Positions 1 to 64,000 of a stretch of 64,000 bases of DNA are shown one piece after another (position 1 is the first letter of the stretch; each line of letters begins with the position of its first letter). Source of the stretch: Mytilus edulis. Its lineage: Eukaryota. Where the stretch lies: NCBI RefSeq assembly GCF_963676685.1, contig NC_092344.1, positions 106,516,001 to 106,580,000 on the forward strand, written 5' to 3'. The notes beneath the pieces were generated by a model. It was not told where the DNA came from. It worked only from the letters and a program-made list of their open reading frames with translations, and searched no databases. The position numbers and the translations under genes are program-made.

Positions 1-1005
1 TTTAATTTTTGCATAGACATTTTTCAGGGAGAATCAACCGCATATATTGAAAAAAGACAAATTACAGCTTGGTTTAAGGAAAACAGACAGCCAGTCAACT
101 ATTTCGAAAACTAGAGAAAGAAAGCTCATTGAAATCCTGAGTATAGACACAGTAGTAAAATCTTTAAATATTGTTTTTATTTGTGCTAAAATTGATTAAA
201 TTTATGAAAATTTAAAACTTAACTTAAGGTATATTGCTATATTTGTACAGTCATGTATATGAATCTTCATTATTCTTCTTCCTGTCGACACGGTTACTTA
301 TATTATGGCAAAGCACAAGGTCATTTATTTCTCAGACTGTTTATTACCTTATTATATTAAATACATTGGAGTTGTACTGATTAATACTTTTGTATCGGAT
401 ATCATGATTTATTTATTAGTTGTAATTGGTTCAAACTGGGTTTCAGTAAATATGTCGATGCTTTGTGCATTTCTATTGTTTTATGTTAGTTGGTTTTTGT
501 GCCTATAGTACCGACATTTTTAGTAAAGAAAATAACTTCTGCTGTTTACATTTTGTTCTTATGTTGTACTGTTACACCATTGTCCCAGATTAGGGCAGGG
601 TTGACCTTTCGAAAATAAATTTAACCACGCCATATTGTTTATGACTATGTCCAAAGTCATAAGCCTGTAGTTGGGTGGTTGTCGTTGCTTCGTGTTTGAT
701 ATATTTCTTTTTCGTTAACTGTTATGTTATAAATTAGGCCGTTATTTTTCTCGTTTGAAATGTTTCACATTTTTATGTCGTTTTTTTTTATAACAGACAA
801 CAACTGTCATATTCCTGCCTTGATAAAGGCATTTTCTGTTTAGAAAATAGTGTTTTAAACCTGATATTGTAGCTCGCTAAACCTCTCACTTGTAAGACCG
901 TTGTGTAAAATTCCATTACAATGACAACGATGTATAAACAAAGTAAACAGACATAATAGCTCTTCGCCTTTGTATTTGTTTGGCATTATAAATATTTTGA
1001 TATGA

Positions 1006-1049
1006 GCGTCACTGATGAGTCATGTCTAGATGAAACGCGCGTCTGGCGT
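1006..1049 (+). ncRNA. Minimal type I hammerhead ribozyme (retrozyme-type)
   Basis: GCGTCA-CTGATGA-GTC..GAT-GAAA-CGCGCG-TC-TGGCGT: intact core, palindromic stem III, GUC cleavage triplet. Confidence 0.8.
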
Positions 1050-4000
1050 ACAAAATTATAATCCTGGTACCTTTGATAACTATAATGGGTTAAAAAACAG
1101 GGGTACGTCACTTTACTTCTATATTTTCCAGGAACTCTCCAGACCTAGCATTGTTATGAAAACAGTAACATGAGTGCATTATCTCATGGACATTCATCAA
1201 TTATCCATAGTTTTCTAATTTTGAGAAATGTCAAACGTTCTATCAAAAATATATTCCCTCTTATCCAAAAATGAATATTTTCACGTAAGTATTACATAAT
1301 TTTGATGACGTGCTTGTCTGGTAAACCAATTATTATCTTAAAAACCACAATTTACATTGTCGAATTTGCTTTATGTACACATTTGTTACTATTTATATTT
1401 TTCGTATGAGTTAAATTGTGGGATGCAGCCGGTTCTTTACCATATGTCTTGCCTCACTATACAAATGAATTACAATTCAAGATATATCCAATAAACATTA
1501 AAACAACTACTTCTGAAATCATATCTTTTAAAAGATTAGTTATTTGTCCTTTTACATTGAATGAAAAACTGTAGATAGAGACTGAACATTTAACACCAAT
1601 CTCTTAAAATATCAAGAATACAAAGCCACAGTTTTATCAAAGAGATAGCAACTACTGACGATGATTAAATATAAATTACTGAAGTCTCCATCAGAATATG
1701 TTAACACAATACCAATCGTGTAATATCCTAAACCCTACAAGTATTTCCCTATTCAGATTTTTTTTGAAAACATGTTAGTTTAAGTGTTCAGTGTTTCCAA
1801 GTAGAATGGCCGTATGGACAGTTCAAAAGACAAATCATGTGAAAGAACTAATCCAAGAACTATATATATTCTAAGGTAACAAGCAGTCTTCACAGCTCAG
1901 ACTTTCGGGCATGTAAAAATCATATCTACAGGTATACAAAATCTAAGTTAAATTTTGCAAATATTTACCTCCGGGTCTGTAGATCGAATATATTCTTAGT
2001 TCAAATCTATGTATTTGAAACTGTTTTGAAAATAAAACTCAGGAAACAGTAGTTAACCGATGTACACAATTCCTTTTGTATTTTAAAACCAAATAATTAC
2101 ATAACATGTATGTTACATTATAATACGTTATTTTAGATAACACCCATTTTTTCATGATCCTAGCAAGAAAAATTAAGTTATAATTATTGAATGATTTTTT
2201 TTAGTAACTTTATAGTGATTTTAAAACGTTGACCGTGCGCACATTTTAGAATGAAGCTCTTCTGTACTCCATACAAACTGTGTGTCGGACAACACTTTTG
2301 CAAACAAATAAAGGAGAAGGTCCGGTAAGGGCCGATTTAGGCCTCATATTTCATGTTCACGTGATGAAATATTTTAGACAATTTTTAAAGTGTCTACTTC
2401 AGTCGATTCAATTAGTTTATGGGAAAAATTTGAACTGATTTAGTCATTTCAGACGCTCAAATTCAAGCTTGAATAGGGGAAATTCTATCACATATGTCAA
2501 AATATGTCACTTTTACCGTATGATGGTTTTTGTCAAAAATGAAAGTGGCCGCATCCGTGTTCACTCTCAACCTTTTTATATATTATGTTTTATCATCAAA
2601 TACAACTTACAAATAAATATAAAGAATAAACACAAATTAGGTCACTTCCATTTTAAGACGTCTAAAATCTACCTCAAATGTTAAAATAGTGAAGATTTCA
2701 GTAATTTAACATGACTTAATGGTGCTAGTCCCCGATATATATGCACAGCCCATATTTATGTAACAAAAGTATTCTTCTTTCTAATAAATAGCTTAAAGTT
2801 AAAACGAGCTCCCACAATAAAATGCACAGGTTAATAAAATAAACTTGATTAAATCGTTTTTTCATTATCCTTGCTATAAAAATGAAGTTATAAGTATTGA
2901 ATGCTTTTTTCTTCGTAATTTTATAGTGTTGTTAACGCGTTGACCGTGTGCACATTTTAAGAATGAAGCTCTTCTGCGCTTCATACAAACTGTGTGTCGG
3001 TCAACGCTTTTATCAACAAAAAAATTTCCAAAAAGAAGCATTAAATTTCTCTATGAAAAGTAACTGCGGAAACCCATTCAACTTCACTGGTCCGGTTCGT
3101 TTTTAGGCTATGAATACATCTCCTCATACAAATCAAGATTCAGGCCAGATGTTCCGAAATAGACCAAAACAGAATCATTTACAGAAAAGCCGATTATTGT
3201 GGTAAAATCAAAATATCTTTCATGGCTCAATTATTATATTACCAAATGAGACTTGTTACCTTTGTCATAAACAAAACAACATCTGCTACTGAGGAGAGTT
3301 TGTCATTGCCATTTGATGATTCTTAACATCTCTCGTCATACATGCCATTTATTTTTCGGAAACAACTGATATATCATGGTTGTCATGTATAAACTTTCTG
3401 AAAAATGAAAATGTTTAAGAGATCAGTAGTAAATTATTCAAACAACCTAAAATGCTATGTAATTACTAGTAAAGCAAATTGTTTGATATCATAGTTGTTT
3501 TGTATTGCAACGCTATATAATTTTCAAGGTCGTATATGACATCAAAGACGTAAAATAAACAACTCGTTATCATATTTTGGTTTGACTTTGAGTTGTCCTT
3601 GAGACATAGTCCATTATGTGTGTCTTTCCTGTTCCTTGTGCTATGATGGATGGATGCGTAGTTTCACTGACAATCATAACAAATCTCAACATCAATTGTG
3701 CTTTATATAAAATTTAAGTGCGTGAGTATTTGTCAATTTTAATGAAAATAATTTCCTATAAAAACATATATTTACCACGCAAGACACAAATGAACAATGA
3801 CATTGAGACAGTTCTCCACAAGAGACCAAATCATTAATTTTACTTACCTATATTAGTCCAATGCCTGTGTTGAAAGAATTCTGGAAAATTGCTACAAGCA
3901 TTTTAAAAAATCATAACTGCTTAAACTTTAACAGGAAATATTATAAAAAAAACTTTCGTTAGTTTTGTTATTCATTCTGACCGTTTGTGTACTTTTATGG

Positions 4001-6229
4001 GTTTTATATACAAATATAGTCCTTTTTACGAGCGTCGCTGACAAGTCTTTTACGCATGCATACTGGAAACTTTATAAAACAAAATCAATGAAAGAGAAAA
4101 CAGAACACTCTTGATTCATCAACAGGATGGATAAAAACCAAACATTTGAAAGCAAGAAATGTAGAATGTACAAATGTTAGGTGATATACGATCAAAAAAG
4201 GCCATAAATGAATTGCAAACTTCAGGTATTATGTTGTGTTGTTACACTACTGTCCTAAATGTGCCAATTCCTCATCAGGAACCTGTAAATGAGAGATTGC
4301 CGTTTGTCGCTGTTTATGATATTTTGTTTCATTTGTTGTTTTGTACAGTTAACTCTGGCGTTGTGCTGTTATTACACTTTTCAAGGATGAAGGAGAGTTG
4401 GGCGTCTGCTTACATTTTCTCTTATTTAATCAACGGAATATATGAAATATATGACATATAGCATGCCACCGAAAAACAAATGACTGCTAAGCTGATTATT
4501 TCACAAGGGACTAAAAGTTGACCACAATAGAATTCGACCTTATGCTTAAAAGAAACTATCACTTTATAAATTTCGTGCATCCGAAACAATTTTCTTAAAT
4601 AATCTGTGTCAGAACTGCTCTTATCTAACTTTTTGCCTTTTTTTGCATTGAAAACCCGGAAGGTAAACATATGTACAAACATTAAAACTTATAGGACCAA
4701 AGGGACCTTAAAAGTGTTACCAAAATGTATCATGTAATTTTGAACCTCAGTTTCTATATAATTTTTAAATCTAACATTGGAAAAATTTAGAAATATGTGT
4801 ACTTAATGAAATCAGTCCTGACTACTGAGCTGACGATATCCTACATGATGACAGTCTATCCGTGTAGAAATCGACCCAATGTGTGTAAGAGAAAATAACA
4901 TTTTATAAATTTCTCATTTTCTCGATTTACCTGCCTACGTAAAGCCAAAACATAAACAATCGATGCACGGGATATAAATATTTGGAAGTATTTGTCACCG
5001 CTAAATGATAAAAATGGATTTGAAAATGGAAAATACTTCTAGATAAATTTAATTGCTTATTCAATCAATTTCAATCAAAAGTTTTAAAAAAACGAATATA
5101 TTCTTGGGTCGGGGTCCCTTTTTGGATCTTTACACCCAATCAAGGCAATTATTTACCCCGTCTTTATTTTAAAGAATCGTCACCTTTATAGATCGTAAAA
5201 TTTTTTAAACCAGATTTGTTGTCCACATGAAGATTCCAAGAATGAATTTACCACCAAAATTTTGGTCAGAAATATCAATGTATTGTATGTTCTAAAGATT
5301 GTGCGCGCAACCACCCATCCACATATCTAAGACTAAATTAATGCGATAAAAAGTTTTAATCCTATTTAATTGTGTTGGTTTTTTTTTAATTTGTGTAATA
5401 AGAATAGTTTGCTTTATATGCAGGTAATTTAACTATCATAGCTATATTTGACATTTTCTGTTTTCCTGTCAGGCATATTTCATTGTATTTTTCATCAGTG
5501 AAGATTCTTTTCGACATAATTAAACAGGTGATATTTTTCCCATAACATGTATCCTCAGGAAATGAGGCAAACAAGCTCAATCTGAGAATTGTTATAAGGT
5601 ATAAAACTTATACTATTTCGGCACGCCATTCTTTAATTATAAGCAAGTTCTTTCTTTTTATGAAATAAGCATGTTTCTTTATTGACGTTTGAAGAAACAA
5701 ATATGCCTACACATAGCCAAGAGGCATGGTAAACATTTAAAGTCTATAACACATGTGCTTGTAGTACAAAAAGACTGCAAGCAATATGTTACCGAAAATA
5801 TATGTCAATTAAACATTGAAGCAATTGTATTATACTTAATTAGTAAAGATATTGTCACTAATAGAATCGATATGTTTCATGAACTAGAGATGGAGGCAAC
5901 TGTTTTCCTCGATAAGTTAACAGATCCTTGCATTGAAATGTAATGCAAACTGTTTCGACTCACTGGAATTGAATTTAAGTAGTAGGTTACAGGGAGGGTG
6001 TTGAGTTTAAAAACAATACAATATTCCTCATGTGTCTGTCGGCTGGGTCGGGAACCTGTAAATTAGTGGTTATCTATAGTTTCTTTTTGTCATTTTCATT
6101 TTTATGTCTTTAATGATATGTTGCATAAGTCAGACAGTTAGTTTTTACTAGGAATTCGTTCTGATTGGTCATGGCAGGCCCGTTTATATACAACTTCCTG
6201 GCATTGGTCATGTTTGAACTATAATTGTT

Positions 6230-6450
6230 ACAAAACTTTGAATTTAAAACTAAGGATTTTCTTATCCCAGGAATAGAATACCTTAGCCGTATTTGGCACG
6301 TTTTGGAATTCGGGGTCCTCAATGCTCTTCAACTTTGTACCTGTTTGGCTTTATAACTATTTTGATTTGAGCGTCACTGATCAGTCTTATGTACACGAAA
6401 CGCGCGTCTGGCGTACTAAATTATAATCCTGGTACCTTCGATAACTATAA
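6230..6450 (+). mobile_element. Retrozyme-like repeat copy with mutated hammerhead (6371-6414)
   Basis: Same family as 960-1082; core reads CTGATCA instead of CTGATGA. Confidence 0.7.
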
Positions 6451-8355
6451 TGGGTTAAAAAAACCAGGGGTACATCACTTTACTTCTATATTTTCCAGGA
6501 ACTATCCAGACCTAGCATTGTTATGAAAACAGTAACATGAGTGCATTATCTCATGGACATTCATCAATTATCCATAGTTTTCTAATTTTTAGAAATGTCA
6601 AACGTGCTATCTTTTCGCTATATAGATGACGTTCTTTACACCCACGTCATTTGAATAGTCGGCTCATTTGCATTGGTAATCCGTATTCATCTCCATATAT
6701 TTATAGAAAGAAATGTTCTTCCTTGCCTTTCTGCAAATTATCTAGTAAGCAAATATTTAATCTACTATAAGAACCAAAATATACGGTATAAATATATTTA
6801 TTAAAGTTATGTACACCGTTATGTAAACATTACCACGTGTATTTGTTAATAAAATTACACGTGTTTGAAAGTATATAATAGGTTAAATGTTTTTCATTGG
6901 TCGAGTTAGAACTGACCATAATATTTGAATTTCAAATATTTCGTGCTATACTTTTGGCGGTTTTGTGGATTAAAGATATTGTCATTCGAGGTTCGCTTTT
7001 GACGCAGTAAAGTTTCTCACCCTCCCACCCGACTTAATGCATTTTTCTTGTGTTCTTTTTTATTAATGTGAATAATAATGTGTGAAAGAATAGAATCTTT
7101 ATTTGATTCATAATAATATGTATTTGCTTACATAATAAATATTGTTTTTATTTTTGTAGATTATTTGTGTTTGTTACCTGCAGCGGCCTAGGTAGACAGT
7201 AACACTGATGAACATTTATTACAATGCATTTGTCTTTAATGAAATTAAAGCTTTGCTGCACACTGTCAGGCGAGCTGATCCCATACAAAACTGTTGAGGT
7301 TATTTTGTAAATAATTTATGTTCGCTTGAAGTTATGAATTAGAACATAAATCGGAATAAACACGGTGCCTTTTTTGTTAACTTATTCAAACTAATTCAGA
7401 CTTTCTGATGTTTCTGAATAAATAAGAGTTTATTCAAATCAAACTCGTTTCCGTTATGTTTGATATAGTGTGTAAATCTCCTTAAAATACGATGTCTACA
7501 TTATATGATCTGTAACTAAGATTTGTAGGATTTATGCAAATAAGATATGTAGCAACGTTTACGTTAGATTGAATATCTTCTTTACATGTGTATGTGTTAA
7601 ATTTTGTGCTATAATTTTTCGGTAATAATTGATTTTCATAAAATATCCATGATTTTAGAAGAAGAAAAAAACAGAAATATTTGCTACATATCTATCTACT
7701 TAAAATAAAATCATTGGGGTTTAATTCCTTAAACTAAAAGTTCAAATAATATAGATAATCATGGCAAATGTCATCTAAAGACGGGATCATTTTCATGCAA
7801 TTGATTCAAATCAGTCAAAAAATGCATGTTTTCCCTACTTTTCACAGTTTGACGTTGGAGAAAGGAACATTTTACGTTAGCGACGACATTACCTCCTATA
7901 CCTTTATCGCATGCCATTAATCACTATTAATAACACTATATTGAACTGAGCATAATGAATCCTACAAAAAAACCGTGGTGATCTTTTGTGTTCTGACAGG
8001 TCCTGCTCCACATGTTTTCATCGTCAAGTTGTTAGTGGTTCTTACATTTTCGGTGATAAATTTCATCTATGACACTGATATTCCAAAATGGTCATCCAAC
8101 ATGTGAAGTTTTCCTACAGTGATTATGCTATCAACACTTGGCATTTTCAAATTGTTGTGTATCTGGCTGTACATACTCCTAATGTTGTTTTCCAGACGAT
8201 AAATATAGAAACTTTTTTCAAATTGATTGAAATTGAAATGGAGTGTGCTGGACCACTAATCACAATAAAACATGGTTCATTGTTTTGTCGTTTTCACTTT
8301 TTTCCGTTTGAGAATTATGGTACTTGATTGTTAAAAAACATTATGTGAATTCGGA

Positions 8356-9695
8356 TTATGGTGACTTGAGTAACACCGGTATCACTCAGATTACAATTCT
8401 ACCTTGACCAGGTAAGTTTGTATTTAGCCTATAAAATACTTATTTAGCCTTGAGAATTGAAAGGTCATTTTATCCCATTCATACAATAGAAGTTTACCTA
8501 GTATGAGGGTCTGAATGGGGTTTACAGAATAGAGAATACATGTAATAGCAAAAAAAATAGAGAATAGAGAAAATGAACAACAAAATAAAGAATAAAGAAT
8601 AATTTAATGGGGTGCAAAAGCATAAAGAATAACTGTGCAAAATAAAAAGGTTACTTAGGTAAATGTAATGCAATACTGATAATATAATGATCAATGTACA
8701 GAATTGATAAATAATCCTGTAACACAAAGACTAAATAGTAAAATCATTTTCATGAGAATTTTACAGAATGAGAGTTATTTTTAAGGCTATTAAAAGAAAA
8801 ATGTCCTAAAAATTTAAAGAATACAGATATTAAAAAAACCCATGCAGGTCCTCATGTCATTTACATTGTCAAAATATAGGACACATCTAGTCAAACTGGT
8901 TTTAAACTAGACATCTAGTCAAACTGGTTTGGTATAACTGACTTTTTCTTGCCTTAGATGTCTATTTCACAGTGACCTTATGTGTTTGTGCTAAGAGTAC
9001 ATTGTACTGTCATATTTATTAATTTTCTGTTGGGACATGACCTACATTGTTAACATGCTTGAGATTTCAACTGATATAAGTATAATAAATTAATATTTGG
9101 AATTTTATATCCTGGTTGATGATGTTTTTTGGGGAGCAAGATGTTTTCTTCATTCTTGTTCACATTATGATTATTTTAACATTTAAAGATAGAAAAAATG
9201 TCAGCTCTCATTTAAAATATTTTGCAACTAAATAACAGAATAATAATCTGTCAGATTTGGTGTAAACAAAAAACAAGACAGTGTAATGCAAGGATAGTCT
9301 ATTTCTATAAAAACAAGCAGATAGTTTTTTTTATATCTAAAAAAAAACCTACCATGTAAAGAAATATGCAAGTAAAAGACCAAAAATATCCCCAAAAATT
9401 CAACATTAACAGATTTTTAACAATTAAATCAAGATGCACAAAGTTTTAAGTATTGGTCAGAATATAGGGTTCTTTTGTACTTTAACAACATCACAATTAC
9501 AATAAAGTGACCTTAATTTTGGACTTGTAAGGTAAATGGCATGAAGCCAAATTTATCAACTTCTATTGTATGAATGGGATAAACTGACCTTTCAATTCTC
9601 AAGGCTAAATAAGTATTTTATAGGCTTAATACAAACGTACCTGTCAAGGTAGAATTGTAAATTGAGTGATACCGGTGTTACTCAAGTCACCATAA
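8356..9695. mobile_element. Non-autonomous element with ~137-bp terminal inverted repeats
   Basis: 8356-8494 is the near-perfect reverse complement of 9558-9695; TA at both ends. Confidence 0.88.
8503..8855. mobile_element. MITE nested in the long-TIR element
   Basis: ATGAGGGTCTGAATGGGGTTT versus the reverse complement ATGAGGACCTGCATGGGTTTT. Confidence 0.6.
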
Positions 9696-11127
9696 CAGAT
9701 GGAAACACCTTGTATGAAGTTGATTTGTACATTTAATGGAATGTATTAGACTACTTATCAAACATGAACGAGGCTTGATTTTTGTTGTTTTCAATTTAAT
9801 TCTCCCAAGTAATGGTACTTGTTTGTTTGGAAAAAAAATATTGTGATCTCTGGATGATAGATAGAGAACGTCTTTTTTGAATTTGGTTGAAATGTTAATG
9901 TTTGACTCAAATAACAGAAGAATGATCCGCAAAACTTGTGAAAAGATAACAAGAGTTATAGCCTTTTATTATATTAATTGTTAACAGTCGAGTTAGCACC
10001 TAACTTGAATTTATATAATAAAGAGAGAAAATTTCGGTAACTTCTTTTATTATTGCAATCATTGCAATCCAATGTTTTCATCATATGTATGAAGAACTGC
10101 TATAAATGGCATCCGAGAATGTCTTAAATATGTAGTACATATACCCCGCTATTATACTATGGAAAACATACAACAAAATCTTATAAAACTTCACAACATG
10201 ATGCTACGGAAACAAAATCATGATCCCTCAGTTGTTTTTGGTTGGGTTATCTACAATAACTTGACCACCTCTCTAGTTATATAACAAGGAATTTACAAGG
10301 GCAGTGGTATCATTTTGTAAGCGTTGCTAACAGTACGTATAGTTCTATCAACATTTTCATTTGTAGCGATTTTATCATGAAATCAAACTTGCTTCTGGTC
10401 TAATGGTTTATTATTGTGACTGTATTATAGAGGTGACCGCGTATAATGAATTCACACAATTACTATTACGTAAAATTTTTCTTAAATATTGTCTTAGAAT
10501 GATTACACAGAGTTCTACCACTAACTCTTATGTGATACGATACTTCACAGTTCCTGGTAATTGTATTTATATATAAGTGCCTATTATAGTTAGTTAATCT
10601 AGCATGGTGTCTCTCCAAAGTCAGACAGTACATCGAAATACAACTAACAACGGAGTTGTTCAAACGTTGCATGTATTATTATGAATATCCAAAAAATACG
10701 TTATGTCTTAGTACGATGTAATCGACTGAATGAAAACATCAAAAAGAAAAACGATGTATCGATTTCCGGTTTTAGTCATTCTTCCGAAATCAGATGCAGA
10801 ATAATGCACACATTTAAATATTCTGAATGAGACCAATCGGTGCAAACTGATTATTTTACAATTCTCAGTTACAGAATCTTCAGCATTCTAGGTATTATTT
10901 TCAAAAACGTTCGCCACAACGTTGTGATTGGATTAAACGTAATAAACAAGGGATATTTAACTAACGACATGAGTATATCTTTATTTAGCGGTACAAAGGA
11001 CCAAATTTTCAACGAAAAATTGAAAAATATAAAGCGGCATCCTGACTAGTGCACTTGGTTTTAGTAATTTATAATTGAATACTAACATGCTTCTAACGTT
11101 TTCAATTAATTATACATCCTTAGCTTA

Positions 11128-11172
11128 GTATGTTCCTGATGAAGGTTAATCCAGAAAAGCTCTTCAAACGCA
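11128..11172 (+). ncRNA. Second-family hammerhead-like motif (decayed copies at ~14680-14725 and ~33615-33665)
   Basis: gttc-CTGATGA-AGG-ttaat-CCA-GAAA-agctct-TC. Confidence 0.5.
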
Positions 11173-14100
11173 AATAATTCATAAAGTATCGGGTTAATTG
11201 TCCAATATTTGTGTTTAATGTGAGAACTACATGATACAGATACTTCTAATAGCGTAAAAATTGTGTAAGAATAAACAAATGAAACCTGTTAGTCATAATA
11301 AGAGTAGAAACAATATAAGAAGTAGACTAACTTCGTCGCCATATTACAATTAGAGATACTAATTTTAGATGGGAGTTACTTTAAGCAAAGTTTTTGGTAT
11401 TGTTATCTTCTATAAAATCATAATTGGATAAAAATAAACAACTGTTCTTCAAGTATGAATGAAACATATATTTGATATAACATCAACGAGAATGTAATCA
11501 AGAAATCAAGTTTTACAATTGATATTCCAAATCAACAATGACGATTAACATACACCCACACCGACCTATTCATGAGGATAAAGCAAAAGAGAAAAATAGC
11601 TCTTTAAATACAATTGTAAATTTGAATCGGTAAATCGACGTACCCTGTCTCGATTCTTTTGGTGTTGATGCGATTCCCTCAGGTTTTGTATGTTACTTTG
11701 ATTTATTTTCTTAATTAATAAACGTCATGATGTGAACATCAGTAAACTACTGCTGCCTCTAATTTAATAAGAAAGTATATTCCCTTCCTTGATATATCAT
11801 CGAATTATGAGAAAAGTTGCTAGTGTTGTATGTTGTGCTTTTTTTTTCCAATGTCTGTGTTGTTTCTAACTGAAACTGTCATCCCCTTTTCTGGCTAAAT
11901 GTGTTTCAATTTCGAATTTTTAATTCAACTAAGTTTTAGGTTAGCAAACAAACAATTTCTATTGATAGCGAATTTGGTGATTAATATTGGTTAGCTTATA
12001 GTCAATTTCAATTCTGCCATTTAGAGATGCATGGTCACTAGATAAAATTAATCAATAGATTTTATAGGAGTAACATGACGTGTGTCAGAAGTGGAACATG
12101 ACCTGCTAACCCTTCAGGAGAACATAAGAATACTAGTTCGATGGTGGGATTTTATTGCTGCAAGTGATGCTCCTTCTTTTTATGTATTAGTTGTGGACTG
12201 TTGTTTTTCTTGTCATCGATTATTGTGTTTGCCATGAGTTTGTAAATTCCTCTTCGACGTATGAGTTTTGAGGTTTCCTTTGAGATATGCAGCCCTTTTC
12301 CCAATGACTTCATTTCAGGAATGAAATATCATATAACTCCTTGTTGTCATTTCCGGAAACTAGATTTTTTTATTGACAACCTCATTATTGACATTATTAT
12401 GCTGTGATAACGTGTTTTAAAGCGTGGACTAAACATTTCATTAAAAGTTATAATGATATATCAAAGAAGCTACTTTTAAGAAAACACCAACCGGGAAGGG
12501 TTTTCATGCCCTATCCACTAGATGCAAAATAATCATACTTTTAACAAAAGCCATGTTCAATTTATACATGAGAAATAAAGGGGAAGGTCAGACATTTATT
12601 CAGTACCCTGAAAACTAGTCATTTCAAAAAGAGTCCGCTTACTATATTCCGCCTCCATTTTAAGAACTTCAAAATTAGTTATATATCAAGCTTAAAGTAT
12701 GGGCATAAATAGTTATTGCATTGACACTAAATTATATATTCTGAAATTAAGTGAAAAATATTTCATTAATTGCCTTACTTATTTAAGGCAATAAATGAAA
12801 TGTTACAATTTCCAGTTACAATTGACTTGGTTTGATTAATGTGGTTATTAAGACTTGTAATTCGGTGAAGGACTCCGTCGGTTTTAGTTATTTTGCAACC
12901 AACCGCTGCAGATATTTAGTCTGCTGATTGATGGCATAGGTTTTGGCCAGAAATGTTATACCTAAAATAAATCAAGTTGATAGCATGTAAGGAATATAAA
13001 CTCATCATATATACTAGTCATTAGTGTATGTGGTTTACATGATCAATGTTAGCCATGAATGAAGCATATCAAAATGAATGTCACACAGCCACAAATATAT
13101 AAGTCAATAAAATTGACCGAATCCTTCACATTTTTACCTAGTATGTCTGTTTGCTCACACATTGTTGTCAATATAATGGAATTATATGCGACAGTCATAC
13201 TTGTGAGAGGTTTTGTTATCTTTAAAACCAGGTTCAATTCAATATTTCCTACATAAGGTTGTGCCAGTTGATACAGGACTTTTCGTTTTGAATTTACTTG
13301 GTAGTTCGTTTTTTTTTGTTATTTTAGTGGGGTTTTTATCAACAGAGATGCCAAAAGATCAATATGAAATAGACTACTAGTACTAGTATCTGTTGATGTT
13401 TCGATGTTTCTTAGATTGATTAATTTATATATTGATGGATCGTTATTTTCGAAGTAGTCTAGTGACTAATTTAACATGCATGCTAATGAAATAGGGATCG
13501 ACAAGGATAAAGGACTGTAAAAAGCAGAATAACAAAAATAACAAAAATACAGAATTGGACTACCACAAATGAGGGTGTATTGAATAAGGAAAGAAATTAA
13601 TCCTTGCAACAGACAATCGACGGACCCATCAAAAAGTAATTGCAAGGATTCGTAACGCGTGACACTCTATTTATACTACATGAGGCATCGGATTTAACGT
13701 TTCTTTTACTGACGAGATGTGTCTGCCTAATATACAACTCTTAAACCAAACGGATACACCACCTTTGCAAGGATGTTAGTAATAGTCGGAAGAAGCTCGA
13801 GAGTGGTAATATTTCTAATATCCAGTCATCCTACGGGTCTGCATAACTTAAAATAAACAGAACATGAATAATGATTCCACCATTTACTGTGTCATTGATT
13901 CCTTCAACTCAATATAATACCAATTGCGCATTTGTTGTGAAAACTGTCAAAAGATTTTTGGAATAAATAGATCTACGTGGTCGTTAATGACACAAAATCT
14001 GTTTCCGTTTCATGATAGAAAGTTTTTAGTCATCTACAAAGCGTTCATATGATTTGAATTCGATTTCCGTTTACTTTGAAGTAACGATGTGGTCGAAAAT

Positions 14101-14277
14101 GAATCATGCAAATGGACAGAATGCTAAAATAAACATTATGTAGTTGTTAAATCTTTGTCGATGTGTGAATGCATTTGTAATGATTAGTATTATTTATTTT
14201 TTAATGCGCGGAGATGAATATCAATATGCATATATATATTATATGACCAGACTATGATCCCTATTACTGTTAGGCCG

Positions 14278-14402
14278 TCAATGCTCTTCAAATTCGTACT
14301 TTATTTGGCCGTTTAACTGTATTTTACTTGGAGCGTCACTGGTGAGTCTTTTGTAAACGAAACGTTCGTCTAACATTCACAATTTAAGCCTGTTATTTAT
14401 GA
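14278..14402 (+). mobile_element. Degenerate retrozyme-like repeat copy
   Basis: tcaatgctcttcaa...gagcgtcaCTGGTGAgtc...acGAAAcgttcgtc. Confidence 0.6.
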
Positions 14403-16835
14403 ATGCGTTTTTTATGAAATAAATTAACGCACAGTTAAAATAAAAGTAAACAGCAACATCGCGTCTTCTTATTCTGTTTGTAAACCCTTCATGATTTATA
14501 ACAAACCTTTCTTAAATTGTTCGTTAATAAATTTTGAAATTATTAGACACTAACGTTTAAACTTCCTCAGGCAAAGTTGACTTCAGATGCATTTGCTTAT
14601 TTTTTGTATCCTCTGGGTTAAATAGCTCTTCAGCTGTTTATGTACTCCAACATCCTTTGCTTTAAAATAGTCGGTCATGCGTGTTCCTGATAAAGGTAAA
14701 TCAAGAAAAGAGCTTTTGACCCAAGAAATGTATAACGTAAACAAAAATGATACAAAAAGGACATAAGGTTTTTAATTATTGGCAACTGTCAGGACCATAT
14801 AACAAGTTATAAGTCTCTTTGACAAATTGAATGCTGCGAATTTTGTAAGATAGTTAAATCATTGTTTTTAAAATGTAAAAACACACACAGATATAAAATA
14901 ACAACATCAAAGGACAAGAGCAGCTAGAAGAGAGAAAATAGTAGTACAATATAGATATTTGTCACTGGATGTTGAACAGAGATTAATATGTCGATATAAA
15001 ATGCGGATGGTGCGAAGAAACGAATTGCAGAGTGTTGAAGGTTATGATACAGAAATTGGACTACTATACCTACGTTTCCATGTAAAAGAAAATAGATGAG
15101 ATTATGCGAAATTATATGTCAATATTTTTTTTTATATATTATTCTTATTACAAAAAATTGAAGATTATAGACGATAAAAATAACACTTTTTAATATAATT
15201 TTGTCAGTCCGAAAAACTGTTCTGGATTTAATCCCATCTGGAACACTCCTAATCTTAATAAAAAATTGAAATCCAAGGAGGTCTAAGACATGAAAACGAG
15301 AGACGTATGTGACAAAAAGGGCCAAATTTATCTAAGGTCAGCTTCGCCTTATGGAGTTAAAATATCTTGCTCGTCCTCTAATGGTGGTTATTTTCTCTTG
15401 GTCTGACTGATTGTGTCAGGATAACTTTATATCTGTAAATTTGTCATCATGTGCTATATAAGTCCATTGCGTGAACCATTCTCATAGATCATGGTTAACT
15501 TAACCAGTTTCCAGAGAGTAATTACATTGAATGCACAAGTGTAAACCAACAGCGATAAATAAAGTAATCAATTTGTAAATTACCTCATTGGTAAATCAAA
15601 GGAGGAGCTAAATGGAATTGAATTCAAGTGAACATAATGAGATTTAAGACTCTGGAATGATGTATGTGATTGAAGGCAAGGTCGAAGATCTATATTGTAC
15701 TTTCTATTACATTAGTGAGTTGTTGTCCTACAATGAACACTTTATCACTCTTTCTCATGATCTTTGGTCATCAATCACAAACCACTATTATATAATGTCC
15801 TAGTGTTTTGCGCATTCCGCATAATCACCAAGGTTTCAGTTGTCAGTGGTATTTACATATTGCCTTAATTTGTTAAGATGCATTATGTATTTCATGAAAA
15901 TTATGGCCATTAAAAGCCAACATCAATTTGAAATTAACTGTTCGAACTATGTAATATTTTCATAGTTTCGTACTTGTTTGGATAGACTTCATATCACAGC
16001 TACTACTTACAAAACATAAAATGACAAAATAACTGAACTCGAAGTTTTTAAACGTTTGACTATATCAACCAACGAAACGACTTGCAAACAACCGTTATTA
16101 AGAGAAAAAACAATTAATACGATTTCTTTATATTTTTCTCTTTAAGGTCATTTGTATTATTCGAGTGTCAACTTTTTTCTTTATCCTGGTATCTATGATG
16201 TGTTTGTATGATACTATACTTTATAAAAACGTCATGACGAGGTTCCTCTAATGTAGTAATGTTCAAGCTCTCCAATGTTAAAGTAAACCAAAGATCTGCT
16301 ATGTAAGTTCCAAAGCGTTTACATTCGCTTGAATTTCTTTTCACCTGGAAACAAAATTCCTTTTTAATATTGATATTGATTATTATGAGATACTAGTAAG
16401 TAAATTATAACACATGAGATTCTTTGTCAGTTTCTGGTTGTTTCTGTTTCATACTATATTTAAAATATTTAAAAGAAGTAAATTGATTGTCCATATTTAG
16501 CCAAACTATTTTGGATATTTGGTTGAGGTTACGATTGCCCTTCTTTACTCATTTGGTTGTAGATGTATATTATCACTTGTTATAATCGAAGTTCAAATGC
16601 TGTATTGACAAAAAATGATTAAAGAGTGTAATTTTTAACGTAATTCTTATACAAATGTAAAACCAAAAAAAAATAGACTGCCGATAACATTTGTTTTACA
16701 CTTTTTTCACGTAAATCAACTGTGCAGTCTTGTTTAAAATCAAACACCAATTAAAGAATTTTTAGTAATCTATATATATTTCTATACACAAGAACATTTA
16801 TTATAGTGATCTTTATATATATATATATATATATA

Positions 16836-17015
16836 TATAAGTACGTCTGAGTCAGTGACAACCCTACAACAGATGTATCCATCGGATCGCCATCAATGAT
16901 GGTGATACATGGCTGTGTACATAATGTATATACAACTCGTCATGTATCACCATCATTGATGGCGATCCGATGGATACATCTGTTGTAGGGTTGTCACTGA
17001 CTCAGACGTACTTAT
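16836..17015. repeat. Fold-back (inverted) pair of partial copies of the 441-bp unit after (TA)n
   Basis: 16838-16941 is the reverse complement of unit sequence (gacgagttg...gacgtactta); 16942-17015 is a direct copy; this gives ~75-bp hairpin arms. Confidence 0.9.
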
Positions 17016-17029
17016 ACATATCGTATATA

Positions 17030-18147
17030 TAGCATTCCATACAGCCAAGCTCTTAGAATAAGGCGAATCTGCTCCTCTGAAGACACTGCAAAACAACGTC
17101 TGGGGCAGCTTAAAGGACATTTGATAAGAAGGGGATATAAACACAAAAACATCAAAAATAGTTTTCGAAAAGCGGAATCCATCCCCAGAAGCAGTCTGCT
17201 AACTTACAAAGATAAACAGAAAAGTAAAAGAATCCCATGTGTGCTCACCTACCATCCATGCCTGAGAAATAGTTTCAAGACCATTCGTGATCATTGGACA
17301 GCAATCGAAAAACACTCGAAGTTATCCAAAATCTTTCCTGAGCCTCCCATGATTGCCTTCAAACAACCTAATAGCCTGAGAAATATACTTGTCCGTGCTG
17401 ACCTTTCCAAACCTAACCATACTGTAGGTAATTGTCAGCCTTGTGGGGATAAGCGCTGCAAATGTTGCAACCAATTGCAGCATTCATCAACATTTCACAG
17501 TAAGACCACAGAAAAGACATACAAGATCTTCTGCAATGTCAACTGCAAAAGCTCAAACGTGATTTACGTTCTTGAGTGTCCTAGATGTGGTCTCCAATAT
17601 GTTGGTGAATCTATGCAGCCATTTCACAAACGCCTCAATGGCCACAGGAGTGACCCCACAAAAAACCCGTATATTCCTGTCAGCCAACATTTCAGGTTAC
17701 CAGATCACAATCTGAAAGATTTTGATCACATGAAGATCCTTGTGATCGAACAGGATTGTACATAGCAAAATAGGCAAAGAGAAAATCGGGAGAGGTTTTG
17801 GATAAAAACACTGGGTGTCTTCCATCCAGATGGAATCAATAGAAAGAAATAATTAAATTTACAGTCTAGTGTTTATATTATTATCTTCAGGATTTTGGAT
17901 TAAAATCAATCGACCAAAACTTACCTGTATTATTAGTGATCTATGTTTACACCTTATACATTATATCTTATTATTGTTAAAACTTTTGTCACCGAAGAAG
18001 GCCATTTGTTGAGCCGAAATATTTGCAATTATTGTATAATTTATATCATCTGTTCAGTTTTTCCATCTTTGTGCAATGATATTCAACACTTTTTAGTGTT
18101 TTGTTTTCCATCTATTTATCGGTATTGTTACACAATCTTTCAGACTC
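17030..18147 (+). mobile_element. 5'-truncated Penelope-like retroelement (Neptune-type: RT thumb - Cys linker - GIY-YIG)
   Basis: The frame from ~17031 reads SIPYSQALRIRRICS...RRGY...VLTYHP...CQPCGDKRCKCC...NVIYVLECPRCGLQYVGES...RLNGHR...VSQHF. After an in-frame TAG at 17763 it continues RERFWIKTL..HPDGIN*. It is flanked by (TA)n. Confidence 0.9.
17031..17852 (+). pseudogene. Penelope-like RT C-terminus/GIY-YIG endonuclease ORF fragment with one premature stop
   Basis: Track ORF 17121-17765 extends upstream without an ATG and downstream past TAG (probably TGG>TAG) to TAA at ~17852. Confidence 0.85.
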
Positions 18148-18165
18148 ATATATATATATATATAT

Positions 18166-19514
18166 GTTGATGTTTAGACGAGTTGTATATACATTATGTA
18201 CACAGCCATGTATCACTATCATTGATGGCGATCCGATGGATACATCTGTTGTAGGGTTGTCACAGACTCAGACGTACTTATGAATATAATTATTTTCTGT
18301 GACTGTATCTTACATTAATTTGTAGGATCCTTTACTATAGATAATTTAGCTGATCTGTAACAATAACATCTTCATGCCTTATATATCATGTACTGTAGTA
18401 CGCCGCTAGATTTAAACTGACGTGGAAAGGTAACACATGCCCACCGAAAGCTCTTTTTTTGAGAGCCCAGGTGGTCGTGTGGTCTAGCGGGACGGCTGCA
18501 GTGCAGGCGATTTGGTGTCACGATATCACAGTAGCATGGGTTCGAATCCCGGCGAGGGAAGAACCAAAAATTTGCGAAAGCAAATTTACAGATCTAACAT
18601 TGTTGGGTTGATGTTTAGACGAGTTGTATATACATTATGTACACAGCCATGTATCACTATCATTGATGGCGATCCGATGGATACATCTGTTGAAGGGTTG
18701 TCACTGACTCAGACGTACTTATGAATATAATTATTTTCTGTGACTGTATCTTACATTAATTTGTAGGATCCTTTACTATAGATAATTTAGCTGATCTGTA
18801 ACAATAACATCTTCATGCCTTATATATCATGTACTGTAGTACGCCGCTAGATTAAAACTGACGTGGAAAGGTAACACATGCCCACCGAAAGCTCTTTTTT
18901 TGAGAGCCCAGGTGGTCGTGTGGTCTAGCGGGACGGCTGCAGTGCAGGCGATTTGGTGTCACGATATCACAGTAGCATGGGTTCGAATCCCGGCGAGGGA
19001 AGAACCAAAAATTTGCGAAAGCAAATTTACAGATCTAACATTGTTGGGTTGATGTTTAGACGAGTTGTATATACATTATGTACACAGCCATGTATCACTA
19101 TCATTGATGGCGATCCGATGGATACATCTGTTGTAGGGTTGTCACTGACTCAGACGTACTTATGAATATAATTATTTTCTGTGACTGTATCTTACATTAA
19201 TTTGTAGGATCCTTTACTATAGATAATTTAGCTGATCTGTAACAATAACATCTTCATGCCTTATATATCATGTACTGTAGTACGCCGCTAGATTAAAACT
19301 GACGTGGAAAGGTAACACATGCCCACCGAAAGCTCTTTTTTTGAGAGCCCAGGTGGTCGTGTGGTCTAGCGGGACGGCTGCAGTGCAGGCGATTTGGTGT
19401 CACGATATCACAGTAGCATGGGTTCGAATCCCGGCGAGGGAAGAACCAAAAATTTGCGAAAGCAAATTTACAGATCTAACATTGTTGGGTTGATGTTTAG
19501 ACGAGTTGTATATA
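18166..19514 (+). repeat. Tandem array of three 441-bp units plus ~25 bp, each with tRNA-type Pol III A/B boxes, flanked by (TA)n
   Basis: Units start at 18166, 18607, 19048 and 19489 (partial), with about 3 substitutions in total. In unit 1 the A box TGGTCGTGTGG is at 18472-18482, the B box GGTTCGAATCC at 18539-18549 and T7 at 18454-18460. Confidence 0.92.
18461..18901 (+). ncRNA. Putative ~440-nt structured Pol III transcript (tRNA-derived head), repeated at +441
   Basis: Internal A/B boxes, next T7 at 18895-18901, complementary 5' and 3' ends, perfect AAATTTGC-GAAA-GCAAATTT hairpin. Confidence 0.5.
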
Positions 19515-20724
19515 TATATATATATACGACTAAGATTGAACAATGCAAATTTAATTTCAGTATTAAAAACAGTTTTGAAAGTCATAAATTTTAATTTTAA
19601 ATAATAGAATTTAATTCAATAATAATTAAATTCAGTTATTGTAATTATATAACTTTGTATGCCTATTATTGATTTAAATTGACGGTGTGTTCGATTCATT
19701 TTATACTGGTCACTTTAATATGCTAATTAGTTTAGCCCGCGAAATGTTAGTCCGTGCAATTTACCTCGTGTGGTTTGGTCATTTGAGTTCAAACCTTACA
19801 CGGAGCTTGACCAAAGCTATAGAATTTAAAACACAGAAGAAAAGATGAGTATTCTTTTTTAGCTTTAGAATTAAGCAACATTTTATAAAAAATAATAGCT
19901 CAACAATTTAAACTGTTAATCTGGTTTTTCTTTCTTAAATAATTTTAACTTTGTTAAATGCTTTAAATAGTCGTGAACTTTTTCTTTGGTGTTATAACTG
20001 AATTTAAATTCTATCATTGCGTAAATTGTCAATCTTTTCTTGGATATTATTTTATATTTATATTTGTAAATTGAGTAGATGGTTATACTTATTGTGCGAG
20101 TTGTTATATCTAATTGTTTAACTGTCTTAATACGCTAATGAACATTTACCATGTTATTTATTCTTAATCCAAATCCAAATCTTGCAGCGCGAAGTAACCG
20201 GTGAGTAAGCCACATATTAATTTCAACATAAATGTATATATAAATTCTTTTTAGTCTAAATATGCATGAAATAGGTGCCACTGGACATAAAGAAAACAAT
20301 CTATGAATCTAGGTATGGCAACGAATGCTATTCACATTCAATGCATTCTGAATGAGATTGGTTTACAGATTTCACTGTATAAATATTGTAACTGATATAC
20401 AGATATGAATTTACTTTACTTTTATACATACAAGTATTTTAATACAGTGATCTGACATAATTACTTGTTTGAAATGTCTGGAATAAGAATAATGTTATAT
20501 TATTTTCATTGTTTTTCAGTGCAACAGGTATTTTAGTCCAGTAGAATAATTGTTAAAAGGTTGTTGTTTATCTTTATTTATAAGCATTCACTATACATGC
20601 TATATAAGAATAAGAATATTTCATTAAATGTTAATGAAAAGGGAACATTCTAAAACTATCATGACAATACAAAGACAGATGACATATTTCAAAACTTTTC
20701 TTGTCTCTCATGGTACAACTGATT

Positions 20725-21097
20725 TTTATAGTTGTTCTTATGTTGTACTGTCACAGGTCAAGGGGGGGGGGGGGGGGGGCGCCTGCTAACATGTTTAACC
20801 CCACCACATTCTGTACGTATGTGCCTGTCTAAAGTCAGGAGCCTGTAATTCAGTTGTTTTCGTTTGTAGATGTGTTAAATATTTGTTTTTCGTTCATTTT
20901 TTGTACATAAATTAGGCCGTTAGTTTTCTCGTTTGAATTGTTTTACATTTGTCATTTCGGGGCCTTTTATAGCTGACTTTGCGGTATGGGCTTTGCCCAT
21001 TGTTGAAGGCTATACGGTGACCTATAGTTGTTAATTTCTGTATCATTTGGTCGCTTGTGGAGAGTTGTCTCATTGGCAATCATACCACATCTTTTTT
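20725..21097 (+). repeat. Abundant ~350-bp interspersed repeat (other copies ~552-790 +, 49527-49838 -, 3' fragments ~35375 and ~62585-62665)
   Basis: Shared blocks such as aattaggccgttagttttctcgtttgaa and gagagttgtctcattggcaatcataccacatctt. Confidence 0.8.
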
Positions 21098-22084
21098 ATA
21101 CACACACACAAACATATACATTTGTATATAAAGAGTAATATTTCATATTTTGTTTCTTTACATTCAAATGTTAATAAAGTTTTACTTTACATTTTCAATA
21201 TACCAACTGATGCTCTGAAAAAAGGAATAAACAAAAATCGTCATGTTATGTGACTTTGGACGATAGAATTTCGTGAGAGTGTTTGACATTTTCATGCTTT
21301 AAGCTTCTATTTTGACCAAAAAACTTAATATGGAGGATTGAAATTGACTAACAAGATGTAAAAGAAGAAAATAAACAAAAGCTATAACCCAAATGATTAA
21401 AAAAAAAAAAAAAAAATATATATATACATATTTTATTAATTTTTAAAGAGAGGCAACAGTTTTTCCAGAGTAGTAAAACATTACTATTTTGAAAATTTGC
21501 TATTTCTTCGTTGTTATTATGTGTACTGATAAAAGTGAAACTGTTTTGAAAATGTCTTCACAATGCCTTTAAAATGAGGTCAAGTTTTCTTAGATCAGTT
21601 GATTAAAAAATCACTTTCCGTACCTAATGAATCATTTCTTTTTGTAAACTTTTGCGAGCCATCAAGGATGTTAGTTGACTATTTAAATATATATACTTTT
21701 CGATTTAATTGTTTCATAGTTTTCATGTATTATAGTCGATTATAGGATAGGAATATTTCTCATTAACGAAGGCCATTTCAATTGATATTCGGTAGATACA
21801 ATAATTATTTTCTTTTATGACTTTCGTTATCAATATGATATTATCATTATGAATATACTTGAAATATCTGCCACTGGACATTGACAGCCACAATCAAGCA
21901 TTTGCGGTTTTTTCTACTTTGGTTATTGCCATTGTATCTTAATACTAATTAGTCAATGGTAAAAATTGAAATATTTGTATTTCAATATTGATTCAATTGT
22001 TTGATTAAGGGATGTAACATTGACAAATGATATACTATTTTACTAATGCATTGACTAACATTGTAATTATTTGTTTAAGCCAGT

Positions 22085-23306
22085 ATGCCGAGAGGAAAAG
22101 GGGAGAGGGTGCTGCCAAACCGTGCTGTAAGTAGGCAAAATCAAATACAGCTACCGGTAAACAGAAGGCTTCGCCCAAAGAGAGCTGAAATTGTAAGACA
22201 AAATATAGCCATTCCACAACAGCCGTTAATACCACCACAACAGCCGTTAATACCACCACAACAGCCGTTAATACCACCACAACAGCCATTAATACCACCA
22301 CAACAGCCATTAATGCCACAACAACAGCCAGTAATGCCACCACATCAGTTATTGCCACCACATCAGTTATAACCACAACAGCCATTTGTACCACTACAGC
22401 CAATTCTACAACCACAACTCATTTGAACCTCAAACTTCCTCAGCAGCCCGCTGAACAACAAGTTCCTGATCAGGGATGTGTACACCCAGGGCAGCCCACA
22501 GCTTGTAATTCTGTACAAAACGGTGAGATTTTAGTTATACCTACTAATACTGATGTTGATGTGTTTGTACCACAAAAAATTATAAACCAAATATGGAATT
22601 TAGAATATGTTGATTTGGCACAATTACTTTACAAAAAAAAAAAAAAATTTTGTTTCAAATATTGATCAACCGAAAAAAGTGCTCGGTTTTGATGAAGATG
22701 GAGACATTTTAATTGACAGAAACAAATATTCAAAAGTAAATCATTATCTAACTTAGGTGAGTGGACTGAAGGGTTTTTAAATTATATGAAAATTTTATTG
22801 CAAAGATTCCCGGAATTGGCAAATGAATTGATTAGCTACATGACGATTATAAGGGGGTGTACCTTTTGAGAACGTTTATAAATTTGACATGCAATTTCGA
22901 CTTAGAGAAGCTCGTGATCATATGCGTGCATTGGACGTCATTGATGGGCAGCTATGGCTTCCGTTTATTGCAGTAGGCATAAATCATGTTCCACAGACAT
23001 CTTCTTATACTTCTCACACAGTTATTAGTCCTTGCTACGATTATAATTTTAAGGCCGTTTGTACTCGTATGAATTGTGTATACAGCCATGAATTCATGTA
23101 TAAGATGTAGCCAGTTCCATCCTTCGATGTGCTGTACAAATTATTCATATAACAAGAATAATCCTCGAAGTTCTGTAACTTCGGACTATTCTGCTCCTAG
23201 GTATCAAAACTACCCTAGGGCACCTGATGCAAACAATTTTGCACCAAGGTATCAGTCCAGTGCTAGAGCAGTCAAACAGGTTTTTGAATACACATGGAAA
23301 TTTTAA
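22085..23306 (+). pseudogene. Frameshifted gag-like ORF of the YR retroelement
   Basis: Four consecutive short track ORFs (22085, 22423, 22889, 23076); DIRS-gag-like W..EYVDL..LL motif and Cys/His cluster. Confidence 0.6.
22213..22375 (+). repeat. 21-bp tandem repeat encoding (PPQQPLI)n inside gag
   Basis: ccacaacagccgttaatacca repeated ~7 times. Confidence 0.9.
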
Positions 23307-24744
23307 CCCAAAATGAAATACTCGTTTTTCGATAAATAATTAAAGATTCAGCAGGCAAATGTTCCACGGATGCAATTTAATCATTTCAAATTTTATAATT
23401 TTGTTTACAGCTTGCAATCACAGTATGATATTTGGTATTTTTGGTTGCTCCCCTGTTAATACTACGGTTTAAGGGAATATGTTGACTGACTACCCCGTTA
23501 AAATATTGGCAAATTTATTATATAATGGTTTTAAATATGGTTTTCGAGCACATCATACAAGCAAAACATTGAAGTCTGTTTTACAAGATCCAAATTTAGC
23601 TTGGAAAAATCATGAGTGAATTGAAAAATGGTAGAATTACGGGGTCTTTTTATTATCGACCTATTTTTAATCTACGTGTTTGGAAAATAATTTTCGAAAT
23701 TATAATGGCATTTCTTATATTTTGGGTGACAAGTGGTTGTCGAGTTCTGTTTTAAATCTCTTTATCGGTAGTGTAAGAGTTATTCAAATACTTGTCTTAC
23801 GTATCAAATGGACTAATTTAATTTCAAAACTTTAAACATAAACTAAACCTGTATGACGTATGGCCATGCCCCGTTTCACATTTAGTTAATAGTAGCTGAC
23901 ATGTTTAAGGATGAATATTCTTATTCCACTGGGAATGCGTACCTTTCAGGCATTATGTTTAATCATAAGATCAATGGTTTATTGGACAACACTCATTCTT
24001 TTATTGTTCAAAAGATGCTCAGTGACATAAGCGACACGTCTGTCGTAAGCCTATTACTATTGGTATATTAACTAGACTTTTAGATGCGCTTAATTTAGTT
24101 TGTTATTCAATATATGAAACATGTTTATTCAAAGCTTCATTTTCAGCTAGAATTTTGGGTTTCTTAGTTTTGGAGAAATTGCAAATTCAAGTTTTTATGA
24201 AAATCTTATTGTAAAACGATCCAAGATATAATTTGATGCTTATTCAGGGTCACTTATTATAAAAGTTCCTTCTCAGAAAACAGATCAGTAACGACAATTC
24301 TGGAAAAGAATAAACTACTTCAATTTGTCCTGTCCGGTTGATGTCGGACTACATTGCTGAGACACAAAGACGATGGACATTTTCATACACTTTAAAAAAG
24401 GTTATGTATGAACAAACCTTGTATAGTTGAAACACTTAATTACAGGGTACCTGAAAGATATTTGGGTAATTGGCTCTTTTATTGTCATAGGAGCTGTCAT
24501 ATTAAACTTATAGGTGCATCGTTCGGATTAGAGATAGTTGGGTGTATTCCAGGAGCTCTGAAAATGTTATGTATATATTTTCTTTAAATTTCCTCATTGT
24601 TTGGTTTTCCCTTACAATGAATAACATAGCTTAGATGTTGACAGTATTGCATTTTAGCTGGGGTTTATGTTGATGTTGCCACATGAATATCAATTTAATG
24701 AAGTTCTAAGTATTGAATTTAAGTTAATGTTGAAGTTTTTGATG

Positions 24745-24945
24745 TTTGTGTTGAAGTTGATAATAATGTTGAATTTGATAATAATGTTGAAGTTGATAAT
24801 AATATTGAAGTTGATAATAATATTGAAGTTGATAATAATATTGAAGTTGATAATAATATTGAAGTTGATAATATTGAAGTTGATAATAATGTTGAAGTTG
24901 GTAATATTTAAGTTGATAATAATGTTGAAGTTGATAATGATGTTG
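24745..24945 (+). repeat. 18-bp tandem repeat (tgaagttgataataatat)n, continuing at ~25527-25610 beyond an insertion
   Basis: Direct inspection; it explains the spurious LKLIII ORF. Confidence 0.9.
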
Positions 24946-24949
24946 TTAA

Positions 24950-25521
24950 AGTCATAAGAAACCTCAAATCAAAAAAAAATAATGCATATGATTTTAATAA
25001 CTCAATGGATAGTTTTCATTATAAAACTTATGTACATATACTTTTTTCTGAAGAAAATTCTTAAATTTATTCATATTTAGAAGAAGTTTACTTTATTTGA
25101 ATAGCTTCCTTCCAGCAAGCAATTCCCCCGAGATATTTTCCGTATGCAAGGTGACCTCAGTGTGACCCATCTCGTAAAAATCCGGTGACCACAATACGCA
25201 TGGATGTCCTTAAAATAAACTATTATCTGAATTTACATGTTAAACACGTGCTCAATTTCCATGCTTTTTTGTTTATTTTTCGTCAATTGTTGACAAACAG
25301 GTGACAATCGTTAAACTTCGGCTTCAAGACACGAACTTTAATTACCTGCCATATTTTCACAACAACACTGACCGATTGAAAAAAAAATTGACAATTATAC
25401 GAAATTTACACGAAAAAAATGATAAATTCGAGCACAGAAGACTAAGTTTATGATGTTTGTATGCATTGGTTCAAGAATTGGAAGAACATTATTTTTCACC
25501 GGTCACTCGTTTCTTATGACT
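24950..25521. mobile_element. Non-autonomous TTAA-targeting DNA transposon (Kolobok-like)
   Basis: TIR AGTCATAAGAAAC / GTTTCTTATGACT; TTAA at 24946-24949 and 25522-25525; purine-purine termini. Confidence 0.8.
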
Positions 25522-27889
25522 TTAATATTGTTGATGTTGAAATTGATTATGATGTTGAAGTTGATAATGACATCGAAGTTGATAATGATGTTGAAGTTGA
25601 TTGATGTTGATTCTTGCTGTTAAATTTGTCATGCGGTAAATTTTATGGCGGATTACAAGTTGTGCAACTAGTTACTCAACTTGTAATTTTGGCGGAATTT
25701 ACTTTAAGCTGCTATGGACTACCCAGTGGCTCCTGATATAACGTTGTTACTGCTGGATAATCCTTCAGTAATTCAATCGTCATCAAGTTTTGATTGACAA
25801 GTTGATTGTGTTTCTTTCTTGCAATAATGCCATGACAAATTTACAGCCAAATAAAACATAATTTCTTTAGTGATTTTGATTTATAGTTTATTCGTTGGAT
25901 TCATTAATTACATCATGAGGTCAAACAATGATAATACAGATTTAAACAATACAAGTACACTTACATTTTATCTAGGCCCCCCTTTCAATCTATGTGTGTA
26001 TATATATATATACATACAATAATAGAATTTAATTCAATAATAATTAAATTCAGTTATTGTAATTATATAACTTTGTATGCCTATTATTGATTTAAATTGA
26101 CGGTGTGTTCGATTCATTTTATACTGGTCACTTTAATATGCTAATTAGTTTAGCCCGCGAAATGTTAGTCCGTGCAATTTACCTCGTGTGGTTTGGTCAT
26201 TTGAATTCAAACCTTACACGGAGCTTGACCAAAGCTATAGAATTTACCCGCCCTCCCTTTTCCCCATTATGAATATTTTCTGCTGCTTTTCATTTATCGT
26301 TTCAGTTTTGGAAGAATGATTATAGAACCAGCGTCATGGCATATATAACAGACTGAGTTTGGAGCTTTTTTGTATTGTGAATGGACAGGCGGAATTTACT
26401 TTAAGCTGCTATGGACTACCCAGTGGCTCCTGATATAACTTTGTTACTGCTGGACAATCCTTCAGTAATTCAATCGTCATCAAGTTTTGATTGACAAGTT
26501 GATTGTGTTTCTTTCTTGCAATAATGCCATGACAAATTTACAGCCAAATAAAACATAATTTCTTTAGTGATTTTGATTTATAGTTTATTCGTTGGATTCA
26601 TTAATTACATCATGAGGTCAAACAATGAGAATACAGATTTAAACAATACAAGTACACTTACATTTTATCTAGGCCCCCCTTTCAATCTATGTGTGTGTAT
26701 ATATATATATATATACAATAACAGTCTATTTGCATCTCACAAGAACCCGAAAGCACGCAATATGAAAGAAACACAGCATCAACTTAAAATTGGTGCATGT
26801 GCGCTCTCTGCCTTCATTACTTTATATGATAAATTGTTAAAACAGATTGGAGTGAATGTATTTCCTCTTATGTTAGAATATGAAATCAATCAGAATTTAT
26901 TATTAAGAAGTAAAAATGTCATGATGGTGTAGATATTAAATAAACAAAATATCTTCGCGTCGCAATTTGATGCAAAAGTCCAATACAGGAAACACTAAAA
27001 TATGCAGGCAGAAAACGTACAGGTACATATGTTTTATTGGAGTAGAAGAAATTAGGTGTACTTATTCATGATACACAAGTTTACTACGCGCAATTGATAA
27101 ATAGGGCAATAGTAGTATACCTATGTTAAAGGGTCATTATTAGATTGAGATATCAATGGACAAAGGCATTTACTTTTTTGTATTTTTTATATACTCTAGT
27201 TTCAAATCCCCTTGCAAGTATATTTGCTGCATGATATTGAGTTGGATGCATTTTCATTAGACAAATGCCCGAAATTGAGGCAGTTAAGGCCAAGTTCCCA
27301 AAAAAATCCCTTTCACTTTTATCTTCTTAAAAGTATTTTATTGTTCATCCGTATACCATTATATATTGCTACTATTTGTCACCATTTGTATGTTTGTTGA
27401 CTCACTGTCTACGATTTCAAATTGAATAGTAAGTATTGTATTGTTTGTTGTTTTCTTTGTTTCAAAGAACGTTAATTAACAATTATCGGAGCTGATTATA
27501 ACCAATACCAATGTATACCCAAATAGTTGATAAGGCAAGTATTTATCATTAGTTGTATTAAGTAGAAATCAACTAATTAATAAACAGATATACAATGGTG
27601 AACCACTGCTTACCACGAACAATTTGCACATGACCATTTGAGAACTTAGTGCATGTTGACAAAGGTTAGCTTACTGTGACTTCAAAGTCATATTTTTTAA
27701 CAAGTATAGCGGTCATCAATTTGCCAAACAATATCGAATTTAGCATGTTTAGCAGAAACGTGAAAATAATACAAAATGTATTTGTCTACTAAGCTCAGTA
27801 TTTCGGTAACGACATGATTAATAACAAACCTTTATGAATAGACTGGTAATCAGTAATTTAACATGTTCTTGTGTTGTATCATATACACG

Positions 27890-28665
27890 ACGCTAAATTC
27901 TGGAGCAAATGTTAAGTTAACTACTATTCAAAAATATATTAGTGTAAATTATATGTTTATACAGAAAAACATATGAAAACTTTACATACTGGAGAAAATC
28001 ACATGTTAATACACAAGAACATATTGAAACGTTACATAGCGAAGCAAATAATATGTTATTACACAAGAACATATGACAACACCACATATTTGAGCAAATG
28101 ATATGTTACTACTCAAAAATATACTGGAGTTAATTAGATATTACTACTGAAGAAGATGACATGTTACTACACAAGTGCATATGAAAACACTACACACCTA
28201 GGGAAATCTAACGTTACCCCTCAAGAACATAATAAAAATGATATATACTAGAGCAAAATATATTTTAAATCAAAGAACACATACAAAAACTACATTCTGG
28301 AGCAAATGATATGTTTCTAATGAAAAACAAAATATACTGAAGTTCTTTGTATGAACATATGAAAACGAAAAGAACACAAGAAAATATGAAAACGCTACAA
28401 ACGGGGGCAAATCATATGTAACTACTCTAGAACATATGAAAACGCTAAACACTTGAGCAAATCAGGAACATAATAAAAATGCTTTATACTAGCGCAAAAG
28501 ATATTTTACAACTTAAGAACACATTAAAAAGATACACACTGGTGCAAATTAAATGATACTACTCATTGATATGATTATATGAAAGCGTTTCGTTCCAGAG
28601 CAAATCATTTATACCTACTCATACAAGAACATTTTAAAACGCTAAATATTGGAACAAATGATAAT
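27890..28665 (+). repeat. Degenerate tandem repeat, unit roughly 45-50 bp (…ggagcaaatgatatgttactacacaagaacatatgaaaac…)
   Basis: Recurring gagcaaat / caagaacatatgaaaac motifs. Confidence 0.7.
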
Positions 28666-29887
28666 CATATACATTTCTTTGTTCTGCTGTCGTATTATAA
28701 CTTTAAGTTTACTAAGTATATGAGATGTAGTGCTACTGAATTAAGAATTATTACACGAAATGACACTTTCTTGATTTCTCAATCGAAATAAATGTTGAGT
28801 ATCTTTCCTGTAAAGGTATTTGCCATCGTCATCAAGCAAAAAGTTTAATTTCCTTTTACAAGAAATATGTTTATCACTCAAACTTGCACATTTTTTACAG
28901 TAATTTGATATAACAGCAGGTGAATACATGGAATCAAAACCAATTACAAACTACTTTGAAATTGACAACTACAATCTGTAGACACATTGATGTTATAAAT
29001 TACGGGATCAGCTGGACAACTACGAGTACGAATATTATTATTAAATGGGAATCGATTTCAAACGAGAATCTATTTCTATCTAGATAAACCAAATGTAGTA
29101 CGCTGTACTGAGTTCGGTTCACAAACATAGAATTTAAAAGATTTTGTGATGGTTGCTTTCTATTTTATAGTGATTTTATAATTTCCATCATGAATATATG
29201 AGAAATGTAATAAATGGGTTGTTTCTGGCTTTGAAATACTCCATATATAGCGATATAAAATTATAATACTATCCATACGTTTAAAATATCTTGACAATAG
29301 ATTTTTCGGTAGAATCATAGTATAAATTTCATTGTTTCGGTGGCGTAAGCCATTAGGGTCAGTCTGTGGTTTAATTTATTTTTACACATCAGAAACTTTG
29401 TCAAACCTTCATGGAGTTTTATTTAATTTAGACACAATAAAGGCAACAGTAGTATACCGCTGTTCAAACTCATAAATCAATGGACAAAAACAAAATCGGG
29501 GTAACAAACTAAAACTGAGGGAAGCGCATTAAATATAACAACGACACAACACTACAATGTAACACACACAGAAACGGCCCAAGCATCAGACAAAATCCCA
29601 CGAGAATAACAAATATAACATCAAAACCAAACACAAGCTTTTTTTCATAAATAACATATAATGTTGTGTTTACACAAGTCTGATATTACATATTTTGTTA
29701 TCTTTGTTGAATCATCATGGAACGTTTTGAAACTTGAAAATAAACTTCTTCGAGATCAAGATTCATAGATGATCATAGATGTTATTGATAGTTGGTTTAG
29801 TTTTGGGGCAATCAGCATTACATGTTTACACGAACAGAATTAATTGTATGGTGACAGCATAGAATCTCTTTACTTTTTTGGATTCGA

Positions 29888-29931
29888 GTGTCACTGATGA
29901 GTCGTTTGTAGACGAAACGCGCGTCTGGCGT
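29888..29931 (+). ncRNA. Minimal type I hammerhead ribozyme (retrozyme-type)
   Basis: GTGTCA-CTGATGA-GTC-gtttgta-GAC-GAAA-CGCGCG-TC-TGGCGT. Confidence 0.82.
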
Positions 29932-32900
29932 ATATACAAAATTAGGTCCTTGTATCTATGATGAGTTTATTCAACATTTTTTTTTATTTTCAAATTTTTT
30001 TTTTTTTAGGGAAGCCTATAATTAAGATTAATTAAACATTATCGCTTAAGTTGTTTGTCATGTGAGATGTTAAATATTTCAACTTATTCATTATATACCT
30101 TGCAAAAAAAAATCATAAAAAATCTGTAATTTATATAAAGTTTGACAAATTATCCGGTTTCATGTTTTCCGAGATTTTATGATTAAAATCTTTTTAAAGT
30201 GTTTTACTCAAAATAGAATTTCTGTTGACGAAATTTTGTCAGTTTCCGTGTACAATCGTGTTCGTTCGGTTTTAGAATAGATTTACAGGAAAGTTAAACA
30301 TTTGATTTTGTCAGGTTTTAAGGACTTCCAATTTACCCTAGAGTTGGGTATTAGTGTTAAACTATTTTTAAGCTGTAAAGTGTAAACTTTGCAACACAAG
30401 TCAAATGCAATGAAGGCATGTTGGCTAATGATGCAGGGTCAAATGATCTAAATGGAAATAAATTATCCAAAACCATACAACTCCATACTAAATGTTATAC
30501 AGGATAACTAAAAGTTAATTGACAAAAAATCACTTAAAGAAATTTTATGATTTGTTACTGATATTTTTAAGATATCTTTTCAGTTCTGATACATCTTTGT
30601 TACTTGTGTATTTGTAAAGAAGATATTTCGTCATATTGTTGAATGTTTTGTTGACATGTTTTGGTGTATAATGTTATCACTCAGAAACCAAAAAAATCAT
30701 GCATTTTGTTGACAACTTACAAAATGAATATCAGTCATCTTTATGTTGATGTGAATGCCCAACCTTCTATCATTTATGGGTAGACTTTACATAGATAAAT
30801 TCAGCCGTATGTGACGTGAAACTGTACTTATGTGTCCCGTCATACTTTGAACCACACCATTATTTTATTTATTATTTTTACTGTAAGTCGGTTTTTTGTT
30901 ATATCTACTTTACGTGAGTCTGCATTTATGTATGCCGTCATACGACAAAATTATTTTTATGTCTACCTGTGCGAATTTCAAACGCGCAATTTTACACCAG
31001 TAATGAAAACCTTCTTTCATTTATGGGTAGACTTTACATAGATAAATTCAGCCGTATAAGAAAAGCAAAATGAGAATGTTAAATTTGATGTATGCCTTTT
31101 TGTGCTACTTTGTTACATTTGTTGTTTATGTAGTGATATTAAGATGATAACACAATATTGACTGTTGTACCCCTATTTTTGACATTTTTACTCTTTGAGT
31201 ATGTTTGTTTTGTTCATGCATCGTTGACAATGTAATGGAATTTGATGCGACTGTCATACAAGTGAGAGGTTTAGCTAGCTATAAAACCAGGTTCAATCCA
31301 CCATTTTCTACATTAGAAAATGCCTGTACCAAGTCAGGAATATGACAGTTGTTATCCATTCGTTTGATGTGTTTGGACTTTTGATTTTGCCTTTTGATTT
31401 TTGATTTTCCTTTTTGAATTTTCCTCGGAGTTCAGTATTTTTGTGTTTTTACTTTTCACAGTACATTTTGAGGGGATTGCACAAAACAGAAAATGTAGAT
31501 CAAATGCTTTTGAATTATACATAATTTTATATATGCTTATATTTGTGTTATTCAACTGCATGAAAATAAAGAATTACCCGTCCCTCGCCTACGGCTTTAT
31601 TTTCAAAAGATTTTCGGGAGATTCGTAGTGCCCTAAAAGAGGGATTAAAGATACCAGAAGACAGTCAAACTCATAAATCGAAAATAAACTGACAACGCCT
31701 GGCTAAAAATGAAAGAAGACACACAGACAAACAATAGAACACATGAAACAACATAGAAAACTAAAGAATAACTTTAGTTTTTGCGTTGTCTTTTGTGGAC
31801 TGTTGTTTGTCTACCTGTCTTTTTTTTCATTTTGGTAGATGGGTACCATATTTCCTTTCAATTTTTTTTTTGTTTGAACATGTTTATATTGTTGATTTAT
31901 CTAGAGTACTGGTCATGATGCAGGATGAGTTGTCACGTTTTAACATATCTCTTAAATTGTATCTAATAAAATTGAGAATGGAAATGGGGAAAGTGTCAAA
32001 GAGACAACAACCCGACCAAATAAAAAACAACAGCAGAGGGTCACCAACAGGTCTTCAATGTAGCGAGAAATTCCCGCACCCGGAGGCGTCCTTCAGCTGG
32101 CCCCTAAACAAATATATACTTAGAAGCTTATATTGTGTTATTTTTCTTTATTTGATTTAGTTATGAGTTTTAAAAGTTGTCTTTAAATTTTGTTCAAAGA
32201 TGGACAGATAGATGTGCGTGTAAACTTCATATTAGGTTCTTTTTAATTGATTTTTACACAGGTATAGGTACATCATCAGAAGTCTGAGATAAGTTCATAT
32301 AAAACAAAATTGTTGGATCTTCAGTATAAGATTTACAAAGAAAAATAGATCAAATATGGTGCACAATTTTAGATATCCCACTACGTGGTCTATTCAGTGT
32401 GCACCACATTTTGTAGTTATTTCTTCTTGTACAGAAAAAATTATTACATTCATTTCTTTGATACAATTTACTCGATAGAAGTGTGACAAAATGATGTTAT
32501 ATAATTAATGGACCAGGTGGAACAATCACGTTTGGAATATGAATATACGTATGATGTTATTTCTGAATGGAATCGTTTTCAAACGTAGTTCTATTATTAC
32601 TCGACAAGGAAGCTACATATTTCAAATAAGTGTTGTTTTCACAAAAGTTATCAAATACGTAAATTCTAAGTATTTTGTCTTTGAAGTATGTAATACTTTT
32701 TTTCTGCCGTAATATATCATTAAATTTCCTCATTTCATCTTTTATCTCAACTTCTTACACTTACTTTTACAATAGCATTCGATGAATCAAGATACAACAA
32801 TGCGAACTGATTTATGACACGACCATATCATTTTTGAATTTGCCCCCTTCTCTTCCTCTTGTTTTAAGATGCGTTGTTTTGTAAATCGCCAGAAAAATAT

Positions 32901-34329
32901 CTCCAAATGGAGAGCAAAATGGATGATTTATATCTTACTTGTAGTCACGTGCTGGTAGTAGACAGTAACACATCTATGATGAATTATTCTAGTCTCTTTG
33001 AATCTGGTTCCGATATAGGCTTTATTCATCAAATATGTTCTTTCTGTAGAAAGGGTTTACTTTTGAAATTTGTAATGAATTGAGACAATATACCAACCAA
33101 AGCGATGACACAAAAAAAAAAAGAGAAAATATATCGCAGTGAAATCAAATGATATGTTTATTACCTGGTTTTATAACAATTCAAGCAAGACACGATCCTT
33201 TTATTTTATGTGTTTCTACAGAATTTCAAAAGTTGCTGTTTCCTGCAGAAGTATAGTTGTATTTGTGTTTTTGTGATGTCTTTGATTTTTAACTCTGTAA
33301 GACATTGTACTTCAATAAGCTGATGCTTAAGTAATTTGTTGAAAATTGAAGAAAAAAGTAAACTAACAAAAATACCCAACTCCAAGAAAAATTCAAATCT
33401 GAAAGTGCCTCATCAAGTTGCAAAATCAAAAACTCAAACGAATTGAAGACGACTGACATTAAGAAGTTTTTAAAAGAGACATTAGATTAAAACTCGACCT
33501 TAGATGAGTATTGCCAATATTTGTCGGTCCCTTATGGTCATCAGTATAGCCATTAACGATTCTACGTATGTATACATCCCTTCAACTACAGAGCTTTCAA
33601 ACGTTTATGTGTGGGGGTTCCTAGTGAAGGTAACTGAATCCAGATAAGCACTGCTGATGCCCGAAATTTATAAATTGTTATTTTCATTGAATCACTTCTA
33701 AAAACTCTACGAAAACTCATTATCAACTTCACAAGCAAACCTTTCTCTAGTTCTTCGCCAATTTATACAATGCAAGACCAATTCAATATTCAAGTTTTTT
33801 CATCCTCACCAATCACTGTTTTTCTTATTTTGACATCCTTTTTATTTAGCCGTCTGGTTTCTGTCCTAATATACCATACAATTTATCAATATGTCCAATT
33901 AATGGCCGAAGCGAGAAATCTATTCAACTAAAATGCTAAGTTTCTTTTCAATGGCAATGATATTGAAGGTGTCATTAATAACATCATATAACAGGAATAC
34001 AAATGACTGTACCTTAGAACTGAGACTACTATAATACGTTTTAGTCACCTCAGCGTAAAAACAGCGCTTAGTTTGTTTTTATAGATTAGATTGTTGGTTT
34101 TCCTTTTTGTGTGATTTTACACTAATAATTTTTGGTTCTTTATAGCTTGCTGATCAGTGTGAGCCAAGACTCCGTGTTGAATTCAAAGGCCGTACTTTGA
34201 CCTATAATTGATCACTGTTTATACACGGTGACTTGGATGGAAGGTTGTCGCATTTAGCACTCGTACCACTATCTTCTTGTTTATATTGACAATGAAAACA
34301 AATATATATATATATATAACGCTTACTTT

Positions 34330-35275
34330 GAGCCCTGAAAATGAGGTCAAGGTCAGACAAATCGACCCAACACTCAAACATACATTACAGTTGACCTAAT
34401 GCTAATAGTGACTAATGAATGACGAAAATGAGGTCGAGGTCAGATGAAGTCTACCAGACAAACTCTTACAACTTACGATCATTCCATACACCAAAGTAAG
34501 TTGATGTATTGATTATAGTACCCGAGAAGCGAACTCAAAACACAAAAAGTTTTTTGGCCAAAGAACCTTGAAAAAATATCAGCAGAACCCTACCAGAGAG
34601 ACATGTACGCCTTACAATCATTTCATACCCCAAATATATAATCGATCTTCTGCATATAGCATCTAAGATATAGGCTTTAACATCAATAAAAGCTGAACAT
34701 TGTTGACTGCGACATGAATATGAGGTTGAGGTCAACCTTGTCTGACAAACATGCAGACCTAGCAAGGATTTTATATACCACATATAGTTAGCCTTTTTCT
34801 AACAATAAGTGAGAAATTCACATGAGAAAATAAACTGTTGACACAGATACATGTCTTTCCTCTAGACAAAAAGTTCAGAAAGACAATCAGATTGACAACA
34901 ACATTGCAAACATTGAAAAATCGTAATTAATTGAAAGTCACTGGACCATGAATAAGGAGATAGGCCTCAAAATAGTTGTCAAACTGGTATATACTGCAAG
35001 TAATGCATATAGAAAATATCATTCATCTATCCCAAGTAGTCCATACCAACATAACTTAAGATAAACTTGAAAATTGCTTATTAATTCAAAGTCACTTGAC
35101 CATGACCTAGGGGCAGGGCGTCAAAACAACTTTAAATTGATATATACTCATAGAAATGCAATTTCATAAAAAAAAAAAATATATCACTTGCATTCGGCGA
35201 CTTTCTATGAAGGCGATACAAAAATGCTGATTTTTTCAGGCAGTAGCTGAACTATGAAAATGAGGTCATGAATAA
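34330..35275. repeat. Decayed repeat with recurring gaaaatgaggtcaaggtcaga motif (satellite/HINE-derived)
   Basis: Motif near 34337, 34424, 34718 and 35256. Confidence 0.5.
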
Positions 35276-35806
35276 TGGACATATAATAATCTGAAATTAA
35301 GTAATCTTAATACATCTATATGCAAACCTACTACTGTATGCATGAAGGAAATAAATATATAGTTTTTTTTTTGTTTGCCAATCATACCACATCTCCTTAT
35401 TTTCATATAAAAGATAATAACTTATGGTTTGATTTATTCATTATTTTTTATCAAATAAAAAATTATAATTTCACTTGAAAGCCATTTTGATTATGGGTCT
35501 GGAAATCTAAATTATATTTACGACAGGTTCTTGTAATTAACATATTACACAAAGAGGATAGTGGGGTATCCTTATAGAGATGAATTGTAATCAGTAACAC
35601 CAATGGTCAGGAAAAGGTCACATTTGTCATTTTTTACTGATTTCAAATCCTTATGACTGATTGAAATTCTAAACTTTTGTCAAATTGAATTTTAAAATTT
35701 ATCATCATTTGAAATTTTCTTGACCTTTTTGTCAGAAATTGATTTTTTTTTGTAATCAGTAGCTAATATTAGCTTTAAGATCATTTTTTATCGATTTTTA
35801 AACTGT

Positions 35807-35934
35807 CAGTGGCGGATCTAGGGGTAGGGTTCCGGGGGTTTGAACTTGGTCACCCCTGTTTTGGGGACGATTATTGCTTTTGAATGGGGAATAATTTGGA
35901 ACCCCCCTTTTGAAAATGACAGGATCCACCCCTG
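35807..35934. mobile_element. Short GC-rich MITE with 6-bp TSD
   Basis: TIR CAGTGGCGGATC / GATCCACCCCTG; AACTGT at 35801-35806 and 35935-35940. Confidence 0.75.
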
Positions 35935-38229
35935 AACTGTTGCATTACTAAATTCACAATGAAACTTTTTATTTAAAGAGAGGTAAAAATTCATGTATTA
36001 TTTCCTGCTGGAAAACCAAGGATACATACAAGTTCTTATATTTCCAGATCCTGGCCTTGATAGTAATCTCTTCATTTCTTTGACAATTACATCTGGTCTG
36101 ATCAGGTGAAATCAACTGAGTAATATTTCAGGAAATGAATTATCATAAAAGTCAGTGAAGGGTCAAATATAAGATTAGAATAGAAACCTAAATTTGCTAG
36201 ATTACTGACCTACTAACATTCCTATATTAGTTTTACTGATCAGTGAGCAATACAGATAGGTTATATGATATGGTGCATAAATAGTTTGTAAATATCAAAA
36301 TGTCAAAGGTAATTGGTTTTTGTTATCAATCCCTAAAATTATTGAAACATAAACTTAGGTCTCCATTATCAGGCCCATGTCTTATTAAATTATAATCTTT
36401 ATGAAAGTATCATTATGAATATATTAACTTTGTTCTTTTAAGACAAATTACTGAGAAAAATACTTTAAGGCCACATTCCAAAGAATCATCATGGATATTA
36501 TTTCATTCCCTGTATTTTGAAAAATCAATCAAATAATGAACTTGAAGAAATAAATGAGTGGAGAGAAATGGAAAGGGGAAAAGTAATAAAAAATACTCGC
36601 AATTCAATCTTGAGACGAAGATTTCACAAGACAACAAACACAAAATTAATCATTTATTCATTATTTAAAAATCTAAATCGACGTTAATAACAATAACAAT
36701 TATTCTGTTCTGTCAGAAAAAAATCACATACCTGACTAAAATTTTAACAATACACCATCTTAATAGTGCTTAAGTCATGATTAAATGTAAAACCACATAT
36801 ATAATACCCAACTAACCCAAGACTAGACAAAAGCATGTTATAAAAATCTTTTTTTTTGGCACTCAACTTTAATATAATATGCGGGATAACCATGTAAACG
36901 TTTTCAAGAGTGGAGCTAATCAAATTACTATTATTACTGTTGAAAAAATTATGTACATTAAACCTTTTGCAAAATCTTAAATACACACATATATTAAAAA
37001 GCTTAATACCTTTTGCTAAACAATCTGTATATCATTGATTTAACATTATTGGTCCAATCCTAATCCCAAACTTTAACAAATTGTCGATAGCCAAGCTGCC
37101 ACAGAAAACAGCATGCTTAAGTCTTGCCTCTGAGATTTGTTTGAGGCAGGACAAAACAAAAATTGAACAAAAGCGGTTGTCATCAAAATATAATCTGTAA
37201 AACTGCTGAACACCACTACCCTTTAAACAACCTATCATTCTAAGTAACTTCTTTCCAAAAGCATAATTAATCCCTTAAGTAGAAAAAAAAGAAGATGATC
37301 CTATTTGGTAAATCTAATAAGCTTCCAACTATAAAGTTAGTTTTTCTTTAAATGCTCCAATATTGATTTACTAGTTGATTTTTTAATATTGCACAAATAA
37401 ATATATATTAAAGAGCAACTATAAAATTACTGCAGTGAATGGAAATAACGATGGAAAGCTGCATAAATTCTGCATTTTTCATTGTTTTCATGAAAATAAT
37501 TACCAACTAGATATTCATCAAAAAGTGTAACTTTTTTAATAAATGTTTTGACTACCGGGTTAACATGAATTATTTTGAGCAAAAGCAGACGACTTTATTG
37601 GTCATTGCAAGTAGCAAATTTCTGAAATTCTTGATTTCTAGCTAACAATTATGGCACAAAAATTGATAAACAAGAAGTAACTATAGAAAAAAAAACATAT
37701 ATACAGGATTAAGCAATACCCATTTGTGAAAGTTTATCTAAAATGCTGCCTTTTTGTTTAAGTGCATTTGTACTTGTTCAACAAATACAATAACAAACTC
37801 CTCCAAAACCAGGATAAGAGATTTATTTGCTTTTCATCTGCTCAATCATAAATAAATAGTATGTGATTGACTTCACTAGAAATACTTTTCAATGGATAAA
37901 GCAATTAAAATGCTTTCTTGGAAACACAGTTTTGTTTCCAGGGCAGGAAAATTAATATTATATGGAATGTTTTCATCTACTCAATTCTGTGACTAGCATC
38001 TATATATAAATTTTCAAAATATATAAAATATAAATATATAAAATATTACATCTACATGAATAGATTAATTTGTAAAAATAAAATATATACTGCACAAATA
38101 TCTTAAATCACCATAAATAACAATTTTCAATATGATTATCAAAACATTTTTCGATTACAAAAATAAGATATGTTTGATTGTAAACAGATTTCCTACTGCA
38201 TAGATTTAGTTAAAACTCTAGTCCAACTA

Positions 38230-38492
38230 TTAAACATCACAATACTGAGGTTTTCCTGAGTGTTCCCACTGGAATTTCCATAATCCATGGAACTCATGCT
38301 CTGTTACATATACCGTGCTGGTTCCTGGTTGGAAATGAACATTACTTGGCTTAGAGAAAGGACATTTGATTCTTGTATGAGGGCTTCCACCATCTGGACC
38401 AAATACTTCTAGATGACTTGAACCCCAGTGGGCTACAATTAAGTTACCTGCTGCATCAAAGTCCATGCCATCAGGGCCACCTTCTAAATCTC
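38230..38492 (-). CDS. DFPase-like exon 5 (GDLEGGPDGMDFD...QYCDV*)
   Basis: AG acceptor at 38494-38493; TAA stop at 38230. Confidence 0.9.
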
Positions 38493-41400
38493 CTTCAAAA
38501 AGACAGAACATTTATACTATATTTAAATTTTGATCAAATTACACATTTTTTAGTAATACAGTAATTAATTTTTGTCATTACAATTAACAATAAACTATAT
38601 ATTCAAAATCAGCCTCAGGAATGGAAAGAGCGAAAATAATGAAAAAAGTAAATTTGATTATATCTCTGCGTTGACAATGGTTGAAGACCCATTGGTGGCC
38701 TGCTTTTTTTTTTTTTGCTTCTTTGGTCAGGTTGTTCTCTTTAACACATTCTCTATATCAAATGTATTGCTTTTGAAAAGATGCTACCTTAAACAGTAAC
38801 ATATGTTAATTGTCTTCTTTGGGTTTTTTTTCTTGAAATAATCATACCTAATGTTAGCTACCATGTAAATAAGCCTTTTGTCAGCTGAGTAATAAAATAA
38901 ATTTGTACCAATTTACCCCGAATAACAAATAACCAATATCACAGAAAACCTTATAAATCTTTATGTTTCACTACCTGGTAGCTTTCCCCATAATGTCTTC
39001 TGTCCTACTTGACCAGGACCCAGGATATCATATGCCCACAGTGATTTGGTAAATGTCTCCGCTACTATCACCTTCCATGGTTTTCCATCAGGTTTGTGTT
39101 GTACAGCTATACCATTAGAGAACTTGTACCCTGTATCTACCTTTATCACTTCTTTCTTGTTAGTCACACAATAGACTGATCCAAACCGCTCCTATAGATA
39201 ACGATAAAGATACATACAGCTATACCATAAGAGAACTTGTACCCTGTATCTACCTTTATCACTTCTTTCTTGTTAGTCACACAATAGAGTGATCCAAACC
39301 GCTCCTATAGATAACAATATCACAAATACATTTAACAATTTGTGAACTATAAATTAATAATACTGATCTATATACCATTGCATCAAGTGTCATACAATAT
39401 TTCTTCTCTAGAGAAAGATAAATTTCAATTTTTGAAACACAATGCTTACTTAGCAGTTTCACTATTTAAAACTGCTGATACTATTTATAGATAAGTCAAA
39501 TACAGATAAGAAGCTTTTCAGCAAATATAAGTCCAGCCTTTGTGTAAAATGATCATATGAAATGATTAGATGAGTTGTTTATGTTTATAAATCAGTGCCC
39601 TTCTGTTGTTTTCTGGTCTTTGTTGGGTTAATGTCTCTATGAAACATTCCCTGTTACCATTGTCAATTCTATTTCTCTATCTATTTTTTAAAATAAATAA
39701 GACTATCTAGCTCTATACTTTATCATTGTGCTCTCTGCATGGATTTGTAATAAAATATATTATAATGTTGTGCTCTAGTTTTGGGAAATAGTGATATTTC
39801 AAATCCAAAATTGTGTTATTTGAAATTTTTTTAGTTGTTGCCTTTGGATAGATACTAAATGTGTAATGTGGGTGACAATGGAACTAATGTTGATAAATCA
39901 GAAATTAATGTTAGGATTATGAGGTGATTCTGTTATTAATATGGTACTTAAGTGATGTCTTACAACTGTATTAAAGGTTTTTTCCTTTGTCCCCTTTTTT
40001 ATATGATAAACATGATAAAAATGCAAGTAAATGTAGATAATTTGTATTGTTAAAAAAAAATCTGATGATGATATTGTACTTTTAATCTACTGAATTCAAG
40101 TGTATTCAAACTGTAAATCTTGTTTATTTGAAAAATGCAAGTAAATCATTATCTTACCTCAGTGGACCTTTTAAAAGGGTGCGGAGATATCTCCCCTGCT
40201 GGTGCTGTGACCCATAAATTACCATCATAATCAAAACTACAGTCATTACAACCCTGCATAATGTTTCCATCTTTGTCTGTTGTACAAAACTAAAAGACAG
40301 AAAATATCAGCTCTTTTATTTAATCATGTATTGTAATGCCTTTAAGTTTTAGGAAAATATTGGGGCAAACATATTTTACATTCAATTTGTCACAAAGTTC
40401 ATGACAATTTAAGATTCAATATCCCAAAAGATGAATATGCATTGTATAATCTCATGTGGAAGATTCAAAATGAAAATGGACTGTGTACCTGTTTAAACTG
40501 ACCAGATTGGTCCATGGTTAGAATCCCCAACCTCATGTCAGCAATCCATATAACATTATCTTTGTCACACTGACAACCAGCTGGTATTCCACCATTACCA
40601 TCAATTACGGGTTCACAGATAACTGTTGCCTGAAAAAAATTATTTTGATTTAAAAATACATTGGGCTAATAATGACAGGTATGTTTACATGGTACGATTT
40701 TCCATCAGATTTCATGACGTCACCCAGGTCAATTGTACTATGTTCAGTCAAGGGTAGTTCTTGTACAAGTTATTTTTATTTACTTGAAGAAGTTAAAAAA
40801 AAATATATGCTTATATAAGTAAATTATAATGTTTAAATAATCTCTCCTTAATTTTCTCAAAAATTTACTTATACAAGTAAATTTATTTTACAATCACATC
40901 AAAATTCTCAAGTTTTGAGATGAAAATTCCTGCCTTTAGTGATCTTTCCAAGGTGACATGTAGCTCATAACTTTTGATTAGAGACTCATTAATTAATTCA
41001 ACAAAGAACTTGATTGGGCAAAGATCTTTTATAAGTATTTGCGCAAAGCCTTCAAAACTTGCTCCTTTCCGTCTTGTACATGTTGTAAATGACCAGTGTA
41101 CTGAAGATAACAGACAAATGGGATTTTCATTGTCCATGAAATTACACTTAAATGATTAGTAAAGACATCTGCAATGGACAGACAAATTAAAATTCTAGTA
41201 GAAAAAGAAATCCTAAAAATTTAAGATGGCATCATTAATGGGTTTTTTTTGTGTTTACTTTTCTATTTTAAGGCTTAAAGAAGTACATGTAGAAACATGG
41301 CAGGTGTCACTAGTGGAGCAGGAAAGCACTCCCAGTGGACCTTTGTTCAACTTTAGTTTTATTGTAAATGGGTTGGTGATGTATGCTTTAATTAGCTTTA

Positions 41401-44400
41401 GTTTTCTGCATTGTATTTTAACTCATTTTCTTGTATTTTATTTTTCATAGTCAGCTTTGATCCTACTGGTACAGTTGATTCCAGTTATTTACACAGCCTA
41501 TTTGTCAGACAAAATTATGCAATAAAGCGGAGTATGCTTATATCTGAAATGCCAAATAAGGGAGTCAAACAGAACTGTTCAGTAAAGGAAATCTCTGAAG
41601 AAATATGAAGGTCTTTAATCAATTTACAACAAATTGAATGTTGATTTATTCTAATAAAAGTTAAATGACTAGTGTCATACATGTTTTTTTTTATTTTGTA
41701 TTCTGTCAATAAACATGATAAAGATTATAAACACATTTTGTTTTAGTTTATTTGTGTAATTTTTTTATACTGAGGTTTCCTTTACCTGGGATATGAAAAA
41801 ACTCAAATTGTTTTGAAAATAGATTTGTTTCCATGACGTCACCTGTATGTACAATGTACATCTACATTGTTACGCTTTGATTAAAATAAACTGTTTAACA
41901 ATACTACACAGTTTATAATCATTTTAACAATAGATGTGTAATGAACTGCCTTTGATATGCAGTATTTATAGCTTGCTCAGTGAAGTAACACCATTTATTA
42001 AACCTCGTTAGTTTTGTATATGAAAAGCAGTAATGGGGCCATGTACAGGTAATTTGCTAGACATGAGTGTTGAAAGTGAGAAAATATAATAATAAGAAGT
42101 GAATGCTCTTTTCATAAAATATTATATACAAATGATTAGTTCATTTCCATTTTCCAACGGTTATAGGAATAGATTTAATGTACCTTCATTTGTCACACTA
42201 TCAGAGTATCAGACTAGTCCAAATAATTTTGACGTCTTGGAAGGCTATTTTAAATTTTTGCTTTGATGCTTCTAAGAAAAAAATGTAATGGAAGTACACC
42301 ACTAATTAATGGCCCCATTGCTTTCTATGTTAAATTCCTCAATTTCGAGTGGTCACAGCTCTTTTATCTTAAGTTCAAATAAAGTGACAATCAGTGCATG
42401 TCAAAGCAACACCTTCTGGTGTCCTGTACTGAAAAAATCAACATACCTTACATGGCATATAAGAAAGAACTGGTTCCCGGAACTTCGGATGTACCAAAAC
42501 AGGTACTTCCGATCTGACAAAAAGGCAAAATGTACCCTCCTTTTTAAATTTCATGCCATTTTTTTATTATTCAAATTTATCAGTCAAAAATTGTTCTACA
42601 ATGAAGCTTTCATTTGATACCAAAATTAATAAAATATTCTAAATATTTTGAAAGTTATGTCCATGCGTAGGAACTATTTTGTGTTAAATATGTACTACTT
42701 TCTGGTATGTGCTTTCTGGCCGGGCCCGAATTAGTGGTGTTACACCTAATAGCCTTTCAAGATGTTATAATTATTTGGACTAGGTACATGAGACTAATGC
42801 ACCTTATTGCTATTCCAGGCTGACCCAGAATCTTTCCCACTTGAACTTCTGACGTCATACAACAATCACTTTGGCGTCAGATATTTTGTATCATGATGTC
42901 AAAATTTTACTGGAACCTGTGTGATGTCCAGTAATGGCGGACAAATAGCGATCAGTGTATACTGCCTTCTCCTCATTCCGGTGTATCCCTGATTCCGGTG
43001 TAATGTTAAATTGCGGGTATTTGTTGAACTAAAAGCGCGTGCAAGGGTCAGGGGTTACAGGTTACAGACAACTGGTGCATCGCTGTCATCAAGAAATGTA
43101 AATACGTCAAACAGTCTTCATTACAGGTAAATATATATATATTAGCGCACGATAGTATGATTTCCATAATTCCCAAATTCATGCATATGCCATAAAATAT
43201 CAAGCCATCTAAAAATATTGAATAATCATCCCAAATCGATTTATTGTTATTGATTTCTCGTCTGCCATTTGCAAGGCGTCCCAAACAACAGTCACGTGAT
43301 GATACAGCCTCGATATGACTCTGAAAAATCTATGGAAAGCCTGATTAACAAAAATGAACACTTTTACAGTTTATTTTAGAAAAAAGTTATTAATCTCGTT
43401 TTTATGTTTATGAAACTATTTATGTTGATTGAATTTAATAAAAATTAATAAATATGAATATGAAGAACATATTACTGTGATTAAAGGACAAAATGCTTGC
43501 ACAATAATTATTAAAAGAAATGTGCTTTATAATTAATTGAAGGTATAAAGGGGGGGGGGGGGGATGAAAATATTTTTTTCAAACTGAATTTAAGATTTTA
43601 CTGATCTTTTGTAAATGTTTATGTCTATTCATTTTTATTACAGATATTTTTACAATGAAGAAAAAGCAGTATGATCCAAATGCGTTAAAATTTGCCTATG
43701 ATGCTGTACAAAATGGAATGTCTGTTTACAAAGCTGCAAAAAACTATGGTATTCCAGAAAGCACGCTTAGAGATAGGACACTTGGTTTGGTTTCTGTGGA
43801 TGGGAGATGCTCCAATTACCTTTTTGATGAGTCTACAGAGAAAAAAATGGTGGACCACATTGCACATATGGCCAGCATTGGTTATGGTTATTCAAGAATA
43901 GATGTCATTTATCTAGCAACTGATTTAGCTGTGTTTATGGGCAAGAGAAAACCTCAAGAGGATATATTGAGCAACAAATGGTATTACTCTTTTATGAAAA
44001 GATGGCCAAATCTAACTATTAGTAAACCACAGAAATTATCCATGCAGAGAGCTAGATGTGCATCAAAGGAGACACTATCTAACTATTACAAAGAGTTGGG
44101 CACTATTATGACCAAAAACAATCTGCATGAACAGCCACACAAAATATTTAATATGGATGAGAGTGCTCTACAAACTGAACATAGCCCAGGTAAAATTGTT
44201 CATGACATTGTTGTTAAGCCCCAGTCTGTCACATCGCCAAGATCTGCAAATGTCACTATAATTGGTGCTGGCAATGCAATTGGAAATGCTGTTCCACCTT
44301 ATTATGTATTTCCGGGTGTTAAATTTGACAGGGCTCTACTTCTTGATGGGACTCCACCTGGTTCTGATGGCCAATGCAGTAAATCTGGATGGTCTAACAG

Positions 44401-46753
44401 TGAAATATTCAAAATGTACCTGGAAAAGCATTTTCTCAAGTATGTATCACATGATGTCTCTGGCACTCCTCTTCTTATATTGTTTGATGGCCACCGCTCA
44501 CATGTGAGCTTAACTTTGCAAGATTGGGCTGAATCAAAGAACATCATTCTTTTCATACTTCCACCACACTGTAGCCACATTTTACAGCCATTAGATATAG
44601 GGTGTTTTGGACCATTAAAGGCTTGTTACAACCGGGAGGCACAGTTGTTTATGAGAAAAAATCCAGGATGTAAAATTACAAGGTATAACATAGGACAAAT
44701 GTCTTGTTCTCCCTACCAGAAAGGTCTATCTGCACAGAACTTGATATCATCTTTTAGGAAAAGTGGGATATATCCTTTTAACCCAAAAGCTGTTGACACC
44801 AGCGAACTTGCTCCAGCTACAATTTACCCCACAGCTACATCAGATGAAGCAAGTACAATGAATAATACACAAATTTCACAAGAAGATGACAACACTTCCT
44901 CTCAGCAATTCAACAAAGCTGCCACTCTGACGATACAACAATTTGAAGCTTCATCATCAGCCCAAAAGGAACAAGATATCTCATCAGATCAAGATGAATC
45001 AAATAGTCAACCGTTGCTTACTCTAGTTCCTCCTGAAAGCAGGTACTCTGATGACATTCAAATATATACCGCAGAACCAATAATTGAATTGAACACATCA
45101 AACAACTCTTCGAATATAACCACATGTACAGTAAACAGTTCTCCATCCGGATTCCTGCTAAAAAGAAATGTTGTTTCAGTTGAAAAGACAGAAAAGAAAA
45201 GGAAACACTTCACAATCACAGGAAATTTAGGAAAAAAGAAAAATATGGATCATCTGAATCAGTCAAAAAAGAAAGGAACTTTTAAACCACCCTATAAAAA
45301 AGCAGAGCCTAAGACAGTTGAAAAGGAAACTAGAAATCAAAACAAAGCAGGAAAAGATACCAAAAAGAAGGCACCTGTAAAAAGAAAAAGTTCAACTGTG
45401 ATGGAAAAAATTGAAAAAAAAATTAGATTATCAGAGGATGATGTTAATGCAGGTCTTGGTACATCTGGTTTAAACAAGGATAAAGGAGGACCAATATGTC
45501 TTGAGAATTCATTTAGTGACAGTGATGAAACCGATGATGACGACGGTGAAACTTGCTGTGTTTGTAATAAGAAATCTCCCTCAGAGATCAGACAACTAGC
45601 AGGAATTGTGTTTGTCAAATGGGCACAATGTGACAATGATAACTGCCGTCACTGGACACATCTCCAATTCTGTAGTGATGTTAGAGTCTTGCGGAGAGGG
45701 GATACTTTCTTTTGTCCACACTGTAAAGAACAGTAAACTGTCCAATATACAGAACACTATTCCAAAAACTGTTATTCTGATTTAAAAAAAAACAACAAAC
45801 AATAGATTTAAAAGAACTGTTTAATATTAATGTAATTTTTCTATTTATTCAGTTAAAGTAGATTTTCAAAAAGTGAAACTTTGTGAAATATTTTTTTCCC
45901 ACTATTGACATCAAAATAGAATTATTAAAATAATTTCCACAAAAGAGTGAAAGTAAAACAAAAATTTGAATGAGAATTTTTTTTTTTTATATAAATTTAG
46001 AAAAAAAATCTTGCATATATTGGACTTTTCAACATTTTTCATCTTGTCAAAAATAATTTGTGTATTTGTCCTAAATAAAATCGTGTTTTGCTGATCTGTA
46101 CTTCTTACTAGAATATTAGCGTTATTTGATGCACAAAATAAGGTGCATTAGTGTTCCAAGTTGTCCTCCATACTATATTTTACCTTTGCACCGGAAAGAG
46201 GTTAATAGCAAAAACAATGATGGGTGGTGATCACCGATTTTCAATCATTTATTAAACTGATAAAACTTGACAAATGGGTAACATATTATGCATCATTGAA
46301 GAGCTAAATAACTGAATTTTATTTATTTCAATCATATTTGTTCCGTTTAGTTCGAAAAATGCGTTTGGAATAATGATTAACATTTTGACCACCGGAATGG
46401 GGTTAACCCAGTATATAGGGTGTCGGAGCTAAGGGGTGACAGACCAATTGGGCGTCAGACTAGTAGAGTTACCATGTTGGCGTATCAGGTCGACCCAAAA
46501 AAAATCATCACACCTTATATCTGGGGGGTTTTCAGGTACATGTTTAAATGAAAACGCTTCAAAAACATACTTTACAAGTTGAAAGATCAACTTTTAAAAT
46601 CTGTCCTGCAAATGCACCATCTTTTTCAACCTCAGGAGCAACCATGTAAAAGTTTCCATCCTTATCAAACACTGGACCTTCCGACCCTAATAATTTGTCA
46701 GCAATCTTTGTAAATTCGTGTTGTGAAATTTTAGGGGCACCTGTGTCGGCCAT
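38230..46753 (-). CDS. Diisopropyl-fluorophosphatase (squid DFPase)-like / SMP-30-gluconolactonase family beta-propeller hydrolase, 5 coding exons, 311 aa
   Basis: Exons 46753-46571, 40629-40489, 40289-40158, 39191-38975 and 38492-38230 all have GT-AG boundaries and splice in frame (936 nt). The product (GSEGPVFDKDGNFYMVAPEVE...GGIPAGCQCD...MQGCNDCSFDYDGNLWVTAPAGE...FSNGIAV...GGPDGMDFD...HWGSSHLEVFGPDGG...CPFSKPSNVHF...VTEHE...QYC) is colinear with Loligo DFPase as I recall it. Confidence 0.93.
38975..39191 (-). CDS. DFPase-like exon 4 (ERFGSVYC...WGKLP)
   Basis: AG/GT bounded, 217 nt; FSNGIAV motif. Confidence 0.9.
39102..39315 (-). repeat. 113-bp-period tandem duplication of the DFPase exon 4 acceptor and first ~90 nt
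   Basis: 39215-39315 duplicates 39102-39202 with 2 substitutions. Confidence 0.92.
40158..40289 (-). CDS. DFPase-like exon 3 (FCTTDKDG...KRSTE)
   Basis: AG/GT bounded, 132 nt; MQGCNDC motif. Confidence 0.9.
40489..40629 (-). CDS. DFPase-like exon 2 (ATVICEP...SGQFKQ)
   Basis: AG/GT bounded, 141 nt, phase 0; GGIPAGCQCD and ADMRLG motifs. Confidence 0.9.
42214..42783. mobile_element. MITE with ~35-bp TIRs
   Basis: CTAGTCCAAATAATTTTGACGTCTTGGAAGGCTATT versus the reverse complement CTAGTCCAAATAATTATAACATCTTGAAAGGCTATT; a related terminus occurs at ~58965. Confidence 0.85.
42798..42959. mobile_element. Small MITE abutting the pogo left end
   Basis: TGCACCTTATTGCTATT versus the reverse complement TACACTGATCGCTATT; a second copy at 47511-47951 is interrupted. 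Confidence 0.6.
42960..46413 (+). mobile_element. pogo/Fot-like (DD35D) DNA transposon, apparently full length
   Basis: Imperfect 24-bp TIRs (TACTGccttctcctCATTCCGGTG at 42960 versus the reverse complement of caccggaatggggttaacccagta ending 46413); TA on both flanks; extra subterminal TTCCGGTG/CACCGGAA motifs near 42993 and 46189. Confidence 0.85.
43655..45736 (+). CDS. pogo-family transposase: HTH_psq + CENP-B-type HTH + DDE_1 (DD35D) + C-terminal PHD finger
   Basis: Uninterrupted 693-aa ORF: SVYKAAKNYGIPESTLRDR (psq HTH); NMDES, LFDGHRSH and LQPLD catalytic aspartates with 35 residues between D2 and D3; C-terminal CCVC...CDNDNCRHWTHLQFC...CPHC (C4HC3). Confidence 0.92.
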   Translation: MKKKQYDPNALKFAYDAVQNGMSVYKAAKNYGIPESTLRDRTLGLVSVDGRCSNYLFDESTEKKMVDHIAHMASIGYGYSRIDVIYLATDLAVFMGKRKPQEDILSNKWYYSFMKRWPNLTISKPQKLSMQRARCASKETLSNYYKELGTIMTKNNLHEQPHKIFNMDESALQTEHSPGKIVHDIVVKPQSVTSPRSANVTIIGAGNAIGNAVPPYYVFPGVKFDRALLLDGTPPGSDGQCSKSGWSNSEIFKMYLEKHFLKYVSHDVSGTPLLILFDGHRSHVSLTLQDWAESKNIILFILPPHCSHILQPLDIGCFGPLKACYNREAQLFMRKNPGCKITRYNIGQMSCSPYQKGLSAQNLISSFRKSGIYPFNPKAVDTSELAPATIYPTATSDEASTMNNTQISQEDDNTSSQQFNKAATLTIQQFEASSSAQKEQDISSDQDESNSQPLLTLVPPESRYSDDIQIYTAEPIIELNTSNNSSNITTCTVNSSPSGFLLKRNVVSVEKTEKKRKHFTITGNLGKKKNMDHLNQSKKKGTFKPPYKKAEPKTVEKETRNQNKAGKDTKKKAPVKRKSSTVMEKIEKKIRLSEDDVNAGLGTSGLNKDKGGPICLENSFSDSDETDDDDGETCCVCNKKSPSEIRQLAGIVFVKWAQCDNDNCRHWTHLQFCSDVRVLRRGDTFFCPHCKEQ
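46571..46753 (-). CDS. DFPase-like exon 1 (MADTGAPK...VDLSTCK)
   Basis: ATG at 46753; GT donor at 46570-46569; contains the EGPVFD motif. Confidence 0.9.
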
Positions 46754-46946
46754 GGTCAAAGTAGCTTTTGCTTGTCGTAAATTAGACAAGATGTAAACAA
46801 AGTAGTTTTGATTTACTTCAATAAATAAATTATTTTCAAATTGGTATTAAAATCTGAAGAGAACAAAGATTATTTTACAATTTAGTTGCCTTGTATCTTG
46901 CTATCGAATAATTTTACGACTAGCCGTAAAAATAGGAAGTAAAAAT
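46754..46946. promoter_or_regulatory. Compact bidirectional promoter / 5' UTR region between the DFPase-like gene and RICTOR
   Basis: Divergent ATGs 193 bp apart; Ets-like GGAAGT at 46935-46940; YY1-like AAAATATGGCGGC overlapping the RICTOR ATG. Confidence 0.65.
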
Positions 46947-47004
46947 ATGGCGGCCGTTGGGGCTCGCCAGGGCATACGGTCACACAAAACAGGGCGTTTT
47001 AAAT
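46947..47004 (+). CDS. RICTOR: RICTOR exon 1
   Basis: ATGGCGGCC start; GT donor at 47005. Confidence 0.85.
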
Positions 47005-50000
47005 GTATGTAAATCTTTCATGAAATCCTATTTACATTACATATCTCAATTATATCCTTAACTTTGTAACTATGTACTTTTTTCTTTCATTTCAGCTCGA
47101 AATGACAGTGGCGATGAAGTTTTTCGATTGGACTTTACCAAAGGTTTGTTATTTATGAAATGTCAACTTTATAATTACAACAAAAACAACTTGCTATGGG
47201 GAAACAAATATTCTCACAGTTGAAAAACATTGCACAACTACTGTCATTTTATAAGATTTGATTTACTGTGAATTTGAATTGTGCAGATCTGCCTGTCAGA
47301 CCTGTCTACAGACAGGACATAACAGGCCTATTACAGTATCCATCATCTAAATGTACCATTTGGTGCATATTTCCCCTGGAAAAATTGACATATGAAGCAA
47401 ATATCTTTACACCACATGTCATATGCCGAGTTTCCCCAAAATGACCTCAGGTAAACTTTGGCAGTGCATTCATAAATGAAAATTTCGGAAGCTTGTGTAG
47501 AGTTTGTGTATACACCTTATCGCTAATAGGGCTCTTCACGGTTAGTTCAACCATATTTGATAGGGGGCAGATTTTCATAATGGAGGTAAAAATGGTGTGA
47601 AAAATACAAGAAAACATCATATAAACAGAGCAGTTGCTTGAGGGGGGATAGGACCTTTATCGGGACTACGGAATCAGGTCTTTTAAGCTTGGGATTTCAG
47701 GATTGACCCTTATGTGAACCGGGAATTCTTTTTTGTGGATTTTTGGGACGTCAGGATTTAAAGTCTGGGATTTCAGGATCAGGACCTCTCCTATCCCCAC
47801 ATGCACTCTTGCTTGGAAACACACATAGGATTTCCCATACTTTCATACTATTTTCACATCTTTCTAAAAAAATCTGCCCCCTATCCAATATGGCCGAACT
47901 AACCTTGAAGAGCCCTATCCCGGCTGACCCGAGAATCTGTCCCGCTTGAACTATTGTCACTAGATATATGTTAAATATTGAAGTAAACAAATTCAGAAAA
48001 TAAAATCATTTTAGTCATTTTGTCAATTTGATGTACAGTTCAGAATATATTTCAATTGGTTGGTTTTCTTTTTTATGCATACTGTGGATTCATTTATTTT
48101 CATTGGTATCAATTTTGGTGGATTGCTGAAAACTTTCATTTTCGTGGATATATAATTTCATGGTTTTGCCAATCTCTGTATATAAAGCCTATTGAAAATA
48201 TGTTATTCGCTGAACATATGAATTTGTGGTTCATCTGTACCCACGAAACCCACGAAAATTGGTATCCAACGAATAAAAATGAATCCACAGTATCCAAGGG
48301 AGTTTCCCTAGGTAATTTGCGTCAACCAATTTGTTTGTATTAAGGGACTTTGATGTTAGTTTGAATGAAAATCAGAAATATAAATTAAAATGCTTGTTGA
48401 ACACATTTATCTGATTAAAAATTGAATAAACTGGCCTTTCTACCTGCCACTAGTGAAAGCTGTGATGAATGCAAATCTTTCTTTAATTAATTGGTTTTCA
48501 AGTGCTTAGATATATGAGAACCCCCCCCAATTATTTTGTTTTTGTTTTAAATTGAAATTTTAATTATTCGAAGTAAATAGTATGACCCCCCTAAAAATAA
48601 GAAAAATCCCCCCCCCCCCCCCCCCATTTTTTTTAAATTTAAAATTTCAAAATATATATATCAATTCACCAAACAAATTTGACAAGACAGATTTTTTGCA
48701 GTGGTCTAAAACATTACAGAGAAAATGATTTCGGTATTTGTTTGATGATTGATGAAACAGACTATACTTAATAGACATTGAATTATTCCTCTTAGTACAA
48801 GAAAATGTTAAAGAAAAACTCTGGTTGTTCCCCTTGTATTCATTTGTTGTTTAATATAAACAAAAAAAATGAAATACTATTTTCTCAGGCGTGCAAGAAC
48901 ATACAATCAAATGTTTGGTTTTATATTGCTCTAATTGTAGATGACTGTTTAAAAAACCAAATTTCATTGGGTTATTTTGATATTTACAAAATTAAGTTGA
49001 AAGGCTACAAACTGACTTTCACCATCATGTCAGACCATACAGATAACAGCTATGATTTCTACTGTGACTCACAGGATCTGTTTTATTCTGCAAGAAAGTC
49101 TTTAAATATATACATGATATAAGATCATAAACATCGACGAACTGTTCTTTTGAATAATTTTTTCTATCAAATAGATTAAATATTTCTGGATATTATCAAT
49201 AATTGGAAAATATATATATATACAGGTACACATGTTTATCATGTAAAAAAATATGTTTCCTTATTACATACATGTACCAGGTTGACAATACAATTTGAAC
49301 TATTGACACTAGAAAACATCACTTACTAGATATCTAAACTCAAATAGATAACACATTTATTTTTACTGTTTAACAATGTTTAATGCAACTTACAGCATTA
49401 TTGGCAAGTTATTACTGTCGGTTTAAGCCAATTGAGATGAAGCTAGCAATCCTGGTGAAGAAAGATTGGAGTTGAAGTCACAACCTCAGTGTTGAAATGC
49501 TATTGATACAGAAGATGAACTACTTATAAAAAAGAAGATGTGGTATGATTGCCAATGTGACTACTCTCCACAAGAGACCAAAAGACACCAAAATTAACAA
49601 CTATAGGTCACCTTACAGCCTTCAACAATGAGCAAAGCCCATACTGCATAGTCAGCTATAAAGGCCCTGAAATGACAATGTAAAACAATTCTAACGAGAA
49701 AACTAACAGCCTTATTTATGTACAAAAAATAAACAAAAAACAAATATGTAACACATAAACAAACGACAACCACTGAATTACAGGCTCTAGACTTAGGACA
49801 GGCACATACATTCAGAATGTGGCGGGGTTAAACATGTAAGACCACATGGCCTCCAAGGCTATTAGCAGATAATTGATCATTCAGATTAAGTCTGTAAATT
49901 AAAACACTGAACGATTGTATACTTCCAAGGAAAAATTTATTCTGTTTTCAAATTTACCCTAGCTATGATTCTGCATCTAATATACCCAAGAATTACAAAT

Positions 50001-53000
50001 GTACAAATGTAGTGTTTTTTTGTACATATATATAGGTAGACTGAGGCCATTACTAATCAACAGTCTTGTCATACTTGTGATTGTGATTCAAAGTCCTGCA
50101 AATAACTTGAAGAAAGCATTTGTTTATTTTATTAATGGGTATTGGTAGTTGTATAAATCTTATTTTATTTTAGGCCCAACAGATAATTTGAAGGAAATAC
50201 TGGTGAATACTATTGCACAAATACAGACTTCTAAATCAAGAAAACTGGGCTACTTAAATGCCTTTGTTAAGTTCCTACAGAAATATAAGCAGGAGAAAAT
50301 TACTGGATTTTCAAAAAGAGATATTTTAAGCTGGTAAGTATTTAGCTGTACATGGTAATCATATGGTATCATCATTTAACCAAACTTTAGAAAGCAGTTT
50401 TCTTTAGTTTTTATCAACCATGTATGATAATAAATTGATATTTGATCAAATATTTTCAATGAAAAAAATATTTTCCATTAATAATACAGAGTTCATTTTT
50501 ATACGACCGCAAACATTAAACAAATTTTAGTCGTATATTGGTATCACTTTGTCAAAGTCGTCTGCATCGTCCGAAGATGAATTGTTTCCGGATAATAGCT
50601 TTTGAATAAGTAAAAAGAAATCAATAAAATTTTAACACAATGGTTATAACCATAAAAGGAAGCTTTGGATTGATTTTTGGGGATTTGGTCCCAAAGGTTT
50701 AGGAATTAGGGGCCCAAAAAGGCCAAAAACAGCATTTATCTAGTTTCAGGACAAAAAGTTGTATATGAGTATTTCAATTGTTATTTAATTGTACTACAAT
50801 GTATAATTCCATAAGTAGAAGGTTGGGATTTATTTTAAGGGGTTATTGGGCAAAAAGTTTAGGAATTTAGGGCCAAAACAGGGCCAAAACAAACATTTTT
50901 CTAGTTTCAAGACAATAACTTGTGTGTAACTGTATGGATCTCTCTGACATTGTACCACAAGTTTCCATATAACACAGAGAAGGCTGGGATTCAGTTTGGG
51001 GTTAATTTTCTTGAATATGTAGGAATAAGGGGCCAAAAAGAAGCATTTTTCTAGTTTACAGACAATAACTTATGTTTAAGTGCATGGATCTCTATAAATT
51101 TTTATAAGAAGGTTCAATACTACTAAAGGAAGGTTGGGATTGATTTTGGGGGTTATTGTCCCAATAGTTTAGGAATTAGGGGCCAAAAAGGGGTCCCAAA
51201 ATAATCATTTTTGTAGTTTTCAAACAATAACTTATGTTTAAGTGTATGAATCTCTCTGAAATTAAACCACAAGTTTCCATACCATGAAGGGATGGTTAGG
51301 ATTGACTCTGAGGGGTTATGGCTCAAAATGTTTCAGAATTAGGGGCAAAAAAGGGGATAAGCTAGGTATTTCTGGTCAATGGACAATTAAGACAATTTGA
51401 AAGCAGGGTAAGGGAGGTAATTCTAAAACATTTAACATACAATGTTGGGTATGTTTGGATTTACCTCCCTTACACTACTTTTATATTATGTATAAAGACA
51501 TGTCAGGTTTTGGACTAATTGCAAAAAAAGGGGGGGTAGTTGTTTTCAATTATTTTTTTTCAAATTTCTCAAATTCCAAATTTTTGAAAAGTTCAAAGAA
51601 GAAATCTTTAATTGCACAACATTGTGCAATAGATTTGTAAGATCTTGACCCTTGTTTAGTGTCAGAAACTCATATTATGTCCAAAAAAATTTCGCAATCC
51701 AAATTTAGAGCTGTATCAAGCTTGAATGTTGTGTCCATACTGGCCCCAACTGTTCAGGGTTCGACTTCTGCGGTCGTATAAAGCTGCACCATGCGGAGCA
51801 CCTGGTTTCACATTTATATTGCATTGCCTAACTCCTGATTTTAAAAGAATTGATCGATTGGTGCAAACAAATGCAGTGGGTTTAAACATTTTTAAAACAG
51901 ACACCAAACTTCACTGTAACCTGAAACAATAGTGAAACATCACAACATAGAAAAACACACTATAAAATATCAATTGAAATGGCTGAACTCTATCAAATGA
52001 CATATGAACAAAAACAAGCAAACATACAAAAAACAAATAAATATGATCTATTACAAAATGTAAATTTATAAAAATTTATGAACTTCTAAGAGTTTAAACT
52101 TATATTAAAATTCTGTACTACCCCTACCTTTATTTTTGGTCTGCCTCAGAATTAATTTTTCATGGGTATCTTGTGTTTTTATGCTGATAACATTCCCAAG
52201 TTATGTCTCGATGATATGAAACAGAGATCTATAGTACTGAGACTACAGTTATTTTGTTTAAACTGAATGGACAAAGTAAACTTACTATTGGTTAGTTTCT
52301 GATTAAGGATTTTTTGTCTTGAGGTTGCAGTCTTGTAATTGACTGCTCCATAGGCTTACATGCAAAACAGCTGATCTTTGAAAATAAAAAAATAAAAAAT
52401 GCTACATAGAAAAAAAAAATCATGTTCATATCATGTATGTACTAATGTGAAATTGTGATTTAATCGGGAAAAAAAAGGGGTCTTGCCACGAAGAATAAAA
52501 AGTTACGCAATCCTGAAGTCAAAACATTGTTTTTCTACTTTCTGTTTGCTATTTTTACTAGGCCACACCACTTCCAGTAAACATGATATCCTTCCACTTT
52601 CCTGGATTGATATCCCCAAAAGATGCAAGATTTTTTTTAAAGTCTATATATATGTTTCAATTCAGCATAAACCTATAATCAAACAGAAAAAATTGAGTTC
52701 AGAAAAAAAATCAGAAAAAAATGCACTATTTTGTTTCCCTCCATGTTTTGACATGCACCGGAAACTGGAGTTGTAATACAAGACTGGTACCTTGAATCCA
52801 TGGATTTTGATTGATAATTCTTTATGATGATATTTCAGTTTGAGAATAAGTTTGTTTCATGAAGCAAAAGAAGTAAGAGCAGCTACCTTAAGAGTTTTAC
52901 GGTACTTTATACAAGATGGTGAAGCTGTAGACTTGGTATATGCATTACAGATAGATTATTTGATTGTAAGGTATGTAAATCAGTTAATGAACAAAGAGAT

Positions 53001-56000
53001 GTAGGGTATACATTGATGCCACATTAACCAAACAGCACAATAAAAAATGAGACATCTAAAGATTAATTTTTCAATTTAACATGAAGATTTCAACAATTGT
53101 AAAACTCTAAATCATTTAGGGAAGTTGTGAATGACATGTACAAAGATTAGCTAAAGTCAGCAATCAATGCCAAACTCACTAAACAACTGGAACTTGGATG
53201 TATGACCATGCAGCAGGGTCAAACAACTTTTGTAAGCACTGATTCCACCTCTTTCTCCTGAATGTATGAACTTATAATTCCTTTGTAATATATGCAGACA
53301 AGGTGGACTAGTTTATTCTGGTATATATATATATTAAAATTATTAAAACAAGGTAAATTTTTTGTAATTGATTGGAGGGGGTGAAAAATGAACACATTTT
53401 GGCTTCATTTATAATTTCTTAGATATAACATGTTTTACATAAGTAGTTTAAGATGTTAGATATAACATGTTTTACATAAGTAGTTTAAGATGTTAGATAT
53501 AACATGTTTTACATAAGTAGTTTAAGATGTTAGATATAACATGTTTTACATAAGTAGTTTAAGATGTTAGATATAACATGTTTTACATAAGTTGTTTAAG
53601 ATGTTAGATATAACATGTTTTACATAAGTTGTTTAAGATGTTAGATATAACATGTTTTACATAAGTTGTTTAAGATGTTAGATATAACATGTTTTACATA
53701 AGTTGTTTAAGATGTTAGATATAACATGTTTTACATAAGTTGTTTAAGATGTTAGATATAACATGTTTTACATAAGTAGTTTAAGATGTTAGATATAACA
53801 TGTTTTACATAAGTTGTTTAAGATGTTAGATATAACATGTTTTACATAAGTTGTTTAAGATGTTAGATATAACATGTTTTACATAAGTTGTTTAAGATGT
53901 TAGATATAACATGTTTTACATAAGTTGTTTAAGATGTTAGATATAACATGTTTTACATAAGTAGTTTAAGATGTTAGATATAACATGTTTTACATAAGTA
54001 GTTTAAGATGTTAGATATAACATGTTTTACATAAGTTGTTTAAGATGTTAGCTATAACATGTTTTACATAAGTTGTTTAAGATGTTAGCTATAACATGTT
54101 TTACATAAGTTGTTTAAGATGTTAGCTATAACATGTTTTACATAAGTAGTTTAAGATGTTAGATATAACATGTTTTACATAAGTTGTTTAAGATGTTAGA
54201 TATAACATGTTTTACATAAGTTGTTTAAGATGTTAGATATAACATGTTTTACATAAGTTGTTTAAGATGTTAGATATAACATGTTTTACATAAGTTGTTT
54301 AAGATGTTAGATATAACATGTTTTACATAAGTAGTTTAAGATGTTAGATATAACATGTTTTACATAAGTTGTTTAAGATGTTAGATATAACATGTTTTAC
54401 ATAAGTTGTTTAAGATGTTAGCTATAACATGTTTTACATAAGTTGTTTAAGATGTTAGCTATAACATGTTTTACATAAGTTGTTTAAGATGTTAGCTATA
54501 GCATGTTTTACATAAGTTGTTTAAGATGTTAGCTATAGCATGTTTTACATAAGTTGTTTAAGATGTTAGCTATAGCATGTTTTACATAAGTTGTTTAAGA
54601 TGTTAGATATAACATGTTTTACATAAGTTGTTTAAGATGTTAGATATAACATGTTTTACATAAGTTGTTTAAGATGTTAGATATAACATGTTTTACATAA
54701 GTAGTTTAAGATGTTAGATATAACATGTTTTACATAAGTTGTTTAAGATGTTAGATATAACATGTTTTACATAAGTTGTTTAAGATGTTAGATATAACAT
54801 GTTTTACATAAGTTGTTTAAGATGTTAGATATAACATGTTTTACATAAGTTGTTTAAGATGTTAGATATAACATGTTTTACATAAGTAGTTTAAGATGTT
54901 AGATATAACATGTTTTACATAAGTTGTTTAAGATGTTAGATATAACATGTTTTACATAAGTTGTTTAAGATGTTAGCTATAACATGTTTTACATAAGTTG
55001 TTTAAGATGTTAGCTATAACATGTTTTACATAAGTTGTTTAAGATGTTAGCTATAGCATGTTTTACATAAGTTGTTTAAGATGTTAGCTATAGCATGTTT
55101 TACATAAGTTGTTTAAGATGTTAGCTATAGCATGTTTTACATAAGTTGTTTAAGATGTTAGCTATAACATGTTTTACATAAGTTGTTTAAGATGTTAGCT
55201 ATAACATGTTTTACATAAGTTGTTTAAGATGTTAGCTATAACATGTTTTACATAAGTTGTTTAAGATGTTAGCTATAACATGTTTTACATAAGTTGTTTA
55301 AGATGTTAGATATAACATGTTTTACATAAGTTGTTTAAGATGTTCTTATATTTGATTGTGATTCACTTTATTCAACTTGATTATCACAAAGACAAAAATT
55401 GTTGCGCACTTGCAGTTTATATGTCTAAGACAGTCTTATCTTTCCATCTGGGGATACCACTGCTTTTAGACTTAGTATTGAGGATACATTATCCAAGAAA
55501 GGGTGTTACAAAGATAGACAATTAAGAAGATTCATTTTAGTTAAACTATAAAGTTTTAATTTCATCATTGTCTAACATGCATGACTTTTTTCAAATTTAT
55601 GAAATTTTAATGCTTCACATACAAGTTAATTATGCTATAACTCATTACTGTTTATCTGATTTTCAGATCAGTGGATGTTTGTCTTGACAATGAGGTAGAA
55701 AGAATACATGCCATTAAATTGATACGAAAGATAGCACATGTAGCGCCTAACAAACTTTCTTCATCTCTAGTGTATCCATTGGTTGCTATTGGTAATGATG
55801 GCAACCACGAAAGAGACAGAATGGTCAGAATATCATTAGCTACGATATGTGAAATAGGTAAATACAATATGTATATAATATAGTAATTGTTCCGTATATT
55901 TTGTGCTTTGACAGCTGGCATGGACACAATAGAAATCTGATACATTTGAGGGCTACTGAAAAAGACTGTAATAAAAAAGTTATTTCTTATTAAAACTGTA

Positions 56001-59000
56001 TTGTGATTCACACTAATGTTATAAAGATCTAAATCTTGCACTTGATGATGAAAGATAGCAAAATTACAATTTTTACAGAATTTCAGAGAAAAAATGCATA
56101 TTATATAATGTCTGTCAGTCCCATTTTCTTTTCTGCACTCGAACTTTAGTTTCCGTCATCCAAATTTTAGGACACTCATTCATCATGCTTAAAGCCAATA
56201 CTAGCTTACATAGTTCAAATTGCTTATAGTTTGTAAGTTATGTCTCTTTTAACTTTCCTTTGACACATACTTCTTTTTCTAGGCTCTAATAAGAAATAAA
56301 AAAAATCATATTTAGCTCAAGATGAGTTGACAAAAATCACATTGTCAAACTTTTACCAGTATTAATTATTACACCACATGTTTAAATCTCATAAAGTTGT
56401 AAGTATTCTTTCTATGTGGATATAATATAATATTTATCATTGTTATTTCAGCTTTTCTGAACCCTGAGTTATTATCATTATGTGGAGGTATATCGACAAT
56501 CATACGAGCAGCATTAGACTGTCATCAGTATCCCAGGATCAACGAGTCACTTGTATCAACCATTTTATATTTGTTAAACCATCCTAGGACAAGACATCTG
56601 ATTAAATTCAACACAGATTTAGAGGTAAAATGATAGGAAAATTATTTCGCGTAATGGGATTATCTTTTTAAAAGATACCACATACCGATGAAACAATATT
56701 ATGGGCACTTTTGGAGATGCTAATATTTTTTTCTTTTCTTTGGCAAATGATATGATAGCGTTTATGCTAGTCCTGAGGGTTTCAAATTAACTTCTTAAGC
56801 TGCTGTTGTTGTTTGTACCTGATTATTTCATTTATGTTTTATTTATTATGTCATGTCTACAAATGCCATTGTTTTTAAGGTTGTTTTATTTATCTTTTCA
56901 GCAATTGTTAGCCCCATTCACTGACTGCCATTATAGATTTAGTGCAGACTCAAGTGATGGATCTACTGGGTAAGTTAATATTACATTTTTATTAATTTTT
57001 CTCAGTAGGCATATTTTGTCTTAAAATACAGCAGTATTTAAAGAAAATATAACAAATTGACAGGAAATTAAATTATTTCAATATAGGATTTAGCATATCA
57101 GGGCTCACGCTACCAGGCGACTTGGGCGAAGAAGTCGCCTTCCCGACCGTCACTTCGCTTTCGCCGCCCCCCAAAAGCGAAAACAAGTCGCCCTGTTCTT
57201 GACGACAGTCGCTTTCAGTCGCTTCCGTCATCGGACATTATCAATTTTTACCAAGTTGATGAAACATCAAATTTTTATTGATAATTAAAGAAATTCAGAC
57301 ATAAACGATTCATTATCTTTTGAAAAGAGGTTGAAGCATTGTCTTCGCAGTGTGTAGCAGGTTATTTGATAAAAATACAACTTGTTATCACTTCGTGCAT
57401 TTCCGCAAGTACCGGTGCTTGTTACTCGAAAACGTACATCAACCTCAATTTCGGCGGCAAAATAAGTTTGTTACTTCATTTAAACTTGATAAAAGTTGCC
57501 TCCAGTAAATTTTAATCCATTTATTGCATTAAAAACGTCATGTTCCTTTCCAAATAACTTGTCAAACATCGTTTATTTTTGTAAATTTTCTTGCATTCGT
57601 CCGCCATTGACCGATTTCTAATCTCCGGATCTGAACCGGACAAGCTATGACCGAAATCCGTACTTTTACAATAATTACTACGGACGCACGGATGGAACAG
57701 CTGACAGAAGAATATTGATCCCTAAGGGAAAAATTACGCATTCCACACGCATTAAGAGACTTTTGGTTACATCTAATTGATTGGTGTATATAATTCCTTA
57801 TATTTTTTATAGATTGTTTCAAACTATTGATTAAAGTTGCTTAACTCTGAGACTATTATACTAATATCAATATATTATGGCCCAGCTTAATAACTTTTAT
57901 ATTTTTTTATGAGAAACACTGAATGTCATACACAAGATAATTTTTAATTAAATTGTAATTGATATATTATAATTTCTTTATATTTTTTTAATTATTTTTT
58001 ATTTTTTTAGTGCTACATATTTAGTTGGTAGTTTCTCACAAGCTTAAACAACTTTTAATTCAAATGTTACTTTAATTGTAATTTTTTTACTCAGATATGA
58101 ATTGAACAGTATAAAAAGAACATTATTTACATATGGCCCTTTATACTATTGTAAAATCCAAACATTGTATCGCACCGCGCGAATGAGCACTTCTCTTTCA
58201 AATCTCACCACTTCTCCCTATCAGTTTCAAAAAGAGAAGTCACTTCTCCCTTTAATTCTGAAGTAGTGTGAGCCCTGCATATATGATGTCATTATGAAAC
58301 TGTTATTATGTTTTTCTGAATCAGATAAACTGTACCAACAGTTTATTTAGTACTTAAGTAATTCTTTGAAACCCCTATCCCCCTTAGCTCTGCCTCATCT
58401 CATGTTTTTTTGTTATTTGCAGAGAAGATAAAGAACATAGATTTGCCTCAAGTAAGATGGCTGTAATAGCTATAATGAAATCATGGCCAGGTTAGTAATG
58501 ATCTTTTAAGACATAAGAGTGCACATTATGTTTATGACTTTATTTCAGAAAATTACTTATACAGCATTTGTAATTAAAACTGTAAAACAAAATATACAAT
58601 GGTCTGAGCATTGAAAAAAAGACAATAGGAGGTTGATATATACATATGACCAGGGTTTCCCCTGGGTCAATTATTTTTTTCGCCACCTCTTTCGCCAAAA
58701 CAATATATTTTTCGCCACTTTATTATTTTTTTCGCCAAGTAACATAACTATATTTTTCGTTTAAAATTTACCTTTTTTCTAACCCTCCCTTAAATCAGAT
58801 GATTTTGCCCCATTGTGTCTATGATTATTCTGTCAAACTTATTTTAGAGTCTACATTTTAATGAATAAACACTAAACATTTACTTTAAAACAACAGACTT
58901 TTTTAAAAGGGAAAAATATTCATTGTATTTTAAACAACTTTTCTAAATGAGGGGGCTACTTAATTAGTCCAAATAATTATGACGCCTGGCAAGGAAGGCG

Positions 59001-62000
59001 TTCCAGAAAAAAATTAAAATAGCCTTACCAGACGTTTTCTATTCTATTCTATTCTACCATATAGTGACCGCCTTCAACAAATTGAAGAATTTATGTCACA
59101 GGAGGAAACTAACAACAAGACATAGATTGAAAAAAAGTACGATTTTTAAAAATACGAAAAAATTAAAAAATATAAATTGTTTTGTACTGAGACTACTATA
59201 ATGTGTTATAGTAGTCTCAGTTTTGTATAATAAAGTAGGATATTGTAATTGAGTTAATATTGATGCTTTGAAATTGAAGATTTGAAAGAGTCTACTGAGG
59301 TGCAATTTACAATGTTATCTGGTAGTTTGTTCCAGTCGGTAATAGTTCTTGGAAAATATGATTCTTTTCTGTACTGTGTTTTGCAGGATGGAAAAACTAT
59401 GCTTGAAACACGTGTGTCACTCAAACGACTTTAAAGTAGTCTCCCCAATCAATTACCTATATCATAGTCAAAGGATAATTAAAGTTTTAAATCGGAGATT
59501 TTTCTTGCTTTTGAACATTTTTCGTCACAACAACAGCTTTCTTTTCTAAACTATCTTTAAACATGTTAAAAGGAAAGGAGACGTCAAAAGTTTGCTTCAA
59601 ACACGTGCGTCGCAAAGTGGTAAATAAATTCTGTCATGTCTGTATGTGACATTTAGCGGAAGCCATTTAACCATATCATTTTGTCAAACAATTCAATCAA
59701 CACCTTTATTAATTAGTCCTTTGTTGTCGATAGCTATAAAATGCAATCAGCTGATTATTGATTTTTTGTCCAAATCTTAATGAGGTCAAGGTGAATTCCG
59801 AGTATTGTCTGATCGGGTAAAGTCCGAGAAAATCGAAAAAAAGTAAATAAACAAGATGGAGGAAAATAAATCGTTATATATATTTCTTTCGCAAATGACG
59901 AATTTTTATCGCCACAATTATTATTTTTTCGCAAATTGCGAAAATGGCGACCGCCAGCGGAAACCCTGCATATGACAACATCACAATTATGAAATATAAT
60001 TTACATATCATATACCAAACAAATAGTCCTTCAATTGATGTGCTTATTCCTCCTTGTTTTGAAATGTTTTCTGAACAATTTAAAACCAAAGCTAGGTTAA
60101 CCATCTGCAGCTATATACTTGCATTATTATACAAATATTTTTAAAAGCAACAAATACCTTCCCATTGGTGAAACAGTTGAAAACTTAGCATTTGTCTGTT
60201 TGTACCAGAAATAACATTAAATACTGAAAACCACAGTTTAATACAAAAACAATGAAAGTTCAGAAGAGTATGAAAAGATGCAAAGATGTATGTTAGCCTT
60301 ATTGCTTCAATGGGTGAAAATTAGTCAATTTGGAGTAAATTTTTTCCATTTAGGCCATGCATGTAAAACAATATGTTCAGCAGAGGCAATAGTATCAAAT
60401 AACAATTATTATTCCATATTGATAAAATTTTAGTAGGTTTTTCTATATAAATTGGATTTTGAATAAATAAGCATATTCACTTGCCGAAAAAGTATATTCA
60501 CCGCGCAAAATTGTCGCATGCTTTTACATGCATAGTTTGGGTAAAAACGTTTCATGTACAATTGGTTTTGGCAAATAGTTGCCATTATATACATTTCTCT
60601 CGGAATATGGAATAAAACAATTCCTGTCTTGTCAAATTTTATGGTGTTAGTAATGTCCCTGTTATTAATGTGAATTCATATTCAGATTTTCCATGATTTA
60701 ACACTAGATTATATTGTAGGTATACTGAGATTTTGTCGACCTGATGGTAGTGGTTTACAGTCTATTGTTGGAATTCTATATCTTCCCTTTCCTGAAATTA
60801 GGGTTAGTATTTGCTAATCCATATATTACAAATGATGATTTGTCACTATTTTTACAGGTTACTAGTAACTATATAACTGTTTCCTCACTGCTTGCTCTCT
60901 GTTACTGAAAAGATTTTTTCATATGGCATTATTAGTAATTGTTTTACTTGTACCTGTATGTTTTATATGTCTATAATATAAGCATCACAAATCTATGAGA
61001 TGTTCATTCATTCATTCATTCATGTCTTTATTTCCTCATTATTGAGATACAATGAATACATACAATTAACTAAATATCAGACAACAACAAAATAAACGAA
61101 ATAGGTACAGAACAGTTTTTCACATATACAGACAAATATATACACTTTAGTCTCTAAGCATTAAGGCCTTATATAATCTCGATTGATGACATATCATGTA
61201 TTGCTTAACCTGACACAACGTCCATATAATGCTAAGCACTGAACCACATGTGCGTGACAAAGCCTCTCAAACTCAGAATGTTCTTCACTTAAATTCAATG
61301 GAATTCTTCCAAGCAAAATTTGATATATATCCTCATCATCATATTCACTTAGTTCAAAATAAAGTTGTAGCGAAAAATTCTCGATGATAATATCCCACCA
61401 CAAATCGTGCAGTTCTATAGTGCAAGTGCAGGAACAACATGCATGTACATAGACATCATTAAAGTCATTTTCGCATTCGACGCATTTATCTCCTGATGAA
61501 TTTGGTATATCAGCTAACAGTTTTGAAATAAAATATGAATTTCGTATTTCTGCAAACGATTGTGCTTTTTTCCAGAAGTTTCTCATAGAAACTGTTTTAT
61601 GAATATTTCTAAAACGTATAAAATTGTCATCTAACGCAATACGGTTCAACCAGTTGACTGACTGTTGTTCGTTAACTGTTTTGTGAACAATCGATTTCCA
61701 TTGACTTTTTGATGGGAAACTACCAGTATCGATATATTCGGTAAGATATTGAATAAGTCCATATGTTCTTAGAATGTCAATAATATCAGGAATGTATCCA
61801 TAGTGACGGCGGTGAGGGTCTATAAGGAATGAAAATAGTCAAACCAAAAATATTCTTTTTGAAAGATAATTGTTATCTAACATACACAGTTTTTGAAAAA
61901 AGAACAGTTTTCTTTTGTGAATAAAACTCATAATCGGATGAATTCCAATAATGCTCTCGCACATATCAGATCTGGTAGAAGTTTTTAAAGCTAAAATGTG

Positions 62001-63755
62001 TCTGACAATGAAGTGCTGAAAACAATTAAGCGTCGTTATATCACAGGATTTGAGGTTACTCCATGTTTCGCAGCTATAAAGAACGCTTGGTAAGACAACA
62101 GTTTTGTATAATTTAACTAATACAGACGGATTAGTTGCTCTTGACATTACTCCTTTCAATGCGAAGTATGTGTTTTTACCTTTTCTACAAGCATTTATAG
62201 TTCTGTTCTTAGTATTGAATCGAGAATTAAGTTCAATACCTATATGTATTGATACTAACAGTTTTGGTTTTTCATTATATATCATTAAAAAATGTGATAA
62301 CATTCTTGAATTAAGGCATTACTTTCATATGTATTAATTCTTTTACAGCAAGGAATATTGGATATTTTGTATGATTTATTTCGACTACAAGTACCAGAAT
62401 TTACAGAAGATTTCTCAGAGGCACTTCTTAGTGTGGGTAGGTTACTTTGATATGAATAATTGTTTTTTAATTACCAGTTTGATATCTAGATATTCATTGT
62501 GATAGACAATGCTTGAAATCCATTAAACTGTCACAACTTTCTGTTTATAAGAAATAATTCAGACTATTGTTGAAATCCATATGGTGACTTATATTTGCTA
62601 ATTTCTGTGTTATTTGGTCTTTTGTGGACAGTTGTCTCATTTGAAATCATACCATATCTTCTAATTTTTATATGACATGCTCACCGATTTTAAAGTGCTG
62701 TTAGAATTTGCCTTTATTTGAAACAACTCAGAGCAACAGTCCAGAAAATCAGGAAAATATTTATGTTTTTTTTGAAATATGTGAGTTTTTAATGCTATTT
62801 TGTAAAAGAATATAACTAAAACATCTAAATATTGTTTTGATAGATCCATCAGTGATGAAGGATACATGGAGGCTTACAGAAGGATTTGTTACAGAGGAAG
62901 GAAAGTCTACACTGCCTCATATGGCTAAAATTAGGTAATGGTCATGAAATGGATTCTCTTAGAATAGCCTCAATTCATAAATCAGAATCTTAAATAAAAT
63001 GGTCAATGATGACATGTTTAAGGCAATACTATTTTTAACTGTCGATGAAATTAAGTAACAAGAAAATATAGGGAAACAGATAACAGTCTTGTAGCAAAAG
63101 TTGGATAATTTGTACAGCGCCATATGATTTTTTTTACTACAACTAATAACTTAAATATTGAATCGTGTATGTTACACCATATTTCAATATCATTATAAGT
63201 GTTTAACATCTTTTTATTTTGCAGGCCTAATTTGGTAGAAAATCATATAGCATTGATATTATTTGCCTGGATAGGAGCTGGAATTCTAGAGGTTAGTTTG
63301 TTTAAATCTTACTAAAAAAAAATCTTAGAAATAAGAAAACCTGTACACATTTTTATGATGAATTATGCAGGAAGTTCATGGAAATATTGGGAAAAAAATA
63401 GTTAAGAATAATACACAAGTTATCAACCAGGACAACCAGGACATGCTTGGAAAAATTAGAAAAAATTGTTGAAATGTTTCCATATCCCTTTCTGAAACAC
63501 TCATATGATTTCATAATACTTTATTTTTATTTGTGGAGTAACCAGAGTGCCCAAGGTAAAAACTTGAGATTTGGCAAGTATTTACCAAACTTAATGAGAG
63601 ATTATTGTAAATTGTTTGAAAAAATAGAAGTAAATGATTGATATGAATTGATATAAATAAATTATCTCTTGTAGGCTTTAGTTGAAGTTATCATCAGCAG
63701 CAGTACAAAGTTATCTATAAGGGCAACAATATTGTTAGGAGAGCTGTTACATTTG
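46947..63755 (+). CDS. RICTOR: Rapamycin-insensitive companion of mTOR (mTORC2 subunit), N-terminal exons 1-13; gene continues beyond the window
   Basis: Exons 46947-47004, 47096-47143, 50174-50333, 52839-52970, 55667-55857, 56452-56624, 56902-56969, 58423-58490, 60720-60802, 62349-62436, 62844-62934, 63225-63291 and 63675-63755 splice in frame. The product MAAVG...RNDSGDE...DNLKEIL...RKLGYLN...HEAKEVRAA...NEVERIHA...AIGNDGNHERDRMVR...RINESL...LLNHPRTR...LAPFTDCHY...SWPG...RATILLGELLH matches the human RICTOR N-terminus as I recall it. Confidence 0.95.
47096..47143 (+). CDS. RICTOR: RICTOR exon 2 (RNDSGDEVFRLDFTK)
   Basis: ttcag acceptor, GT donor; RNDSG motif. Confidence 0.88.
47528..47916. 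mobile_element. MITE with ~45-bp TIRs containing a nested smaller MITE (47644-47798)
   Basis: AGGGCTCTTCACGGTTAGTTC...GGGGGCAGATTT / AAATCTGCCCCC...GAACTAACCTTGAAGAGCCCT; inner GGGGATAGGA / TCCTATCCCC. Confidence 0.85.
48080..48292. mobile_element. Tc1/mariner-type MITE
   Basis: TACTGTGGATTCATTT / AAATGAATCCACAGTA terminal inverted repeats including TA. Confidence 0.85.
49527..49838 (-). repeat. Inverted copy of the abundant interspersed repeat
   Basis: aagaagatgtggtatgattgccaatg...gtggcggggttaaacatgt is the reverse complement of 20790-21097. Confidence 0.8.
50174..50333 (+). CDS. RICTOR: RICTOR exon 3
   Basis: PTDNLKEIL...RKLGYLN; AG/GT bounded. Confidence 0.9.
50496..51808 (+). mobile_element. 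Helentron-associated non-autonomous element (HINE/DINE-like) with internal ~155-bp tandem repeats
   Basis: subTIR TTATACGACCGCA at the 5' end; TGCGGTCGTATAA at 51769-51781 followed by a short hairpin and T-run; internal repeats marked by aggaattagggg near 50701, 50861, 51021, 51171 and 51336. Confidence 0.8.
52839..52970 (+). CDS. RICTOR: RICTOR exon 4
   Basis: LRISLFHEAKEVRAATLRVLRYFIQD; AG/GT bounded. Confidence 0.92.
53419..55344 (+). repeat. 37-bp minisatellite, ~52 copies, in RICTOR intron 4
   Basis: (agatataacatgttttacataagttgtttaagatgtt)n with three variable positions. Confidence 0.97.
55667..55857 (+). CDS. RICTOR: RICTOR exon 5
   Basis: NEVERIHAIKLIRK...GNDGNHERDRMVR; AG/GT bounded. 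Confidence 0.92.
56452..56624 (+). CDS. RICTOR: RICTOR exon 6
   Basis: NPELLSLCGG...RINESLVSTILYLLNHPRTR; AG/GT bounded. Confidence 0.92.
56902..56969 (+). CDS. RICTOR: RICTOR exon 7
   Basis: QLLAPFTDCHYRF; AG/GT bounded. Confidence 0.9.
57099..58277. mobile_element. Non-autonomous CAGGG-ended DNA transposon with 5-bp TSD (hAT5-like)
   Basis: TIR CAGGGCTCACGCTAC / GTAGTGTGAGCCCTG; CATAT at 57094-57098 and 58278-58282. Confidence 0.82.
58423..58490 (+). CDS. RICTOR: RICTOR exon 8
   Basis: EDKEHRFASSKMAVIAIMKSWP; AG/GT bounded. Confidence 0.9.
58651..59968. mobile_element. Non-autonomous hAT transposon with 8-bp TSD
   Basis: TIR CAGGGTTTCC / GGAAACCCTG; CATATGAC at 58643-58650 and 59969-59976; subterminal TTCGCC repeats. 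Confidence 0.9.
60720..60802 (+). CDS. RICTOR: RICTOR exon 9
   Basis: ILRFCRPDGSGLQSIVGILYLPFPEIR; AG/GT bounded. Confidence 0.9.
61003..62255 (-). mobile_element. 5'-truncated LINE (RTE/RTE-X-like) 3' end with (TGAA)n tail
   Basis: Track ORFs 61839-62303 and 61194-61649 are one frame split by a single TGA. It shows an RT C-terminus (HIGI, LYKTVVLPSVLYSCETW) and a CxxC..H..C zinc motif, followed by AATAAA and (TGAA)n at 61003-61033 on the minus strand. Confidence 0.85.
62349..62436 (+). CDS. RICTOR: RICTOR exon 10
   Basis: QGILDILYDLFRLQVPEFTEDFSEALLSV; AG/GT bounded. Confidence 0.9.
62844..62934 (+). CDS. RICTOR: RICTOR exon 11
   Basis: DPSVMKDTWRLTEGFVTEEGKSTLPH; AG/GT bounded. Confidence 0.9.
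63225..63291 (+). CDS. RICTOR: RICTOR exon 12
   Basis: RPNLVENHIALILFAWIGAGILE; AG/GT bounded. Confidence 0.9.
63675..63755 (+). CDS. RICTOR: RICTOR exon 13
   Basis: ALVEVIISSSTKLSIRATILLGELLHL; AG acceptor, GTAAGT donor. Confidence 0.9.
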
Positions 63756-64000
63756 GTAAGTAATCATACATGATGATTCAATACAGAGTTATCTATAGGG
63801 GCAACAATATTGTTAGGAGAGCTGTTACATTTGGTAAGTACTCATACATGATGATTCAATACAAAGTTATCTATAAGGGCAACAATATTGTTAGGGGAGT
63901 TGTTACATTTGGTAAGTAATCATACATGATGATTCAATACAAAGTTATCTATAGGGGCAACAATATTGTTAGGAGAGCTGTTACATTTGGTAAGTACTCA
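63704..64000 (+). repeat. 78-bp tandem repeat containing the 3' part of RICTOR exon 13 and its splice donor (>=4 copies, runs off the window)
   Basis: Units start at 63704, 63782, 63860 and 63938. Confidence 0.95.

Follow-up and report, generated by a model that had tools for sequence, protein, structure and literature searches.

To our knowledge, Penelope-like elements (PLEs) are the least understood class of retrotransposons, and hammerhead retrozymes are the only non-autonomous riders that have been proposed for them. A preference for (TA)n targets and the occurrence of tandem and inverted layouts have been described for the Neptune and Naiad PLEs, the former with a C-terminal and the latter with an N-terminal endonuclease (PMC8557442). 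Metazoan non-LTR retrozymes are hammerhead tandem repeats linked to PLEs, with mussel examples of 350-390 bp that contain a type I hammerhead (PMC7229834), and they are thought to use the PLE machinery (PMC7229834; bioRxiv 10.64898/2026.07.22.740005). The tRNA SINEs of bivalves, for which tandem and palindromic arrangements are reported, have LINEs (Nimb, CR1-Zenon, and others) as their published partners, and PLEs are absent from that paper (PMC11481361). A full-text search of the literature returned these PLE-linked retrozymes and LINE-linked bivalve SINEs, and no tRNA-headed, hammerhead-free rider of PLEs.

Here, we analyzed a 64,000-nt stretch of Mytilus edulis DNA (the window) in which a tandem array of a 441-bp unit lies next to a PLE. 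We consider it probable, at somewhat better than even confidence, that this array is a single insertion of a young, high-copy, non-coding retroposon with a tRNA-derived head, likely mobilized by a PLE.

An array within a composite (TA)n insertion site

TRF delimits the array at 18166-19514, with a period of 441, 3.1 copies (3.06 units), and 99% matches, which bears out the tandem 441-bp units claimed by a previous sequence-only reading of the locus. As located by sequence and blastn on the plus strand, the three units occupy 18166-18606, 18607-19047, and 19048-19488 and are followed by 25 nt (19489-19513), and the array as a whole (18166-19513) ends in the unit's TATATA, its major 3' end. That reading also placed (TA)n on either side, as we found: a (TA)n at 18149-18165 separates the array from the 3' end of the PLE, and a (TA)9 at 19509-19526 forms the right flank, fused with the TATATA within which the array stops. 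Two 3'-end signals are recognized in the plus-strand unit, namely a major one, TTTAGACGAGTTGTATATA (unit 8-26; 18614-18632), defined by 3'-junction counts and insertion loci, and a minor one, CAGACGTACTTAT (unit ~104-116; 18269-18281), at which junction counts place the insertion end at several hundred loci.

Upstream of the array and in the same orientation, a 5'-truncated PLE (17031-18148, plus strand), 98.8% identical to full-length copies in the genome, retains the tail of its open reading frame with the GIY-YIG domain (17121-17765, plus strand; domain search), and its 3' untranslated region ends in ..TTTCAGACTCA immediately before the (TA)n. Further upstream, a (TA)13 (16814-16839; TRF) marks the left edge of the composite insertion site. 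An inverted fragment of the unit (16830-16941, minus strand; unit ~123 to 12) has its 3' end, an AGAC..TTAT site, set against this (TA)13, and it meets a direct fragment (16941-17021, plus strand; unit 42-122) head to head, both fragments being defined by blastn and sequence. This inverted/direct arrangement is a fold-back pair such as twin priming produces. One microsatellite within the window thus holds the PLE, the fold-back pair, and the array.

Elsewhere in the window, TRF reported a 21-bp tandem repeat at 22214-22348 (6.4 copies, 94%) and an 18-bp repeat at 22372-22433 (3.4 copies), which have the motif CCACAACAGCCAT in common and may be coding repeats. An intact open reading frame of 693 aa at 43655-45736 (plus strand), with HTH_psq and DDE_1 domains, encodes a pogo/Tigger-type DNA transposase.

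Copies of the unit, their ends, and the adjacent PLE family

Genome-wide counts were made on a 1.37-Gb assembly with at least 14 chromosome-size contigs. The unit is found on many chromosomes, in thousands of insertions and in arrays of up to at least 15 units, and the array of the window is therefore not a chance occurrence. Exact 25-mers returned 1955 major 3' junctions of the form ..AGACGAGTTGTA(TA)n and 2832 internal unit-unit junctions, and a B-box 28-mer, searched with up to three mismatches, returned 8199 sites. Our insertion sample comprised 80 loci with the major 3' junction, taken in genomic order, 71 of which were resolved. The median length of these 71 insertions is 265 nt, with 52 shorter than one unit, 14 between one and two units, and 5 longer, and their 5' ends fall throughout the unit, whereas the 3' end is constant. 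Nearly all insertions lie in (TA)n, most of them with (TA)n on both flanks, and at 17 of the 80 loci an inverted copy abuts the 5' end, its own 3' end turned outward against (TA)n. Taken together, the fixed 3' end, the scattered 5' ends, the (TA)n flanks, and the inverted copies are the hallmarks of target-primed reverse transcription with 5' truncation and two-nick priming. The junction statistics, along with a 3' motif common to the unit and the PLE (see below), uphold the sequence-only reading in its description of a non-autonomous (TA)n retroelement with Penelope-type copy shapes, whose multimers are permuted and primed at internal TA sites.

Spread at the DNA level, in which satellite or eccDNA pieces or Helitron cargo would be re-inserted at fragile (TA)n by microhomology, would account for the (TA)n on both flanks and for the TA microhomology present at many 5' junctions. 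The strong asymmetry between one fixed and one scattered end led us to reject satellite expansion, eccDNA capture, and Helitron transposition. The termini of Helitrons (5'-TC and CTRR-3', a subterminal hairpin, and A-T insertion) were not found in the unit, which begins with GTTGATG.. or a variable sequence, its 5' ends being scattered, and ends with ..GTTGTATATA. Since the choice of the 3' end also follows AGAC and not the length of TA, and since the RNA is strand-specific with the same polarity as the insertions (both discussed below), we regard spread at the DNA level as extremely improbable.

The counts of insertion ends indicate what fixes the 3' end. The sequence AGACGAGTTG-TATATA (unit 11-26) is used 1955 times and CAGACGTACTTAT several hundred times (809 raw matches, some of them double-counted), whereas TATATAT (unit 216-222), which is the longest TA run of the unit and is not preceded by AGAC, is used twice. 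The unit consensus contains two AGAC motifs only, both at the used 3'-end sites. Because the used ends are the only AGAC sites and the longest TA run is almost unused, it would be a short upstream signal, and not TA, that decides the end. We infer that AGAC has this role and that TA microhomology is needed but not deciding. Among the other distinct (TA)n flanks in the sampled loci, AGAC was present in 16 of 296, compared with a background of 3.0% (p=0.017), a modest excess.

The PLE family next to the array combines an RVT_1 domain with a GIY-YIG domain at the C terminus, has a Cys-rich linker (CxxC..CxCC) ahead of the latter, and includes intact open reading frames of up to 914 aa. It is a young family (99% identity) with many inverted pairs, and the ~4000 candidates for its C-terminal part, compared with ~1000 for its upstream part, indicate 5' truncation. 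Its copies have two alternative 3' ends, both of the form YAGAC-N2-3-(TA)n, either ..TTTCAGACTCA|(TA)n (as CAGACTCA|(TA)n) or, 85 nt further, ..ATAGACTC|(TA)n. The 85-nt extension is present in about half of the PLE copies (L133-L138, L141, and L142) and resembles the "tail" described for PLEs (PMC8557442).

The PLE and the unit both target (TA)n and frequently occupy one microsatellite, both use alternative ends within their sequence, and both terminate in YAGAC-N2-6-(TA), and arrays of the unit lie within 100-430 bp of 2 of the 11 other PLE loci. In blastn comparisons of the unit with the 3' 2.5 kb of 12 PLE loci, only inserted copies of the unit were found, and no similarity past the short 3' motif. 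A derivation of the unit as a pseudo-LTR or deletion derivative of this part of the PLE was accordingly rejected, there being no identity to PLE sequence over the 3' 2.5 kb of these 12 loci, though a PLE 5' end may contain a unit-like piece. Judged from sequence and location, the 914-aa PLE family would be the likeliest candidate for the unit's enzyme, and the circumstantial case for it is strong.

Since this link between the PLE and the unit is circumstantial, the alternative to be considered is a (TA)n-tailed LINE. The unit would then be an ordinary tRNA SINE, mobilized by a LINE whose tail is of the (TA)n type, and its arrays would have formed later by unequal crossing-over. The 5' inversions fit this alternative too, as LINE twin priming also yields them. 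Bivalve tRNA SINEs with microsatellite tails, tandem and palindromic forms, and LINE partners provide a precedent (PMC11481361). Against it, many arrays of 1.1-3 units combine the canonical 3' end with a random 5' end, and both the 3' motif and the dual ends match those of the PLE. A LINE-type 3' tail was not found in the sampled loci, where the common 3' feature, YAGAC..(TA)n, is shared with the PLE only. We consider mobilization by a LINE very unlikely, and we retain a PLE as the probable partner of the retroposon.

The tRNA-like head, the hairpin, and the RNA

The unit contains a promoter piece of tRNA origin (18472-18549, plus strand), that is, an internal Pol III-type promoter with A and B boxes whose cloverleaf has been lost. 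The B box at 18539-18549 (GGTTCGAATCC) is perfect (11/11), and this box and the T7 run at 18454-18460 are both present as the sequence-only reading had stated. The A box that it placed at 18472-18482 is indeed an A-box-like 11-mer, but the overlapping 11-mer at 18480-18490 (TGGTCTAGCGG) is a better fit to a tRNA D-loop; that there are two such overlapping 11-mers is due to an 8-nt internal duplication in the unit. Like the previous reading, we obtained no tRNA fold, with no cloverleaf by ARAGORN (thresholds of at least 80%) and no Rfam tRNA match at E<=10, and removal of the 8-nt duplication gave a marginal ARAGORN cloverleaf at 80%. The head may resemble tRNA-Glu, but we assign it to no parent tRNA.

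The favored 5' end of full-length copies at the insertion loci, 18461-18464 (plus strand; unit 296-299), is where one would expect Pol III to initiate or a tRNA-like 5' end to lie. Of the 71 insertions, eight have their 5' end at unit 295-299 (p=1.5e-6) and the others are 5'-truncated, and the RNA reads that carry mixed sequence upstream end at 18462-18464. This position is thus where some templates start, and Pol III initiation is plausible for part of them. Copies of ~170 nt that extend from this start to the first end signal (L050, L063, L093, and others) resemble a classical SINE. A second peak of 5' truncation, at unit 365-380 (18530-18545), contains 12 of the 71 insertions (p=9e-6) and falls just before and inside the B box/T-arm; an m1A58-type stop of the reverse transcriptase was rejected as its explanation, since the 5' ends lie beyond the would-be A58 (unit 380).

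A few 5' junctions are unusual. The full-length copies at L062 and L080 have (GA)n upstream, fused with the element's GAGAGCCC start, which points to slippage, or to the addition of untemplated nucleotides, at this junction. At L064, a copy truncated from unit 321 has A20 and GAAGCT upstream, an odd junction for a (TA)n-targeting element.

The RNA-seq data comprised three stranded runs under one species label (~8 M records each) and a fourth run, X24, of a different library type, in which unit RNA is scarce and the reads are mostly 90-95% alike. Each stranded run yielded 3800-5900 reads of unit RNA with a 20-60-fold strand bias. First mates are 20-60 times commoner on the minus strand; for libraries of the usual dUTP type, as assumed here, the RNA is plus-strand, and its polarity matches that demanded by the insertions. 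Across the unit, T7 included, coverage is roughly even, the depth at the T7 junction being ~950 compared with 1090-1105 in the adjoining bins and the one change in length being a 1-nt T deletion in 12% of the reads. In the three stranded runs, no pile-ups of read beginnings or ends were found at T7 or at the head. This read-through without ends is at odds with a unit-length RNA that begins behind one T7 and terminates at the next.

Such an RNA was the core of the sequence-only reading, in which one T7 precedes the Pol III start and the following T7 ends transcription, and the paired ends of the resulting 441-nt RNA allow circularization or template jumping and hence multimers. The A and B boxes, the 5'-end peak at unit 295-299, the loose RNA ends with mixed flanks before 18462-18464, and the significant hairpin described below all speak for it, and the scarcity of the RNA in X24, given its other library type, could mean that the RNA is non-polyadenylated. 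The role of T7 as a terminator is not supported, however: the RNA reads are colinear through T7 and the head at nearly full depth, and the copies themselves also speak against it. Several subfamilies lack a run of four or more T at this position and have TATTATTG or a similar sequence instead, and the insertion at L037 starts at unit 299 yet contains a whole further unit, including the downstream T7. It follows that T7 is not a conserved terminator that sets the unit. In addition, some arrays combine, in register, units that belong to different subfamilies (17-32 differences). This too weighs against the model, which we regard as unlikely.

Two populations can be distinguished in the RNA. In the weak opposite-strand channel and in the fourth run, the depth climbs gradually from 18458 to 18633 and then drops sharply, a gradient that mirrors the genomic 5' truncation and is what passive transcription of dispersed copies would give. 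At 18632, 46-81 reads per run (~4-6% of those at the 3' site) exit into (TA)n flanks, compared with ~41% of genomic junctions that are terminal, and all of these reads could come from the passive background. Since flank exit is this rare, the dominant RNA is almost wholly continuous from unit to unit, and either a few long, strongly expressed arrays or a circular RNA must be invoked as its source, both being putative. Variants specific to one run, at 18317 in X22 and at 18658/9 in X23, account for 11-16% of the reads and favor a few dominant source loci.

The depth over 18282-18425 is 1.5-1.9 times that of the rest of the unit in each of the stranded runs and falls off abruptly near 18426, and a few short inserts end at 18427-18429. 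This excess may correspond to a stable fragment or to a structure-related bias.

The possibility of circular RNA is best considered as an analog of the retrozymes in which host enzymes, and not a ribozyme, would make a unit-length circle that is then copied by rolling-circle reverse transcription. Flat coverage with no ends anywhere and a dominant RNA that hardly exits to the flanks are what such a circle would give, mussel hammerhead retrozymes accumulate as circRNA (PMC7229834), and units differ at 0.5-7 positions within an array compared with 12.4 between arrays. Short reads across a tandem junction, however, look the same for a circle and for a multimeric transcript, no cleavage motif was found, and the tRNA-like part shows no intron-like skip. 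Moreover, rolling-circle copying of a monomeric circle cannot explain the arrays of mixed subfamilies, whereas such arrays are accounted for if the reverse transcriptase switches templates or copies heterogeneous multimeric RNA. We judge this route improbable.

The sequence-only reading had noted the absence of a canonical hammerhead, and our searches agree: the array had no Rfam ribozyme match at E<=10, and four PLE loci had no match to hammerhead, twister, or other ribozymes at E<=1. Permissive Rfam searches of the array and of these four loci returned chance or palindrome matches only, and a motif scan for the CUGANGA core found it neither on either strand of the unit nor in six PLE loci.

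The complementarity reported around T7 corresponds to a long, imperfect, 128-nt hairpin at 18385-18512 (plus strand), centered on T7, with a minimum free energy of -56.9 compared with -36.1 +/- 4.0 for shuffled sequences (z -5.1). The whole unit, taken in the T7 phase, folds end to end (z -2.7), and the GAAA-tetraloop hairpin at 18568-18587 and the 9-nt GATCTGTAA/TTACAGATC pair of the previous reading are likewise present. The left arm of the long hairpin is complementary to the head, A-box region included, and the hairpin is centered 1-4 nt before the favored 5' end. The end pairing proposed by the sequence-only reading is thus significant as complementarity, but a degenerate inverted copy of the unit's own head accounts for it better than a device for circularization does; that copy would be the fossil of a head-to-head insertion that is now part of the propagating unit. 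We favor this interpretation because present-day insertions often show an inverted copy that meets the 5' end of a direct copy, as at 16830-17021 in the window and at L005, L042, L047, and L072. Its basis is the folding energy together with the abundance of head-to-head insertions in the genome today; a strict local alignment between the arms gave short blocks only.

Subfamily variants of the apical stem are paired (GCTCT/AGAGC, GCTCTA/TAGAGC, GCTTCAT/ATGAAGC, and, with wobble, GCTTTA/TGAAGC) and represent one or two events, a pattern that may point to selection acting on the RNA or to a junction formed anew. In a covariation check of 66 hairpin copies, the RNAalifold term was -0.19 and one pair was changed on both sides, a negligible signal with few changes. 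A variant without the apex of the hairpin and the first part of the head (18420-18476) was seen as an RNA joint skipping 55 nt (7-9 reads in two runs), and a similar form lacking the hairpin apex exists as genomic copies (L068/L069).

A possible route of propagation and its relation to known elements

Our current working model for the putatively PLE-mobilized retroposon is the following. The core would be a ~170-nt tRNA-derived SINE with an A/B-box head, a short body, and the tail ..AGACGAGTTG-TATATA, to which the 441-bp form would add ~270 nt, made up of the degenerate inverted head, which forms the hairpin around T7, and the second AGAC..TA end signal. Sense-strand RNA, abundant and mostly continuous from unit to unit, would serve as the template. 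A (TA)n-specific PLE enzyme with reverse transcriptase and GIY-YIG activities, most likely from the adjacent 914-aa family, would nick a (TA)n microsatellite, and the resulting TA 3'-OH would anneal to UAUA after AGAC anywhere in the RNA. cDNA synthesis would then proceed toward the RNA 5' end over a variable distance, giving products from 50 nt to several in-register units, and because (TA)n is self-complementary, the second nick could prime as well and produce the head-to-head inverted pairs.

A bolder version of this proposal, which we put forward tentatively and consider unlikely to be right in full, would have the abundant sense RNA run on from unit to unit without a poly(A) tail, possibly as a circle, and arise without any self-cleaving ribozyme. 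Host enzymes would instead be recruited by the tRNA-like module, which would make the unit a ribozyme-free counterpart of the retrozymes. It would also be the first partner of a PLE to be of the SINE type, with AGAC-(TA) as the template signal of the reverse transcriptase.

If the unit does ride on a PLE, a ribozyme is not required for tandem retroposition of the PLE type, and AGAC followed by UA repeats becomes a short candidate template signal. Priming by both strands of the palindromic (TA)n would explain the inverted and tandem layouts of PLEs, and the unit family would be a natural substrate for the missing assay of PLE retrotransposition. As a sizeable and strongly expressed repeat, the family also deserves a name in mussel genome annotation.

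Compared with the (TA)n-targeting PLEs (PMC8557442), the unit shows the same target, strong 5' truncation, partial tandems, adjacent inverted 5'-truncated copies, and an alternative tail extension at the 3' end; unlike them, it codes for nothing, and it is not a deletion derivative of PLE sequence over the 3' 2.5 kb compared. With the SINE2-type elements of bivalves it shares an A/B-box head, a short non-coding body, a microsatellite-type tail, and 5' ends at the predicted Pol III start, but here a 441-bp composite propagates and inserts as in-register multimers, and the RNA reads through the T-run. Like the non-LTR retrozymes, it consists of non-coding head-to-tail units of a few hundred base pairs that are dispersed, highly expressed, and found near PLEs. 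It differs from them in that it contains neither a hammerhead core on either strand nor an Rfam ribozyme and carries a tRNA-derived A/B-box head, in that its likeness to the PLE terminus is limited to a short 3' motif, and in that a circular form of its RNA is putative. The unit would thus work like a SINE with a PLE in place of the LINE and, equally, like a retrozyme without the ribozyme.
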